The notes below the pieces were generated by a model that saw only the letters and a program-made list of their open reading frames with translations, did no database searches and was not told the origin of the DNA. A stretch of 52,724 bases of DNA, the filler included, from Dimargaris cristalligena (Eukaryota): the NCBI GenBank assembly GCA_003614675.1. It is 2 parts of 2 records of this genome, joined end to end, with 100 filler letters (N's around TTAATTAATTAA, not from the genome) between each part and the next. Parts side by side here need not be neighbours in the genome. Positions count along the whole stretch, not along the records: positions 26,418 to 52,724 come from ML002545.1; 1 more part is not named here. The stretch is one strand, 5' to 3'. A program made the translations under genes and the position numbers. Below, in pieces: positions 1 through 52,724 of this stretch; position 1 is the first letter of the stretch, and each line of letters begins with the position of its first letter.

Positions 1-2173
1 GGCGAATATCCTGCCCGTTGATGATGATGGCCCCATCCGACACATCTGCCATACGCATGATTAAATTAAACATGGTCGATTTACCGTGACCACTTACGCC
101 GACGATGGCCGTGGTTCGGCCGGCCTGGATGTGGAGGTTAATGTCACGCAAGACGGGGCCCTGGCCTTCGTATGCAAAGGTGACGTTACGAAACTCAATG
201 TGACCCCCGTTATCTAGCTTCACTGGTGGGGCCCCGACATCGTCCGGAAGGTCGACAGTCCGATGTAGGCTAAACACCGAAGATGCCTGGTAGCCCGACG
301 GTTGGAAACTGGAAACCACTAGCCGGGTGAGTTCTTTGGTCTGATCGGTGATCAGCTTGTAAGCGCTCATGGCGAAGAGACACTCGACCTGGCTCATTTC
401 ACCAGCGTGGAGCTTCCAAATACACAGGGTCATCCACGGGTAGTACAGACCTCGATAAAGCATGTCGTCCCAGGTGGATGTTAAGACATACCGTGTTGTC
501 CCTGAATGCTGGATATGTTTGGGTAAATGATCAAGGACTTGCTGGTATTCATATTGCTCACTGCTAAGCCGCCTAAAGTCTGAAATTCGGTGGAGTCGGT
601 TGGACATTCCCCATTGAAACCCATATGGCGACAAATACCATCGTGGATCGACCCGGCTGTTGACGAGGCGGCAGCAATAGTGGATTAGACTACTCAAAAA
701 CATATGCGTTAGCATCAAAAAAAAAATCTCGAGACCAACCGATTTCCAGATACTGGTTATAAGGAGAATTAAACCCGCGCAGGTTGAAATGATTTTCAGT
801 AGCTGATCGCGGAAATTGGCGGCTAAGCCGACGTATAAGTCAAGGTAAAACTCGGGATCATAAGGGATTTTGCTCGACTGTCGCTGGTTACGGTGCATAT
901 GGGAATAAATCTGATGTTTCCACTGAACAAGTATACCTTGGTTGAAATGAGCCTTCAACCGATTGAATAAAGTCGGCACGACATTGCTAATGAACTGGCT
1001 CGGAAGATTATAGTAACACATAAAACTAGCAATAGTGGCAGTTTGAATCACCAGGCTTTCTTCAAAGTAGCGTAGGGCCTGGGATTCTAGGTAGTCTGCA
1101 CCTTTTTGGCCGAGCGCCAGAGCCAGAAGAATGAGGGAGCTCGAATATACCCGCCAGTCGAAGAACAACGTTGGAATTAATAGTGAATATATCTTGATCT
1201 CGCGAAAGAAGAAGAAAGGCTCCGAAACACTATCATTCGCTTCGACCTCGACTGTGTCCTCCTCCTGGTAGTATTCACTGTCCCAAATCTCCATGTAGAG
1301 TAGACCCAGCAGGCTACCCTTTATTGCATCCATCTCGATTTCTCTCTGGAGGGTGACTGAGGCGTTCCAGGATATCCCTATCGGTTGGCTTGGAGCGGTG
1401 AATACTGTGGGCTGGTAAGCGGTGGTCAGGAAGCGAATGTCAGGGGAAAATCGGACCACGGCCCGAACCAGCCATACCGGGGCCCAGGTCAGGAACTGGA
1501 CCACACTACCGCCAAGTATGGGCACCATTTTTCGACGGAGGAACCGGAGCTGGTATATGGCGATGATACTGAATATCATGGTGTATGCGACTGTATGGGC
1601 CAGAATTACCGAATCGGCCAAGGATTGCTGGGGGCAGAATCTATATTGCAGTACCACTATTACTAACTCGACCAGGGCTATACGGATATGTGTCAGCCAA
1701 AACTCTAGATGAGCTGAGCCACGCATGCTCAACCGGTAGAGCCAAAGGGACCAATCGGAGTGGGTAGCTGGTCGCGAACTCCGACGCCGGTTCAGAAACG
1801 ATATCCAGGCAATAACGAGGGTCAAGCCGCGGAGAGCCCCCAGGATGAGTTGCAGCGAGTTGCCTGCCCCAGAAGTCTTCTCCTTGCTCCAGATTATTAT
1901 CATGGTGAAGGTGAATAACGCGATGGTGTGAACAAATGTGACTATGCAGATGGCCACCCGTTGGAGAATTTCTAATTGAACATTGGTGACCAATTGCTGG
2001 CCACGCGTCACCGAGAGGTAAGGAAGGGTCTCGAATCTGCTGGGCACCGCCGGTGCAGGTTTATACTGGGGGCTCTGTTGGAACTGCAGAAAGTGGAGCA
2101 GGTAGGCCATGGTGGCGATGACTGTAACGTTGGGCCACAGGGTGGCCAGCTGGTGCAACATGGCCGCCAACAT
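1..2173 (-). CDS. ABC transporter, ABCB half-transporter type (HMT1/ATM1-like architecture), partial: runs off the left edge of the window
   Basis: Manual translation from ATG 2173 stays open to base 1 (724 codons, no intron needed, in-frame stop upstream). It ends in GHIEFRNVTFAYEGQGPVLRDINLHIQAGRTTAIVGVSGHGKSTMFNLIMRMADVSDGAIIINGQDIR, the start of an ABC nucleotide-binding domain with Walker A GVSGHGKST, after several hydrophobic segments. Absent from the ORF track, probably because no stop lies in the window. Confidence 0.88.
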   Translation of the reverse strand, partial: MLAAMLHQLATLWPNVTVIATMAYLLHFLQFQQSPQYKPAPAVPSRFETLPYLSVTRGQQLVTNVQLEILQRVAICIVTFVHTIALFTFTMIIIWSKEKTSGAGNSLQLILGALRGLTLVIAWISFLNRRRSSRPATHSDWSLWLYRLSMRGSAHLEFWLTHIRIALVELVIVVLQYRFCPQQSLADSVILAHTVAYTMIFSIIAIYQLRFLRRKMVPILGGSVVQFLTWAPVWLVRAVVRFSPDIRFLTTAYQPTVFTAPSQPIGISWNASVTLQREIEMDAIKGSLLGLLYMEIWDSEYYQEEDTVEVEANDSVSEPFFFFREIKIYSLLIPTLFFDWRVYSSSLILLALALGQKGADYLESQALRYFEESLVIQTATIASFMCYYNLPSQFISNVVPTLFNRLKAHFNQGILVQWKHQIYSHMHRNQRQSSKIPYDPEFYLDLYVGLAANFRDQLLKIISTCAGLILLITSIWKSVGLEIFFLMLTHMFLSSLIHYCCRLVNSRVDPRWYLSPYGFQWGMSNRLHRISDFRRLSSEQYEYQQVLDHLPKHIQHSGTTRYVLTSTWDDMLYRGLYYPWMTLCIWKLHAGEMSQVECLFAMSAYKLITDQTKELTRLVVSSFQPSGYQASSVFSLHRTVDLPDDVGAPPVKLDNGGHIEFRNVTFAYEGQGPVLRDINLHIQAGRTTAIVGVSGHGKSTMFNLIMRMADVSDGAIIINGQDIR

Positions 2174-3899
2174 AGGAACGGAGAGCCGAGCCCAGGTATA
2201 AGGGTGAGGTTCAGGTTCGGTATTGCAAACAGGTGGAAATACTTGACAGGTCTAGTCGGTAGTAAAAGAGCGTTTGGTATGATGAGAGGTAAATGTTAGC
2301 GTTAGTGATGAATAAAATGATAAATGGGACACAGGGAATAGTTACGTTTATTGAAGCAGTTTATGGGGAGGGATTGGTGAACGAATTTATAGTCAAGCCA
2401 TGGTACGGAAAACTGGGGCTGCCATAATGACCGTAGCTTACCCTTAGCCTAACCAATCCCTCAACGAATGCTGGGTTAATGGTATATCTAAAAGACCAGA
2501 GGTTTTGGCGGTAGGATATAAACAATACGAATCTTCTCAGAGATTGGCAGTTGATCATTTAAATGATATATACACATATAAATAATGTAATCCACGTCGG
2601 GAAATGCTGCGGAGTTCCTTTCCCCTAGCTGCACCAGGTAATCACCGCAACGGGACCCCTCCGTCTGAAGCTATTATTAACATCGCCAAGGAACTAAATA
2701 AGGCGAGGTACTGTACTCAGTTTAGGCACTTGTTATACCCTATTGTATATCCGACTTGTGTCAGAAGTCACCCGCTCACTACATTAAAGGTGAATACGGT
2801 CCAGTCCACCACCACCCAGCCTATCCATGCAAGGGTATTCTCACACCCATATAACTGTATCCGCAGTTCACAGGGTATTGCATTACCTACCTATTGAACT
2901 ATGGTTGAGGGAACCATACCCGAAATGGGATCTGGCACTGATATGAGTGAATTGGCCATGGGCACATAGCCGAACCTCCCCAATGTGTATCGCGACTAAA
3001 AGAACTTGACAGAAAATATCCGCTAGGTTAAAGTCCAAAAAAAAATAGTCATATTTCTTGGTTGATTATAACAATGAGGTCTGTAATCGAAAATAGTAAA
3101 ATGTAGTACAATGCATTGACAACAAGGCAATGGAGTTTGTGAATTTACTGAGGTAAGATCCATTTTAACGGACTAATATAGCAGACGAGGTTAATAATTA
3201 TCGCCCGCCATTGATATTTAAGCGCACAGTTTACACTATTCAGGTATCTTAGTATACCCAATCACCTCTTACCTTATTCATAACGACCGGGTAGTTAATA
3301 TAAAACTACAATAACCTTAGAAGGAAGTTCTATTGAAACCCCACATAGGCTAAAAAAAGGAAACGGGGGACTATGGTGGCGAGCACTGTGTTGAGGGCAG
3401 AAAGCAGCAGATTTCGGTATTGGTTTTACAAACCAAGATAATCGGGAAGCAAACAGGGACTGGGCTAGATTATCCAAGTCAGTTCAACCCACGCTATTCC
3501 GGCCATTCCGTACCCGTGGCTTTTTTATGCGGGTGTCATTGTTCCTCTCTACAGTTTTGTATGATCTCATCTTTTTTAAATAGCAGTGGGTAGGGGCATG
3601 GCTATAGAATAATCCCGGTTTCTTATATCCCTCACTGTTCCCAAATTTTGATAAACAGAAGCTAAAGTCCTCGGCAATGGGGCCAGGGGTCAGAGCATAG
3701 GTGAAGTATGGTCTGCAAGCCATCAAAAGTATTGAAAACATAGGTCAAAATACAATCCCGTACACCTATAACTTTTGTTAGAAGTATGATGCCTTATCCA
3801 GTGAAATCAAATATCAATGTCACAGTTTACTGATAAGAAAACACCAAATGAACAGCCTTTGGTGAATCCGGAAGTGTTTTGGACAGGGTCGGAAGGGTC

Positions 3900-4270
3900 T
3901 ATTTGGAAAGGGTGACAGGGGAATAGCCCCTTCCAAATATAATGTTCATTGAAATAGATACATCTACTTAAGGTGTAACCAGGTTTGCCGACTGTCCCAA
4001 TAGTGCATTTGATATTGATAGCAATTTGGCTGATTTTTAGGTGGTATTGGGTAGTCCCTTGTCTGGCTTTCAATGAGATCCATGCTGTGGACCAGTGGGG
4101 AATTCAACCTCTCCCAGTTAGTCTAGTTGCATCCAGCTTCTTAATTATTGAGTTCCATTTAGCATGCAGAGGTTTCATTGCTGGCTATTGTACAAAATAA
4201 CAGGCATTACACTTAGTTGAACAATAAAGTAGTTGAAAAATCAATGGCGGCAGCGTGCAATGCAACAACA
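3900..4270 (-). mobile_element. Degenerate Helitron-like PIF1 helicase fragment (relic); boundaries approximate
   Basis: Minus-strand translation across stops and frameshifts gives LPP...LSVMPVIL...NLCMLNGTQ*L...GEVEFPTGPQHG...AINIKCTIGTVGKPG. This is colinear with the Helitron helicase C-terminal pattern LPPHxLxLKVGMPVILLRNL..GLCNGTRL..IEAEILTGPHAG..AMTINKSQGQT. Confidence 0.42.
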
Positions 4271-4536
4271 TTGAATATCCATAATTACATTTACAAAAAC
4301 CAAGTGGTATTGGAGAAGGTGCTAGATGTATAGAGCTATTCCGATATTTGGATATGCAAAGAGAATGGCTGTGCTATATCACAGCTATTTCACAGTCGGT
4401 CCTATGAAATAGATATGTCGTCCCCGCTACGACAACCTTTCCTGTTGACAGACCATCTGCCTTGACTGATTCCCCTCGTTTCTTCGGCATTGACTGTATA
4501 TTAGCATAAACTTCACTTCGACTTATCCGATTCCCC

Positions 4537-7500
4537 ATGGCCACTTTGTCCAAACGAGATCCAGCTCCTTTTCGCCAAGCCTGTCGAGAGTTAACTCGAG
4601 TCTTGAACCCAATCCCCACCACCGATGGTGGTCGGAATCTCACATTAGAGCAACAGCTCGAGGCCATCTCCAATTGGTGGCAACGGGGTGGCTCGTCTCT
4701 GACTACGGCCCCTGCTGGTGAGCCCCACCCACCACCACCTGCCAGTGCCCAATGGCTGAAATGGGTCCTGCAGGGTTGTCGCTGTCTGACCCCAGAGAAT
4801 GCAAGCACCGAAGCGTTAAACCAGTTTATGCGCATTCTCCAGCGGGTCCTCCAGGCAGGGTTGATACCGCTCAACAAGTGGCGTTTTAATCTGGGTCCAC
4901 CCATCACGTTTCTCCTCGAGGTTCTCCCCAAGACCACGGCCGCCGTCACCGCCCCCCATTCCGCCGGTCCGCCCGGTTGGACCGACTTGTGCGGCCCCCA
5001 GTTGCTCGCCCTCCAAACACTCAGCATCCTCCTGAAAGACCACGGCCCCCACTGTGCCAACTACCACCCGAAACTTCTCCAGACCTTACGGGTGCTAAGT
5101 ACACGACCCGATGCCCCGTCGACCCAGGTGGCCTTGGAGACGGCAGTTCATTTATGCGTTAAACTGGGCACCAAACACTCGGCTACGCTGGTCGATGCTC
5201 GACTACTGTTTCTTACTCACCTCGACCGTTGCCTGGGCTCCACATCTACTTCCGCCAGCTCTTCGGGAGGCCGACCGGTGTCGTCCAACCTTAATCAGCG
5301 TAATTACCGTTCAGTATCCGCCGCACTGCGTGGAGTCAAAACTATCATACTCGAGGATAAAAAGACCTTTAGCGCGGATTTACCCCACCTTGGTCGACTC
5401 CTGCGGTCCATTATTTTTGCGCCTATTGGCAATGGACTAGGCCCTACTTATACCACCTATACACTACCGTCGAGTCGTCGTCCTTCAGCCACTTCCGCGG
5501 GACCAATGGCCTACTCTGCTGCTATTTCAGGCTCGGACTCGGACCTCACTGACCAATACGTCTCGGATGCCCCTGGCCCACCCCACCGGGTGACCCGCCG
5601 TGCCGCCGTCACCGTCCAGACCCTGAATGTCCTGGGGGTCCTTTGCCGCACCTACCCATCCTATATCCAGAACGACTGGGATACCTATTTGCCGGACGCC
5701 CCCGTCGATGACTATCGTCGGCCGAATCTGTTTACGCTGTGCCGGACCCAGGCCCATCCCGATATCCAACGGGCTATCCTGTTTTGTCTGCAGCAAATGC
5801 TAGCTGGTGCCCGGGTTTTGCTGAACCAAAGTGATGACCGAACCGTGACGGTCTCCTACACCCCGCGCTCGGTGCGTATTGCCCAAATGGTCGGGGAAGT
5901 GCAGCGTCGGCTCTTAGCGTGGTTGTCCGCCGAAACGCAGCTGGACCGGCTGGAACTCATCCTCCGGGGTCTGCATCCGCTGGCCAACCTCACGCCTTAT
6001 GACCGAATTCGCCAGCCTCTGGTGCCGGAATTAGCCACCGCTCTGTTACCCTATCTGGCCCATCCCCAACCACCAGTGGCCGAATTGGCCCACCAGCTAT
6101 GGGCCGTGTTGCTGGGTCGCCGTTGCCAAAGTGATCGACTCCTGGCGCTATTGGATCCAACGCCGGAGACTCTAGAGAACGAATCGGGACAGTTCGATGA
6201 ACGGCCACCTAGCCCCCAAAGACCGCCGCGACCCCTGAACAACATTGTCTCGGCCGTCGGGGACCCGCGGCTGTCCCTTGAGGCCCGATGTGGGGCAGCC
6301 CAACTACTGACGGCAGTCGCCCAGCTTGACACTCCGTGGCTATTGGCCCGGTGGCCGCGTCTAATCATTGAAATCGAACACCAGTTCGATCAAGCGCCCG
6401 TCCCCCTGCAAATCCACCTCCTCAAGTGCTTGGAATCCATCGTGGCCCAACCGGGCGTGACCACCGGCCCCGATTGGTGCCGCTACGTCGATACCTTTGT
6501 ATTACGCCATATCAACAGTGAAGAACCGGGTCTTCGCGTCGCTCTCTACGATTTCCTAGCGGGACTCTCCCCGGCCGGCGCCCAAGCCCTTCGGCCCCCG
6601 CAATACACCTCTATTGCCCACCTGACCCTTACAGGCACCCAACACGCCCATTCGGATATTCAAGGCGCGGCCTACCGGGCCCTGGGCTTCTTCTGTAGTT
6701 TGGATGTCTTCCGGGAAGACACGGGGTTTTTGGCCAATTGTCTACAGCAAGTCCAACGTGGGGTCACCGCCAACAGTAATAGTAGTGGTGGTGGTGGTTC
6801 TCACGCTTCGGACCGTACCGGAAATCCGCCCCCCCCCTGGTTCGGCATCCGAATCCCCTCGGCCTTTGGCCAAAACGGGACCTCCTGTGAATTCATTACA
6901 GGTACGGATCAAAGCGGCATGGGCCCTAGCTAACGTATCGGACGCGTTGGTCTGGGCGCACCGTTGTCAAACCGAAGATATCGCTCCCTATGTGACCCCG
7001 GAAACCCTCCGGCGCCTTACGGAACTGGCCGGCAATCTGGTGCAAGATGACGAACGCATTAAAATCAGTGGACTACGCATTCTCGGCAACTTGTTTCAGC
7101 TCGTTGATTCGGACTGGTTCGGCCGCTACGGCTCGTTGGTCAACCCCATCATGCACAATGTGGTGAAACTTATCACTGGCGGGTCATTTAAGGTAAGGTC
7201 ACGGACAATTTGGTGTTGGCCAAATGCTCCTCTTCGTTAACATTTACTAACAGCTAATTCTATAATATTCGTTGAACGGCTAACCATGATACGAAGGGTT
7301 CGATAATATCTAACCAGCTCTCCGTATCATCCTTAATAATTCGATATATTTTAGGTACAATGGAATGCCTGCCACGCCGTCAGTAGAATGATGACCAGTC
7401 CCGATTTCCCGGCTGGTGCTCCCTACTGTACCTGGACCACTGATCTGTTCAATGCCCTGGTGGCCGCCCTCCGCCAGTCGAAGAACCACAAAGTTCGAAT

Positions 7501-7975
7501 CAATGCCTGCCAGGCACTGGGTCACCCTTACCGCCTGGCTCAATACGGCGAAAATCCAATTGGGAGCCACTCGGCCGCTCTTTCCTCCATTGTGACCGAC
7601 CTGGCTCAAGTCTTCAACACGAATGTCGTCGAGATGTTGAGTACTCTAGTCGACGAGTCTCAGGCTATTCCAGACACCGCACCAGAGGCAGTCGTTAGGT
7701 CCCCGAAGGGTCGCTCCGAACCAGAAGGCCCCCCGACAGGTACCGTCTCTGAACTCGGCTATATGATGACCCACGCCGACCGTAGGGCCGTGACATCCGC
7801 CTGGAAAGACGCCCAAAAATACCCGCGTACTCTTGTGAGTACGATGCTGGAAACATGTTCCCATATTGCCGCCCTGCTCAAAGAGAGTCCTCAGTTTAAC
7901 CATTTGGTTAAGCAGTGGGATGGTATTTGGACCACCGAGAAGTACTTGAAGAATATGGACATTATTGACTCGTGA
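4537..7975 (+). CDS. HEATR6: HEAT repeat-containing protein 6-like (ARM/HEAT); exons 4537-7192 and 7355-7975, one frameshift at poly-C 6829-6837; about 1091 aa if corrected
   Basis: ORFs 4537, 6704 and 7388 join into one helical-repeat protein with HEATR6-type motifs VRIKAAWALANVSDAL, FK|VQWNACHA (across GT-AG intron 7193-7354) and NHKVRINACQAL. Confidence 0.8.
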
Positions 7976-8599
7976 AGTAGGATTTACTATACTGGTATGG
8001 TTAGTGCCTGAATTTATACTGGTAAATCAACTGGGTTAAGATTGGCTTATGGAGAATTGGACCTGGATTTATTTCACTACTCTAATAATAAGTAGATTGG
8101 GCCGATTCACTGGATGATTAATAATACATTCGCGAATAAGCGGAGATTAGTAGACTCTAAATTTGATCTCCGCCCAATGCCAAAATATATGGTGTACATG
8201 ACTACGTCTTGGATGTCAAAGTAGTGCGAATACTGTTTTGGGGATCTTCCTTTGTGGAAAAAAGGTGTAATATTATTTTTTATTAAGACATTTTCATGGT
8301 GGTAAATTATATGCGATTGACAAACGTGTGCCATGGAGTGTAATCTTGAGGGGAAAAGGTGATAAAAAGTGAGTGAGTGAGTGAGAAATACAGTCATTAT
8401 TGCTATCATTCAATGATTTGAAATCCAACCAAACCGGGCCGTTTCATTTTCTTTTTGATAAAAAAAGATGTCAAGCCAATCAAATTCCAAAAGGAAGTAT
8501 ATAAAAAAAAATGGGAGATCATACAAAGAAACATAAAAAGGGGTGTGTGTGTTAGGGCATTTGGGTGTGGGGTTGCCTCAATGAAATAGCATTAGGAAA

Positions 8600-10333
8600 T
8601 TATTTACGGCGAGCTTGGGTAAAGTCCCAACCGTCGGCGGGCAAATCGTAATCATCATCCCAGTTGTCCTGGTCTACCACAGGCCCGGGCCGATTCGTGG
8701 AGGACAGGAAAATGTGGCTGAGGTTGATGGACGGGTACGAACCATGGGAGTAACTCGTGCGTGGTGATCGGGTGGAATGACGCGTTATGCTGGGGGTCAG
8801 CAGACTGACGGCCTCGTCGCTCGGAATGGTGAGGGTGGAGGACATACTTTGGTTAAGCTTATCCGGTTCGGTAGGGGAATCCGCCCGCGACGGCAGTCCG
8901 TCATCGTGAGTGTAGGATGATAGCCGCTTGGGGGGGTGTCGCAGGGCTTGCGGATACTGTTGGGTGTGGTGATGGCCAAGTTGCTGATACTGCTGTTGCT
9001 GCGGGTGGTGGAGGTGGTGGTGGACGGAATGGCTGGAAGGGGATAAAGTTAACTCCAGCACCTTCTCGGTCTGTTTCAAGTTACTGAGAGTGAGGTTACT
9101 AAGATCGTCAAAATCCTGGTCCCAGTTTTCTTCATCGGCTGCGTTGGAACAGTACCTGGCCAAGTCGTGTTTGGAGGTGGGCCGTGAAATAGGCGGGGGC
9201 TGGGCAGCAATGGTGTTGCTGCGGGTGCGAGTAATGGCGCGGCCCGTAGGCGGGCGGTTGACAGGGTCGGCGTTCCACTGCTGAACCGTCCGGATAGCCT
9301 CCTGGAACGTGGTATTCGAAGCAGTCGGGTTCGGGGGGTTGGCGGGAACCGAGGTCTGGTTTTGGTCCTGGGTTTGGGTTTGGGTAGGCAAGGTCACAGT
9401 CCCGTACCGGTCATCAAAGTCGTCGAAACCCGTCTGCGGCGGACGGCATTTTTGGATCCACGGATGCCTTGACAGAAACGGGGCCGAGCCGCGCTGACTG
9501 GGGTCTTTGGGGAAACAATGGCGCAAAAAGTCGCGCACTAACGAGGAAAGGCCCGTCGGCAGCGGCGGGTGGGGATCCTGAACCATCCGAAAGAGGGCGG
9601 CGACGGTGGACAAACGCCCATAAGGGGGTTCACCCTGGAGGAGTTCAATCACCGTACAGCCCAGGCTCCAGATATCCGCGGCGGTAGTCACCCCACCGAG
9701 CTCAATCACCTCGGGGGCCATCCAATAGGGTGAGCCCACCGAGTGGGGGTCCTCATCATTCACCAACGTGGAAACGCCGAAATCGGCGAGTTTGACGCGT
9801 CCATCCTTCGTGGACAAAATGTTGGCGCCCTTGATGTCCCGGTGGATGATGCCCTGCTTGTGCAGGTAGGTAAGGCCGGCCAAGACCTGCCCCAGATACA
9901 CGCCGACCAAGTGTTCCGGAAATCGGCCGAATTTCTTGTAAATGGAGCGCAGCGAGCCGTTTTCGCAGTATTCTAAAATTTGGTACAGGTTTGCGTCCGT
10001 CTGGACGAACCCGAGGTACCGCACGATATTAGGGTGCTGCAGTTTTTTCAAAATGGCGACTTCGGATAGGCAGGAATCGATGACCGTTTCGGCCGAGGCC
10101 ATGGCCGGAGGGCGGGAGGCCTGGTGGCTGCGTTGAAGCGGCTGTTTAGGGTCATTGGGGTTAGGCCGGGACGAAGGGTGCTCGGAGGGGCGGCGGAGGG
10201 TGGTCACGTTCTCCAGTGAGATTTGCTTGACGGCCACGACCTTCCCGTTAGTCAGATTGAGGCCGCGGAACACGGTACCGAAGGCACCCTTGCCGATGCA
10301 GTCGCCCAATTGGTACTGCTGGATAACCGGCAT
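8600..10333 (-). CDS. STE-group Ser/Thr kinase, Cdc15/Cdc7/SepH-like; intronless, 577 aa from ATG 10333
   Basis: YQLGDCIGKGAFGTVFRGLN, VAVKQI, HRDIKGANIL, KLADFGVS, VGSPYWMAPEVIEL, ALFRMVQDPHPPLP match the Cdc15/SepH kinase domain. The longer start at 10612 in the ORF track is not an ATG. Confidence 0.9.
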   Translation of the reverse strand: MPVIQQYQLGDCIGKGAFGTVFRGLNLTNGKVVAVKQISLENVTTLRRPSEHPSSRPNPNDPKQPLQRSHQASRPPAMASAETVIDSCLSEVAILKKLQHPNIVRYLGFVQTDANLYQILEYCENGSLRSIYKKFGRFPEHLVGVYLGQVLAGLTYLHKQGIIHRDIKGANILSTKDGRVKLADFGVSTLVNDEDPHSVGSPYWMAPEVIELGGVTTAADIWSLGCTVIELLQGEPPYGRLSTVAALFRMVQDPHPPLPTGLSSLVRDFLRHCFPKDPSQRGSAPFLSRHPWIQKCRPPQTGFDDFDDRYGTVTLPTQTQTQDQNQTSVPANPPNPTASNTTFQEAIRTVQQWNADPVNRPPTGRAITRTRSNTIAAQPPPISRPTSKHDLARYCSNAADEENWDQDFDDLSNLTLSNLKQTEKVLELTLSPSSHSVHHHLHHPQQQQYQQLGHHHTQQYPQALRHPPKRLSSYTHDDGLPSRADSPTEPDKLNQSMSSTLTIPSDEAVSLLTPSITRHSTRSPRTSYSHGSYPSINLSHIFLSSTNRPGPVVDQDNWDDDYDLPADGWDFTQARRK

Positions 10334-11972
10334 ATTGGTGGTAGCACCCTGGGGGACGGAGGAGGGGCGGGGGTTTAGCCCGGTGTGGGAAAGTATGAAA
10401 GCGGGCTGAAGTGACGGGGTTAGTTTGAGAGCCGCGGTTGGATATCCGGACAAGTAGAGGTGTATGGGAGCAAAGCTAATGTTTTGGAGGAGAAAGGGAT
10501 CGTTCGGGGTTCGTGGGAGTATCAAAGAATAGCGAATACAAGTCGTTAAAACAGAACGAGTAGCACGAATAGAGAGGGATAGGAAGGGAGGACAGTAGGT
10601 GTGTAGGGTCAAGGGAAAGGGAGTGAATAGAGGAGTGGAGGGGTTATGAAATGGTGTGTCAGTAACCCAAGGGCAGAAAGGTGGTACCTGACTAATAGCT
10701 GCTAGTCAGCCCAAGCAATTTATACGCCAAAAAAAACAAGGAACGACGAGCTGTTGCTCCAGAAGCCAAAAGAAGCGGGTGTCTGGCTACAGCGATCAAC
10801 CGCAACGAGAGCTAGGGGAAACAGTAGTATTTTTTTAGCGCTTTACCGGGCACTAGTACCGATATTAGTTAGTTAGGAGCCAGGGATGGGGGTATAGCAC
10901 ACCTAACCTAATCCCGGCTGTGGGGGGGAAAAGAAAAGGGGGAAATAGGTCAGAAGAGCGTGGCTGCAACGGTGACTGTTAGGGTTGCAGAGTAGAGCTG
11001 AATTAATATGCGGAAGGGAGCGAGATATCACAAAGAAGTATAACGTACGTAATAACAAAATACAAGAGCAGGAGTAAGAGGGGGTCTCGTCCACGCAGCG
11101 AAGAGCCCCGGCCAGGAATGGTTAGATAGTACGGCAAAGAGGATTAGTAGAAATGAATGGAAAGAGACAGAGGAGGCGCTCAACGGCTTGCGAGACTCCG
11201 ATAGGGTGGAGACGGAGCGGCAAGTGGGTACATGACGTGGGCAAACGGGGAAAACGCTAAACGGGTGCTGCAAGGCCAGTGTAAAGGAAGGTAGAGGTAG
11301 GAAGAGCGCTGAGAATAAAGATACTAAACAATGTTAATACGAAATAAAGCAAATAAGAAATGGGGAACATATAAAAGAGCGACTTTGCTGTTCACAGGAT
11401 AAGGTAGAATGACCATACTCTGCCAATGCCAAACTAGGCGGATTGGGAGCCGCTTCGTCTGCCTATATATCTGTTAGTGCCGCTCCTAATACCCGGATTA
11501 AGCCATTCCAAAGGGGGTATTGTTGCTCGAAAGCAGCCCTGCCCGTGTGTTGTCGAGAGGTTGCCGTGGTGCGTATAGAACACCACCAATCAACTGGTGA
11601 AAATGTAAACAAAACATCAAGGCCCCACACGTCTCCTGATTGGTTAACCTGTTCAACGGTCATCATAAACACCATTGTTTACTTCTGATTGCCCCTTCCC
11701 AACTTAGAGGAATGTTGATACGAAAAAGGGTGAACGCGGTCTTCCTTACGCGTGATCTATACGCCAATATGCAGCGGGCTGATGAGCAGTACTGTAATCC
11801 ACCACAATGTTGAACATTTGGGGGGCGAAATGCAAATCAACTCAACACAATTCAATAAACTCCTTATCCTTACAAATAAACCGCGCTAATTTATTGTTTT
11901 ATCCATCGGAGTTAATTCGGGAGCATTCATGGGTTATATTAGAAAATCCACGGCGAGGTATAGTATAGATAT

Positions 11973-13289
11973 TTAAAACTTAATATCACCCTCCCGCGTC
12001 TCATGCAGGTTAAGCACTTCCACCTGACCACGTCCCTTGGTCTCGGTTTGCAGTAGTTCAGTAATTTTCCGCAACTGGCCCGGTTCAATAAGGGCCACCA
12101 GTTCATAGGAGTCGGATCCCCAGTCTTCGTCCTCCACGGACCCGACAAACGGCAATATCTTCTCTTTAATCCGCTTAGCGTCTTTGCTCTGAATCACGAC
12201 CCGGACCCGCATCTGGGCCCGCGCGATGGCGAGGATTTTCTTGTCCTGGAGCTGGCGAATGACGTCCAGCGCCTGCTGTTTGGCGCTGCGGTTGGGGTGG
12301 ATGCTGTAGTGTAGGTCATTCATGGCCTTTTCCACCATGGTCACGGTGTACGGCCGTTTAGTCTCCGGGTTGATGCATTTCTCGGCCACAATGGTGGAGA
12401 TATCCCGGTGCATCGAATCGAGTTTGTTCTGTCGTTCCTTTTCGCTGACTTGCATTTCCCCCTTTTTCAGAATCTAGTGTGGGTGGCAAAGAGCGAGAGG
12501 GGGAAGGGGAGGGGTGCAATGGAACCAGTGACAGTGGCCTTAGTCAATCACTGCTGGTTTCTAACAAAAAAAAAGGGGGTCCAGGAGGCTGGTAATGTTT
12601 ACCGAGGGGTAAATGTGGGATCCCCCCTCTCCTAGATCATATAGCGAGTCCCCCAGGGACCATTTAAAAAAGGGGGTCTGCTAATGCGTGGGCCTCAGGG
12701 GACAGGGTCGGGAAACTGCGGGAACTTACCTCCTTGATAATTTTATCTGTATCGTCGGTTTTAAAGGCCTTGAGGAGTTCGTCTTTATTGGCAACCTGGC
12801 CCTTGGACACATTGACGAAGACCGAGTGAATTTGAAGAACCTCGTCAATGTCCGTTTCGCTAGGTAGTGTAGCCAGGAGTAGGGTTCGCATACACAAAAT
12901 AAGCGTTTAAGTAAGTTCATTCGTAGTGTTAATATGTGTGTGTGTGTACAAGTAAAAAATTGTCGGAATAAACCACGGTGCAGCCATACTACATGGGTAT
13001 ATCAGGGGTATTATTAATTTCGGATAACTTACACGTTGTTGCGCCATTCCATGACCTTGTTATTATAACAGGCCACCTCGAAGCGTTTGCCGCCCTTCTT
13101 TAGGCGTACAATTGAGACATTGGTCAGTCTATTATAGGTGTAGGTAGGTTGAAGCAAGTTGGGGTCATTAGGCTGGGTGTCAAGGGTTTTACTAGAATAC
13201 TACCCATAGTAGGTTCTTAGGTCCACTCTATACATGCGTTCTGGAGTTCGCTCTTACTTGATTTGGTTGCTGGGTTGGAAAAGGGACAT
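11973..13289 (-). CDS. SDO1: Ribosome maturation factor Sdo1/SBDS; exons 13289-13258, 13128-13033, 12859-12730, 12473-11973; 252 aa
   Basis: Spliced product [32 protein letters not shown]...[11 protein letters not shown]...[14 protein letters not shown]...[19 protein letters not shown]...AKQQALDVI. All introns are GT-AG and phases are consistent (759 nt). Confidence 0.97.
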
Positions 13290-13790
13290 GTTGAGAAGTT
13301 TTGTAAGTAGGGATAGGGCTAAATTAAGGGGGGTGTACACAGGTAACAAGCTATAAGACAATTAAAGGAATGAACCTTTAACAATGTGCGCGGTGGAATT
13401 CAACATGCTGGTAGGCCTGCCTAACTTTAGCTGGGTGTTTCTGGAGGACTGAGTTTCGCCTTCCCCCCTTTCCTATTACTAAAGGCTATTTGAGGTACAA
13501 AAGGGATTGGTCAGCAAGGCTGCACGATTAAATCTTTTTCCCGGCAATTCAGGTAACGTGACCCGTATGCTTTTTGGACCTCTATAGCGCCGCTGCTTAC
13601 TGTTTACTAGACAGTCTCAGACTATTTCCCGGTCGCTATGGCGGAGTATTGGCAATAAGATATACTTTATGTGCTCATATGGATTAAACGACCCGTCTTT
13701 TTTTATTTTGGTATATACATATAGGAAACTCGCCTATTGCACGGTACTCTTCGTCAAACGCTTCACAACTTTCCAATTTAGCATTCCCCC

Positions 13791-16700
13791 ATGCTCGCTT
13801 CTCCTGAGCAACCCAATGAGGCCACACGGCAGGCCGAACCCGAGCCAACACTGCCGGTTCCTCTCCACAGCGATAGCTTCGGCTTTCCCTACCAGCCTTA
13901 CACTATCCAAGAGGACTTCATGAAAAACCTTTATAGTGCTTTGGAGCAACGTCAAGTGGGTATCTTCGAAAGCCCCACTGGTACGGTAAGTTTACCTACC
14001 CGATAGCTTTGATATGAAGAGCGCGGTGTATAATACCGCAAACTTTGGTATAGACCAATCTCTAATATGCTCCCAAAATAATCAACCATGTCATTAAATA
14101 TAAATAACACCATCCCCCACTGCCCTCAACAGGGAAAAACTCTTAGTATAATTTGCGGGTCGTTAAAATGGCTGAACGACCACAGCCAGCGACTCGACAT
14201 CGCCAAAGAGACTCTTCAATCCCAGCTAATCCAACAAAACACGTCGGGTAGGTGACATTTGGGATCTCGGTATCTAATAGTGCTTCTTTTAAACTCTCTA
14301 AGACGATATTTAAATCTACCCACCACTAAATGTTCGTTCACAAATCCGTGGTTCCAACCCCCCCCCCTCACCGGTACTATTATGCCTATTTTACACAGGT
14401 GAACCGGATTGGGTGATTTTGCAGGAGCTCGACGCCAGAATCAAACAACAGCGGCAAATCCTGGATGACCAGCGGGCTAAGCAGTTGCGCCGACGTGAAA
14501 AAGTGAAAAAATGGAATCGAGATCGTCGATCCAAACGCAACCGAACGATCCCTAGCGTGGTAAGATATTTTATTAAACACCGATTACCTTCCTTTAATAT
14601 ACATCACTCGGAGCCATTCGTGGATATGGAAAATGCCTATTACTCGCCAATTTTCACTTTTTGCACTAAGGCCCGCGACTAATTCGGTATACTATCTGAT
14701 ATATAAATAATGGTGTAACTTCCTAGACATCCCTTAAGGATTCCGAGGCAGAAGATAGCGAGCATCTAGTAGCTCCCTACGAAAGTGAAGGGGAAACCGA
14801 TTCGGTGGTGGGTATTATCGGCGAGGACGGCTACTCTGGATCGGTTCGGAAATTACTTCAGCAGTAAGTAACCCTCACGTAATGTCTAACATTCGGTTTA
14901 TCATGGTGCCTATAATACTTCGCTTACCACCTTAAATTGATCAGATTCGGCTAATTATTATATTAATACCTTCTCTTCGCTATGCTTGGTCAACCACTTT
15001 GTTTGGGTCGTGCTTTATAGGTTGGAGACTACAAAAGGCAAGAAACAGCGGCCTTGTGGAAGCTATGACGACTCTTCGGACGATGAAGATATTGGTTCAC
15101 CCGTCACCAAGGTAAATCGCTGGTCACTGGTGCTGCGTTGAAGCGAGGAGTATTCACTACCGCTGTATTTCAATCCAGCCCATTCGCGATTTATTTATCA
15201 GTATATTTCAAACTCTTGGAGTGAACCCTTTTCTCGAGCGCGCCCATTGGGGTGTGTACGACCTCCCGAAACCTCGATTAACCCCCTTCTGCCCCAATCC
15301 TTCTTCCAATCCGACAATATAGATTCTATTTACATCTCGAACCCATTCACAGCTTTCCCAAATGGTCCACGAAATTCGCAAGACCGGGTATTCCGAGCAG
15401 ATCAAATCCACCTCCCTTGGCTCCCGAAAAACCCTATGTATCAACGACGCCGTTCGTTCCCTATCCAGCATCCAGCGGGTTAATGAGACCTGCCTAGATA
15501 TGCAGAAGAAATCCACTAGCGGCAATCACAAATGTCCCTATTTTCCCTCCGATAAGCAGCAATTGACGGATTTCCAAGACCACTCAATGAGCCAGATTCA
15601 CGATATCGAGGATATGGTTAAAATAGGGAAGGATTTGGGAACTTGTCCGTACTACGGTACCCGGTCCAGCATCGCCGAGGCCCAGGTGAGTTTCCATGAA
15701 CGGTATTCACTTGTCCACCCGTTGCTGCTAGGCCATCAACATATTTCGTAATATATCCTCTTCTAAACCGACCTTATGGATACTTCCCTGGCCTCGATTT
15801 TTGCGTTGTCTTTCTAGATGGTAACTCTGCCCTATAACTTGTTGCTACAAAAATCTGCTCGCGAGGCCCTGGGAATTGACCCCCACAACAACATTGTCAT
15901 TATCGATGAAGCTCACAAGTAGGTACATTTAATAATTTATTTGTGAGGCTTAGATAATTCAAGTTCTGAATGACCAGCACTCTCATATATGTGTGTATAC
16001 CTCAGCGCTCTGGCCATTATTAGAGGTCCAGCGATGTCAGATAGTCTGTCGGTAGTATTGGGTTGCTTTCCCGACTAACCCACCCCGGCTTCCACTATTG
16101 TTCAAACTCTACTACCCCAGCCTCGTTGATACAATTACCCAAATCCACAGCATCATCATTAATCTGGACCAAGTCAATCGGGCCTATTCCCAACTTTCGT
16201 CCTATTTCCAGAAATATAAGAACCGACTAAAAGGCAGCAATGTCAGTTACGTTAAACAGATCCTCCTTCTGCTCACCGCCTTGCGCAAATACCTAAACTC
16301 CGGGGGCCACGGTAAAATAGCACTAGATTCGATGTCCTCAATGGACCGAGGCGAGGAGGCAGGGTCGCATTTGATCAAACCCAACGACCTTCTCCATGAA
16401 TTAAAAATCGATAACATCAATCTATTTAAAATTCAGAAATATATGAAACTAAGCGAGATATCCAAGAAAGTAAGTGTGTGATACAATAGGTAATAAGGGT
16501 TGGCATAGGGTTACAGACTTGATATTTAAACTAGCAAACGGGTCTCGACCATATCTTTTATCGGGTCCTTCACGAATAGCTATGAACCCTTTTCCATAAA
16601 CTGGGCGATGATGCATACTAGTCTAACCCACGACTATCCCTCTTTCGAATGATATATTACTTCACCCGGATCGATAGCTCAATGGATTTGTGGAGAAGCA

Positions 16701-18209
16701 ACAGCAGCAGCATGCCAAAGTCGGGGGGACATCAACGATCCCTTCCAAGCAACTCCCAAGCCTCCAGTCAGATGAGGCCGAAGAATGGACATCCCAAAAA
16801 TCCACTCTACCCCTAATCGAATCGTTTCTGATGACCCTGACCAACGCAGACCAAGATGGCCGTGTTATTCTTGACATGATCCCCGCTCAAAATGCCCAAA
16901 GCTTGCCGCAGCCTTCCCTTAAATACGTGTTATTAAATCCCCAAGAAAGCTTTCGGGATATCGTCAACGAGGCCCGCAGTGTGGTCTTGGCCGGAGGTAC
17001 AATGGAGCCGGTAAGTGCCCCGAATTACCCGGTTTGTCCACTACGGCTATTAATACCTGCCACTACCCTTACCTTGCAACCGAAGGGATGGTAAATTGGC
17101 AAACCATGCTAAACTAATGATAGTCCGAATCACTATGTTGAATTTGCTTTTTAAATTAGGTGACCGAATTGTTGGATTTGCTCTTCAGTTATCTCCCGCC
17201 CACCCAAATCCACCGATTCAGCTGCGGCCATATCATCCCGCCATCTTCCTTACTAGCTTTGTCGGTTAACCAAGGCCCCACCGGCCGCCCCTTTAACTTT
17301 TTGGCCCAATCCCGCAAGAACACGGCGTTGACTGACGAACTCGGCAAGGCGTTGCTTAACCTATGTAACGTGATTCCCCACGGCGTTGTGTGTTTCTTTC
17401 CATCCTATGCTTACCTGGATCAAGTATACCAACACTGGTCCCAAACCGGCCACTTGGCCAAGCTAGACCGTAAGAAGCAGGTTTTTCGGGAACCACGGTC
17501 AGGGGAAGGTAATGCCGAGGGCGTTCTGGCCGAATACAGCCAAGCCGCACGCCATACCCTGCCCCCGACCGGAACCAATTCCTCGGGACCCCCCGGCCCT
17601 CCGCTGCCGTTCCGTACGGGTGCTCTCTTGCTGAGTGTGGTGGGCGGAAAAATGAGTGAAGGGATCAATTTCGGCGATGATTTGGGGCGGGGTATCGTCA
17701 TGGTGGGGCTGCCCTTCGCTAATTTGGGTTCGCGTGAACTACAGGAAAAAATTCGGTTCGTTGGTGAATCGGCTCGTCGGGTCCCGGTGACCTCAGCAAC
17801 CACAGTAGGCGAAGAATCGGGAGACCTGCCTGCTACAAAAAGGGAGGGGTCCGGTGGCCCTTCTTCCGATGCCTCCTCAAGGTCAAGTGAGCTGCCATCG
17901 GCGTCGACCAACGGAGGCCCTGTCGATATTCGCACCGTACTCCAGTCTAGCGAGGCCCAAACCTATTACGAAAATCTTTGCATGAAGGCTGTGAATCAGT
18001 CAATCGGTCGGGCCATCCGTCACCGCAATGACTACGCGGTCATTGTTTTACTGGACGAGCGTTACTCGACGTCGCGGATATCCCGGAAGTTACCGGGCTG
18101 GATCGAGCAACGGCGTACCCAGTGTGACCGATTTGGGCCCGTTGTGGGGAAAATTGCCGGATTCTTTCGCGAGAAATCCGCCAATGCCAAGTCGGGGGGA
18201 ATTTTCTGA
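13791..18209 (+). CDS. CHL1: Chl1/DDX11 Fe-S DNA helicase (XPD/Rad3 family); 10 exons: 13791-13985, 14133-14247, 14399-14559, 14727-14863, 15021-15111, 15323-15685, 15818-15918, 16121-16469, 16678-17010, 17160-18209; 964 aa
   Basis: [109 protein letters not shown]. Exon phases sum to 2895 nt. Confidence 0.95.
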
Positions 18210-18446
18210 TCCATTCTCAACTTCAGTTGCTTACAATTTGCTAAGTTACCGTAATCCTTAGCCAAAATGATTGAATTCCAATTGGCATTCGCATATATAA
18301 AGTATAAGGGTTTAAAATAATTTGGTTTTATTCGTGGATTTAGTACACTCTTCACGACTCAAAGGAAATCCCCCATTTTTAAATAATATAGTACTCACAC
18401 ATAATGGTTTATGGTTGGTCATAGGACGATTCAGCCTCCACGGTAT

Positions 18447-20325
18447 CTATTGTTGGGCCCAAGAACTCTTGCGGTTATCGGTATACACGGGTAAGAGACT
18501 CCGGTGGACCGCTGATTAGTATTAAACATACAATATTCCATCGATTGGGATTAGATTAGTTGGTTATGAGTATCAAACAAAATCAAGCAAACTGTCCATC
18601 TGTCTTATATGTGGCCAATACCAATATGGTTTAATACGCCAAATCTTACCATGGGGTCGTTCATTAAAATAAGGGTGTTTGAGGGCCGAACGGGCCGATA
18701 TCCGCTTGTCGGGATCGTAGGCGAATAACTGGTTCATTAAATCGATTGTTTCGGTCGAAGCGGCTACGAAGGTCTGGCGCAGGTTATTGTATCTTTCAAA
18801 GTGTTGGATTTGCCAAGAAGTGGATATCATAGCATAGCAAGGTGGATAAATGGTGGATTCACCGATTCGCAGTTGGAGGAGGGGGAGGAGGGGGAGGTTA
18901 ATTAAGAATAATAGTAATAGGTTCGATTGGTCAGAATGTGCCAAGAAATTCCTAAGGTTCAGGATGGGGGACTGTACCAAAAAAGGTCAGACTAGGCTTA
19001 TTCTCGTTCAAGGTGGCAATCACTACACCATTTTTCCCCATCGATACGGCACATGGGATAGGTAAGAATGGCCATGACTTACTTCTGCTGAGGTAATACT
19101 ATATTACGGTAGAGCGGGTATTCCACGATGCCCGGCCAGATTCGCTCGTTGGGGGTGCCAAGAAGGTTGATAATCAGTGTAAGCTGATCTTTTTCCGATT
19201 GACCAGGCATGCACGGTTTGTGCAGTAAAAATTCGGCCAGGATACAGCCTACTGACCACATGTCAGTGGCGGTCGTATAACGTGTCTCTCCGAGCAGCAG
19301 TTCCGGCGAGCGGTACCAGAGTGTAACCACCTTGGGAGTCATGGGTGCAATGGGTTCCCTGTAGGTCCGCGCCAAACCGAAGTCGGCAATCTTAAGTACC
19401 CCCCGGGAAGTCAACAAAAGGTTGGGTAGTTTAAGGTCCCGGTGGATAATATAGTGATCGTGGCAGTACCGGAGACCGGCCAATAGCTGTTGCATTAAAC
19501 ACTTGGTTTCGGCCACCGTGTAGGGGTGCTTTTTGTTATCGAGAAGTCGCCCGAGGTCCTGCTCGCAATGTTCCATCGCCATGAAAATATTATTGAGGCT
19601 GTAGCCGACCACCACATCAAGTAGCCGAATGACATTGTCGTGACGTAGGCTTTTTAGGAGGGTGATCTCGCGGAAACTGGATAAAGGGAGCCCGTTGTTG
19701 TTGTCGGTCTCCATGCGGATCTTTTTTAAAGCAACGATGGTATTGCTGGATGTGTCCCGGGCTCGGCTAAATCGTTCCGATACCATCGTGCATTGCGGGA
19801 ATCAACGGATAGCAAACAGGTGGATGTGTGAGTGGACAGGTTTTTTAGGCGTCGTGATCCATTTATATACTTTCCCCTTCATACAGTCAATGCCATTGTA
19901 GGTTTTAGCCCAAGTCGGATGGTACTATTAAAGTCGCCGTAGCGAATGCCCGTCGATGGGTTAACAGGAAATGAAGATTGCCAGCACTACGGCGCATTAG
20001 ATAATTCACCTGCAATATAGGGTCATCCATTCCGATTATCCCCTAAGGCACACTATCCGCGACCGTAGAAAGGGCGGGGAACACACACTTACTAGACAAT
20101 ACCGTAGGTTCCTTCGCCCAGACGGCTGAGCTTTTCAAATTCCTCCACACTCCGACAGGCGCCCAGGAAGCCCAGAGGAACTCCTCCGTGTTCGCCAGAG
20201 GGTTTGCGCTCATTGGCCTTGCTACCGAGGGATTGCTCCAAGTCTTCCAGAGTTAGGGTTGACTCTTGTCCAGCGAGGTTGTATAAAACCAAAGGCGACC
20301 CGGCCGGGTTGCTAGTGCTGCCCAT
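18447..20325 (-). CDS. CDK10: Cyclin-dependent kinase 10-like; exons 20325-20093, 19766-19083, 18792-18650, 18511-18447; 374 aa
   Basis: GACRSVEEFEKLSRLGEGTYGIVY, cyclin-binding helix LPLSSFREI (CDK10 has PISSLRE), MEHCEQDL, HRDLK, PMTPKVVTLWYRSPELLLG, LGTPNERIWPG. Exon phases sum to 1125 nt. Confidence 0.88.
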
Positions 20326-21018
20326 GGCGCGATGCTTCCGAGCTCGAGACGATGGTGGGGAGAAGAACTGGGGTACAATTGGGGCTCAACAAAGGAAATG
20401 TCATACAATTAAAGGGCAAGGTCTCGAGGAGGTGTATAGAGTTAGCTAAGTTAATTCCAATTTTGATAGCAATGCTCCGGTATAGTCTAATAAACGCACC
20501 AGAGTAGGAAGGTATTGTAGAAAGGAGAGCACAGGTTGGCGGCTAGGCCATGAATTGTTGGCACTGTGGCTATGCGAAAGGTCACCAGCCCCTTTCCACG
20601 AAGGAGATTCCAACATTCCCGCACTGGGTCAGCTTCGGTCCGATATGTAGTTGCCATGAAGCCTACTTTATCAACTCCACGCCTTGTAGCCAGCTAGCTT
20701 ATCTTTATTTGAGTGATTGCGTCTTCTCTATGCCCCCCACCTCCCCATTGATGCCCGGAATTCCACCCCCAGCTCCGCTCTCTTTTATTTCATATTTATT
20801 CGTTTCACTTTGTTTCTGCAGCCCATTTACCAAGTGCTGCCGCTGTACAGTAATTTTTTAAGCTTCTTCCACACATCTGCTGCTAACCCAGAAGACCAAG
20901 CCGCCCACATTTCGATTGGATTGTCTGCATCCGGAGTACCAACTGCCCCTCATCCCCGGTCCCCATAAACCCGCAACATCCCAACTGGGGTACAGTTACA
21001 GACTTTTGAAAGTTCACC

Positions 21019-22305
21019 ATGGGGATAATTGCCTCGAAATTACGAACCCTATTCGGCGCTGGTAACCACAAGCTAGTCATTATCGGTCTCGATAATGCAG
21101 GTAAAACCACGATTCTGTATAAACTGTAAGTAGCCCTGTGCCTTGTCAAATAGGACCAACTTTTGGAAGGTTTTGATCCATGCTGCTCGACACTCCGCCA
21201 TAAACCAGTCCAACTTACATCTATTTTTACTAATGCATTATCCCTACTGCAATTATTTATTAAAAAGCATGATGGATGAGGTGGTCGAGACTACACCCAC
21301 TATAGGCAGCAATGTGGAGGTAAGTCGCTTATAAAATGGAACAATCCGGCCAGCCGGTGTAACTGAATGCTCGCAATCGTAGCCAATTAATGCCTCTTTT
21401 TATATAAGCATTCCGCTGTTAACCACTTACACGTCCTACCATTGGGTATTGAAATAATCGTATAACCTGGTATCATTCCAACGACGCTTCGCCAAATATA
21501 TTAGGAGGTTCGGTTCCGCAATCTTAAATTTTTAGTATGGGACGTAGGTGGCCAAGATGCCCTACGGACGACATGGTCAACCTACTACTGTGATACTAAG
21601 GTACGTTATATTCAGCTATTGCTGATACGTAAGCGTGATTGCCGGTTTTCAATAACTATATTTTTGGTATTGTATTGGATCCACCAATGCGCTAACTGTA
21701 CCACTGCCTGGCATAGTTCACTATATTGTTGCGTGGACATACCACTTATCTTAACACCACTTGGTCCGGCAATGCATGGCTGACCTCCACTGATTGTTCT
21801 TTTATTTGAAATGCCTTTGCCATGACTCTCCCTAGGCGGTTATTTTGGTCATTGACAGTTCCGACCAGGGGCGCTTACATATTGCGAAACGGGAACTTCA
21901 CCGGATGTTACAGGATGAAGTAAGTTGCCGGTTCTTTATACCTCATTTAAAGTGATGATATTTTCTTAACAACGGCATGTGTAACCTGGGCTGACCTGGA
22001 GTACCCCATACAACCCATACTAAACCTTTAAACTAACCATACACGTGCGCACCCATTGACATTATGTGCTTTTGATTCGGATCTATCCCGGGTACATTTG
22101 CATATTCTAGAATACCCATGATGCCCCCGTACTCATCTATGCCAATAAGCAGGATATGCCCCAGTCTCTGACAGCGACCCAAATCTCCAATCTCCTGGGG
22201 CTGGTGGAGATAAAGGACCGGCCATGGCATATCCAGGCCTGCTCGGCCATCAAGGGCGACGGGTTGATTGAGGGAATGGCCTGGGTAGCCGATCAAATCC
22301 GATAA
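21019..22305 (+). CDS. ARL5: ADP-ribosylation factor-like GTPase, ARL5 type; exons 21019-21125, 21268-21319, 21505-21600, 21836-21919, 22111-22305; 177 aa
   Basis: MG start, [35 protein letters not shown] (GSNVEE is typical of ARL5), [21 protein letters not shown]. Exons total 534 nt in frame. Confidence 0.88.
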
Positions 22306-22663
22306 GCCTATGCGTTAAACTATACATGTGTCCCCCTCCTTCTACATAACGCTTCTTGCCCTGGTGCTGGGTTCCTATAATCTTGGGGAACTTCATCAGG
22401 AGCAGCCCCCCTCCCTGCCGATATTATATACATCACTATTGCGTCCCTTCTATATCTGTAACCAATAAGACCACTGAATAAATACAATCAGCGGGACTAC
22501 TGCCGTGGCTGGCTCCCCCCAATAGGCCAACTATCAACTAGATAGATGACTGGTTTTTATAAGCGCGATTTACTGCGCAAAAGTAGTTTGGACGGCGCGC
22601 TCCTAGTTCGGTCGTTAAACCCCAGCTAACACATGTTACACTATTAAATAGGGGCCTCAGATA

Positions 22664-22670
22664 TGACTCA
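22664..22670 (+). promoter_or_regulatory. Gcn4/CpcA-type element TGACTCA upstream of DAHP synthase; TATAAA at 22807-22812
   Basis: ATGACTCAC lies about 320 nt upstream of the ATG of an amino-acid biosynthetic gene, the expected context for cross-pathway control. Confidence 0.55.
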
Positions 22671-22988
22671 CGGGGATAGCAATAGTGAAAATTCTGGTCA
22701 GGACTTTGTGTACCTTGCGTAAATTGGGCAAATCAGGGGTAAATGACCTTAGTGCTAATTCACCCTAGTATCGCTGAGACCTGCGAGTGAGGGTGACACA
22801 CTACACTATAAAGCTGCCCGCCACAGTTTGGTGCTCGGGGCGGCTACTTTACTTGGGGGTTGCCATAATTTCTTTTTCTTCACTCAGCCTTGGTGGGTTA
22901 TATTCGTGCCTCTCGCTTGGGATTTCCCTGTGCTCTTTTAATACCTACTTGCCTCTTACCCTCCTCCAGTTGTATCCCTGCCTTCACC

Positions 22989-24351
22989 ATGTCTGCTTGG
23001 ACCCCCGACTCCTGGACCACGAAGCCCATCAAACAAGATGTTACCTTCCCTGACCCCGAGGCCTTTAACGCCGTGGTGCGCAAATTAGGTCAGCTCCCCC
23101 CCGTTGGTGTGTCCCGAAGAGGTCCTCAACCTCCGGGAGCAGCTCCGTAAAGTGGCCCTGGGCGAGGCCTTCCTACTCCAGGGAGGGGACTGCGCCGAAC
23201 TGTTCGATTACTGTGCGGCGGGCCCCATCGAAGACAAACTCAAGGTGTTGCTACAAATGAGTCTGGTCTTGATCTGGGGAGCCGGGATCCCTGTGGTGCG
23301 CATTGCCCGCATGGCCGGCCAGTACGCCAAGCCGCGTTCGAGTCCCTACGAATCGGTCAACGGTCAACAAATTATGTCCTTCCGGGGCGACAACGTGAAC
23401 GGTTTCGACCCCAGCGAGCGCATACCCGATCCCCAGCGGCTGTTAAGCGCCTATTTCCACTCGGCCGCGACCCTCAACTACGTGCGGGCCCTGCTCAGCG
23501 GCGGTTTCGCTGATTTGCACGATCCGATGGCCTGGAACCTCGACCATGTGCGCCACGACCACGTCCGGGGCGAGTACCAAAGCATCGTGAATCAACTGCT
23601 CCAGTCCCTCGACTTTATGCGCACCATCGGGGTTGACCGGGGTGAGTCCCAGCCCGCCCTCAATACGGCCGATATTTTCATGTCGCACGAGGGTTTGATC
23701 TTGGAATACGAGCAGGCCCTTACTCGCCAACAGCAGGCCCGGGGTGCCCCCCAGGCCGACTGGTTTAATTTGGGTACCCATTTCCTCTGGATCGGCGATC
23801 GGACCCGTCAACTCGATGGGGCCCACATTGAATACTTCCGGGGTATCAAGAACCCCATCGGTATCAAGTGCGGACCCAGTCTGGATCCCGCCGAACTGGT
23901 CCGTCTCTTGGCCATTGTGGATTCTGACCGCGAGCCCGGCAAAGTCACCCTGATTACCCGCTACGGTGCCGGAAAAATCGAAAACCATCTGCCCGCCCAC
24001 ATCGAGGCGGTACGGGCCGCGGGTCACTGCGTTGTCTGGGCCTGCGACCCCATGCACGGCAACACGGAATCCACCCCCACGGGCGTCAAGACCCGGCATG
24101 TAGATAACATTATGGCGGAAATTAAGCAAGCCATTGCTATCCACTCGCGTCTAGGAAGCCGCTTAAATGGTATCCACCTCGAACTTACCGGGGAACGGGT
24201 GACCGAGTGCGTGGGTGGTTCCATGGAACTGTCCGCGACGGATTTGGCCCAGAACTACCGCACCTTCTGCGATCCGCGTCTCAACTACCACCAGAGCTTG
24301 GATATCGCCTTTTTGATTGCCCAGCATTACAAGGAATCGCGGTCTAACTAG
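22989..24351 (+). CDS. Class II (plant/AroA-II type) DAHP synthase; intronless, frameshift at poly-C 23096-23102; 453 aa if corrected
   Basis: MSAWTPDSWTTKPIKQ...QLPP/LV, AFLLQGGDCAELF, RMAGQYAKPRS, FRGDNVNG, HFLWIGDRTRQLDGAHIEY, DPMHGNT, HLELTG, CDPRLN. Confidence 0.95.
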
Positions 24352-26317
24352 TCCCCAGCCCGCCTTTTTATGAGCCAAGGGAAGTGTAATGTTTGGGTTA
24401 AGACATCTAGGGCTACATCGCTAGTGGAAATTATTTATTTATATGCATCTCCAAAACTGACCGATGCAATAGCTATTTCTGAAAAAATATTACCGCTAGG
24501 CCAGCTTGATATCTTATAGTTTCCATACATCTTTTTTTTTTTTTTGAATCGTTACGTCTGCTGATTATCTATGAGATAAACTTTCAGCGCGGCCAATTCG
24601 ATAAATGATTAGATCATTTCATAGATTAAAATGGGGAAAATGGAACCTAGCCGTAAAAAGTTGGATTGTAGTGTATACGGTAAAGTCAGTGAGATTGTTC
24701 GATATACCATAAGACTAAACCCAAACTATACGGCGAAAGGCAGAGGTCTTCCACGAAGTAATTTTACATTGACACAATTAAACAGTTCAAATCGGCAAAA
24801 ATGTCCCCCAGTTGGAGCGGGACTGTCGGAGTATAATGTACATTCTGTGGTATACGCTGCTTGATGGTGAAAGTTATCGGAAAAGTAGACACGTCAATCA
24901 CCTTTTAGAATGTATTAGATTGAAGGAAGGTGTACCCCCGGGCCGCGTTATGTACAATGAATCCATCGGCCAAGCCATTTAAATAAAAAAAAAGCTGTAG
25001 GGGCCATGTATAGAGATATATAAACCCAGATACTTTACATGAAGTTGGAAAGAAGGTGCCAGTTAATTGATTTTTAGAGGATTTACAGTTATGGGCGGCA
25101 ATTTGAAATACACTAAACGAAAGTACAGCTAGATTAGAAAAGATCGCAACTACCACTCTGGCTGGAATATATGCTTTGGCCCAGTATTTTAGAAGTCAGT
25201 GCAGACGTTTCAGCAGACTAATCCATTAATTACTATCGAAGCAAACAAAGACAATCCACCAGAGCCCCTCCATTATCCATATCGCCACAGCGGAATTATC
25301 ATCTATATGGAATAATACAATTTATTTGCCATATTACCAGCCTTTATCCTGGACCAGTTCCTATAATAACAAAAATCGGAGTATAAAAACGATACTGCAT
25401 CCAGCTTCATTTAATTCCATTCAACAACATATAAAAACAAATATATTATAAAAAAATCATTTAACCTGCACTTTGGCAGGCACCCCCAAGATTTGAATCA
25501 AGTGGAGGCTGGAGTGTTGGCACGACCCCGGTCGGCCCCGGAAAGTTCCGCCTGGGAGTCATGAGTGGGGTAATCCCTCATTAGTCGGGAGGTATACCGG
25601 GAGTCACCCTGTTGGGGGTGACTGAATATATTTTCTTCCTGCATTACTGCAGGGTATGGCATGCCTGTTTTTGGACAGGCTGCTATTGGTAAATTGGAAT
25701 AAGGCTGTAATTGGGCCATCAGTTGTAAGAGGGGTGGGGAAGGGGTGGAGTTGGAGTTGGAGGGTGGCAGACAAAATTTGGGGGCGGTGTGGGAGTGAAT
25801 CTATGTGTTAAAAGTGCCTGATATAGCAAACTAATTGGTGGATACTAACAGTGGAAATGGCTAGTTTTTATACTTTTTTTTACTAGTAGTCTTATCAACC
25901 ATATTATATGTAGATGCTGCCTATCAATCTTTTCCAAGCAGACTACATTTATGTGACTAGTGCAAAATAATAATGGGAAGACAATGTTCCATTTTGTGGT
26001 GTATTAGGAATTGGCCTAGGAATGGCTATCTTACCACGAGACTCCCTTTGTTGCCTAGTCAAATGGCTTCATGAACATGTGCAATTGATGAAACTGTATT
26101 GTAATAGCTGTTGTATTTTAGTAAGACCTAATGGATACGTATTATGACCTAAAATAGGGTTATGGCCGAGGCTATTGACAGGATGCTTCTACAAAATAAG
26201 GGATTTATGATGACAATGTGGAAAAGCACCCTGAACTTCTAGGTCTGTTTTCCCCCAAGGATGATCAGTCCAACTATAATGGCTAGACCCTTCAATGCCA
26301 CCTGCTACATGCCTTTT

Positions 26318-26417
26318 NNNNNNNNNNNNNNNNNNNNNNNNNNNNNNNNNNNNNNNNNNNNTTAATTAATTAANNNNNNNNNNNNNNNNNNNNNNNNNNN
26401 NNNNNNNNNNNNNNNNN
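26318..26417. other. Artificial scaffold gap: N44 + TTAATTAATTAA + N44
   Basis: Exactly 100 nt, with a central 12-mer that places stop codons in all six frames; a contig-joining linker. Confidence 0.97.
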
Positions 26418-27994
26418 TCCCCGGTTGCCCTAGTTGTCCCTATCTGAAGATCAGATAAGAATTGTCCCCGCCGAAGTGCGTGTTTCCCTTAGCCAGTTAG
26501 TTTTTCCCACTAGACTGAGGCTGCTCCAGTTGGCCCTGATAAGGTTATCGGGCTATATTACCTTGTGGTATTAATTGTGACCACAACACGGTTCTTTCTT
26601 ACTTCTATCTATCTTAAAATAAACTTCATCTTTAGTCTATCTCGGATTATAATTGAGAGAATCTGCGGTTACTCCAACAGAAACAATATTGGTTACGTGG
26701 AAATTACACTTCCACTTAATACATTTGGTCCAAGTATAATCCAGGCTGTAGTACCGTAGGCAATAATACTGGTAATTGCTAGAATACCTACACCTAGAAT
26801 GTGCAAAAAAAAGTAGCTCGCAAGATGATGATCCCAAGGGCGCTGAATAGATAATAATAGGGTAGATATCAATAGTACGAGTTAACTGGTTAAAGATGGC
26901 ATCACAATCGCAAATTAACTAAGCGATAACTATAGGAGCTGGTTCAGCTTTATATAGCCACAAAACATGCTGGGAGGTTCCTACTAGGCGACAAGATAAT
27001 GGGCGAAATAGCAATGAAGGTGCAATAGGGAATAGGTGATGCCGAATAGATAAATCAAGAAATAGTGATAGCTGGAGGAATGCGGTCCTTCAGGGGGTGG
27101 AATTTCCGTACCTTGTTTGCAAATTGACATGGCATCTAGCGTGGGCTTTAGGATGATTTATATAGGAGTGACTGCCCTTTTATTAGTTACAATTGAAAAT
27201 ATAAATGTATCTGATATTAACATATACAACACCATACTCCACAATCGAGACTATTAGTATATAAAATTGACCCTCCGGGTGTTTATATAGAAAAATAGAC
27301 ACTTCCCTTTATTATTGCACCTAGCCTTTCTTACATTTACCTTCCCCGATTCAATAAATGCAACACCTCTGACGACAAGGGGAGGCATTATTCAGTTGGA
27401 AAGCACGTTACTACGGTACCACCACAAGTTTCTTCGAGCTCCCGTATACCATGTTCTTCTTTCCCTCCATCCTTTTATTTACATCCCAACTGGTATTACA
27501 CATTTTTGCCCAAGTGATGCCGGTAGGTCACATGAATACACACTACCACTGAACCTTTGTGACATCCCCACCTGTTAACCCAACCCTAAATCTCATCATT
27601 TGATGATCTGAGATGAAACAAACTAGCCGGACGGCCCTGCCTCCCCCGCCCTAACCACCCGGGCATGAAATAGCACATAAATACTAGGCTCGTTCTTCCT
27701 CCTAATACACCTGTCTTGTCTTTTGAACATTTCTACATGTTAGTGTGCATCGTCCTTCAATCCCCCCACTCTTTGGAGTATATCGAGCTGCTCATGGGAA
27801 CCCATTATAGAACAATCCCTTGATATTGTCCGTAATCTCAAATTTCAGTAGTTATTATATATTGTCATATTTCTGTGCTAGAATCACTCACCTTCGCGCG
27901 AAACATAATCTTGAGGTTTATTTATTTTATAGCACCATCCACTACGTTTTTTCTTGTGCTCTTAAGTACTTAACTATTAGAAAGCTCCATCACG

Positions 27995-29153
27995 ATGGAT
28001 TTTTGGACCCAAATTTTTGCATGCAGTCTACTGATTGGGGCTTTCAAAGGGGGATTTGCTTTGCCCCTACCCCATCCAGTATTTCAACCAATTCAGCAAA
28101 CCACTACAAACTATGTTGATCAGGCCTATTTATGGGCAGCTGAGTATTTGGATCACGAAGAAGCGGGGTCCTTTGGCACATTAGCTGGCATTCATTCATT
28201 CACGCAAACACACTCCCAGTCCCATATGGTGTCTCCTCCTCACGAAGCTAACTTCTGGTCGATGAAAAACGATATATCCGAACTACCGTTCAACTCGGGT
28301 AGTTTCAGTGTTGAGGGAAACGATAAACTCGGTCCAATGGATAGCTACAGCTTCACTCCCCAAAGTTCCAACCCCAGCAGTTTCGAGGCAAATGAAATGG
28401 ACTATTGCCTTACCCTCTTTAGTGCTGATAGTACTCTGTCTATCGAGCCCCCCACTATGTTTGACTTTCCTACCCCACAATTTGCATCCCCCATACCGGC
28501 ACCCCAAAGCGACGATAAGCAAACCCCATTGCAGTCGGTGAGTGAAGGCTCCAGTACTAACGACCTTGAAATGGAGGGTGACGACGGTAACGATGGCCTT
28601 TGTGGTGAAGACCTTCCTGGTTCCACTTGTGGAGATTCCCGACCAGCTGGTTGTCAGTACATTTACTGACCCCGCTTTATATTTGACGCAGACCAATTGG
28701 ACCGCCATATCAGTCTTCACAATACGGGTACCGGATCCAATTGTTCTCAGTGCTACAGCCTGTATTCCCACTCCGCTTATGTATATAAACATCTGGCTAG
28801 CTGTCAAATACGGGTCTGTCCCACTTGCGATATGCGGTTCAGTAGCCGGTCGGGTTTTAATAAGCATGGCCGTGACCGTGGCTGCCCCAATCAACTTAAG
28901 TGTGGAACATGTAAACTGGGGTTTGTCACTCAACGCCAGTACAGCACACACCAGAAGCAAGATTGCTCGAAATTCAAACACCAGTGCACTTTTTGTGGTA
29001 AAACCTACGGCCTTTAGAACCAGTTAAAGCGTCAACAGAACCCTGTCGGTAACCCCCCCCCCCTATAAGTGCTGCTATTGCGCAGAGGTGTTTTTGGTGA
29101 AGTGTAATCAAATTAAGCACCAAAAGTATTGTAAAGTTATCAAGAATTTCTAA
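27995..29153 (+). pseudogene. Disrupted gene for a signal-peptide-bearing protein with six C2H2/C2HC zinc fingers (about 385 codons)
   Basis: ORFs 27995 and 28697 are in the same frame, separated by TGA 28667-28669. A further TAG lies at 29015-29017 and a +1 C in the run 29053-29063. Read through, it gives six C-x2/4-C-x12-H units ending YKCCYCAEVFLVKCNQIKHQKYC. The N-terminus MDFWTQIFACSLLIGAFKGGFA-LPLP looks like a cleavable signal peptide. Confidence 0.75.
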
Positions 29154-29604
29154 TGGGTCAAATCGGGGGCTAATAATAAACCTTTACCTGTATTTACGAG
29201 CGAATAGGGGCTCATCTAGAAATTAATGTCGCTTTATTGCCTGTACGACAATTTATTAACTAATTTTCGATACATACTGGGAGGGGACCAGTAAAATGGT
29301 CGTAAGGATATGGTTAAAGAGTAACGAAATAAAAAAAATGAAAAAAGATAACCCATGCGCAGCAAAGGAAGAGTGCAGGCGTGGGGTAAGAGGTGAGGAT
29401 GGGAGATCCCCAACGAAAAAAGAGAAAAGATAAGGGAAAGAGGGTGGTCTGTAAGACCGGCCGGTCTTATATAGTACTTTTATTGTAGGTCAATCAAGGC
29501 GCAGTCCCTTCTAAAGTAGGGACACCGTCTCATTAACTCATCCTAAACTTCAAATAATCATGGTTTTAATATCTGTTTATCACTTACCTATATTAAATAT
29601 TTTC

Positions 29605-29722
29605 AGTTGTGGCCATATGTCGGGATGTGCTCCGTATCCCGTTAGATCTGCGAAGATAAGCCCCGATCAGTTAATTTAGTACTGAGGTGGGTGACCACTT
29701 GGGAATAGTTAATGCTACAACT
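29605..29722 (+). rRNA. 5S rRNA gene, solitary copy
   Basis: 118 nt. Terminal helix AGTTGTGGC/GCTACAACT, helix II GTCGGG/CCCGAT, loop C ATCCCGTTAGATCTGCGAAG, box A-like AGATAAGC, loop E TAGTA...GGGAA, box C-like GGTGGGTGACCAC, followed by a T run (Pol III terminator). Confidence 0.93.
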
Positions 29723-30398
29723 TTTTATGATCTTTATCAATCATATGAAATGATACAATAGTCTAACAAGATAATTGGGTAGAGAAAATATATGGTATTT
29801 TTGATGGCTGTATTAGTTAGTCTCTTAATCCATTAGTTTTATCAATAGGGCACTATGCAACTATTTATCAAAAGTCCCGTAAACTAGTCCAGGTACCATG
29901 AATTTGGAATGATCCTGCCACTTCCCAGATATATTTGACTCAAAAGCAATATACTGCTTGACTAAAATATACTATACATCTCCTATGAATAAGCAGTTTC
30001 AACCGGTTGGTAGTTGGCACCCACATACTCTGTCTCGGAATACTTTTTTGTATTCTCATTGATAATACTATTGGATCAGATTATTGAAGATGTTCTCATA
30101 GTGTGTTTGTGGGTCGGACAGAGTCTGGGCCCCCTAATAAGCACGTCGCGAAAACACTTTCCAGTTTCCTTGCATCGACTCGGCAATCCAGCCTATAGAG
30201 CCATTCGGGATAACATGGGCCATCAGTAGGCTTGATAACCTATCAACCAGATACTTTGCATCGCGTACAAAGAAACGTGGGTGGATTGGGGCGAGAAGAG
30301 GAAAGGGGGACCAGGACGAAGGTGAATCGTGAAAAACAGTACACCCAACATGCCTCTCTCTACCTGTCCGACCCCTGGACCTTTTTTTATTATTACTA

Positions 30399-31372
30399 TT
30401 ACAGCTCATTCCCGATGGTCACCCAAAAGTCCCGTAAATTATTTTTCCGGCCAAAGATTTCCAAATACTTGCCATTGGGTACGAGTTCCTCGATCATCTG
30501 GTATAGTTCCTCCGGTTTCTGACTCTGCCCCCGGCGTTCCGAAAAGATCACGTCGGACCCCACCGAATGGCGACACCCCGCGGGATCGTTACCCTTCCGG
30601 CCAACCAAACACGTTTCCTTGGCGTGCTGTAAATAATACCCGTGCCCTTTGGCCATGCGTCGATTGACCGTTTGTTTCACCCAGGCAATGTCATCAACGT
30701 ACGTGTAGCCCCATTTTTTCATGAGCTCGAAGGCTTTGGTGTATTTGTTGTTGATGACCCAAATGAAAATAAAACCGTTTTGTTGGAGGAGGTGGATGGG
30801 GAGTTCTTCGATGCAAACGTCGGGGAGTTGTTGGTAGCCAATGGCAACCCCGCGGGTGGGTGCGTGCGTCGCGAGTTGCCAGGGCGGGTCCATGCTGATC
30901 ACGTCGAATTGGCAGGCTTGGGCCAATTTCTCCCATTCGAAGGTCATGACATTGGTTTTAATGGGGATGCACCATTTAGGGGCCTGGAATTCTTCCCAAT
31001 CTGGTGGTAGGGGTATCGATAGGTATAAATAAAGATATATAGATGGACATATACAAGGGCGTGAGTTTTAACATTCAATCCGAAATCCATTACTATGGCT
31101 GAGCAGACTAGGGTTTGGCTAGTAAGCAGGGGAATACATGAAAATATATCTGGGATGGAGGAACTACCTTCTTCGTCTGCGCCGGCGTTATTTCCTGAAG
31201 CGGAGTTATTGGGACCAGAGGAACCCTCGCGCTTAGAACTTCCGAGCTGGGGAAAGCATTTAGCTTCAAGTTCAGCGATTTCTTCCTCAAGGGCCTCGAT
31301 GCGCAGCCGGAGCTCAGCCTCTTGTTCGAGTAGGGCATTAAGGGAAATGTCGGAGGACGCTTGGGCAGCCAT
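30399..31372 (-). CDS. AMT1: MT-A70 family DNA N6-adenine methyltransferase, AMT1/MTA1 clade; exons 31372-31168 and 31000-30399; 268 aa
   Basis: MDPPWQLATHAPTRGVAIGYQQL, GFIFIWVIN, WVKQTVNRRMAKGHGYYLQHAKETCLVG, SDVIFSERRGQSQKPEELY, YLEIFGRKNNL...WVTIGNEL closely follow ciliate MTA1/AMT1 as recalled. A GT-AG intron at 31167-31001 restores the frame (807 nt). The N-terminus is a short coiled coil. Confidence 0.92.
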
Positions 31373-31604
31373 GGGGACGGAGTAAATGGGCGGAGGATTT
31401 TTCTAAATATATATCTATCGACGTGTCAGTAGGAGGTATGAAATGGTTACAATAAACTATTCTATTACATGAGCTAGAGCCTTGTTGACATGGCCTCAGA
31501 GCTTTGTTTACTGTATTGACCCACCCAGACGAAGCTCCCGAGTCCATTGAAATTAGAATTATAATGTTTTTCATTGGTATAAAGGCCGACAGTGGGAGTT
31601 AATG

Positions 31605-31612
31605 GTCACGTG
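31605..31612. promoter_or_regulatory. GTCACGTG E-box (Cbf1/bHLH-type) in the AMT1-ATP19 divergent promoter
   Basis: Exact GTCACGTG about 230 nt upstream of the AMT1 ATG, with a GTCACG half-site about 20 nt away. Confidence 0.4.
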
Positions 31613-32233
31613 TAATATATTTGTAGTCACGGGAGACTCGTATTTAAGCGTGTGTTGCGCCGCTGGCCATTTTCCCCAGCCTCTGGGGCTAATATGTCAA
31701 GGCAGTAAATTAGCACAAGGGGTTAATTAGGGGGATAAGGGTTGGCGGGTTGGGTCTATTGGAGAACGATAGGTGAGAAGAGGAAGGTGCCTCGCTTACA
31801 CTGCTGCCCCTATCCCCCCAGCCTTTTACATACAGTGGAGAGTGAGATGGCCTCTGAAAGCCCCAGCAAGACACTACGCCTAAATCAACCAGCCTCGCTA
31901 TACAACAGATTCCCTTTACCTTCCATAGATTGAATTCCGCTCTTGTTCATTCCTAGTAAGTAGAATTCACATGTTTCATTGCGTCAAATATGGCCATTAC
32001 CTCTTCGATTCCCCTTAAACCCGATGCCTAATGCCGGATTTCCTCGAGAAGGAAGACTACGTTGTATGGACTTATTCCAACTACTTGAGCGTGAATCGGG
32101 TGGCCCATTGGACTAATCTCAGTGTCTATATGCTCTCATTTCCCAAACATACTATCTGTATTCCCAACACCAGCTTCCCCAACCCACTTCACTTTCTCTC
32201 TATACACCTCCCTCAAATTCAAATACAGTCACC

Positions 32234-32654
32234 ATGGGTAACGGTTATATGATTTTCGGCAAGCTCGTGAAGAACGAATACGTAAGTTGCGCTATGTTAT
32301 TTGCTCGCACTCTGCATTGGTGTGGGCCCATCCTAGAACGGCCGCTCATCTACTCACATATTTCTTAGTAGCCCGATCCCTACCCTGGCCACAATGGCCG
32401 TTCAATTACCAGACACCCTATACTTACACACATATATATATATATATTCTATTACTGCTCTATAGCTCGTTCTGGCTACTTTCGCCAGTCTTGGTGCCCT
32501 CGGCTACGCCGCCACCCGGCCCAAGCCCGGTGCCCCCAAAGCCGACAACATCCCCCCGATCGTGAGCTCGTCGGCCGAAGAGGAGAACTTTATTAAGGAA
32601 TTCATCAAGCTGGCCGAGGCCGACGAGGCCAAGGAGAAGAAGGCTGCCCACTAA
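32234..32654 (+). CDS. ATP19: Mitochondrial ATP synthase subunit k; exons 32234-32281 and 32466-32654; 78 aa
   Basis: Spliced MGNGYMIFGKLVKNEY|LVLATFASLGALGYAATRPKPGAPKADNIPPIVSSSAEEENFIKEFIKLAEADEAKEKKAAH: Atp19-type N-terminus, single TM helix and EExFIxxF motif. Good start context (ACCATGG) and a GT-AG intron. Confidence 0.85.
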
Positions 32655-35600
32655 ATCAGCGCAACGATTATGGCGTGGCACACTCATACCTAGATCGGTT
32701 TTCACATTCCTTCTATAGTTAGCAAACACCTCTAAATGATACCCAACACCACCCCCTTCTCTTTTGCGCTACATCTACTCCGCCGGTTATCAGTTCTATT
32801 TTTCTATTATTGAATCAATCATTTGAGTGATGTTAGTGGTCGCTAAGGTACGCGTCAGAATTGTGACTATCGTGGCCAGGATTTGCTATCGATAGTTGGA
32901 AATACCACGCTCGAACAGCATCCGTATTTATAAAGCCAGTTTTGGTCCTATATTGATTTGATCAGTTAGCTATATATTGGAGGGTCATAGTCAGTGGATG
33001 GTCCATGATACCCTATGATCAAATAAATCCGATTCTACCAGGTCTGGCTACTCGCCCCACCATGCTCTCTCCCCGGGCCTTTCTGAATACCATCTACAGG
33101 TTGGTAGCTGATTTTAAAAGATTGCACAGTGGCTTAAGCGGATCAAGGGGATATGGAATGAGGGCACCCAACACTGGGTATACCCCTTCTCACAGGACTC
33201 ACACCCCTCCCCAGTCCCAGCCACGCGATCCACTTAAATATTCGTACAGTCCCCTAACCCATTCTTCCCTTCATCCGTTTACCAGTTCGCCCCCTGCGAA
33301 TATTACACGACTGGTTAGTTAAACCTTATCATTTTGGGGGTACATTTGGCCTAGATTGACGTAGACGCTGGCGATGTCCGTGTGAATTGTCTGAGTAAAT
33401 GTGTGTATGGGTATGGTAAGGATGATTGCTATAATATAGACTCGGCAATTATTACATCCTGCTGCATTAGTATACGGTGGGTCAACAGAAATGGTAAGAT
33501 AGGGAAGCACATATAGTAATACCCAACCGCGACAATATGGGCAATGTCAATTATTCAAGGAGACACGGGGCAGAGGCTTCTTTTCCTTTTCCGGACTTCC
33601 ACCCCACCTGTGTGTCTCTTCCCCTTTCCTATAGACGACGACGCGGAGTAGTTCGGCTAAGTACGATGCTGCTTGATGCAGCCTCCATTAGGGGGGTATT
33701 TAAAACAGGGTGTCTATTCCGTCTATATTAAAGTAACTACGATGGAGGAGAGGGGGGCTATTCTCGGGTCAATGGTCCCATTTTTTATATATTTTTTTTT
33801 GAACGACGTCTACCCATACACATGCACGATATATTTTTCCCTGCATACTCCATTGTTTCTATTAACGGTGGTATCCAGGGTCGGGGTGCAACGTGTGGCG
33901 GGGGGGTGAAGGGGATCGGTAGTAAGTTGCCAGCGAACGTTGCTATTAGCAAGTCAGCCGGTGTCACCATTGAACGTGGGTTCCTAAATCTTATGATGAT
34001 ATTATTACAAAACAATGTCTAGGCTGGTTAGTTAGGAAAATTAAGGGACCTTGCCGCGGCCGGATTTAGGTCACAAGGCTAAATTAATATGTATAAATAT
34101 ATAAATCGACGGGATTTGGTTTACATAAAACCAGACCTAGGGGTAGTATTGGTAATAGAGTGTGCCTAGCTGCATTATTTCTCCTTGTATGATATTCTAT
34201 ACATATTGATATTGATATATACTGGCGGATATTACGAACTGCTGTGCAGGGTACTATTTTATTAGACGAGGAAAGGGTGATGTTCGATTTATTGAAATAG
34301 GGGCTTCTACTCAGATGGACTAGACGCTAAACCAGTAAGGGTGGGAGATTGGGGGACCCTCAGTCTGGGGGTTCAAAAGGTGACGGTCGGGGAGAGCTAT
34401 AATAAGGCAGCGTATTATCCAGGCCTATACTTACCGGTAGTTTGGGCTCAGGCGGTAGACGAGAGCACGCGGGATACCTAGATGGGATGGTAGCTGCCAC
34501 TTCAAATGAGGGGTAGCTGTTGATTCTATGAAACCCGCACTCTTGTTAGACTAGTCGGCAGTGTGGGCCAGCGGGTAAAAGTATTGGTAGTGTCAGTAGT
34601 AGGAGTAGTAGGCGCTGTGGCGGATGCACGCGATATGGAGGATACCCCTTCTATATCTGCTCAGTCGATACAGGTGGACGGTTGGAAAAGAGAAGGTGGT
34701 GGGAGGGCCGGGCTTCACCTCAGAGAATGTGATTTGGATACCACGACCACCCCTTATAGTGGATCAGGCGGCGGTGAATCCTGTATAGCGCACCCATTGT
34801 GGTCCCCGCCCCTTCCTGTTTCCCCGTCTGGTCTCATTCAGCCCTGGGGGGGGGGTAGTATAGTAGACGTAGAGGAGTAGTTAAGTTAGTTTAGTTGTTA
34901 ACGGCTAGGGTAATTCCACACCACACCTTGAAAAGAGGAGTAGTAGTAAATCACTGGCCAAGTGAGGGACTGACTGGGTGACCGGCGGTGTATATTATAT
35001 TGTTCCCTACCTATTGTGTGCCTACACCCTTAAATGGGCGGAAGGGTCACGACCCATTCACCTTTGGCGGCAGGGCGAGTCCAGTAGTAGTCCCTCTCCT
35101 CCTCAAACGAAGGAGAAAGCGGTAGGCCTCTTCTCTCAGAATATAGGGTGTTCTTTGCCCAAGACCCTCCCATCCCTTGAAGTTAATGTTAGGGTGAGTT
35201 GTCCACTCTCTCCTTCTTCACAAAGCCAGGGTAAGACGGATAAGGAATGGAACTGGTGGTGTATAAAAGCCAGGGCCTGGCCGGCTAAGGCTGCCCCCGT
35301 TTTTCCGCGCAATGTACCGCCAGGCCTTTTGACAAGGGAACATCCCTCTCCTCTCCGATACACCCCGCCAACATACATTATATACACACACACATATCAT
35401 TGTGCACAATAGAAAAGCGTCTCTCGTCTGCCTGCAACACTGCCGCTTCCCCCCGCCTATTGGACTATTGACCGCCTTTGTTTACCCACTGCTATTTGTT
35501 TTGGCTAGTCTCTTCTTCGCCCAGCGTAGTTCGTCCCACTGATAAACACACCTCTTCACCCTTCCGCCTTCCCTTTCTCCTAAACCTTACTTGCCTAATT

Positions 35601-36057
35601 ATCTATTCGTCACCCCCTCGTTTGTTCGACTTGACTTGACTAGGCTTGACTTGGCCTTGGTTACCTGCCACGGCGTCCCGTCCCCGATCCCCTCCTACCT
35701 TTATTGTCCGCACACCCCTCGAGTTCCCCGTGTCCTAGTCCTGCCCGACGCGCTCTCCCGTCTCTCTCTCTCATCTTAGTTGGCCGGACTACCCTGGATA
35801 TTGTCGGCACTAACCCTGCGCTTGTCGTCCTCAGTTCCCACTATACAGTTCCCTTGGGCCGTTGGTCCCCTATTTCCCACCCCTCCCCTAAAGCGCATAT
35901 AGAACTAGCCCCCCCCTTCCGCCCGCCAGGTCCCTTACTTACCGCTCCTGGTCACTCAAACCAACCCAGTTCTTAGCACTCTTTATCTCTCCCCCTTCAG
36001 TTCATTTCCTACCCTATAATTCGCCGCCTAATTGGAATCCCCACGCGCACCGGTGCC

Positions 36058-39000
36058 ATGCCTCGAATGCTATGGCGGGATTGTCTCACCCAAAAGGAAT
36101 TCGAGGCCTACGCATTCACCCCCAAGGACATTGAACGCCAGGAGATCATGTTCGAAATCATCCACACCGAAGCCGACTACGTCCGCGACCTCATACTCGT
36201 AAGGGAGGTTTTCGTCAAACCCCTCCGCCACCTCCAAGTCATACCCGAGGCCTGCATCGACCGGTTATTCGCCAATTTAGAGGCTATCCTGCCGATTCAT
36301 GAGTGTATCAAAAAAGATTTTTTGAACCGTCAGCAGGAACAGTACCCCGTTTTGCACGGTTTGGCCGACGTGTTACTACCGTGGGTTCACGAGCTGCACA
36401 TTTATTCCGATTACCTTTGTAACCAGGCCGAATCCCTCCGCTTGATGGCCGAACTCATCCAGACCAACGAGAAATTCGAGCATTTTTACAAGGATCGTCA
36501 CCACAAGCCCGAGTGCCGCGGCTTGGGTTTGGATGCCTTTTTGATCCTGCCGTTTCAACGCCTGCTCAAATACCCCCTGTTCCTTAAAAACCTACTGGGC
36601 GCGACCCCCGAAGATCACCCCGATTACAAAATGACCCAGGGCGTAATTATGCAATTCGAGGCCCTCATTACCAAGATCCAACAGGAAAAGCAGCAGGCTG
36701 ACCGCATAGATTCCCTTCGCTTTATGGAGTCCTGCGTCAAGGGCCTGGAGGAATATACCCTGGTGCATCCGCATCGGCGTATTATGCGCGAGGGCACTTT
36801 GTTCCGGGTCAAGGCCCAAATCATGCCCCGTAGCCGCAACGACCCCCACGGCGCCGTGGATATTCGGGTGGCCCCCCACCACCTCTCACCCGTTTATATT
36901 ATCCTATTCAATGACATGCTATTGGTCACTCGTCTACGGTCCCGGCGCAGCAGTGGCTTGGCCATGGCCTCCCTGGTGAAGGGTGCTTCATTAAACAGCA
37001 ACGAAACGACCCCTACCGAAAGTGACCCGTCGTCCGCCCGGGGATCCGCCTCTCTACCGTCCGGGACCTCGGGTAGTAGCCCCCCTGCTCCCCCTCCGCC
37101 CTCGATTCTGGCCAACTATTCGGCAGGTAAAACCTCTCCGCCCAAATACGCCCTAGTATGCCCGCCCGCCACCCTGGTGAGTGTGCACAATGTCGAGGAT
37201 GATTCCGAATCAGGGCTCGTCCACGCGTTTCGTTGTTACGTGGCCTGTCATGACAAAACGGAAATGTTTGTCCTGCGGTGCAATAGTCGTGATGACAAAA
37301 TCGAGTGGATTAGGGCCTTCAACGCAACCCTCAATGACCATTTGACCGCCCGCGCCCATGCTTTAGGCGATAGTCCCAACGGCGGTAACCTACTTAACCA
37401 ACTGCAGCGGTGGTCCCTGGCGGACCCCCCCGCGTCCCCTTCCGACAATCGGCAAGACGAGCGCGCCGTGGCATCGAGTGCAACCGGTTCTGGCCCAGCA
37501 AGTAAGTCCCGGCCCCTTTCCATAGCCTCTGGTATTATGGCGGCGCCCCGGTGGCTGGATCTTTCGCGGATTAACCGTAGTAGCGGGGTTAATAACCACA
37601 ATGCCACCTCTGATTCACTGACCCCAACTGCTTCCCCCGGTTCGCCTATTCCCTCCCCTTCCTTCATTTTACAAGCTCCATCCCCGCCACTGCCGAGTTC
37701 TGCCTCCATAACCCCGCCCATTCTGGCCGGACCGCCTATTCCCCAGGTCGGCCGGCCCAGGGCCGCTTCTTGTGTCGGCCTAGGTTCGTCTGCCCCGCAT
37801 TCCTCCCTATTCGCCAATGGGGGCGGCGGGTCCGGCCTTCTCCCGTCCTCCCCTTTAGCCCCATCCACCCCTGGGATTGGATCCGGGGGCAATGCCTTGC
37901 TGTTGTCCAATGGCGGCCATTACCGGAGTGGTATCCGGCCCGCCACCGTTGTAGGAGGTACAGGGAGTTACTTCAGCCCCACTGCACCACCTGTCCGGGG
38001 TGACAAGAAATCCACCAAGGCCTCCCAGTTCCTTCTGTCCTCCGTCAAGAAACTCCGTTTGCCTACCGCCGACGCCTATGCTATGCGCAAATTCCGGAAG
38101 CAGCTCCAAGATTACGGTCGCGAAGACCGGCCCCAGAGTGCATCTGGCAATGGGAAGAAGTCGATCGAATCGCCCCGCCGTCCAGCTGGTAGTGAGCCTC
38201 GGTCGGCCGATGCCGTGCTACCGTCCCGAAATATCCACCGATCCACCTCCCAGCTTCTTAACCAACAGGGGGTTGAAGGGCATCCTGTAATTCGCCCCGA
38301 GGACGTTCAAGTCAGATACCGACGATCGCAGTCCATTATCGAAGGTGGACTGGGCTATTTGCCAGCCCTTTCCCCGTCTTTGGCCAGTCCAGCGGAGGAA
38401 CCGCAGAATTTCGGCCCGTGTCCGCCACGGCCGCGCAACCACGATCAGTTCCATCACAGGCGGTTTCCCAGTTGTGACCAAGCTCTCTTCCCCTTTCCAT
38501 CGATTCCACTGGACCCCTTTGTGAATGAATCCGTGTTGGACACTGAGACGTGGCTCCATAGTCAAGCGGCCCTGGAATCGGTGCCTAAACCCTCGCAGCC
38601 GACCAATCCCCACAGTCCCCCCCTTCTATCTTCCGCCATCGCCCCTCCCGCTTCTACTACCCATACCAGTACCGTACCTTCGGGCCATTCATCTCAACTG
38701 CACCCTCCTATTATTTACCCCTTACGCACCCAGTCCCTAAAACCCTCCCTGCGGGTTCACTCGAATCCCTTACCTAGAATGGGCGAGGTGGCGTCAGTGA
38801 CTCGTCCGTCCTCCGCATCCATCACCCCCTCAACTTCTGGCACGTCTTCGTTAGCATCGTCTCCAGCTATTCAGGCTAAAGTACCGGTCCAGTTCCAGCC
38901 CCTCCAACGGGGCCAGCTGCCTATTGTTCGACTGGATCGACTGCCAGAAGCCCCATCCGAATGCGACCTATATAGTTCATCGCCTGAAGACGGAGGCCCT

Positions 39001-39720
39001 GCTATGGCTTGTCTGCCCGCCGGCTTGGTCGCGCTTCGCTCATCTACTACGTCATCGGCAGCGGGCGATGACCAGCGTCGACCGAGGGACTCGGCCTGCG
39101 CAGTCAATTCCTCAGATCCTTCGGTCGATAGTTCAACCTCATCCCCCACCCTAGCTACGACCACGCCAACCGTACAGCTGAGTCCAACTAATCTATTATA
39201 CTTTGCTGCCGCCGGTGGCCGAGCCTCCCCGCCTCTTAGCGAGCCCCGATCGTTCCTGGAAAGTTCCTTGATTCGCCCCGCTAGTCAACATAGTTTGGCT
39301 TCGACCGCAACTCGTACCTCCACTTCCCCCTCTGTTCCTTCCGCTTCTAATAACTCGATTAATAGTGGTGCAGTGACTGCGGGTATAGCAAATTACAGCT
39401 ATCTCCATAAGGCAAGTTCTTATCTATCACGCCCAAGCGGCTTATCCAAGCCCCTCCCTATCCCTCCGCGCACCGCGTCCACGTCACCTTCCACCTCGGC
39501 GTCGTTCTTACCTGGGTTTTCGCCCATTGAGGCCGCCCTAATGGGTCCTTGTATGGCTGTTTCCCCCAAGCCCGTCTATCATCCGGCTCAGCGCGTCGCC
39601 CGCACCATGAAGGACTACTATGGTAATATTGTGTCTATTCCAGCCCCCGGCGGCGATTCAGCGAGCCCTACTATGACCGCGGCTACTCCAATGCTGGGTA
39701 AAACTGCCGTGCGCGAATAA
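36058..39720 (+). CDS. Rho guanine nucleotide exchange factor (DH-PH) with a long Ser/Pro-rich disordered C-terminus; intronless, 1220 aa
   Basis: RQEIMFEIIHTEADYVRDL, LFANLEAILPIH, GLDAFLILPFQRLLKYPLFLKNLL (DH); RRIMREGTL, YIILFNDMLLVTR, DKIEWIRAFN (PH). Confidence 0.93.
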   Translation: MPRMLWRDCLTQKEFEAYAFTPKDIERQEIMFEIIHTEADYVRDLILVREVFVKPLRHLQVIPEACIDRLFANLEAILPIHECIKKDFLNRQQEQYPVLHGLADVLLPWVHELHIYSDYLCNQAESLRLMAELIQTNEKFEHFYKDRHHKPECRGLGLDAFLILPFQRLLKYPLFLKNLLGATPEDHPDYKMTQGVIMQFEALITKIQQEKQQADRIDSLRFMESCVKGLEEYTLVHPHRRIMREGTLFRVKAQIMPRSRNDPHGAVDIRVAPHHLSPVYIILFNDMLLVTRLRSRRSSGLAMASLVKGASLNSNETTPTESDPSSARGSASLPSGTSGSSPPAPPPPSILANYSAGKTSPPKYALVCPPATLVSVHNVEDDSESGLVHAFRCYVACHDKTEMFVLRCNSRDDKIEWIRAFNATLNDHLTARAHALGDSPNGGNLLNQLQRWSLADPPASPSDNRQDERAVASSATGSGPASKSRPLSIASGIMAAPRWLDLSRINRSSGVNNHNATSDSLTPTASPGSPIPSPSFILQAPSPPLPSSASITPPILAGPPIPQVGRPRAASCVGLGSSAPHSSLFANGGGGSGLLPSSPLAPSTPGIGSGGNALLLSNGGHYRSGIRPATVVGGTGSYFSPTAPPVRGDKKSTKASQFLLSSVKKLRLPTADAYAMRKFRKQLQDYGREDRPQSASGNGKKSIESPRRPAGSEPRSADAVLPSRNIHRSTSQLLNQQGVEGHPVIRPEDVQVRYRRSQSIIEGGLGYLPALSPSLASPAEEPQNFGPCPPRPRNHDQFHHRRFPSCDQALFPFPSIPLDPFVNESVLDTETWLHSQAALESVPKPSQPTNPHSPPLLSSAIAPPASTTHTSTVPSGHSSQLHPPIIYPLRTQSLKPSLRVHSNPLPRMGEVASVTRPSSASITPSTSGTSSLASSPAIQAKVPVQFQPLQRGQLPIVRLDRLPEAPSECDLYSSSPEDGGPAMACLPAGLVALRSSTTSSAAGDDQRRPRDSACAVNSSDPSVDSSTSSPTLATTTPTVQLSPTNLLYFAAAGGRASPPLSEPRSFLESSLIRPASQHSLASTATRTSTSPSVPSASNNSINSGAVTAGIANYSYLHKASSYLSRPSGLSKPLPIPPRTASTSPSTSASFLPGFSPIEAALMGPCMAVSPKPVYHPAQRVARTMKDYYGNIVSIPAPGGDSASPTMTAATPMLGKTAVRE

Positions 39721-42700
39721 GGTCACTCTATCGAATGTGTGGGGTAGAAGGGCGCTGCGTCCGATAGATATCTCCTGCCCACCTCGATCCTCGTTTTTTC
39801 TTAGGCTGGTAGATTTCAGCACTATCCTCTTTTACCACCTTTTCCCTTTACACCGATGTATATTGACTTACCATACCTGCCCCACCGCTATCCACTTTAA
39901 CCTATCCTCCTATCGACCGATTTTTCGGTGCACTGCTGTTCTCGGTCATTTAATGACGAGTGAGTGCAACATTGCACTTTTAACCCATTTCGTTCCTGTA
40001 TCAACCCCTCTCTACCTTCCCTCTACACTCTATCATTATCTATTATTTACCATCTATTTTTATACCACTCACTCGACTCACTAGTCATTGATTATATCCT
40101 CTATACCATCGATACCACAACCTCCCCCCATCTCTTCTATTGCGCTGCACATTTATTAACCGATTACCTTTTCCGCCTTCATATTATGATTACATATATA
40201 TTTATTATTAGTTGTTTCACTCGATTTAGCTGAGCTGTATACCATCCACCCTCTCTCCACTCTTCCAGTTTTATTTTATTAGTCGCATCCATCATTGATA
40301 GCCAATCTTTGTTTCAAGTCGGACGTGCCCTCTCGAAGAACCCCCTGTTACAGTTGCCACTTCGTATCTCCCCACCCTCCCCTAATAGTAATTTTATAAT
40401 GCCTGACCCCACCGGCTCTATTCCATTCTGTAACATCTGGGTTCATACCTACCCCTCATTCTTCACCGCATTTTCCCGCCGTTTCCTTAAATTTAATTAA
40501 CCGCTGGATTTACTCCACTAGCGGCTTTGTCAACCCCTTATCCATCGAGGTATTCATTCAACTTGAAACAGCCATCCCCCCGCCAACGTTTGATATACAA
40601 ATCCGGATTTACTTAATAACATTCATAACCACTACTATACACCTCCATTCAGTTAAACCATAGTGCCATGGTTGGCAATATTGCATGGGTCATGTGAGCT
40701 GTTATCCCACGCACCGAAAGTAGGGATTGTTACAGCCCGGTTCGTAAATAATCAAATTACATTTTCTAAAGTAAGGGTGGCTTATCGTCTCCAATTTAAA
40801 AAAAGTTTCGGTCATTCACAGGCGAGAACTATCTGTGCATTTCGCTGCAGGCACCTGCATGTGAGACCTCGGAATAGATCTTGTCTAGTCTATTTGTATA
40901 CAGGTGCATGGGGGGGGGGGAGACAAGCTATCACCAGCATCCTTTGCCACTAATTTAGCCCCCGCACTCGCTCTAGAGTAGGTTATGGCGTAATGGGTTA
41001 TACGATTGATGGTAGACCCATTGCAACGGTCAGTCATGTGCGGTTTCATAAGCGGGATTTGTCGTATGGTAGGTTTTGTTATTGGCTTAAACCGGGGGTG
41101 TCGAAACGACAAGGGATTAAAAGCATCGTTATTATAAAACATCGACGACAATTACTTTGTAACAGCAGATGTATGTCTGTGTGTGTGTTAACGACGACAT
41201 CGCCCAGTCATCAGATTGGCATTGCTGCGCAAGTTGAAACGATGGCTGCAGTACAGTGGGCGGGGTGCCCGTCTAAACCTTTGCGAATGGGCGGGAATGA
41301 ATAATAGACGAGTCTAGCTTCCAGCCTCAGAGTTGAATGTTACATATCCTTTAGCCTCCGCGGCTGGTTGCCATTATCATCGTCATAATTGGAAACACCG
41401 ACGGCAGTGTCCCGGGGTGCTCACAGTCCCATTGCATTGGCGGTAACGAATCGCGGTGTCCCACTCAACGGACCTTTATCGGATTCTTGTACGCTGGAAC
41501 CTCCACTTCACCATTACGCAAGTGGGTGTTTCAGCTTTATTTATGGGGTTCTAGGTAGTCCGGTATCCTCTCACTGCTCACTCCATCATTTATATGGTCA
41601 GTAAAAGCCTTTGGATTGAATTTGTCTTCCACCTAATGAGCTATACAGGGAAGTGAGCGACAGATCACTGCTAATTAGTGGCATGGTAAAAAACCAGTTT
41701 GGTTTCGAAATCCAAACTGTTGCCCGGCCACATATTGGGCTTTACTGAGGGTTCTTGGGGGTCGGTACAGGAAGTATGATCAACTACTGTGGATTTAATA
41801 CATGATTTTAGGAGCCTATTGATTGAGTTCCACTATCGATAACCTAGCAGCTTTGCTAAACATTAGGCGGGCGGTTAGGAATGGGGATCGGAGACTGCCC
41901 TATCCACCGGGGCTTCCCAGGCCATATCCGGCTAATGCAGTTGTCCCAACTTCAGGTCATTGTGACGAAAAGAGGGCAAACCCTTAAAATAGGTGGTTGG
42001 AGTCCTCGCTCCCAGGCCTCACTTCCCCTTCTCTCTGCTCTACGATTGCCTACGCCGCCCCAGCCTATTTAACTCAGCTATTCTTTATTAAGTGATAGGG
42101 TCAATTGGACCCCAGGTAAAACTTCCCACCCTTTAACTTTTTCATATTCAGCTTGGCTGCTCTACAACGGGTTACTTTGTGTATGTAGTGGGTAACTCTA
42201 CCAAAATTATAGATCGCGTATTCCCTTGCGTACAGCACAGCCAATGTACGGATACTGACTGAATCAGGGTAGGTATTAGTCACTCATTGAAGATCATCAG
42301 CGAACGAACCGGGTAGATTTCCTGACTGACTAAATCGTTTCATCGGCCTTCCAATTACTACTAAAAGGTGTGAATAGGGTAGATGGATAGGTTATGTTCA
42401 TCTGCCGATGATTCAAGCGGATTCCTACACTGGGGGGGCCTCCCTTGATTTTACCTAGAGGGAAGAACGCGTAGAAACGTAAATTAGTACATGTCATTAA
42501 CATTTAGACCGGTTTCCTCTCTCTCCCTCTCTCCCTTTTAGTTGGAGGCCTGCCCATCTTCGTGTGAACATATTTCTTACCCATTCACTGATTAAATGGC
42601 CAACCGTAAATGGTTGTTGGTATGAATTTCCCGTTTCACCCGTAATTCACCCACGAAAAATACCAAATAATTTCCATTCCTAGATGCTTTTCTTCCTTTT

Positions 42701-45700
42701 GATTTCAAGCGCCCATTTCCTCTATTAATGCCCCCACTTCCCCCGTATTAATGAAGGGTAGAGCGGTAGAAATTACAACGAGTGAATGGTGGGGGAAAGG
42801 GGTGGAGGAGGGGTGCCTTAAATAGTCTGCCTGTGAATCGCTCGGCTATTACTATTCTGGGAGGTGGCGAAGGTGTGAAATCACGCCAGGGAATATAATG
42901 GAAATACATATATAGTGTAGCGGTCACTACTACAGTTGCTTTTTACTGTAGACTTAGCAATCAATAGCAAAAACCAAAAGAAATGGGTGACTAAGTGTAC
43001 AAATATTAAAAGCAGACGTCACAAAACAGACCATTTTCATTGGTGGGATCCACTATTAAGGCATTAGATCATAATGTTTGCAATAGAACGGCGACTGCCG
43101 ACCTGCAAATAGTTAATAAATATATGAGAATGGCGTATCAAATAATTAATAAAAACCAGTAGTTCATTAGAAAGGAGGGGATAAGCGAGGCATTATTAGT
43201 AGTGATAGTGATCTAATATCGGGGTGTTCTTTGACTGGAATCTATATATTCCCAGAGGCTGCTAACCGAAATAATTAAAACAGCCACGGGATTCCTGAAT
43301 CTTTTCTTTATCAAGTTAATTTTTCGAATTTTACATTTACCATAGTTTTACCTTCCCAGTGGTCTTCCTTGAACTCGCGGTATTATATTCGGGCAATAAA
43401 TATCTATAAAAGGATACATATAGAAGGGCAAGGATAGCCCTATCACTGAGTTTTTAACAGTCTACTTCGGCCTTGTTTCCTCTCTCGGGGGAAAATACCC
43501 GTATGGAGAACGCGCAAATCCTCTAGCTTAAGAGGAGGAGGATGGAAAGGAAGGGGTAGTATAGTATATTTTTATAGACAATATGGGACCTAGGGGAATA
43601 TCGCTACCATTATTTTTTACATTCGCCCTCTCCAGGTCGTCGGCGTTAAACTACTAGCCCTATACGCCCCAAGCGACATCGCTGTTTTTATTCCACAGTT
43701 CTATAACCCTTTTCAACCCCATTGTCCTTTCATGGCAGTATTTGTCGACAAACCCTCAGTAGGTTGTAATACAGGTCCTAATTTGGCCAAATGATAGTCG
43801 GCAATATTCACAAAAAGGCAATGTCAGCCTTATATGGAAAAAATCCCATCCCTTACTTCCCAACTCTCACTGTCATGCTGCCTATCCCCGTTTTGCTCAT
43901 CTCGTCACCCACCCCACCACCCACCTCCAGCGACGATGCCGTCACTTCACAGTTAGCGCCAATGCAATTACTGTATTACTGAGTGATAGCTACGTCTACT
44001 ATGAGCACTTTAAACCCGGGTCCACTTATCTGCAGCAGCAGTATACGTTTAGCCATGCGTACCTAGAAGGTATATACAAAAAGGGAGGCCTATCCTTCGT
44101 ATACGCGAATAGATCAATTAGGCCTGCGTGTCTGAGCAAACGCACGCAGGCAATAAAGCTGTTCGCCATCGACGAATAGATCGGATCCTTGCCATAGCCT
44201 GGTTGGTAATCTGTTAGACAGAAAGGGGAGGCTTGGTACATGGGCATACTATAGAGTACGACTATTAAGATAAAATTAATCCCATTGTGCGATGGGGTGG
44301 AATCTCGGGTACTCGTTACAATAAACATGAAACATTTGGAAGGCCAGAAACCGTTAGTCCCTTCCACCTTAATCTTGGAATAAAAGAACCTGTCAAATTC
44401 CACAATGGAAGGCAGCCCCTTTACTAACCCTCTTTCCATAAAGAAGAGCTCGACACGCCAAATACGACTCGCCTTTACGATACTTTGACTCCCATGGAAG
44501 TTAAACAATACTAAATGTGAAGGTGAAGATTGGAAATTTGATAATGTCGATCAGCCAATGAACCATTTTCGTTATTGGCCTACGCTATTACTCACGGTCG
44601 AGGAGTGGTCGATTGGGGTTGTGATAATATAGAGAAGTGCCAGACCTCAGGTGCATGTGTTAACTAAAGATGGCTGAAGTACTTTGGTGGTCTAAAAAGC
44701 AGAGAAAAGTACGGATGGCCTAAGGTAAAATGACAGCGATGCGTTACAAAGTGAATTAAATGCCTGTGGTTGTTTTAAAACGGAGAGTAGTTACGTCCAC
44801 GAGGGACTATAGCGTACCACAAATCAATTGACTCTCCGCCATCGTCTGAGAGATGTGCCCTCCCTACTCTCCCCCCTTCATTCACTTACACTATTAGGGA
44901 CTCTAGTTGAAAAATCCAACAACTTAACGAGGAAAAGTCGAGTGTCGATATGGTCGGCCAAACATTGCTAATACACAACACTTTCCAAACCATAATTAGT
45001 ACATATTTATTCTACTCCCTTTCCCATCCCTGCCTCAGTCTATGTGCATCATTCAGCATACCGGCACCTGCATAAGATGACTAGTTTCCGGAAGAATCCT
45101 GTGTTGGCCTCATTTGGTTTCCAAGAGTGGACAACAGCCTCCTCTACGGTAGCATTTCCCTCACTCTCTCTCTCTCTCACCGGTTAGATAGCAATGTAAT
45201 TTGAATTCCGATTACCGCTCCTGGTCCAAATTGACTGAGGTAGTCCTCCGAACTCCTACTTTCAGTGCTTTATTTTCTTAAGAAAAAGAAAATCAAGACT
45301 AAAGTGCCCGATGGAGTTTCAGGGTGACTCCTAATCCAGGTTCATCGGCCTGAGATGGTCCTACTAACTGGGAGTGACGACGATCCACTGGGCTTTATTT
45401 CCATTTTCGCCTGCCCTATATGACCAGCAACGGCTTCGCCACCCATTTTTCGTCTTAAATGGGTTATAGATTAGTGCAGTTAGGAAAATCGCCGCTATGA
45501 AGGGGAGAGGGAGAGGCGGACGGTTTCCTATAATGTACCAGGTATATTATTAACTAGTTTCCCGCTGGCTAAGGTTAACCGTTAGTGAGCGGGGTGTGAC
45601 AGTAGGAATACTTTCTCATGGACACGGTACATTCGGAAAGAGCGTTGACAGCACCAAAGCACTACATCACAAACCTACCCTCAGTCACTAGTTTGGATGA

Positions 45701-47383
45701 TCCACCTGGTAACTGAATTGCCAAAGTATTGGGAAGAAGGGCCCTTAGGAAAGGGCCGTATTTATTATAGATTCTTTTTATAAAAAAACTAACTAAGATC
45801 TGCCAACGCCTCTCACTAACCCCACCCGCCGAATCTTCCCCTTCCCTTTCTCTCCCCGCTCGTATAGCTCCTTATGGGCAATCCCTCTATTGACAGAGGG
45901 AAAAGGCAGAAAATCCCCGCCCGGCCGGAATTTAGGTGAGGCGGACCAACTACTGCCGCCCAAATAGCTTCACTTCCCCTCACCCAGTGAACCTATAAAC
46001 AGTAAAATGGACAACTAGGGTCGCTGTTGGGGCCAATTTTGGAAGTATCCAGAGGTATCCGCCTCAACTTTTCCCCCAACTGGCGAGAACAATCGAAATA
46101 CCTGTAAACCAACCGACCTCGAGGCCCAATCTTACCGATTGATAAATTGCAAAGACGTAATTAACACTGAGTGACAATTGATTTTGGTCACCCCCATTCA
46201 GTCAAGGGAGAGGAAAGCGTCCCCTTTCTATTTCCATTTTACGGTTTGGTCAGAGTACATAATTCGACTTCGGGGCGGCATTGTGTGGGGCAATCGTTTT
46301 TGTTTTCTTGTACTTTTATATTTTACTAACGCGGGTTACCCGATGAGGACTATAATTGGGGCGTCCATCGCTGAAGCTTCACCCCCCCTTTCCGCTCCCC
46401 CTAGCATCATTGGGGGTATTCGGAAACCTCCATCGGATTGACAGATGCAAAGGATTCGCCCCCAGTATAATGCACTATTTTCGTGAGACCGAATTCCTGG
46501 CCCACTGTTACCTGGACGTCTTACTGCCCAACCCTGTTTTCCCAATCCGCCCCCCTTCCACAAATAGTAGTTTGGATCCAGGTGTGATTCCTGAAATAGG
46601 TTGGTTAGGGATTGGGGATGAGATCACTGACATCAGGTCAAGTAAGCTGATAAATGAAACGAATTTCACCTCACCCCTTCACATTGGGTTGCTAACGAAT
46701 GATAATACCGCTTGCTTGTTAATAGGGCATTTATCTGGTGGATAAAGGCTGGTACATCTCCCCCTATATGACGGAGCACCAATCACACCGGTCGGGTAGG
46801 GCAATGGCGTGCATTAGTTGTTTACACCCGTGGGCCCCAAATAACAGCAAACCAGGGAAGAGATTCCCCGGATCCGGGGAATATATACCGAATGGTGAAG
46901 GGAGAGGGGGCGGTAGCAACAACAGCCTTGCTACTAGGGAGGGCGTGGGGTTGATTGAAGGGGTGAGGATGGGGGAATGGGTGTGGTAGGACTTCCGCCT
47001 CGAGGGGGTGCCCTATGAATACGAGCGACTGTAGTGTGAGAGTACCAGTTATGGTTATGAAATGTTCCAATAATAAGAAGGAAATCAGCGTCAGCTATTA
47101 TTCCAACAAAAAAAGGAAACCTGCTTGGCTCTAGCAGCAGTGGTTGGCGTCTGAGCCTTGTTGAGACGAACGGTACCCGACCGATTTTCATTGGGTGTGT
47201 AAAAAAGCGATTCCATGTTGCAGCCACTCTCCTCCCTCTTGCCTAACATGGAGTTATTAAGTCCCTCCCCGCCCTTTTATCATCAGTCTTGGGGGACGGG
47301 GCAGTGAGCCTGGCGGGGGAGGATGAGGTAAATAGATGTGGGGCACACTTGCCCTTGGATCAAAGCGAGTGTGCACACGCCAA

Positions 47384-47390
47384 TATAAAA
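47384..47390 (+). promoter_or_regulatory. TATA box (TATAAAA), candidate distal promoter of the Cys-rich gene; a second TATAAAT lies at about 48442
   Basis: Consensus TATA at the switch from purine-rich to pyrimidine-rich sequence, followed by 1.2 kb without ATG up to the CDS. Confidence 0.5.
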
Positions 47391-48612
47391 GGGCGGCTTC
47401 ACCCGCCGGTAATTTAGACCACCACACTTTCATCCATTCGTATCAATCCTAGAGCTCACTTGCGTATTTAACTAACCCCGTTCCTCCACTTCCGATTGTT
47501 TCGTTTGTCGCTGTCTAATTTCTCTACCATTCATAACTTGTAATCCAACCCCACCGGTCATAATTAATTGCGGATTAGGATCCTTGTCCAGTTATTACCA
47601 CCCTTCGATCGCCTCGTGCCCCGCTGTCTCCTTCGTCGCTAATTCCCCGGGTCATTCACGAATAATTCACTATCCTTCTGGACATTAGCATCCAACCCAC
47701 AGCGCCCGCCTTCACTTTCATTCCCACTCTCTATTTCTGGGTACCTGCTCAACCACGACTGATTGACCTATTCTTTCAACTTTCCCCCGCATCTCCCTCC
47801 CGCTCTATCACTTTCACTTTCTCTCTTTCTTATCTTCTCCCCCGCCTTCATACATCGTGCCCTGCATTCCGATTGCAATCCTTCATCGAATAGCATCGTC
47901 CTTTTCACTGCACTGGTTCCAACCCCCCCGCACGATTCAGCACGTTCCGACAAAACAAGATAACCGGAGAAGTAAGGTGATCGCGGATTAGCCCTCTCCC
48001 CTTCCATTTTCCAACCTTCACCTTGCGCCGACAGTCGTGGCTGACCAAGAGTTGATTTAACCGTTTTGGGTCCACCCGCGGATAGCTTGCTACACCACCC
48101 TCATTCATTTCGCCCACTATCACTATCACCACCAATTTCCGTCTACACTCTCCATTTTTTGAAATAGATTGGCGCGTGTATTCTTTCCACCATTGCTCAG
48201 CCCGCCCAGCCTCCCGACGACTGCATTCCTTTATTTTTTTGGGTCGGAGCTCTTGCAAGTATTCTAGCCAATCATACTGCACCCTACTTTTGTTGACACT
48301 GGGGTATATTACAACTGTACAGCCTTATATTGAATCCTGTCCACATTCACGAGTGGGTTTCCGAACTACTTGTCTTTTACCTTCCAGCTAACCTTCCGCA
48401 TCTCAATATTTTTAGACCGGTACAAATACGGAGACTGGTCCTATAAATACCGACCCCCGGCTAATCGTCACCATTTTATATTTGGAAACCCTTGGTTTAT
48501 CGTTGATTTGTTTGTCTCCCCACCATATCTCTCCTCCTCTCAACGTCCCTTCGATCCATCATCCCCCCCCCACCTACACCTCTGGCCCAATTGCATTTAA
48601 ATCTTAATAATT

Positions 48613-48906
48613 ATGTGTAGTCCCATCTATTCCCAGTATGACTGCGGCTGTGGCTTCTACCAGGGTGACTACCAATTTTGTAGCACAGCCGAGCAGGCTG
48701 GCGGTCGCCAACCCTGTCATTACCTAACCGACGCGACTACACGCTACAAATCCCTCATGTGCAACACCTACGACTGCGAGGTAACTAGGCGCGGGGGTTT
48801 CTGGAATTGCTGTAGTTGCGATACCGACAATAGTTACGTGTGTGAATGTACTCACTGTCAGCACCAACTGTGTACCTATTGTCCCGCCAGCAAATCTCAG
48901 CACTAA
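48613..48906 (+). CDS. Small Cys-rich putative multi-zinc-binding protein, 97 aa, function unknown
   Basis: 15 Cys in ordered spacing: MC-x8-CGC N-terminus and W-x-CC-x-C-x3-N-x3-C-x-C-x2-C-x-H-x2-C-x2-C C-terminus. ATG start and no signal peptide. Confidence 0.75.
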   Translation: MCSPIYSQYDCGCGFYQGDYQFCSTAEQAGGRQPCHYLTDATTRYKSLMCNTYDCEVTRRGGFWNCCSCDTDNSYVCECTHCQHQLCTYCPASKSQH

Positions 48907-50917
48907 GGCACCCCCGGTGCGCAAAAACGGCCCGCATTTTATGGCAGGGTATAGCATAGCTTGCTTTACCCTTCTCGGTACCTAATTTTCTAGCCCTTGG
49001 GTATGAATGGACCAACTCGGGAAGACCATTCACAAAACCTCATACTCCCCCACTTTGGAGGATTTACGCGCTGAGTACTGAGCTGAAACTATATTATTAA
49101 TCTACTCCACTTTAATCACGGATCCGAGGTGTCGCCATTAAACTCCATTCTTTGCCTCGCCGGCCATAACCGGCCACTCATTATTTATTCCTGGTATTTT
49201 CACTAGCCCCGGACTATATTTGCCTTCTATCGTGAACCCATTAAGCCAACCATCAGTATGCATTTATCGTTTAGTTGCTTTCGATTTCAAAACTACCTTT
49301 TCAGGCTGCTCAAAAAGGCTTTCTATTATTGTATGATATAAATCAATGTTATTTTCTCCCTCTCTTGGAACCCCCACTTCGATTCACTGTTCGCCAATTT
49401 TCTGGGCTTTAATGATCCATCTTCCGCCAATGACTGGATCGTAGAATTTAATGAGATATTAATAAATATATTTCCAAATGTTAAATAGGAGGGGGGGGAT
49501 CTACGGAGGAGCTAACCCAATGTTTATTTCAATTCGTTAAAAAAACACTCGGCCGTTTGGCTATCCGCACCTCTATTTCTTCGATAAAACTTATGACCTC
49601 GCTTAAATGTGTTTCATACGATGTTGGAGGTAAAGCAGTATCAATAGTAGTAACGGAAAAATGGTATGAGGGACCCTGTAAGGATGATCGCCAATGAAAA
49701 TCGAGTGTTTACTGTGCTGAATGGTTGTTGCTGCACTTTGGCCCCCAAAACGACGTCTTCTCAGTATTTTTGGACTATTAACTGTTTCAAGTTTGGCGTC
49801 ATGAACAAGTCGACTCAATGGGAAGGGAGGACGAAACCTATTCTTTTTTTTTTTTACTTATACACGCCTACAAGTATTTTTTATTATTTACTTTGGGATT
49901 GCGAATGTGTATGATTGGATAATCAGTTGAAAAACAGTGATCACTATATAGTCCAGGTATATTTCCTTATACGTGTGTTAAATAATAGTAGGCCGTCTTG
50001 CTGACAAAGTCATCTTCGGACACGGCGCTGCCACATTGCTATTCATGTTTCGGGTGCATTTTGACCGGCCCTGAGTCGATGTTGATTTATTATTACTTTT
50101 TTACATATATATACAGGAAAGTAAAAATAGTTGGGGCTGATCCATTATACTAACTGTAAGCAGCTGTGCGTTCGACACTTGAACATGTAAACAGCATCGG
50201 AATTCGGAGCGGATCAACGGGTAATCTGCCATCCGTTTGAGTGATTACGATTGTCCAACACTTTAGGAAGTTCAACCCATTTGTTCCCTAAACCAAATGG
50301 TACCACGATGGGACAGTACCCCATATTTTCATTTCATAATCAGCTTATAGTTTAGCGGATGCGTTTTTTCTTATATGTTGCTTATCGGCTTATCGTGTGG
50401 CACATAAGTACCAGTTAAAGCTGCGTAGATTTGGGATAAATTAAATTATCTTTACAATTACTGAAAATCATTACAATGCTACTAGACTGGGGATACGTAA
50501 GAGGGAGCCAGGGAGGAGGTTAACAAGTAATTAGAGACGTGCAATTAGCACGTTCTTACGACCTTATAAATAGTCATTATTCGACCTTAAAATAGCTATA
50601 TGGTAGTGAATGGTTGGCATAAATACATGGGGAAGATTGCAAAGAGAATAAATTATTTTTATAACGAGGGCTGTGGGCCCAATATAAGATCGTTTCCATT
50701 GTGGCAGTTGGGCGGCCTGCATAGCACAATAGTTTGCCAAGTTAAGCAGCACACATATGAGTCTAAGGAACTATACGTTCGGTTGTTTGGTGTACATAGC
50801 TCTTCGCGGGTAAGATTTATCAGTGATGACTGTGTAAGATGTCGTGGTAATACGTTTTTGATGGTCACAACGACCAAGTTAAGTTTCAGCCAAGGGTAGA
50901 GTCAATAATGTTAGGTT

Positions 50918-51676
50918 TCAGAAAAACTGAACGGGAATAAAGTATACGCTGTAGTCAACAGGCCAGGTCAAACCCATCATGGAAAGCATTTGATGACCAT
51001 CTATGATCGTTTCCGCCACGTATATGTAGACTATATCCGCGAGCAGCGCGATGGCATTATAGGCCTGCTTATGGGCGTCCAAGCGATCCCCAGGGACACG
51101 CAATACCCTGAAGTAGGGAACTATGTTGGGCTTTACCCGAAACACAACCACCACCGTGGATTCGAAGGTAGCTTTAAACTGGTCCATGGTCGAGTGATCG
51201 AAATGTTGCACATTAATTCGGCGGGGAATCTCTCCGAGGAACCAGTCGTTATAAACCTCAATGATTTCAGCGGGCGGAATGCGCATAGCGTCAATCCAAT
51301 TGAAAGGTCCTTCTAGCGGAATTCGGTCCATATCCGATGGGGTCATGATAAAGCGGGGCTTGGGTTCCCAACTTTCTTCGATGGGGAACGGGAGGGATCG
51401 CATCAGGTGTTCGGAGGCGGGAAGCGTGTCGACGGTACAGTCGGAAGCATTCGAGACTAAAACGTTGTACATGCACTCGTCCGAAGCGGATTTCTTCAGG
51501 GGGCGTACGCAAGGTTCGGGAACCGTATCGGGGGGTTTTGATTCACTAGGAGGATTGTTGGTAGGAGTAGGGATTTCTTCTAAACGGCAGCGAGCCACGC
51601 TCGCGGATGCAGTGGACAGGTAGATGGTCTCGAAATCGAAGGATACATTCGAGCCATAAGGGTTATAGTCGGACAT
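50918..51676 (-). CDS. Hypothetical protein, 252 aa, intronless
   Basis: ATG-initiated ORF with coding-like composition in AT-rich surroundings and TATAAAA about 180 nt upstream; no family recognised. Confidence 0.7.
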   Translation of the reverse strand: MSDYNPYGSNVSFDFETIYLSTASASVARCRLEEIPTPTNNPPSESKPPDTVPEPCVRPLKKSASDECMYNVLVSNASDCTVDTLPASEHLMRSLPFPIEESWEPKPRFIMTPSDMDRIPLEGPFNWIDAMRIPPAEIIEVYNDWFLGEIPRRINVQHFDHSTMDQFKATFESTVVVVFRVKPNIVPYFRVLRVPGDRLDAHKQAYNAIALLADIVYIYVAETIIDGHQMLSMMGLTWPVDYSVYFIPVQFF

Positions 51677-52685
51677 GGTCGTGTTTAGAATAGCCGGTAA
51701 GGGTAGGTCAGTATGATGAGGGTGAGAGGGGTTTAATGTGTAGGAAACTGTTAATTGGTGAGTCGTGAAGGTTATTGTAAATAGTTTGGTTGGGCTATTA
51801 GGGATAGACCAGGAGAATAGAAGACTGCCGTCAACCCGGTCGGACGGCCTAGTTTTATATCTACTCTGTGAGCGTTAGTTGGTAGTGGTTACCTAGGTAT
51901 TTCACAACAACACGCTCGATTCATGCAAATAGGTGTCCACCGACAGAAAGGATTCTGCTCCAAAAAGTACCTATAGAAGCATTTGTAATGCATGGGTTAC
52001 CTGGGATGCCATTCAACAGCATTGTCGCGACTTAACCGAGAGTTCTGGGTATTGTTTACCATGTGTTAACCCCACCAGAAAAATTAAGGAATACGGACGA
52101 TAGAATGTATTAGGTACCTACTAAGTCTCGCGCGAACATGTTGGGTCTCCTTTCATTCAATTATGAAATCGGAAAAAACCTCTGGCTATCCTAGCGGTAC
52201 TCTAAAAGTGAGCGGATATCTACAAGTCGCTTTGACATCTATGTCCCTCTAGTATGGTTCCCTGTAAGTTTCCTTTTTTCAACCCACATGGTTTCCTCCG
52301 ATTGCCACCATTCCCTTTTATAGCGACAATTGCACTACAGGGCTCCTTTTCCAGCCCCCTATTCAGACTCCGTGGTAATAATTCTGCTTGGTCTTGGGAA
52401 AACTAACGCCTCTGGGATTAATACCGAGCCGAGTTTGCATAAAAAATGGTTTAATTTCGCTTAGCGCTTCTAAAAAAGTAGTTTAGTAAGTCGAAAGTGA
52501 CTCAAGATTCCCATTGCTGGATTTCAATATGGGAGAAGTTCATTCAGGCTGTATAACGAAAAATCCATTGGATGAGGCCAATATTACTGGTAAAAAGGTA
52601 TTCTCACATATATATTCACATTTACATGGGTAAAGTTCAACCCGACTATATAGGGTAAAATCCATATAAGGGGGCCATCATATTT

Positions 52686-52699
52686 AGGTCACGTGACCT
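52686..52699. promoter_or_regulatory. Perfect 14-bp palindrome AGGTCACGTGACCT (extended E-box)
   Basis: Seen directly; core GTCACGTGAC is a bHLH-ZIP (Cbf1/TFEB-type) consensus. Target gene unknown. Confidence 0.4.
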
Positions 52700-52724
52700 T
52701 TAGAGGACGGACATAACCTTCCTC

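What the first reader, a model, noticed from the sequence alone, without database searches (positions are those of the whole stretch)
27995..29153. Signal peptide fused to a six-zinc-finger array: candidate secreted transcription-factor effector
Seen: a hydrophobic N-terminus ending GFA|LPLP, then about 190 acidic Ser/Pro-rich residues, then six fingers with exact C..C-x12-H spacing (His lost in finger 5), four of them closing with Cys (C2HC), e.g. CPTCDMRFSSRSGFNKHGRDRGC. Established: such arrays normally bind nucleic acid in the nucleus and are not secreted; acidic low-complexity tracts are typical activation domains. Inference: the layout fits a protein exported into a host cell to reprogram transcription, functionally analogous to TAL effectors, which would suit a biotrophic or mycoparasitic Zoopagomycota lifestyle. 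An intronless decayed copy in an AT-rich, gene-poor block beside a gap suggests a birth-and-death family with intact paralogs elsewhere.
Basis: partly seen in the sequence, partly recalled or inferred. Interest (0 to 1): 0.85.

Follow-up and report, generated by a model that had tools for sequence, protein, structure and literature searches.

The report
Broken zinc-finger gene in a mycoparasite
This is a decayed copy of a six-zinc-finger gene known only from the fungus-parasitising fungus Dimargaris cristalligena; its greasy start looks like an export signal, but stop codons now cut that start off from the fingers, so it cannot make a secreted zinc-finger protein today.

Summary
An ATG at 27995 opens a 224-codon frame. 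It has an 11-residue hydrophobic start, then about 195 acidic Ser/Pro-rich residues, then six zinc fingers, four of them closing with Cys.

The gene is broken.
- A TGA (28667-28669) sits where the second zinc-binding Cys of finger 1 should be.
- A TAG (29015-29017) interrupts finger 5, which has also lost its His.
- An 11-C run (29053-29063) shifts the frame before finger 6. One of four laid runs has 13 C, which is in frame.

Both stops are present in a run from a second study.

The window belongs to Dimargaris cristalligena, a haustorial mycoparasite. An exhaustive protein search found one specific relative, an intact 321-aa paralog in the same species (34% identity over the fingers). It has the same six-finger layout and an acidic N-terminal region, but no hydrophobic start. 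No other protein shares this N-terminus.

Best reading: a young pseudogene of a lineage-specific C2H2/CCHC finger family. The secreted-effector idea is unsupported for this copy, cannot be excluded for its ancestor, and is not new in kind, because Magnaporthe MoHTR1-3 are secreted C2H2 effectors. SignalP and RNA data were not available.

The parts
27995..28060 (+). Start codon and hydrophobic, signal-peptide-like N-terminus (residues 1-22). The hydrophobic core is residues 7-17, and a possible cleavage context G-F-A / L-P follows residue 22.
   Evidence: The 11-residue Kyte-Doolittle mean is 2.46. That is the highest of 31 ATG-ORFs of 100 or more codons in the window. It was reached by 0 of 144 zinc-finger hits and 0 of 117 DAHP synthases. 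The region before the core holds Asp2 and no basic residue.
28061..28651 (+). Acidic Ser/Pro-rich region with no known domain (residues 23-219), probably disordered.
   Evidence: No Pfam family. pI 4.05, with 29 D+E against 4 K+R over residues 26-224. The Atlas model of the 224-aa product has mean pLDDT 0.41. No relative found.
28226..28228 (+). Met78, the alternative start used by a second public gene model (147 aa).
   Evidence: P0002 equals residues 78-224 at 100% identity. Both the 147-aa and the 224-aa models are in NCBI.
28652..28720 (+). Finger F0, classical C2H2 spacing, with its second Cys codon replaced by a stop.
   Evidence: C-x4-*-x12-H-x3-H. In BLASTP the stop aligns with the second Cys of finger 1 of paralog P0012, and the following Pro-Arg is conserved.
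28667..28669 (+). In-frame TGA (codon 225), the first disabling lesion.
   Evidence: No other letter is read at this place in runs X1, X2, X4 (one sample) or X5 (a second study). Both public gene models end here.
28742..28804 (+). Finger F1, CCHC (C-x2-C-x12-H-x3-C).
   Evidence: Aligned to the CCHC finger of P0012.
28817..28885 (+). Finger F2, CCHC (C-x2-C-x12-H-x5-C).
   Evidence: This is the best Pfam zf-C2H2 stretch.
28901..28966 (+). Finger F3, CCHC (C-x2-C-x12-H-x4-C).
   Evidence: The Q-D-C-(S/T)-K-F junction to the next finger is conserved with P0012.
28985..29035 (+). Finger F4, decayed. It reads C-x2-C, then TAG at the 7th of the 12 spacer residues, and Gln (CAA, 29033-29035) where His should be.
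   Evidence: P0012 has Arg at the place of the stop and His at the place of the Gln. The spacing to the next finger is the same in both.
29015..29017 (+). In-frame TAG (codon 341), the second disabling lesion.
   Evidence: No other letter is read here in any of the four laid runs.
29053..29063 (+). Run of 11 C that encodes the poly-Pro linker and shifts the frame by -2. Its true length is uncertain.
   Evidence: 11 C; run X1 has two more C, while X2, X4 and X5 match the window. By my own reading, 13 C gives G-N-P-P-P-P-Y-K-C in frame, which matches S-G-P-P-P-P-Y-T-C of P0012.
29070..29132 (+). Finger F5, CCHC, in the +1 frame of the window.
   Evidence: It aligns to the last finger of P0012 (score 74; tblastn 29046-29132).
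29151..29153 (+). TAA that ends the frame of finger F5, the presumed original stop codon.

Best explanation
The locus is a young pseudogene, a decayed paralog in a small six-finger family found so far only in Dimargaris cristalligena. The family layout is an acidic disordered N-terminal region followed by one C2H2 finger, three CCHC fingers, a three-ligand finger, a poly-Pro linker and a last CCHC finger.

Shown: the intact paralog (P0012) has the same layout. Here the second Cys codon of finger 1 is a TGA, and finger 5 carries a TAG and a His-to-Gln change. The C-run before finger 6 is out of frame in the window and in 3 of 4 laid runs.

Inferred: the ancestor was a zinc-dependent nuclear regulator that worked inside the fungus. 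Its acidic region would have recruited partners. Its classical finger(s) would have contacted nucleic acid, and its CCHC fingers may have contacted proteins.

Today translation from Met1 would end at codon 224. The product would be a finger-less acidic protein with a hydrophobic start. That 224-aa product is what public annotation records. The hydrophobic start is real sequence, but nothing shows that it works as an export signal.
For: - Collinearity with P0012: BLASTP gives 72.4 bits, E 8e-19, 40 of 119 residues identical. The TGA lies opposite the second Cys of finger 1.
- After the TAG the sequence stays collinear with P0012, including the poly-Pro linker and the last finger.
- P0012 is the only one of 152 stored proteins with 4 or more CCHC-pattern fingers, at most 1 CCHH-pattern finger and a PPPP run.
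- Both stops carry no alternative letter in X1, X2, X4 or the second-study run X5. X5 differs from the window at 4 other places, so it is not the same data. Both public gene models also end at the TGA.
- Same species: the window's DAHP synthase is 100% identical to the D. cristalligena protein, and P0012 is named D. cristalligena by its source.
- P0012 has no hydrophobic start.
- No protein shares residues 1-77.
- GC at third codon positions is 0.40-0.50 here, against 0.60-0.74 in six neighbouring genes.
- Pfam and PDB sequence searches give only classical tandem zinc fingers.
Against: - The N-terminal 224 codons are still open (0 of 20,000 shuffles).
- By my count, 21 of 23 zinc-ligand positions are intact. 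The decay is therefore very recent, or part of the gene is still under selection.
- All 3 differences between the window and run X5 inside the locus fall on third codon positions, and 2 of the 3 are synonymous. With three sites this is only a hint of constraint.
- The hydrophobic start is unusual for such proteins (0 of 144 zinc-finger hits reach a mean of even 2.0). 'No significance' is therefore not shown either.
- The C-run frameshift may be technical (13 C in X1).
- X5's contig carries 4 gap positions that the output did not itemise.
- The N-terminus of P0012 rests on an unverified gene model.
Confidence: 0.7

Rival explanations
1. Relic of a secreted effector. Before it broke, this paralog had gained a working signal peptide. 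It was exported from the haustorium into the host fungus, where its fingers and acidic region acted in the host nucleus. This is the same principle as the MoHTR effectors of Magnaporthe. The copy then died in a birth-and-death process typical of effector genes.
For: - The start has signal-peptide-like features: an 11-residue hydrophobic core, Gly at -3 and Ala at -1 before L-P.
- Such a start was seen in 0 of 144 zinc-finger hits and 0 of 117 DAHP synthases.
- The frame is open for 84 codons upstream of Met78 (chance 0.016), which favours Met1 as the start.
- The organism is a haustorial biotroph of fungi (PMC9866270 passages).
- Secreted proteins with a signal peptide, an NLS and a C2H2 finger exist (MoHTR1-3; PMC10189765 abstract and passages).
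- The locus lies in an AT-richer block flanked by repeats.
Against: - No signal-peptide predictor could be run.
- The region before the core is acidic (Asp2) and the first basic residue follows the core. From general knowledge, this is the reverse of the usual charge pattern.
- Random ATG-ORFs in this T-rich stretch reach 2.1-2.2 in 3 of the other 30 cases, so a hydrophobic start can arise by drift.
- The only relative lacks the hydrophobic start.
- No paralog shares it.
- No expression data were available.
Confidence: 0.12
2. The truncated gene is still in use. The 224-aa product (hydrophobic start plus acidic disordered region, no fingers) is the functional protein, either secreted or membrane-tethered. 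The finger region has become untranslated trailer.
For: - The 224-codon frame is intact and is annotated as a protein in public records.
- Both nonsense lesions lie downstream of it.
- Third-position bias of the three differences to X5.
Against: - Codon usage is no better than background (log-odds -0.06 to 0.12 per codon).
- GC at third positions is far below that of the neighbours.
- No relative of this region exists anywhere.
- By my arithmetic, two lesions falling by chance in the last 160 of about 385 codons is not unlikely (about 0.17).
- A stop about 480 bases before the old end could expose the mRNA to decay (general knowledge).
Confidence: 0.12
3. The full-length protein (start plus six fingers) is still made. 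In this reading TGA is read as selenocysteine or read through, TAG is read through, and the C-run shift is an assembly error.
For: - A TGA opposite a Cys of a homolog is the classical signature of a selenoprotein gene.
- Some Kickxellomycotina use selenocysteine (bioRxiv 10.1101/314781, passages).
- 13 C in run X1 restores the frame.
Against: - No SECIS or any other RNA family match up to E = 5 in 27500-30400, apart from 5S rRNA and a chance-level scaRNA match.
- The second stop is TAG, which selenocysteine cannot explain.
- Finger 5 has also lost its His.
- The preprint names five Sec-using fungi, and the word Dimargaris does not occur in its text.
- Long neighbouring frames of 700-1247 codons are free of all three stops, so the genetic code is standard.
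Confidence: 0.03

Closest known systems
Hypothetical protein BJ085DRAFT_41404 of Dimargaris cristalligena (P0012, 321 aa; name as given by the source)
   Same: - Same species.
- Same order of parts: acidic Ser/Pro-rich N-terminal region (pI 4.7 against 4.05), then a C2H2 finger, three CCHC fingers, a finger with only C, C and H ligands, a G-P-P-P-P-Y linker and a last CCHC finger.
- 34% identity over the fingers, with identical spacing.
   Different: - P0012 is uninterrupted, while this locus has two stops, a lost His and a frame shift.
- P0012 starts with a hydrophilic sequence, while this locus starts with an 11-residue hydrophobic core.
- N-terminal regions show no significant similarity (802 of 1000 shuffles score as high).
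- The N-terminal region before finger 1 is 219 residues here and 158 in P0012.
MoHTR1, MoHTR2 and MoHTR3, secreted nuclear C2H2 effectors of Magnaporthe oryzae (PMC10189765, abstract and passages; listing of PMC11555045 and PMC12488382)
   Same: There the signal peptide was shown to be needed for delivery.
   Different: - MoHTRs are described as small proteins with an NLS and one C2H2 finger domain, delivered into plant cells.
- This locus would encode about 385 residues with six fingers, four of them CCHC.
- It has no demonstrated signal peptide or NLS, it is broken, and the host would be a fungus.
- Sequence relatedness to MoHTRs was not tested, because no MoHTR sequence was fetched.
Finger-type CCHC zinc fingers (FOG, U-shaped, NEMO, MOZ, BCL11A, ZNF750; PMC10465944, abstract and Discussion passages)
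   Same: The ligand pattern C-x2-C-x12-H-x3-5-C of F1, F2, F3 and F5. This is a classical finger with Cys as the last ligand. The pattern is conserved in both paralogs.
   Different: - Those examples are animal proteins with no detectable specific sequence kinship here.
- Their CCHC fingers are reported to bind proteins, and what these fingers bind is unknown.
- The fold could not be checked here, because the single-sequence model was unusable.
TAL effectors of Xanthomonas
   Same: Only the general idea of an exported protein that acts on host transcription through an acidic activation region.
   Different: No TAL repeats. Pfam finds only zinc-finger families, and no direct or tandem repeats were found. 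The organism is a eukaryote, and the export route would be different.

Membership tests
Classical C2H2 zinc finger (Pfam PF00096) | Profile score above the curated cut-off | tested here: met
   zf-C2H2 scores 30 bits (E 6.2e-07) against a cut-off of 25.2 for 28670-29014. Paralog P0012 scores 56.5 bits.
Classical C2H2 zinc finger (Pfam PF00096) | Ligand spacing C-x2-4-C-x12-H-x3-5-H | tested here: inconclusive
   The spacing is exact in all six fingers. Only F0 ends in His, and its second Cys is a stop. F1, F2, F3 and F5 end in Cys (CCHC variant). F4 has Gln for His.
Classical C2H2 zinc finger (Pfam PF00096) | Beta-beta-alpha fold around zinc | tested here: inconclusive
   The single-sequence AlphaFold2 model has mean pLDDT 32.9 and is unusable. 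PDB sequence matches are all classical fingers: Aart, ZNF568, CTCF, Zif268.
Dimargaris six-finger family (this locus plus P0012) | Same order, type and spacing of six fingers with a poly-Pro linker before the last | tested here: met
Dimargaris six-finger family (this locus plus P0012) | Uninterrupted reading frame | tested here: not met
   TGA at 28667, TAG at 29015 and a frame shift at 29053-29063. The stops are confirmed in runs of two studies.
Secreted nuclear zinc-finger effector (MoHTR type) | N-terminal signal peptide, predicted and functional | not testable with these tools
   Only crude features were available: a hydrophobic core of 2.46 and G/A at -3/-1, but an acidic region before the core. 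There was no SignalP and no secretion assay.
Secreted nuclear zinc-finger effector (MoHTR type) | Signal peptide and zinc finger in one translated product | tested here: not met
   The TGA at codon 225 precedes every complete finger.
Secreted nuclear zinc-finger effector (MoHTR type) | Relatives share the signal peptide | tested here: not met
   The only specific relative lacks it. No listed hit has its best stretch in residues 1-77 (150 of 166 hits listed).
Secreted nuclear zinc-finger effector (MoHTR type) | Expression during host contact, and a nuclear localisation signal | not tested
   No RNA run is listed. No NLS predictor was run.
Selenoprotein gene (TGA read as Sec) | TGA opposite Cys in a homolog | tested here: met
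Selenoprotein gene (TGA read as Sec) | SECIS element downstream | tested here: not met
   No SECIS match up to E = 5 in 27500-30400.
Selenoprotein gene (TGA read as Sec) | Sec machinery in the genome | not testable with these tools
   No genome is held. The preprint's five Sec-using fungi do not include Dimargaris (passages).
TAL effector | Tandem repeats of 33-35 residues | tested here: not met
   No direct or tandem repeats. Pfam finds only zinc-finger families.

The most novel reading that the evidence does not exclude
The locus is the corpse of a fungus-to-fungus nuclear effector. In this reading a Dimargaris-specific array of CCHC-type fingers gained a signal peptide, was delivered through the haustorium into the host fungus and acted in its nucleus, and was then discarded. 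It would be a secreted zinc-finger effector candidate outside Magnaporthe, in an early-diverging mycoparasite, built mostly from finger-CCHC modules that are known so far only as protein binders.
Probability: 0.1. Interest if true: 0.6.

Novelty: new member of a known kind. Interest (0 to 1): 0.27.

Why it matters
As it stands the finding is a correction of annotation. The public 224-aa and 147-aa 'proteins' of this locus are the surviving head of a broken six-finger gene.

Two points keep some value.

First, D. cristalligena carries a small family of its own in which four of six classical-type fingers use Cys as the last ligand, and this is conserved between paralogs only 34% identical. Few finger-CCHC domains have been characterised, and all described ones bind proteins (PMC10465944). 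The intact paralog is therefore a cheap test case.

Second, the MoHTR3 paper states that C2H2 nuclear effector candidates were found only in M. oryzae among the fungi it compared (PMC10189765, passage citing its Table S1, which I could not see). If the hydrophobic start proves to be a working signal peptide, the locus would hint that secreted zinc-finger effectors also arose in a fungus that parasitises fungi.

Tried and rejected
- Intron over the TGA. GT..AG candidates of 39 and 42 bases exist, with a TACTGAC branch-like motif. I rejected this because the TGA and its neighbours align residue for residue with finger 1 of P0012. The one clear intron I looked at in the window is about 66 bases.
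- Selenocysteine or read-through: see the rival explanations.
- Own genome: none is held. Unannotated paralogs or pseudogenes elsewhere in the genome could therefore not be sought. Inside the window, tblastn with P0012 hits only this locus.
- Word-based homolog search with the read-through protein gave nothing at E <= 0.01 among 353 candidates of 187-595 aa. With P0012 as query it found only P0012 itself among 583 candidates of 176-562 aa.
- Expression: no RNA holder is listed. All laid runs are DNA contigs.
- N-terminal homology to P0012 is not significant over the whole region (802 of 1000 shuffles). A 9-residue match at the same distance from Met1 was reached by 9 of 1000 shuffles, but that window was chosen after seeing it.
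- ESM Atlas gave no usable hit for the 224-aa product, and only generic C2H2 clusters for P0012.
- AlphaFold2 on 28670-29014 without an alignment gave pLDDT 32.9, so no fold search was made.
- A comparison across the frame shift by one reference failed because of the stops. It was done frame by frame instead.
- No repeats of 40 bases or more in the window. No tandem repeats in 24300-30500. No tRNA genes. Nothing points to a transposon carrying the gene.
- Earlier findings of this scan: four look-ups, all empty.
- One weak hit confined to the acidic region (P0094, query residues 150-195, E 2e-4) was not followed up.
Full report
WHAT IS THERE

- An ATG at 27995, with A at -3 and G at +4, opens a frame of 224 codons.
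- Residues 7-17 form a hydrophobic core (Kyte-Doolittle mean 2.46), followed by K-G-G-F-A and L-P-L-P.
- Residues 26-224 are acidic and rich in Ser and Pro: 29 D+E against 4 K+R, 27 Ser, 19 Pro, pI 4.05. They match no Pfam family. The ESM Atlas model of this product has mean pLDDT 0.41.

Six fingers with exact C-C-x12-H spacing follow.

- F0 (28652-28720) is C2H2.
- F1 (28742-28804), F2 (28817-28885) and F3 (28901-28966) close with Cys.
- F4 (28985-29035) has Gln where the His should be.
- F5 (29070-29132) closes with Cys.

The array is not chance. The strict pattern occurs five times in all six frames of the window. Four of the five are here, and the fifth is full of stops. Pfam zf-C2H2 passes its cut-off, 30 against 25.2 bits.

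THE GENE IS BROKEN

Frame 0 holds two stops, TGA at 28667-28669 and TAG at 29015-29017. F5 lies in the +1 frame behind a run of 11 C at 29053-29063.

At first I took the TGA for part of a short intron, because GT..AG candidates of 39 or 42 bases with a TACTGAC motif surround it. The paralog alignment described below rules this out.

I laid public contigs on the locus: three runs of one sample (X1, X2, X4) and one run of another study (X5). No alternative letter appears at either stop. X5 differs from the window at four other places (27571, 28249, 28849, 29029), so it is separate data.

The C-run is different. X1 has two more C, while X2, X4 and X5 agree with the window. By my own reading, thirteen C would put F5 in frame. 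The frame shift may therefore be technical, but the two stops are not. X5's contig also carries four gap positions that the output did not itemise.

Both public gene models of the locus end at the TGA. One has 224 aa and the other 147 aa starting at Met78. Both are in NCBI and neither has a name shown.

ORGANISM

The window's class-II DAHP synthase is 100% identical to the protein that its source names Dimargaris cristalligena. The next best hits are at 78%, from Dispira and Tieghemiomyces.

Dimargaritales parasitise other fungi through an appressorium and a haustorium (PMC9866270, Introduction passage).

RELATIVES

A word-based search with the read-through protein (X at the TGA) found nothing.

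The exhaustive HMMER search of 1.84 billion representatives gave 166 hits at E <= 0.001, of which 150 were listed.

- The top hit is the locus's own 147-aa model.
- No listed hit has its best stretch in residues 1-77.
- Almost all others are generic poly-finger proteins at 21-35% identity.

One hit stands apart. P0012 (321 aa, E 5.3e-8) is named 'hypothetical protein BJ085DRAFT_41404 [Dimargaris cristalligena]' by its source. Of 152 stored proteins it is the only one with four CCHC-pattern fingers, one CCHH-pattern finger and a PPPP run.

Pairwise BLASTP gives 40 of 119 identical residues, E 8e-19. The alignment is collinear finger by finger.

- It starts with a C2H2 finger, followed by three CCHC fingers with the same H-to-C distances class.
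- Next comes a fifth finger with only C, C and H ligands, then the linker S-G-P-P-P-P-Y-T-C.
- It ends with a last CCHC finger.
- The window's TGA lies opposite the second Cys of finger 1 of P0012, with the next two residues (Pro-Arg) identical.
- The TAG lies opposite an Arg in the spacer of finger 5.
- The Gln lies opposite the His of finger 5.
- Beyond the TAG the window still aligns, both in frame 0 and, after the C-run, in frame +1.

The locus is thus an intronless, collinear paralog of an intact gene of the same species, with two nonsense changes, one lost ligand and possibly one frame shift. A search with P0012 found no further member of near length.

THE N-TERMINUS

The N-terminal region of P0012 is also acidic (158 residues, pI 4.7). 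It begins with a hydrophilic sequence, and its best 11-residue hydrophobicity is 0.86.

Similarity between the two N-terminal regions is not significant: 802 of 1000 shuffles score as high.

The hydrophobic start here is unusual. None of 144 zinc-finger hits and none of 117 DAHP synthases that begin with Met reaches a mean of even 2.0.

Several points weaken it as a signal peptide.

- Among 31 ATG-ORFs of 100 or more codons in any frame of this window, three others reach 2.1-2.2. Such a segment can therefore arise from T-rich sequence alone.
- From general knowledge of signal peptides, the core length and the small residues at -3 and -1 fit.
- The charge pattern does not fit. Asp2 lies before the core and the first Lys lies after it.
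- SignalP could not be run.

Met1 rather than Met78 is the likelier original start, because the frame is open for 84 codons above Met78 (chance 0.016).

IS IT DEAD?

For decay:
- two stops in two studies;
- a lost His;
- GC at third codon positions of 0.40-0.50 against 0.60-0.74 in six neighbouring genes;
- codon-usage log-odds near zero.

For recency or residual constraint:
- the first 224 codons are open (0 of 20,000 shuffles);
- 21 of 23 ligand positions are intact (my count);
- the three differences to X5 inside the locus are all at third codon positions, two of them silent.

No RNA run is listed, so expression is unknown.

Selenocysteine at the TGA was considered, because a TGA opposite Cys is the classical signature. 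Three things speak against it.
- There is no SECIS in 27500-30400.
- The second stop is TAG.
- The preprint on Sec in fungi names five species and never mentions Dimargaris (bioRxiv 10.1101/314781, passages).

WHAT THE FAMILY PROBABLY DOES

Sequence matches to solved structures are all classical tandem DNA-binding fingers: Aart, ZNF568, PRDM9, CTCF, Zif268.

However, four of the six fingers are the finger-CCHC variant. A recent structural paper states that this variant keeps the classical fold. It also states that all described examples (FOG, U-shaped, NEMO, MOZ, BCL11A) mediate protein-protein contacts. In BCL11A the CCHH fingers bind DNA and the CCHC finger binds proteins (PMC10465944, abstract and Discussion passages).

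The linkers between fingers here are 4-6 residues, shorter than the canonical seven. This is my count, and the canonical value is recalled.

My inference is a nuclear regulator whose classical finger(s) touch nucleic acid while the CCHC fingers and the acidic region recruit partners. None of this was tested. A single-sequence AlphaFold2 model was unusable (pLDDT 32.9).

COMPARISON WITH THE KNOWN

MoHTR1-3 of Magnaporthe oryzae are small secreted proteins with a signal peptide, an NLS and a C2H2 finger. They reach the host nucleus, and the signal peptide of MoHTR3 was shown to be needed for delivery (PMC10189765, abstract and passages).

Against that type, this locus fails two tested features. 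Start and fingers are not in one product, and its only relative lacks the start. The remaining features could not be tested. TAL effectors share nothing with it but the idea.

VERDICT

- Observation: confirmed.
- Interpretation: partly supported. Decay, an intact paralog and the lifestyle hold. The secreted transcription-factor effector does not hold for this copy and is unproven for its ancestor.
- Best explanation: a young pseudogene of a Dimargaris-specific C2H2/CCHC six-finger family (0.7).
- Rivals: relic of a once-secreted effector (0.12), the truncated 224-aa product still in use (0.12), and a full-length product by recoding (0.03).
- Interest: low to moderate.

Noticed in passing
window 29605-29723 (+): A complete 5S rRNA gene (92.5 bits, E 9e-19) lies about 450 bases downstream of the locus. 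Contig depth rises 10- to 200-fold over it, and many contigs join it with different upstream flanks. 5S genes therefore seem to be dispersed in many copies in this genome.
   Followed up: partly
window about 29200-29600: The stretch between the locus and the 5S gene is a moderately repeated element. Several variant contigs map per run, with 10-15 differences per 100 bases, and one variant replaces 101 bases (29313-29415) by 25 others in three runs. In every run the single-copy contig that carries the locus ends at 29274.
   Followed up: no
window 22989-24348 (+): The public DAHP synthase protein (449 aa) maps as two blocks, 22989-23078 and 23089-24348, in different frames and only 10 bases apart, just upstream of a run of C. 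That is too short for an intron. The gene model seems to bridge an indel, which suggests that homopolymer lengths in this assembly are unreliable.
   Followed up: partly
window 27995-28669: Public records hold two different models of the same locus, from two contigs of different length (26,307 and 41,548 bases). One has 224 aa from Met1 and the other 147 aa from Met78. Neither includes the fingers.
   Followed up: yes
window 30399-31067 (-): An open frame with an MT-A70 methyltransferase domain (E 2.7e-37) is the next gene downstream. It is of the adenine-methyltransferase family.
   Followed up: no
window 26318-26361 and 26374-26417: Two runs of 44 N separated by 12 bases join two contigs of 26,317 and 26,307 bases, the contig lengths reported for the window's proteins. 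The locus lies 1.6 kb from this gap.
   Followed up: partly
window 27995-29150 versus neighbouring genes: GC at third codon positions is 0.40-0.52 in the locus, against 0.60-0.74 in six neighbouring genes. This may be decay, low expression or regional AT-richness. I could not separate these.
   Followed up: partly
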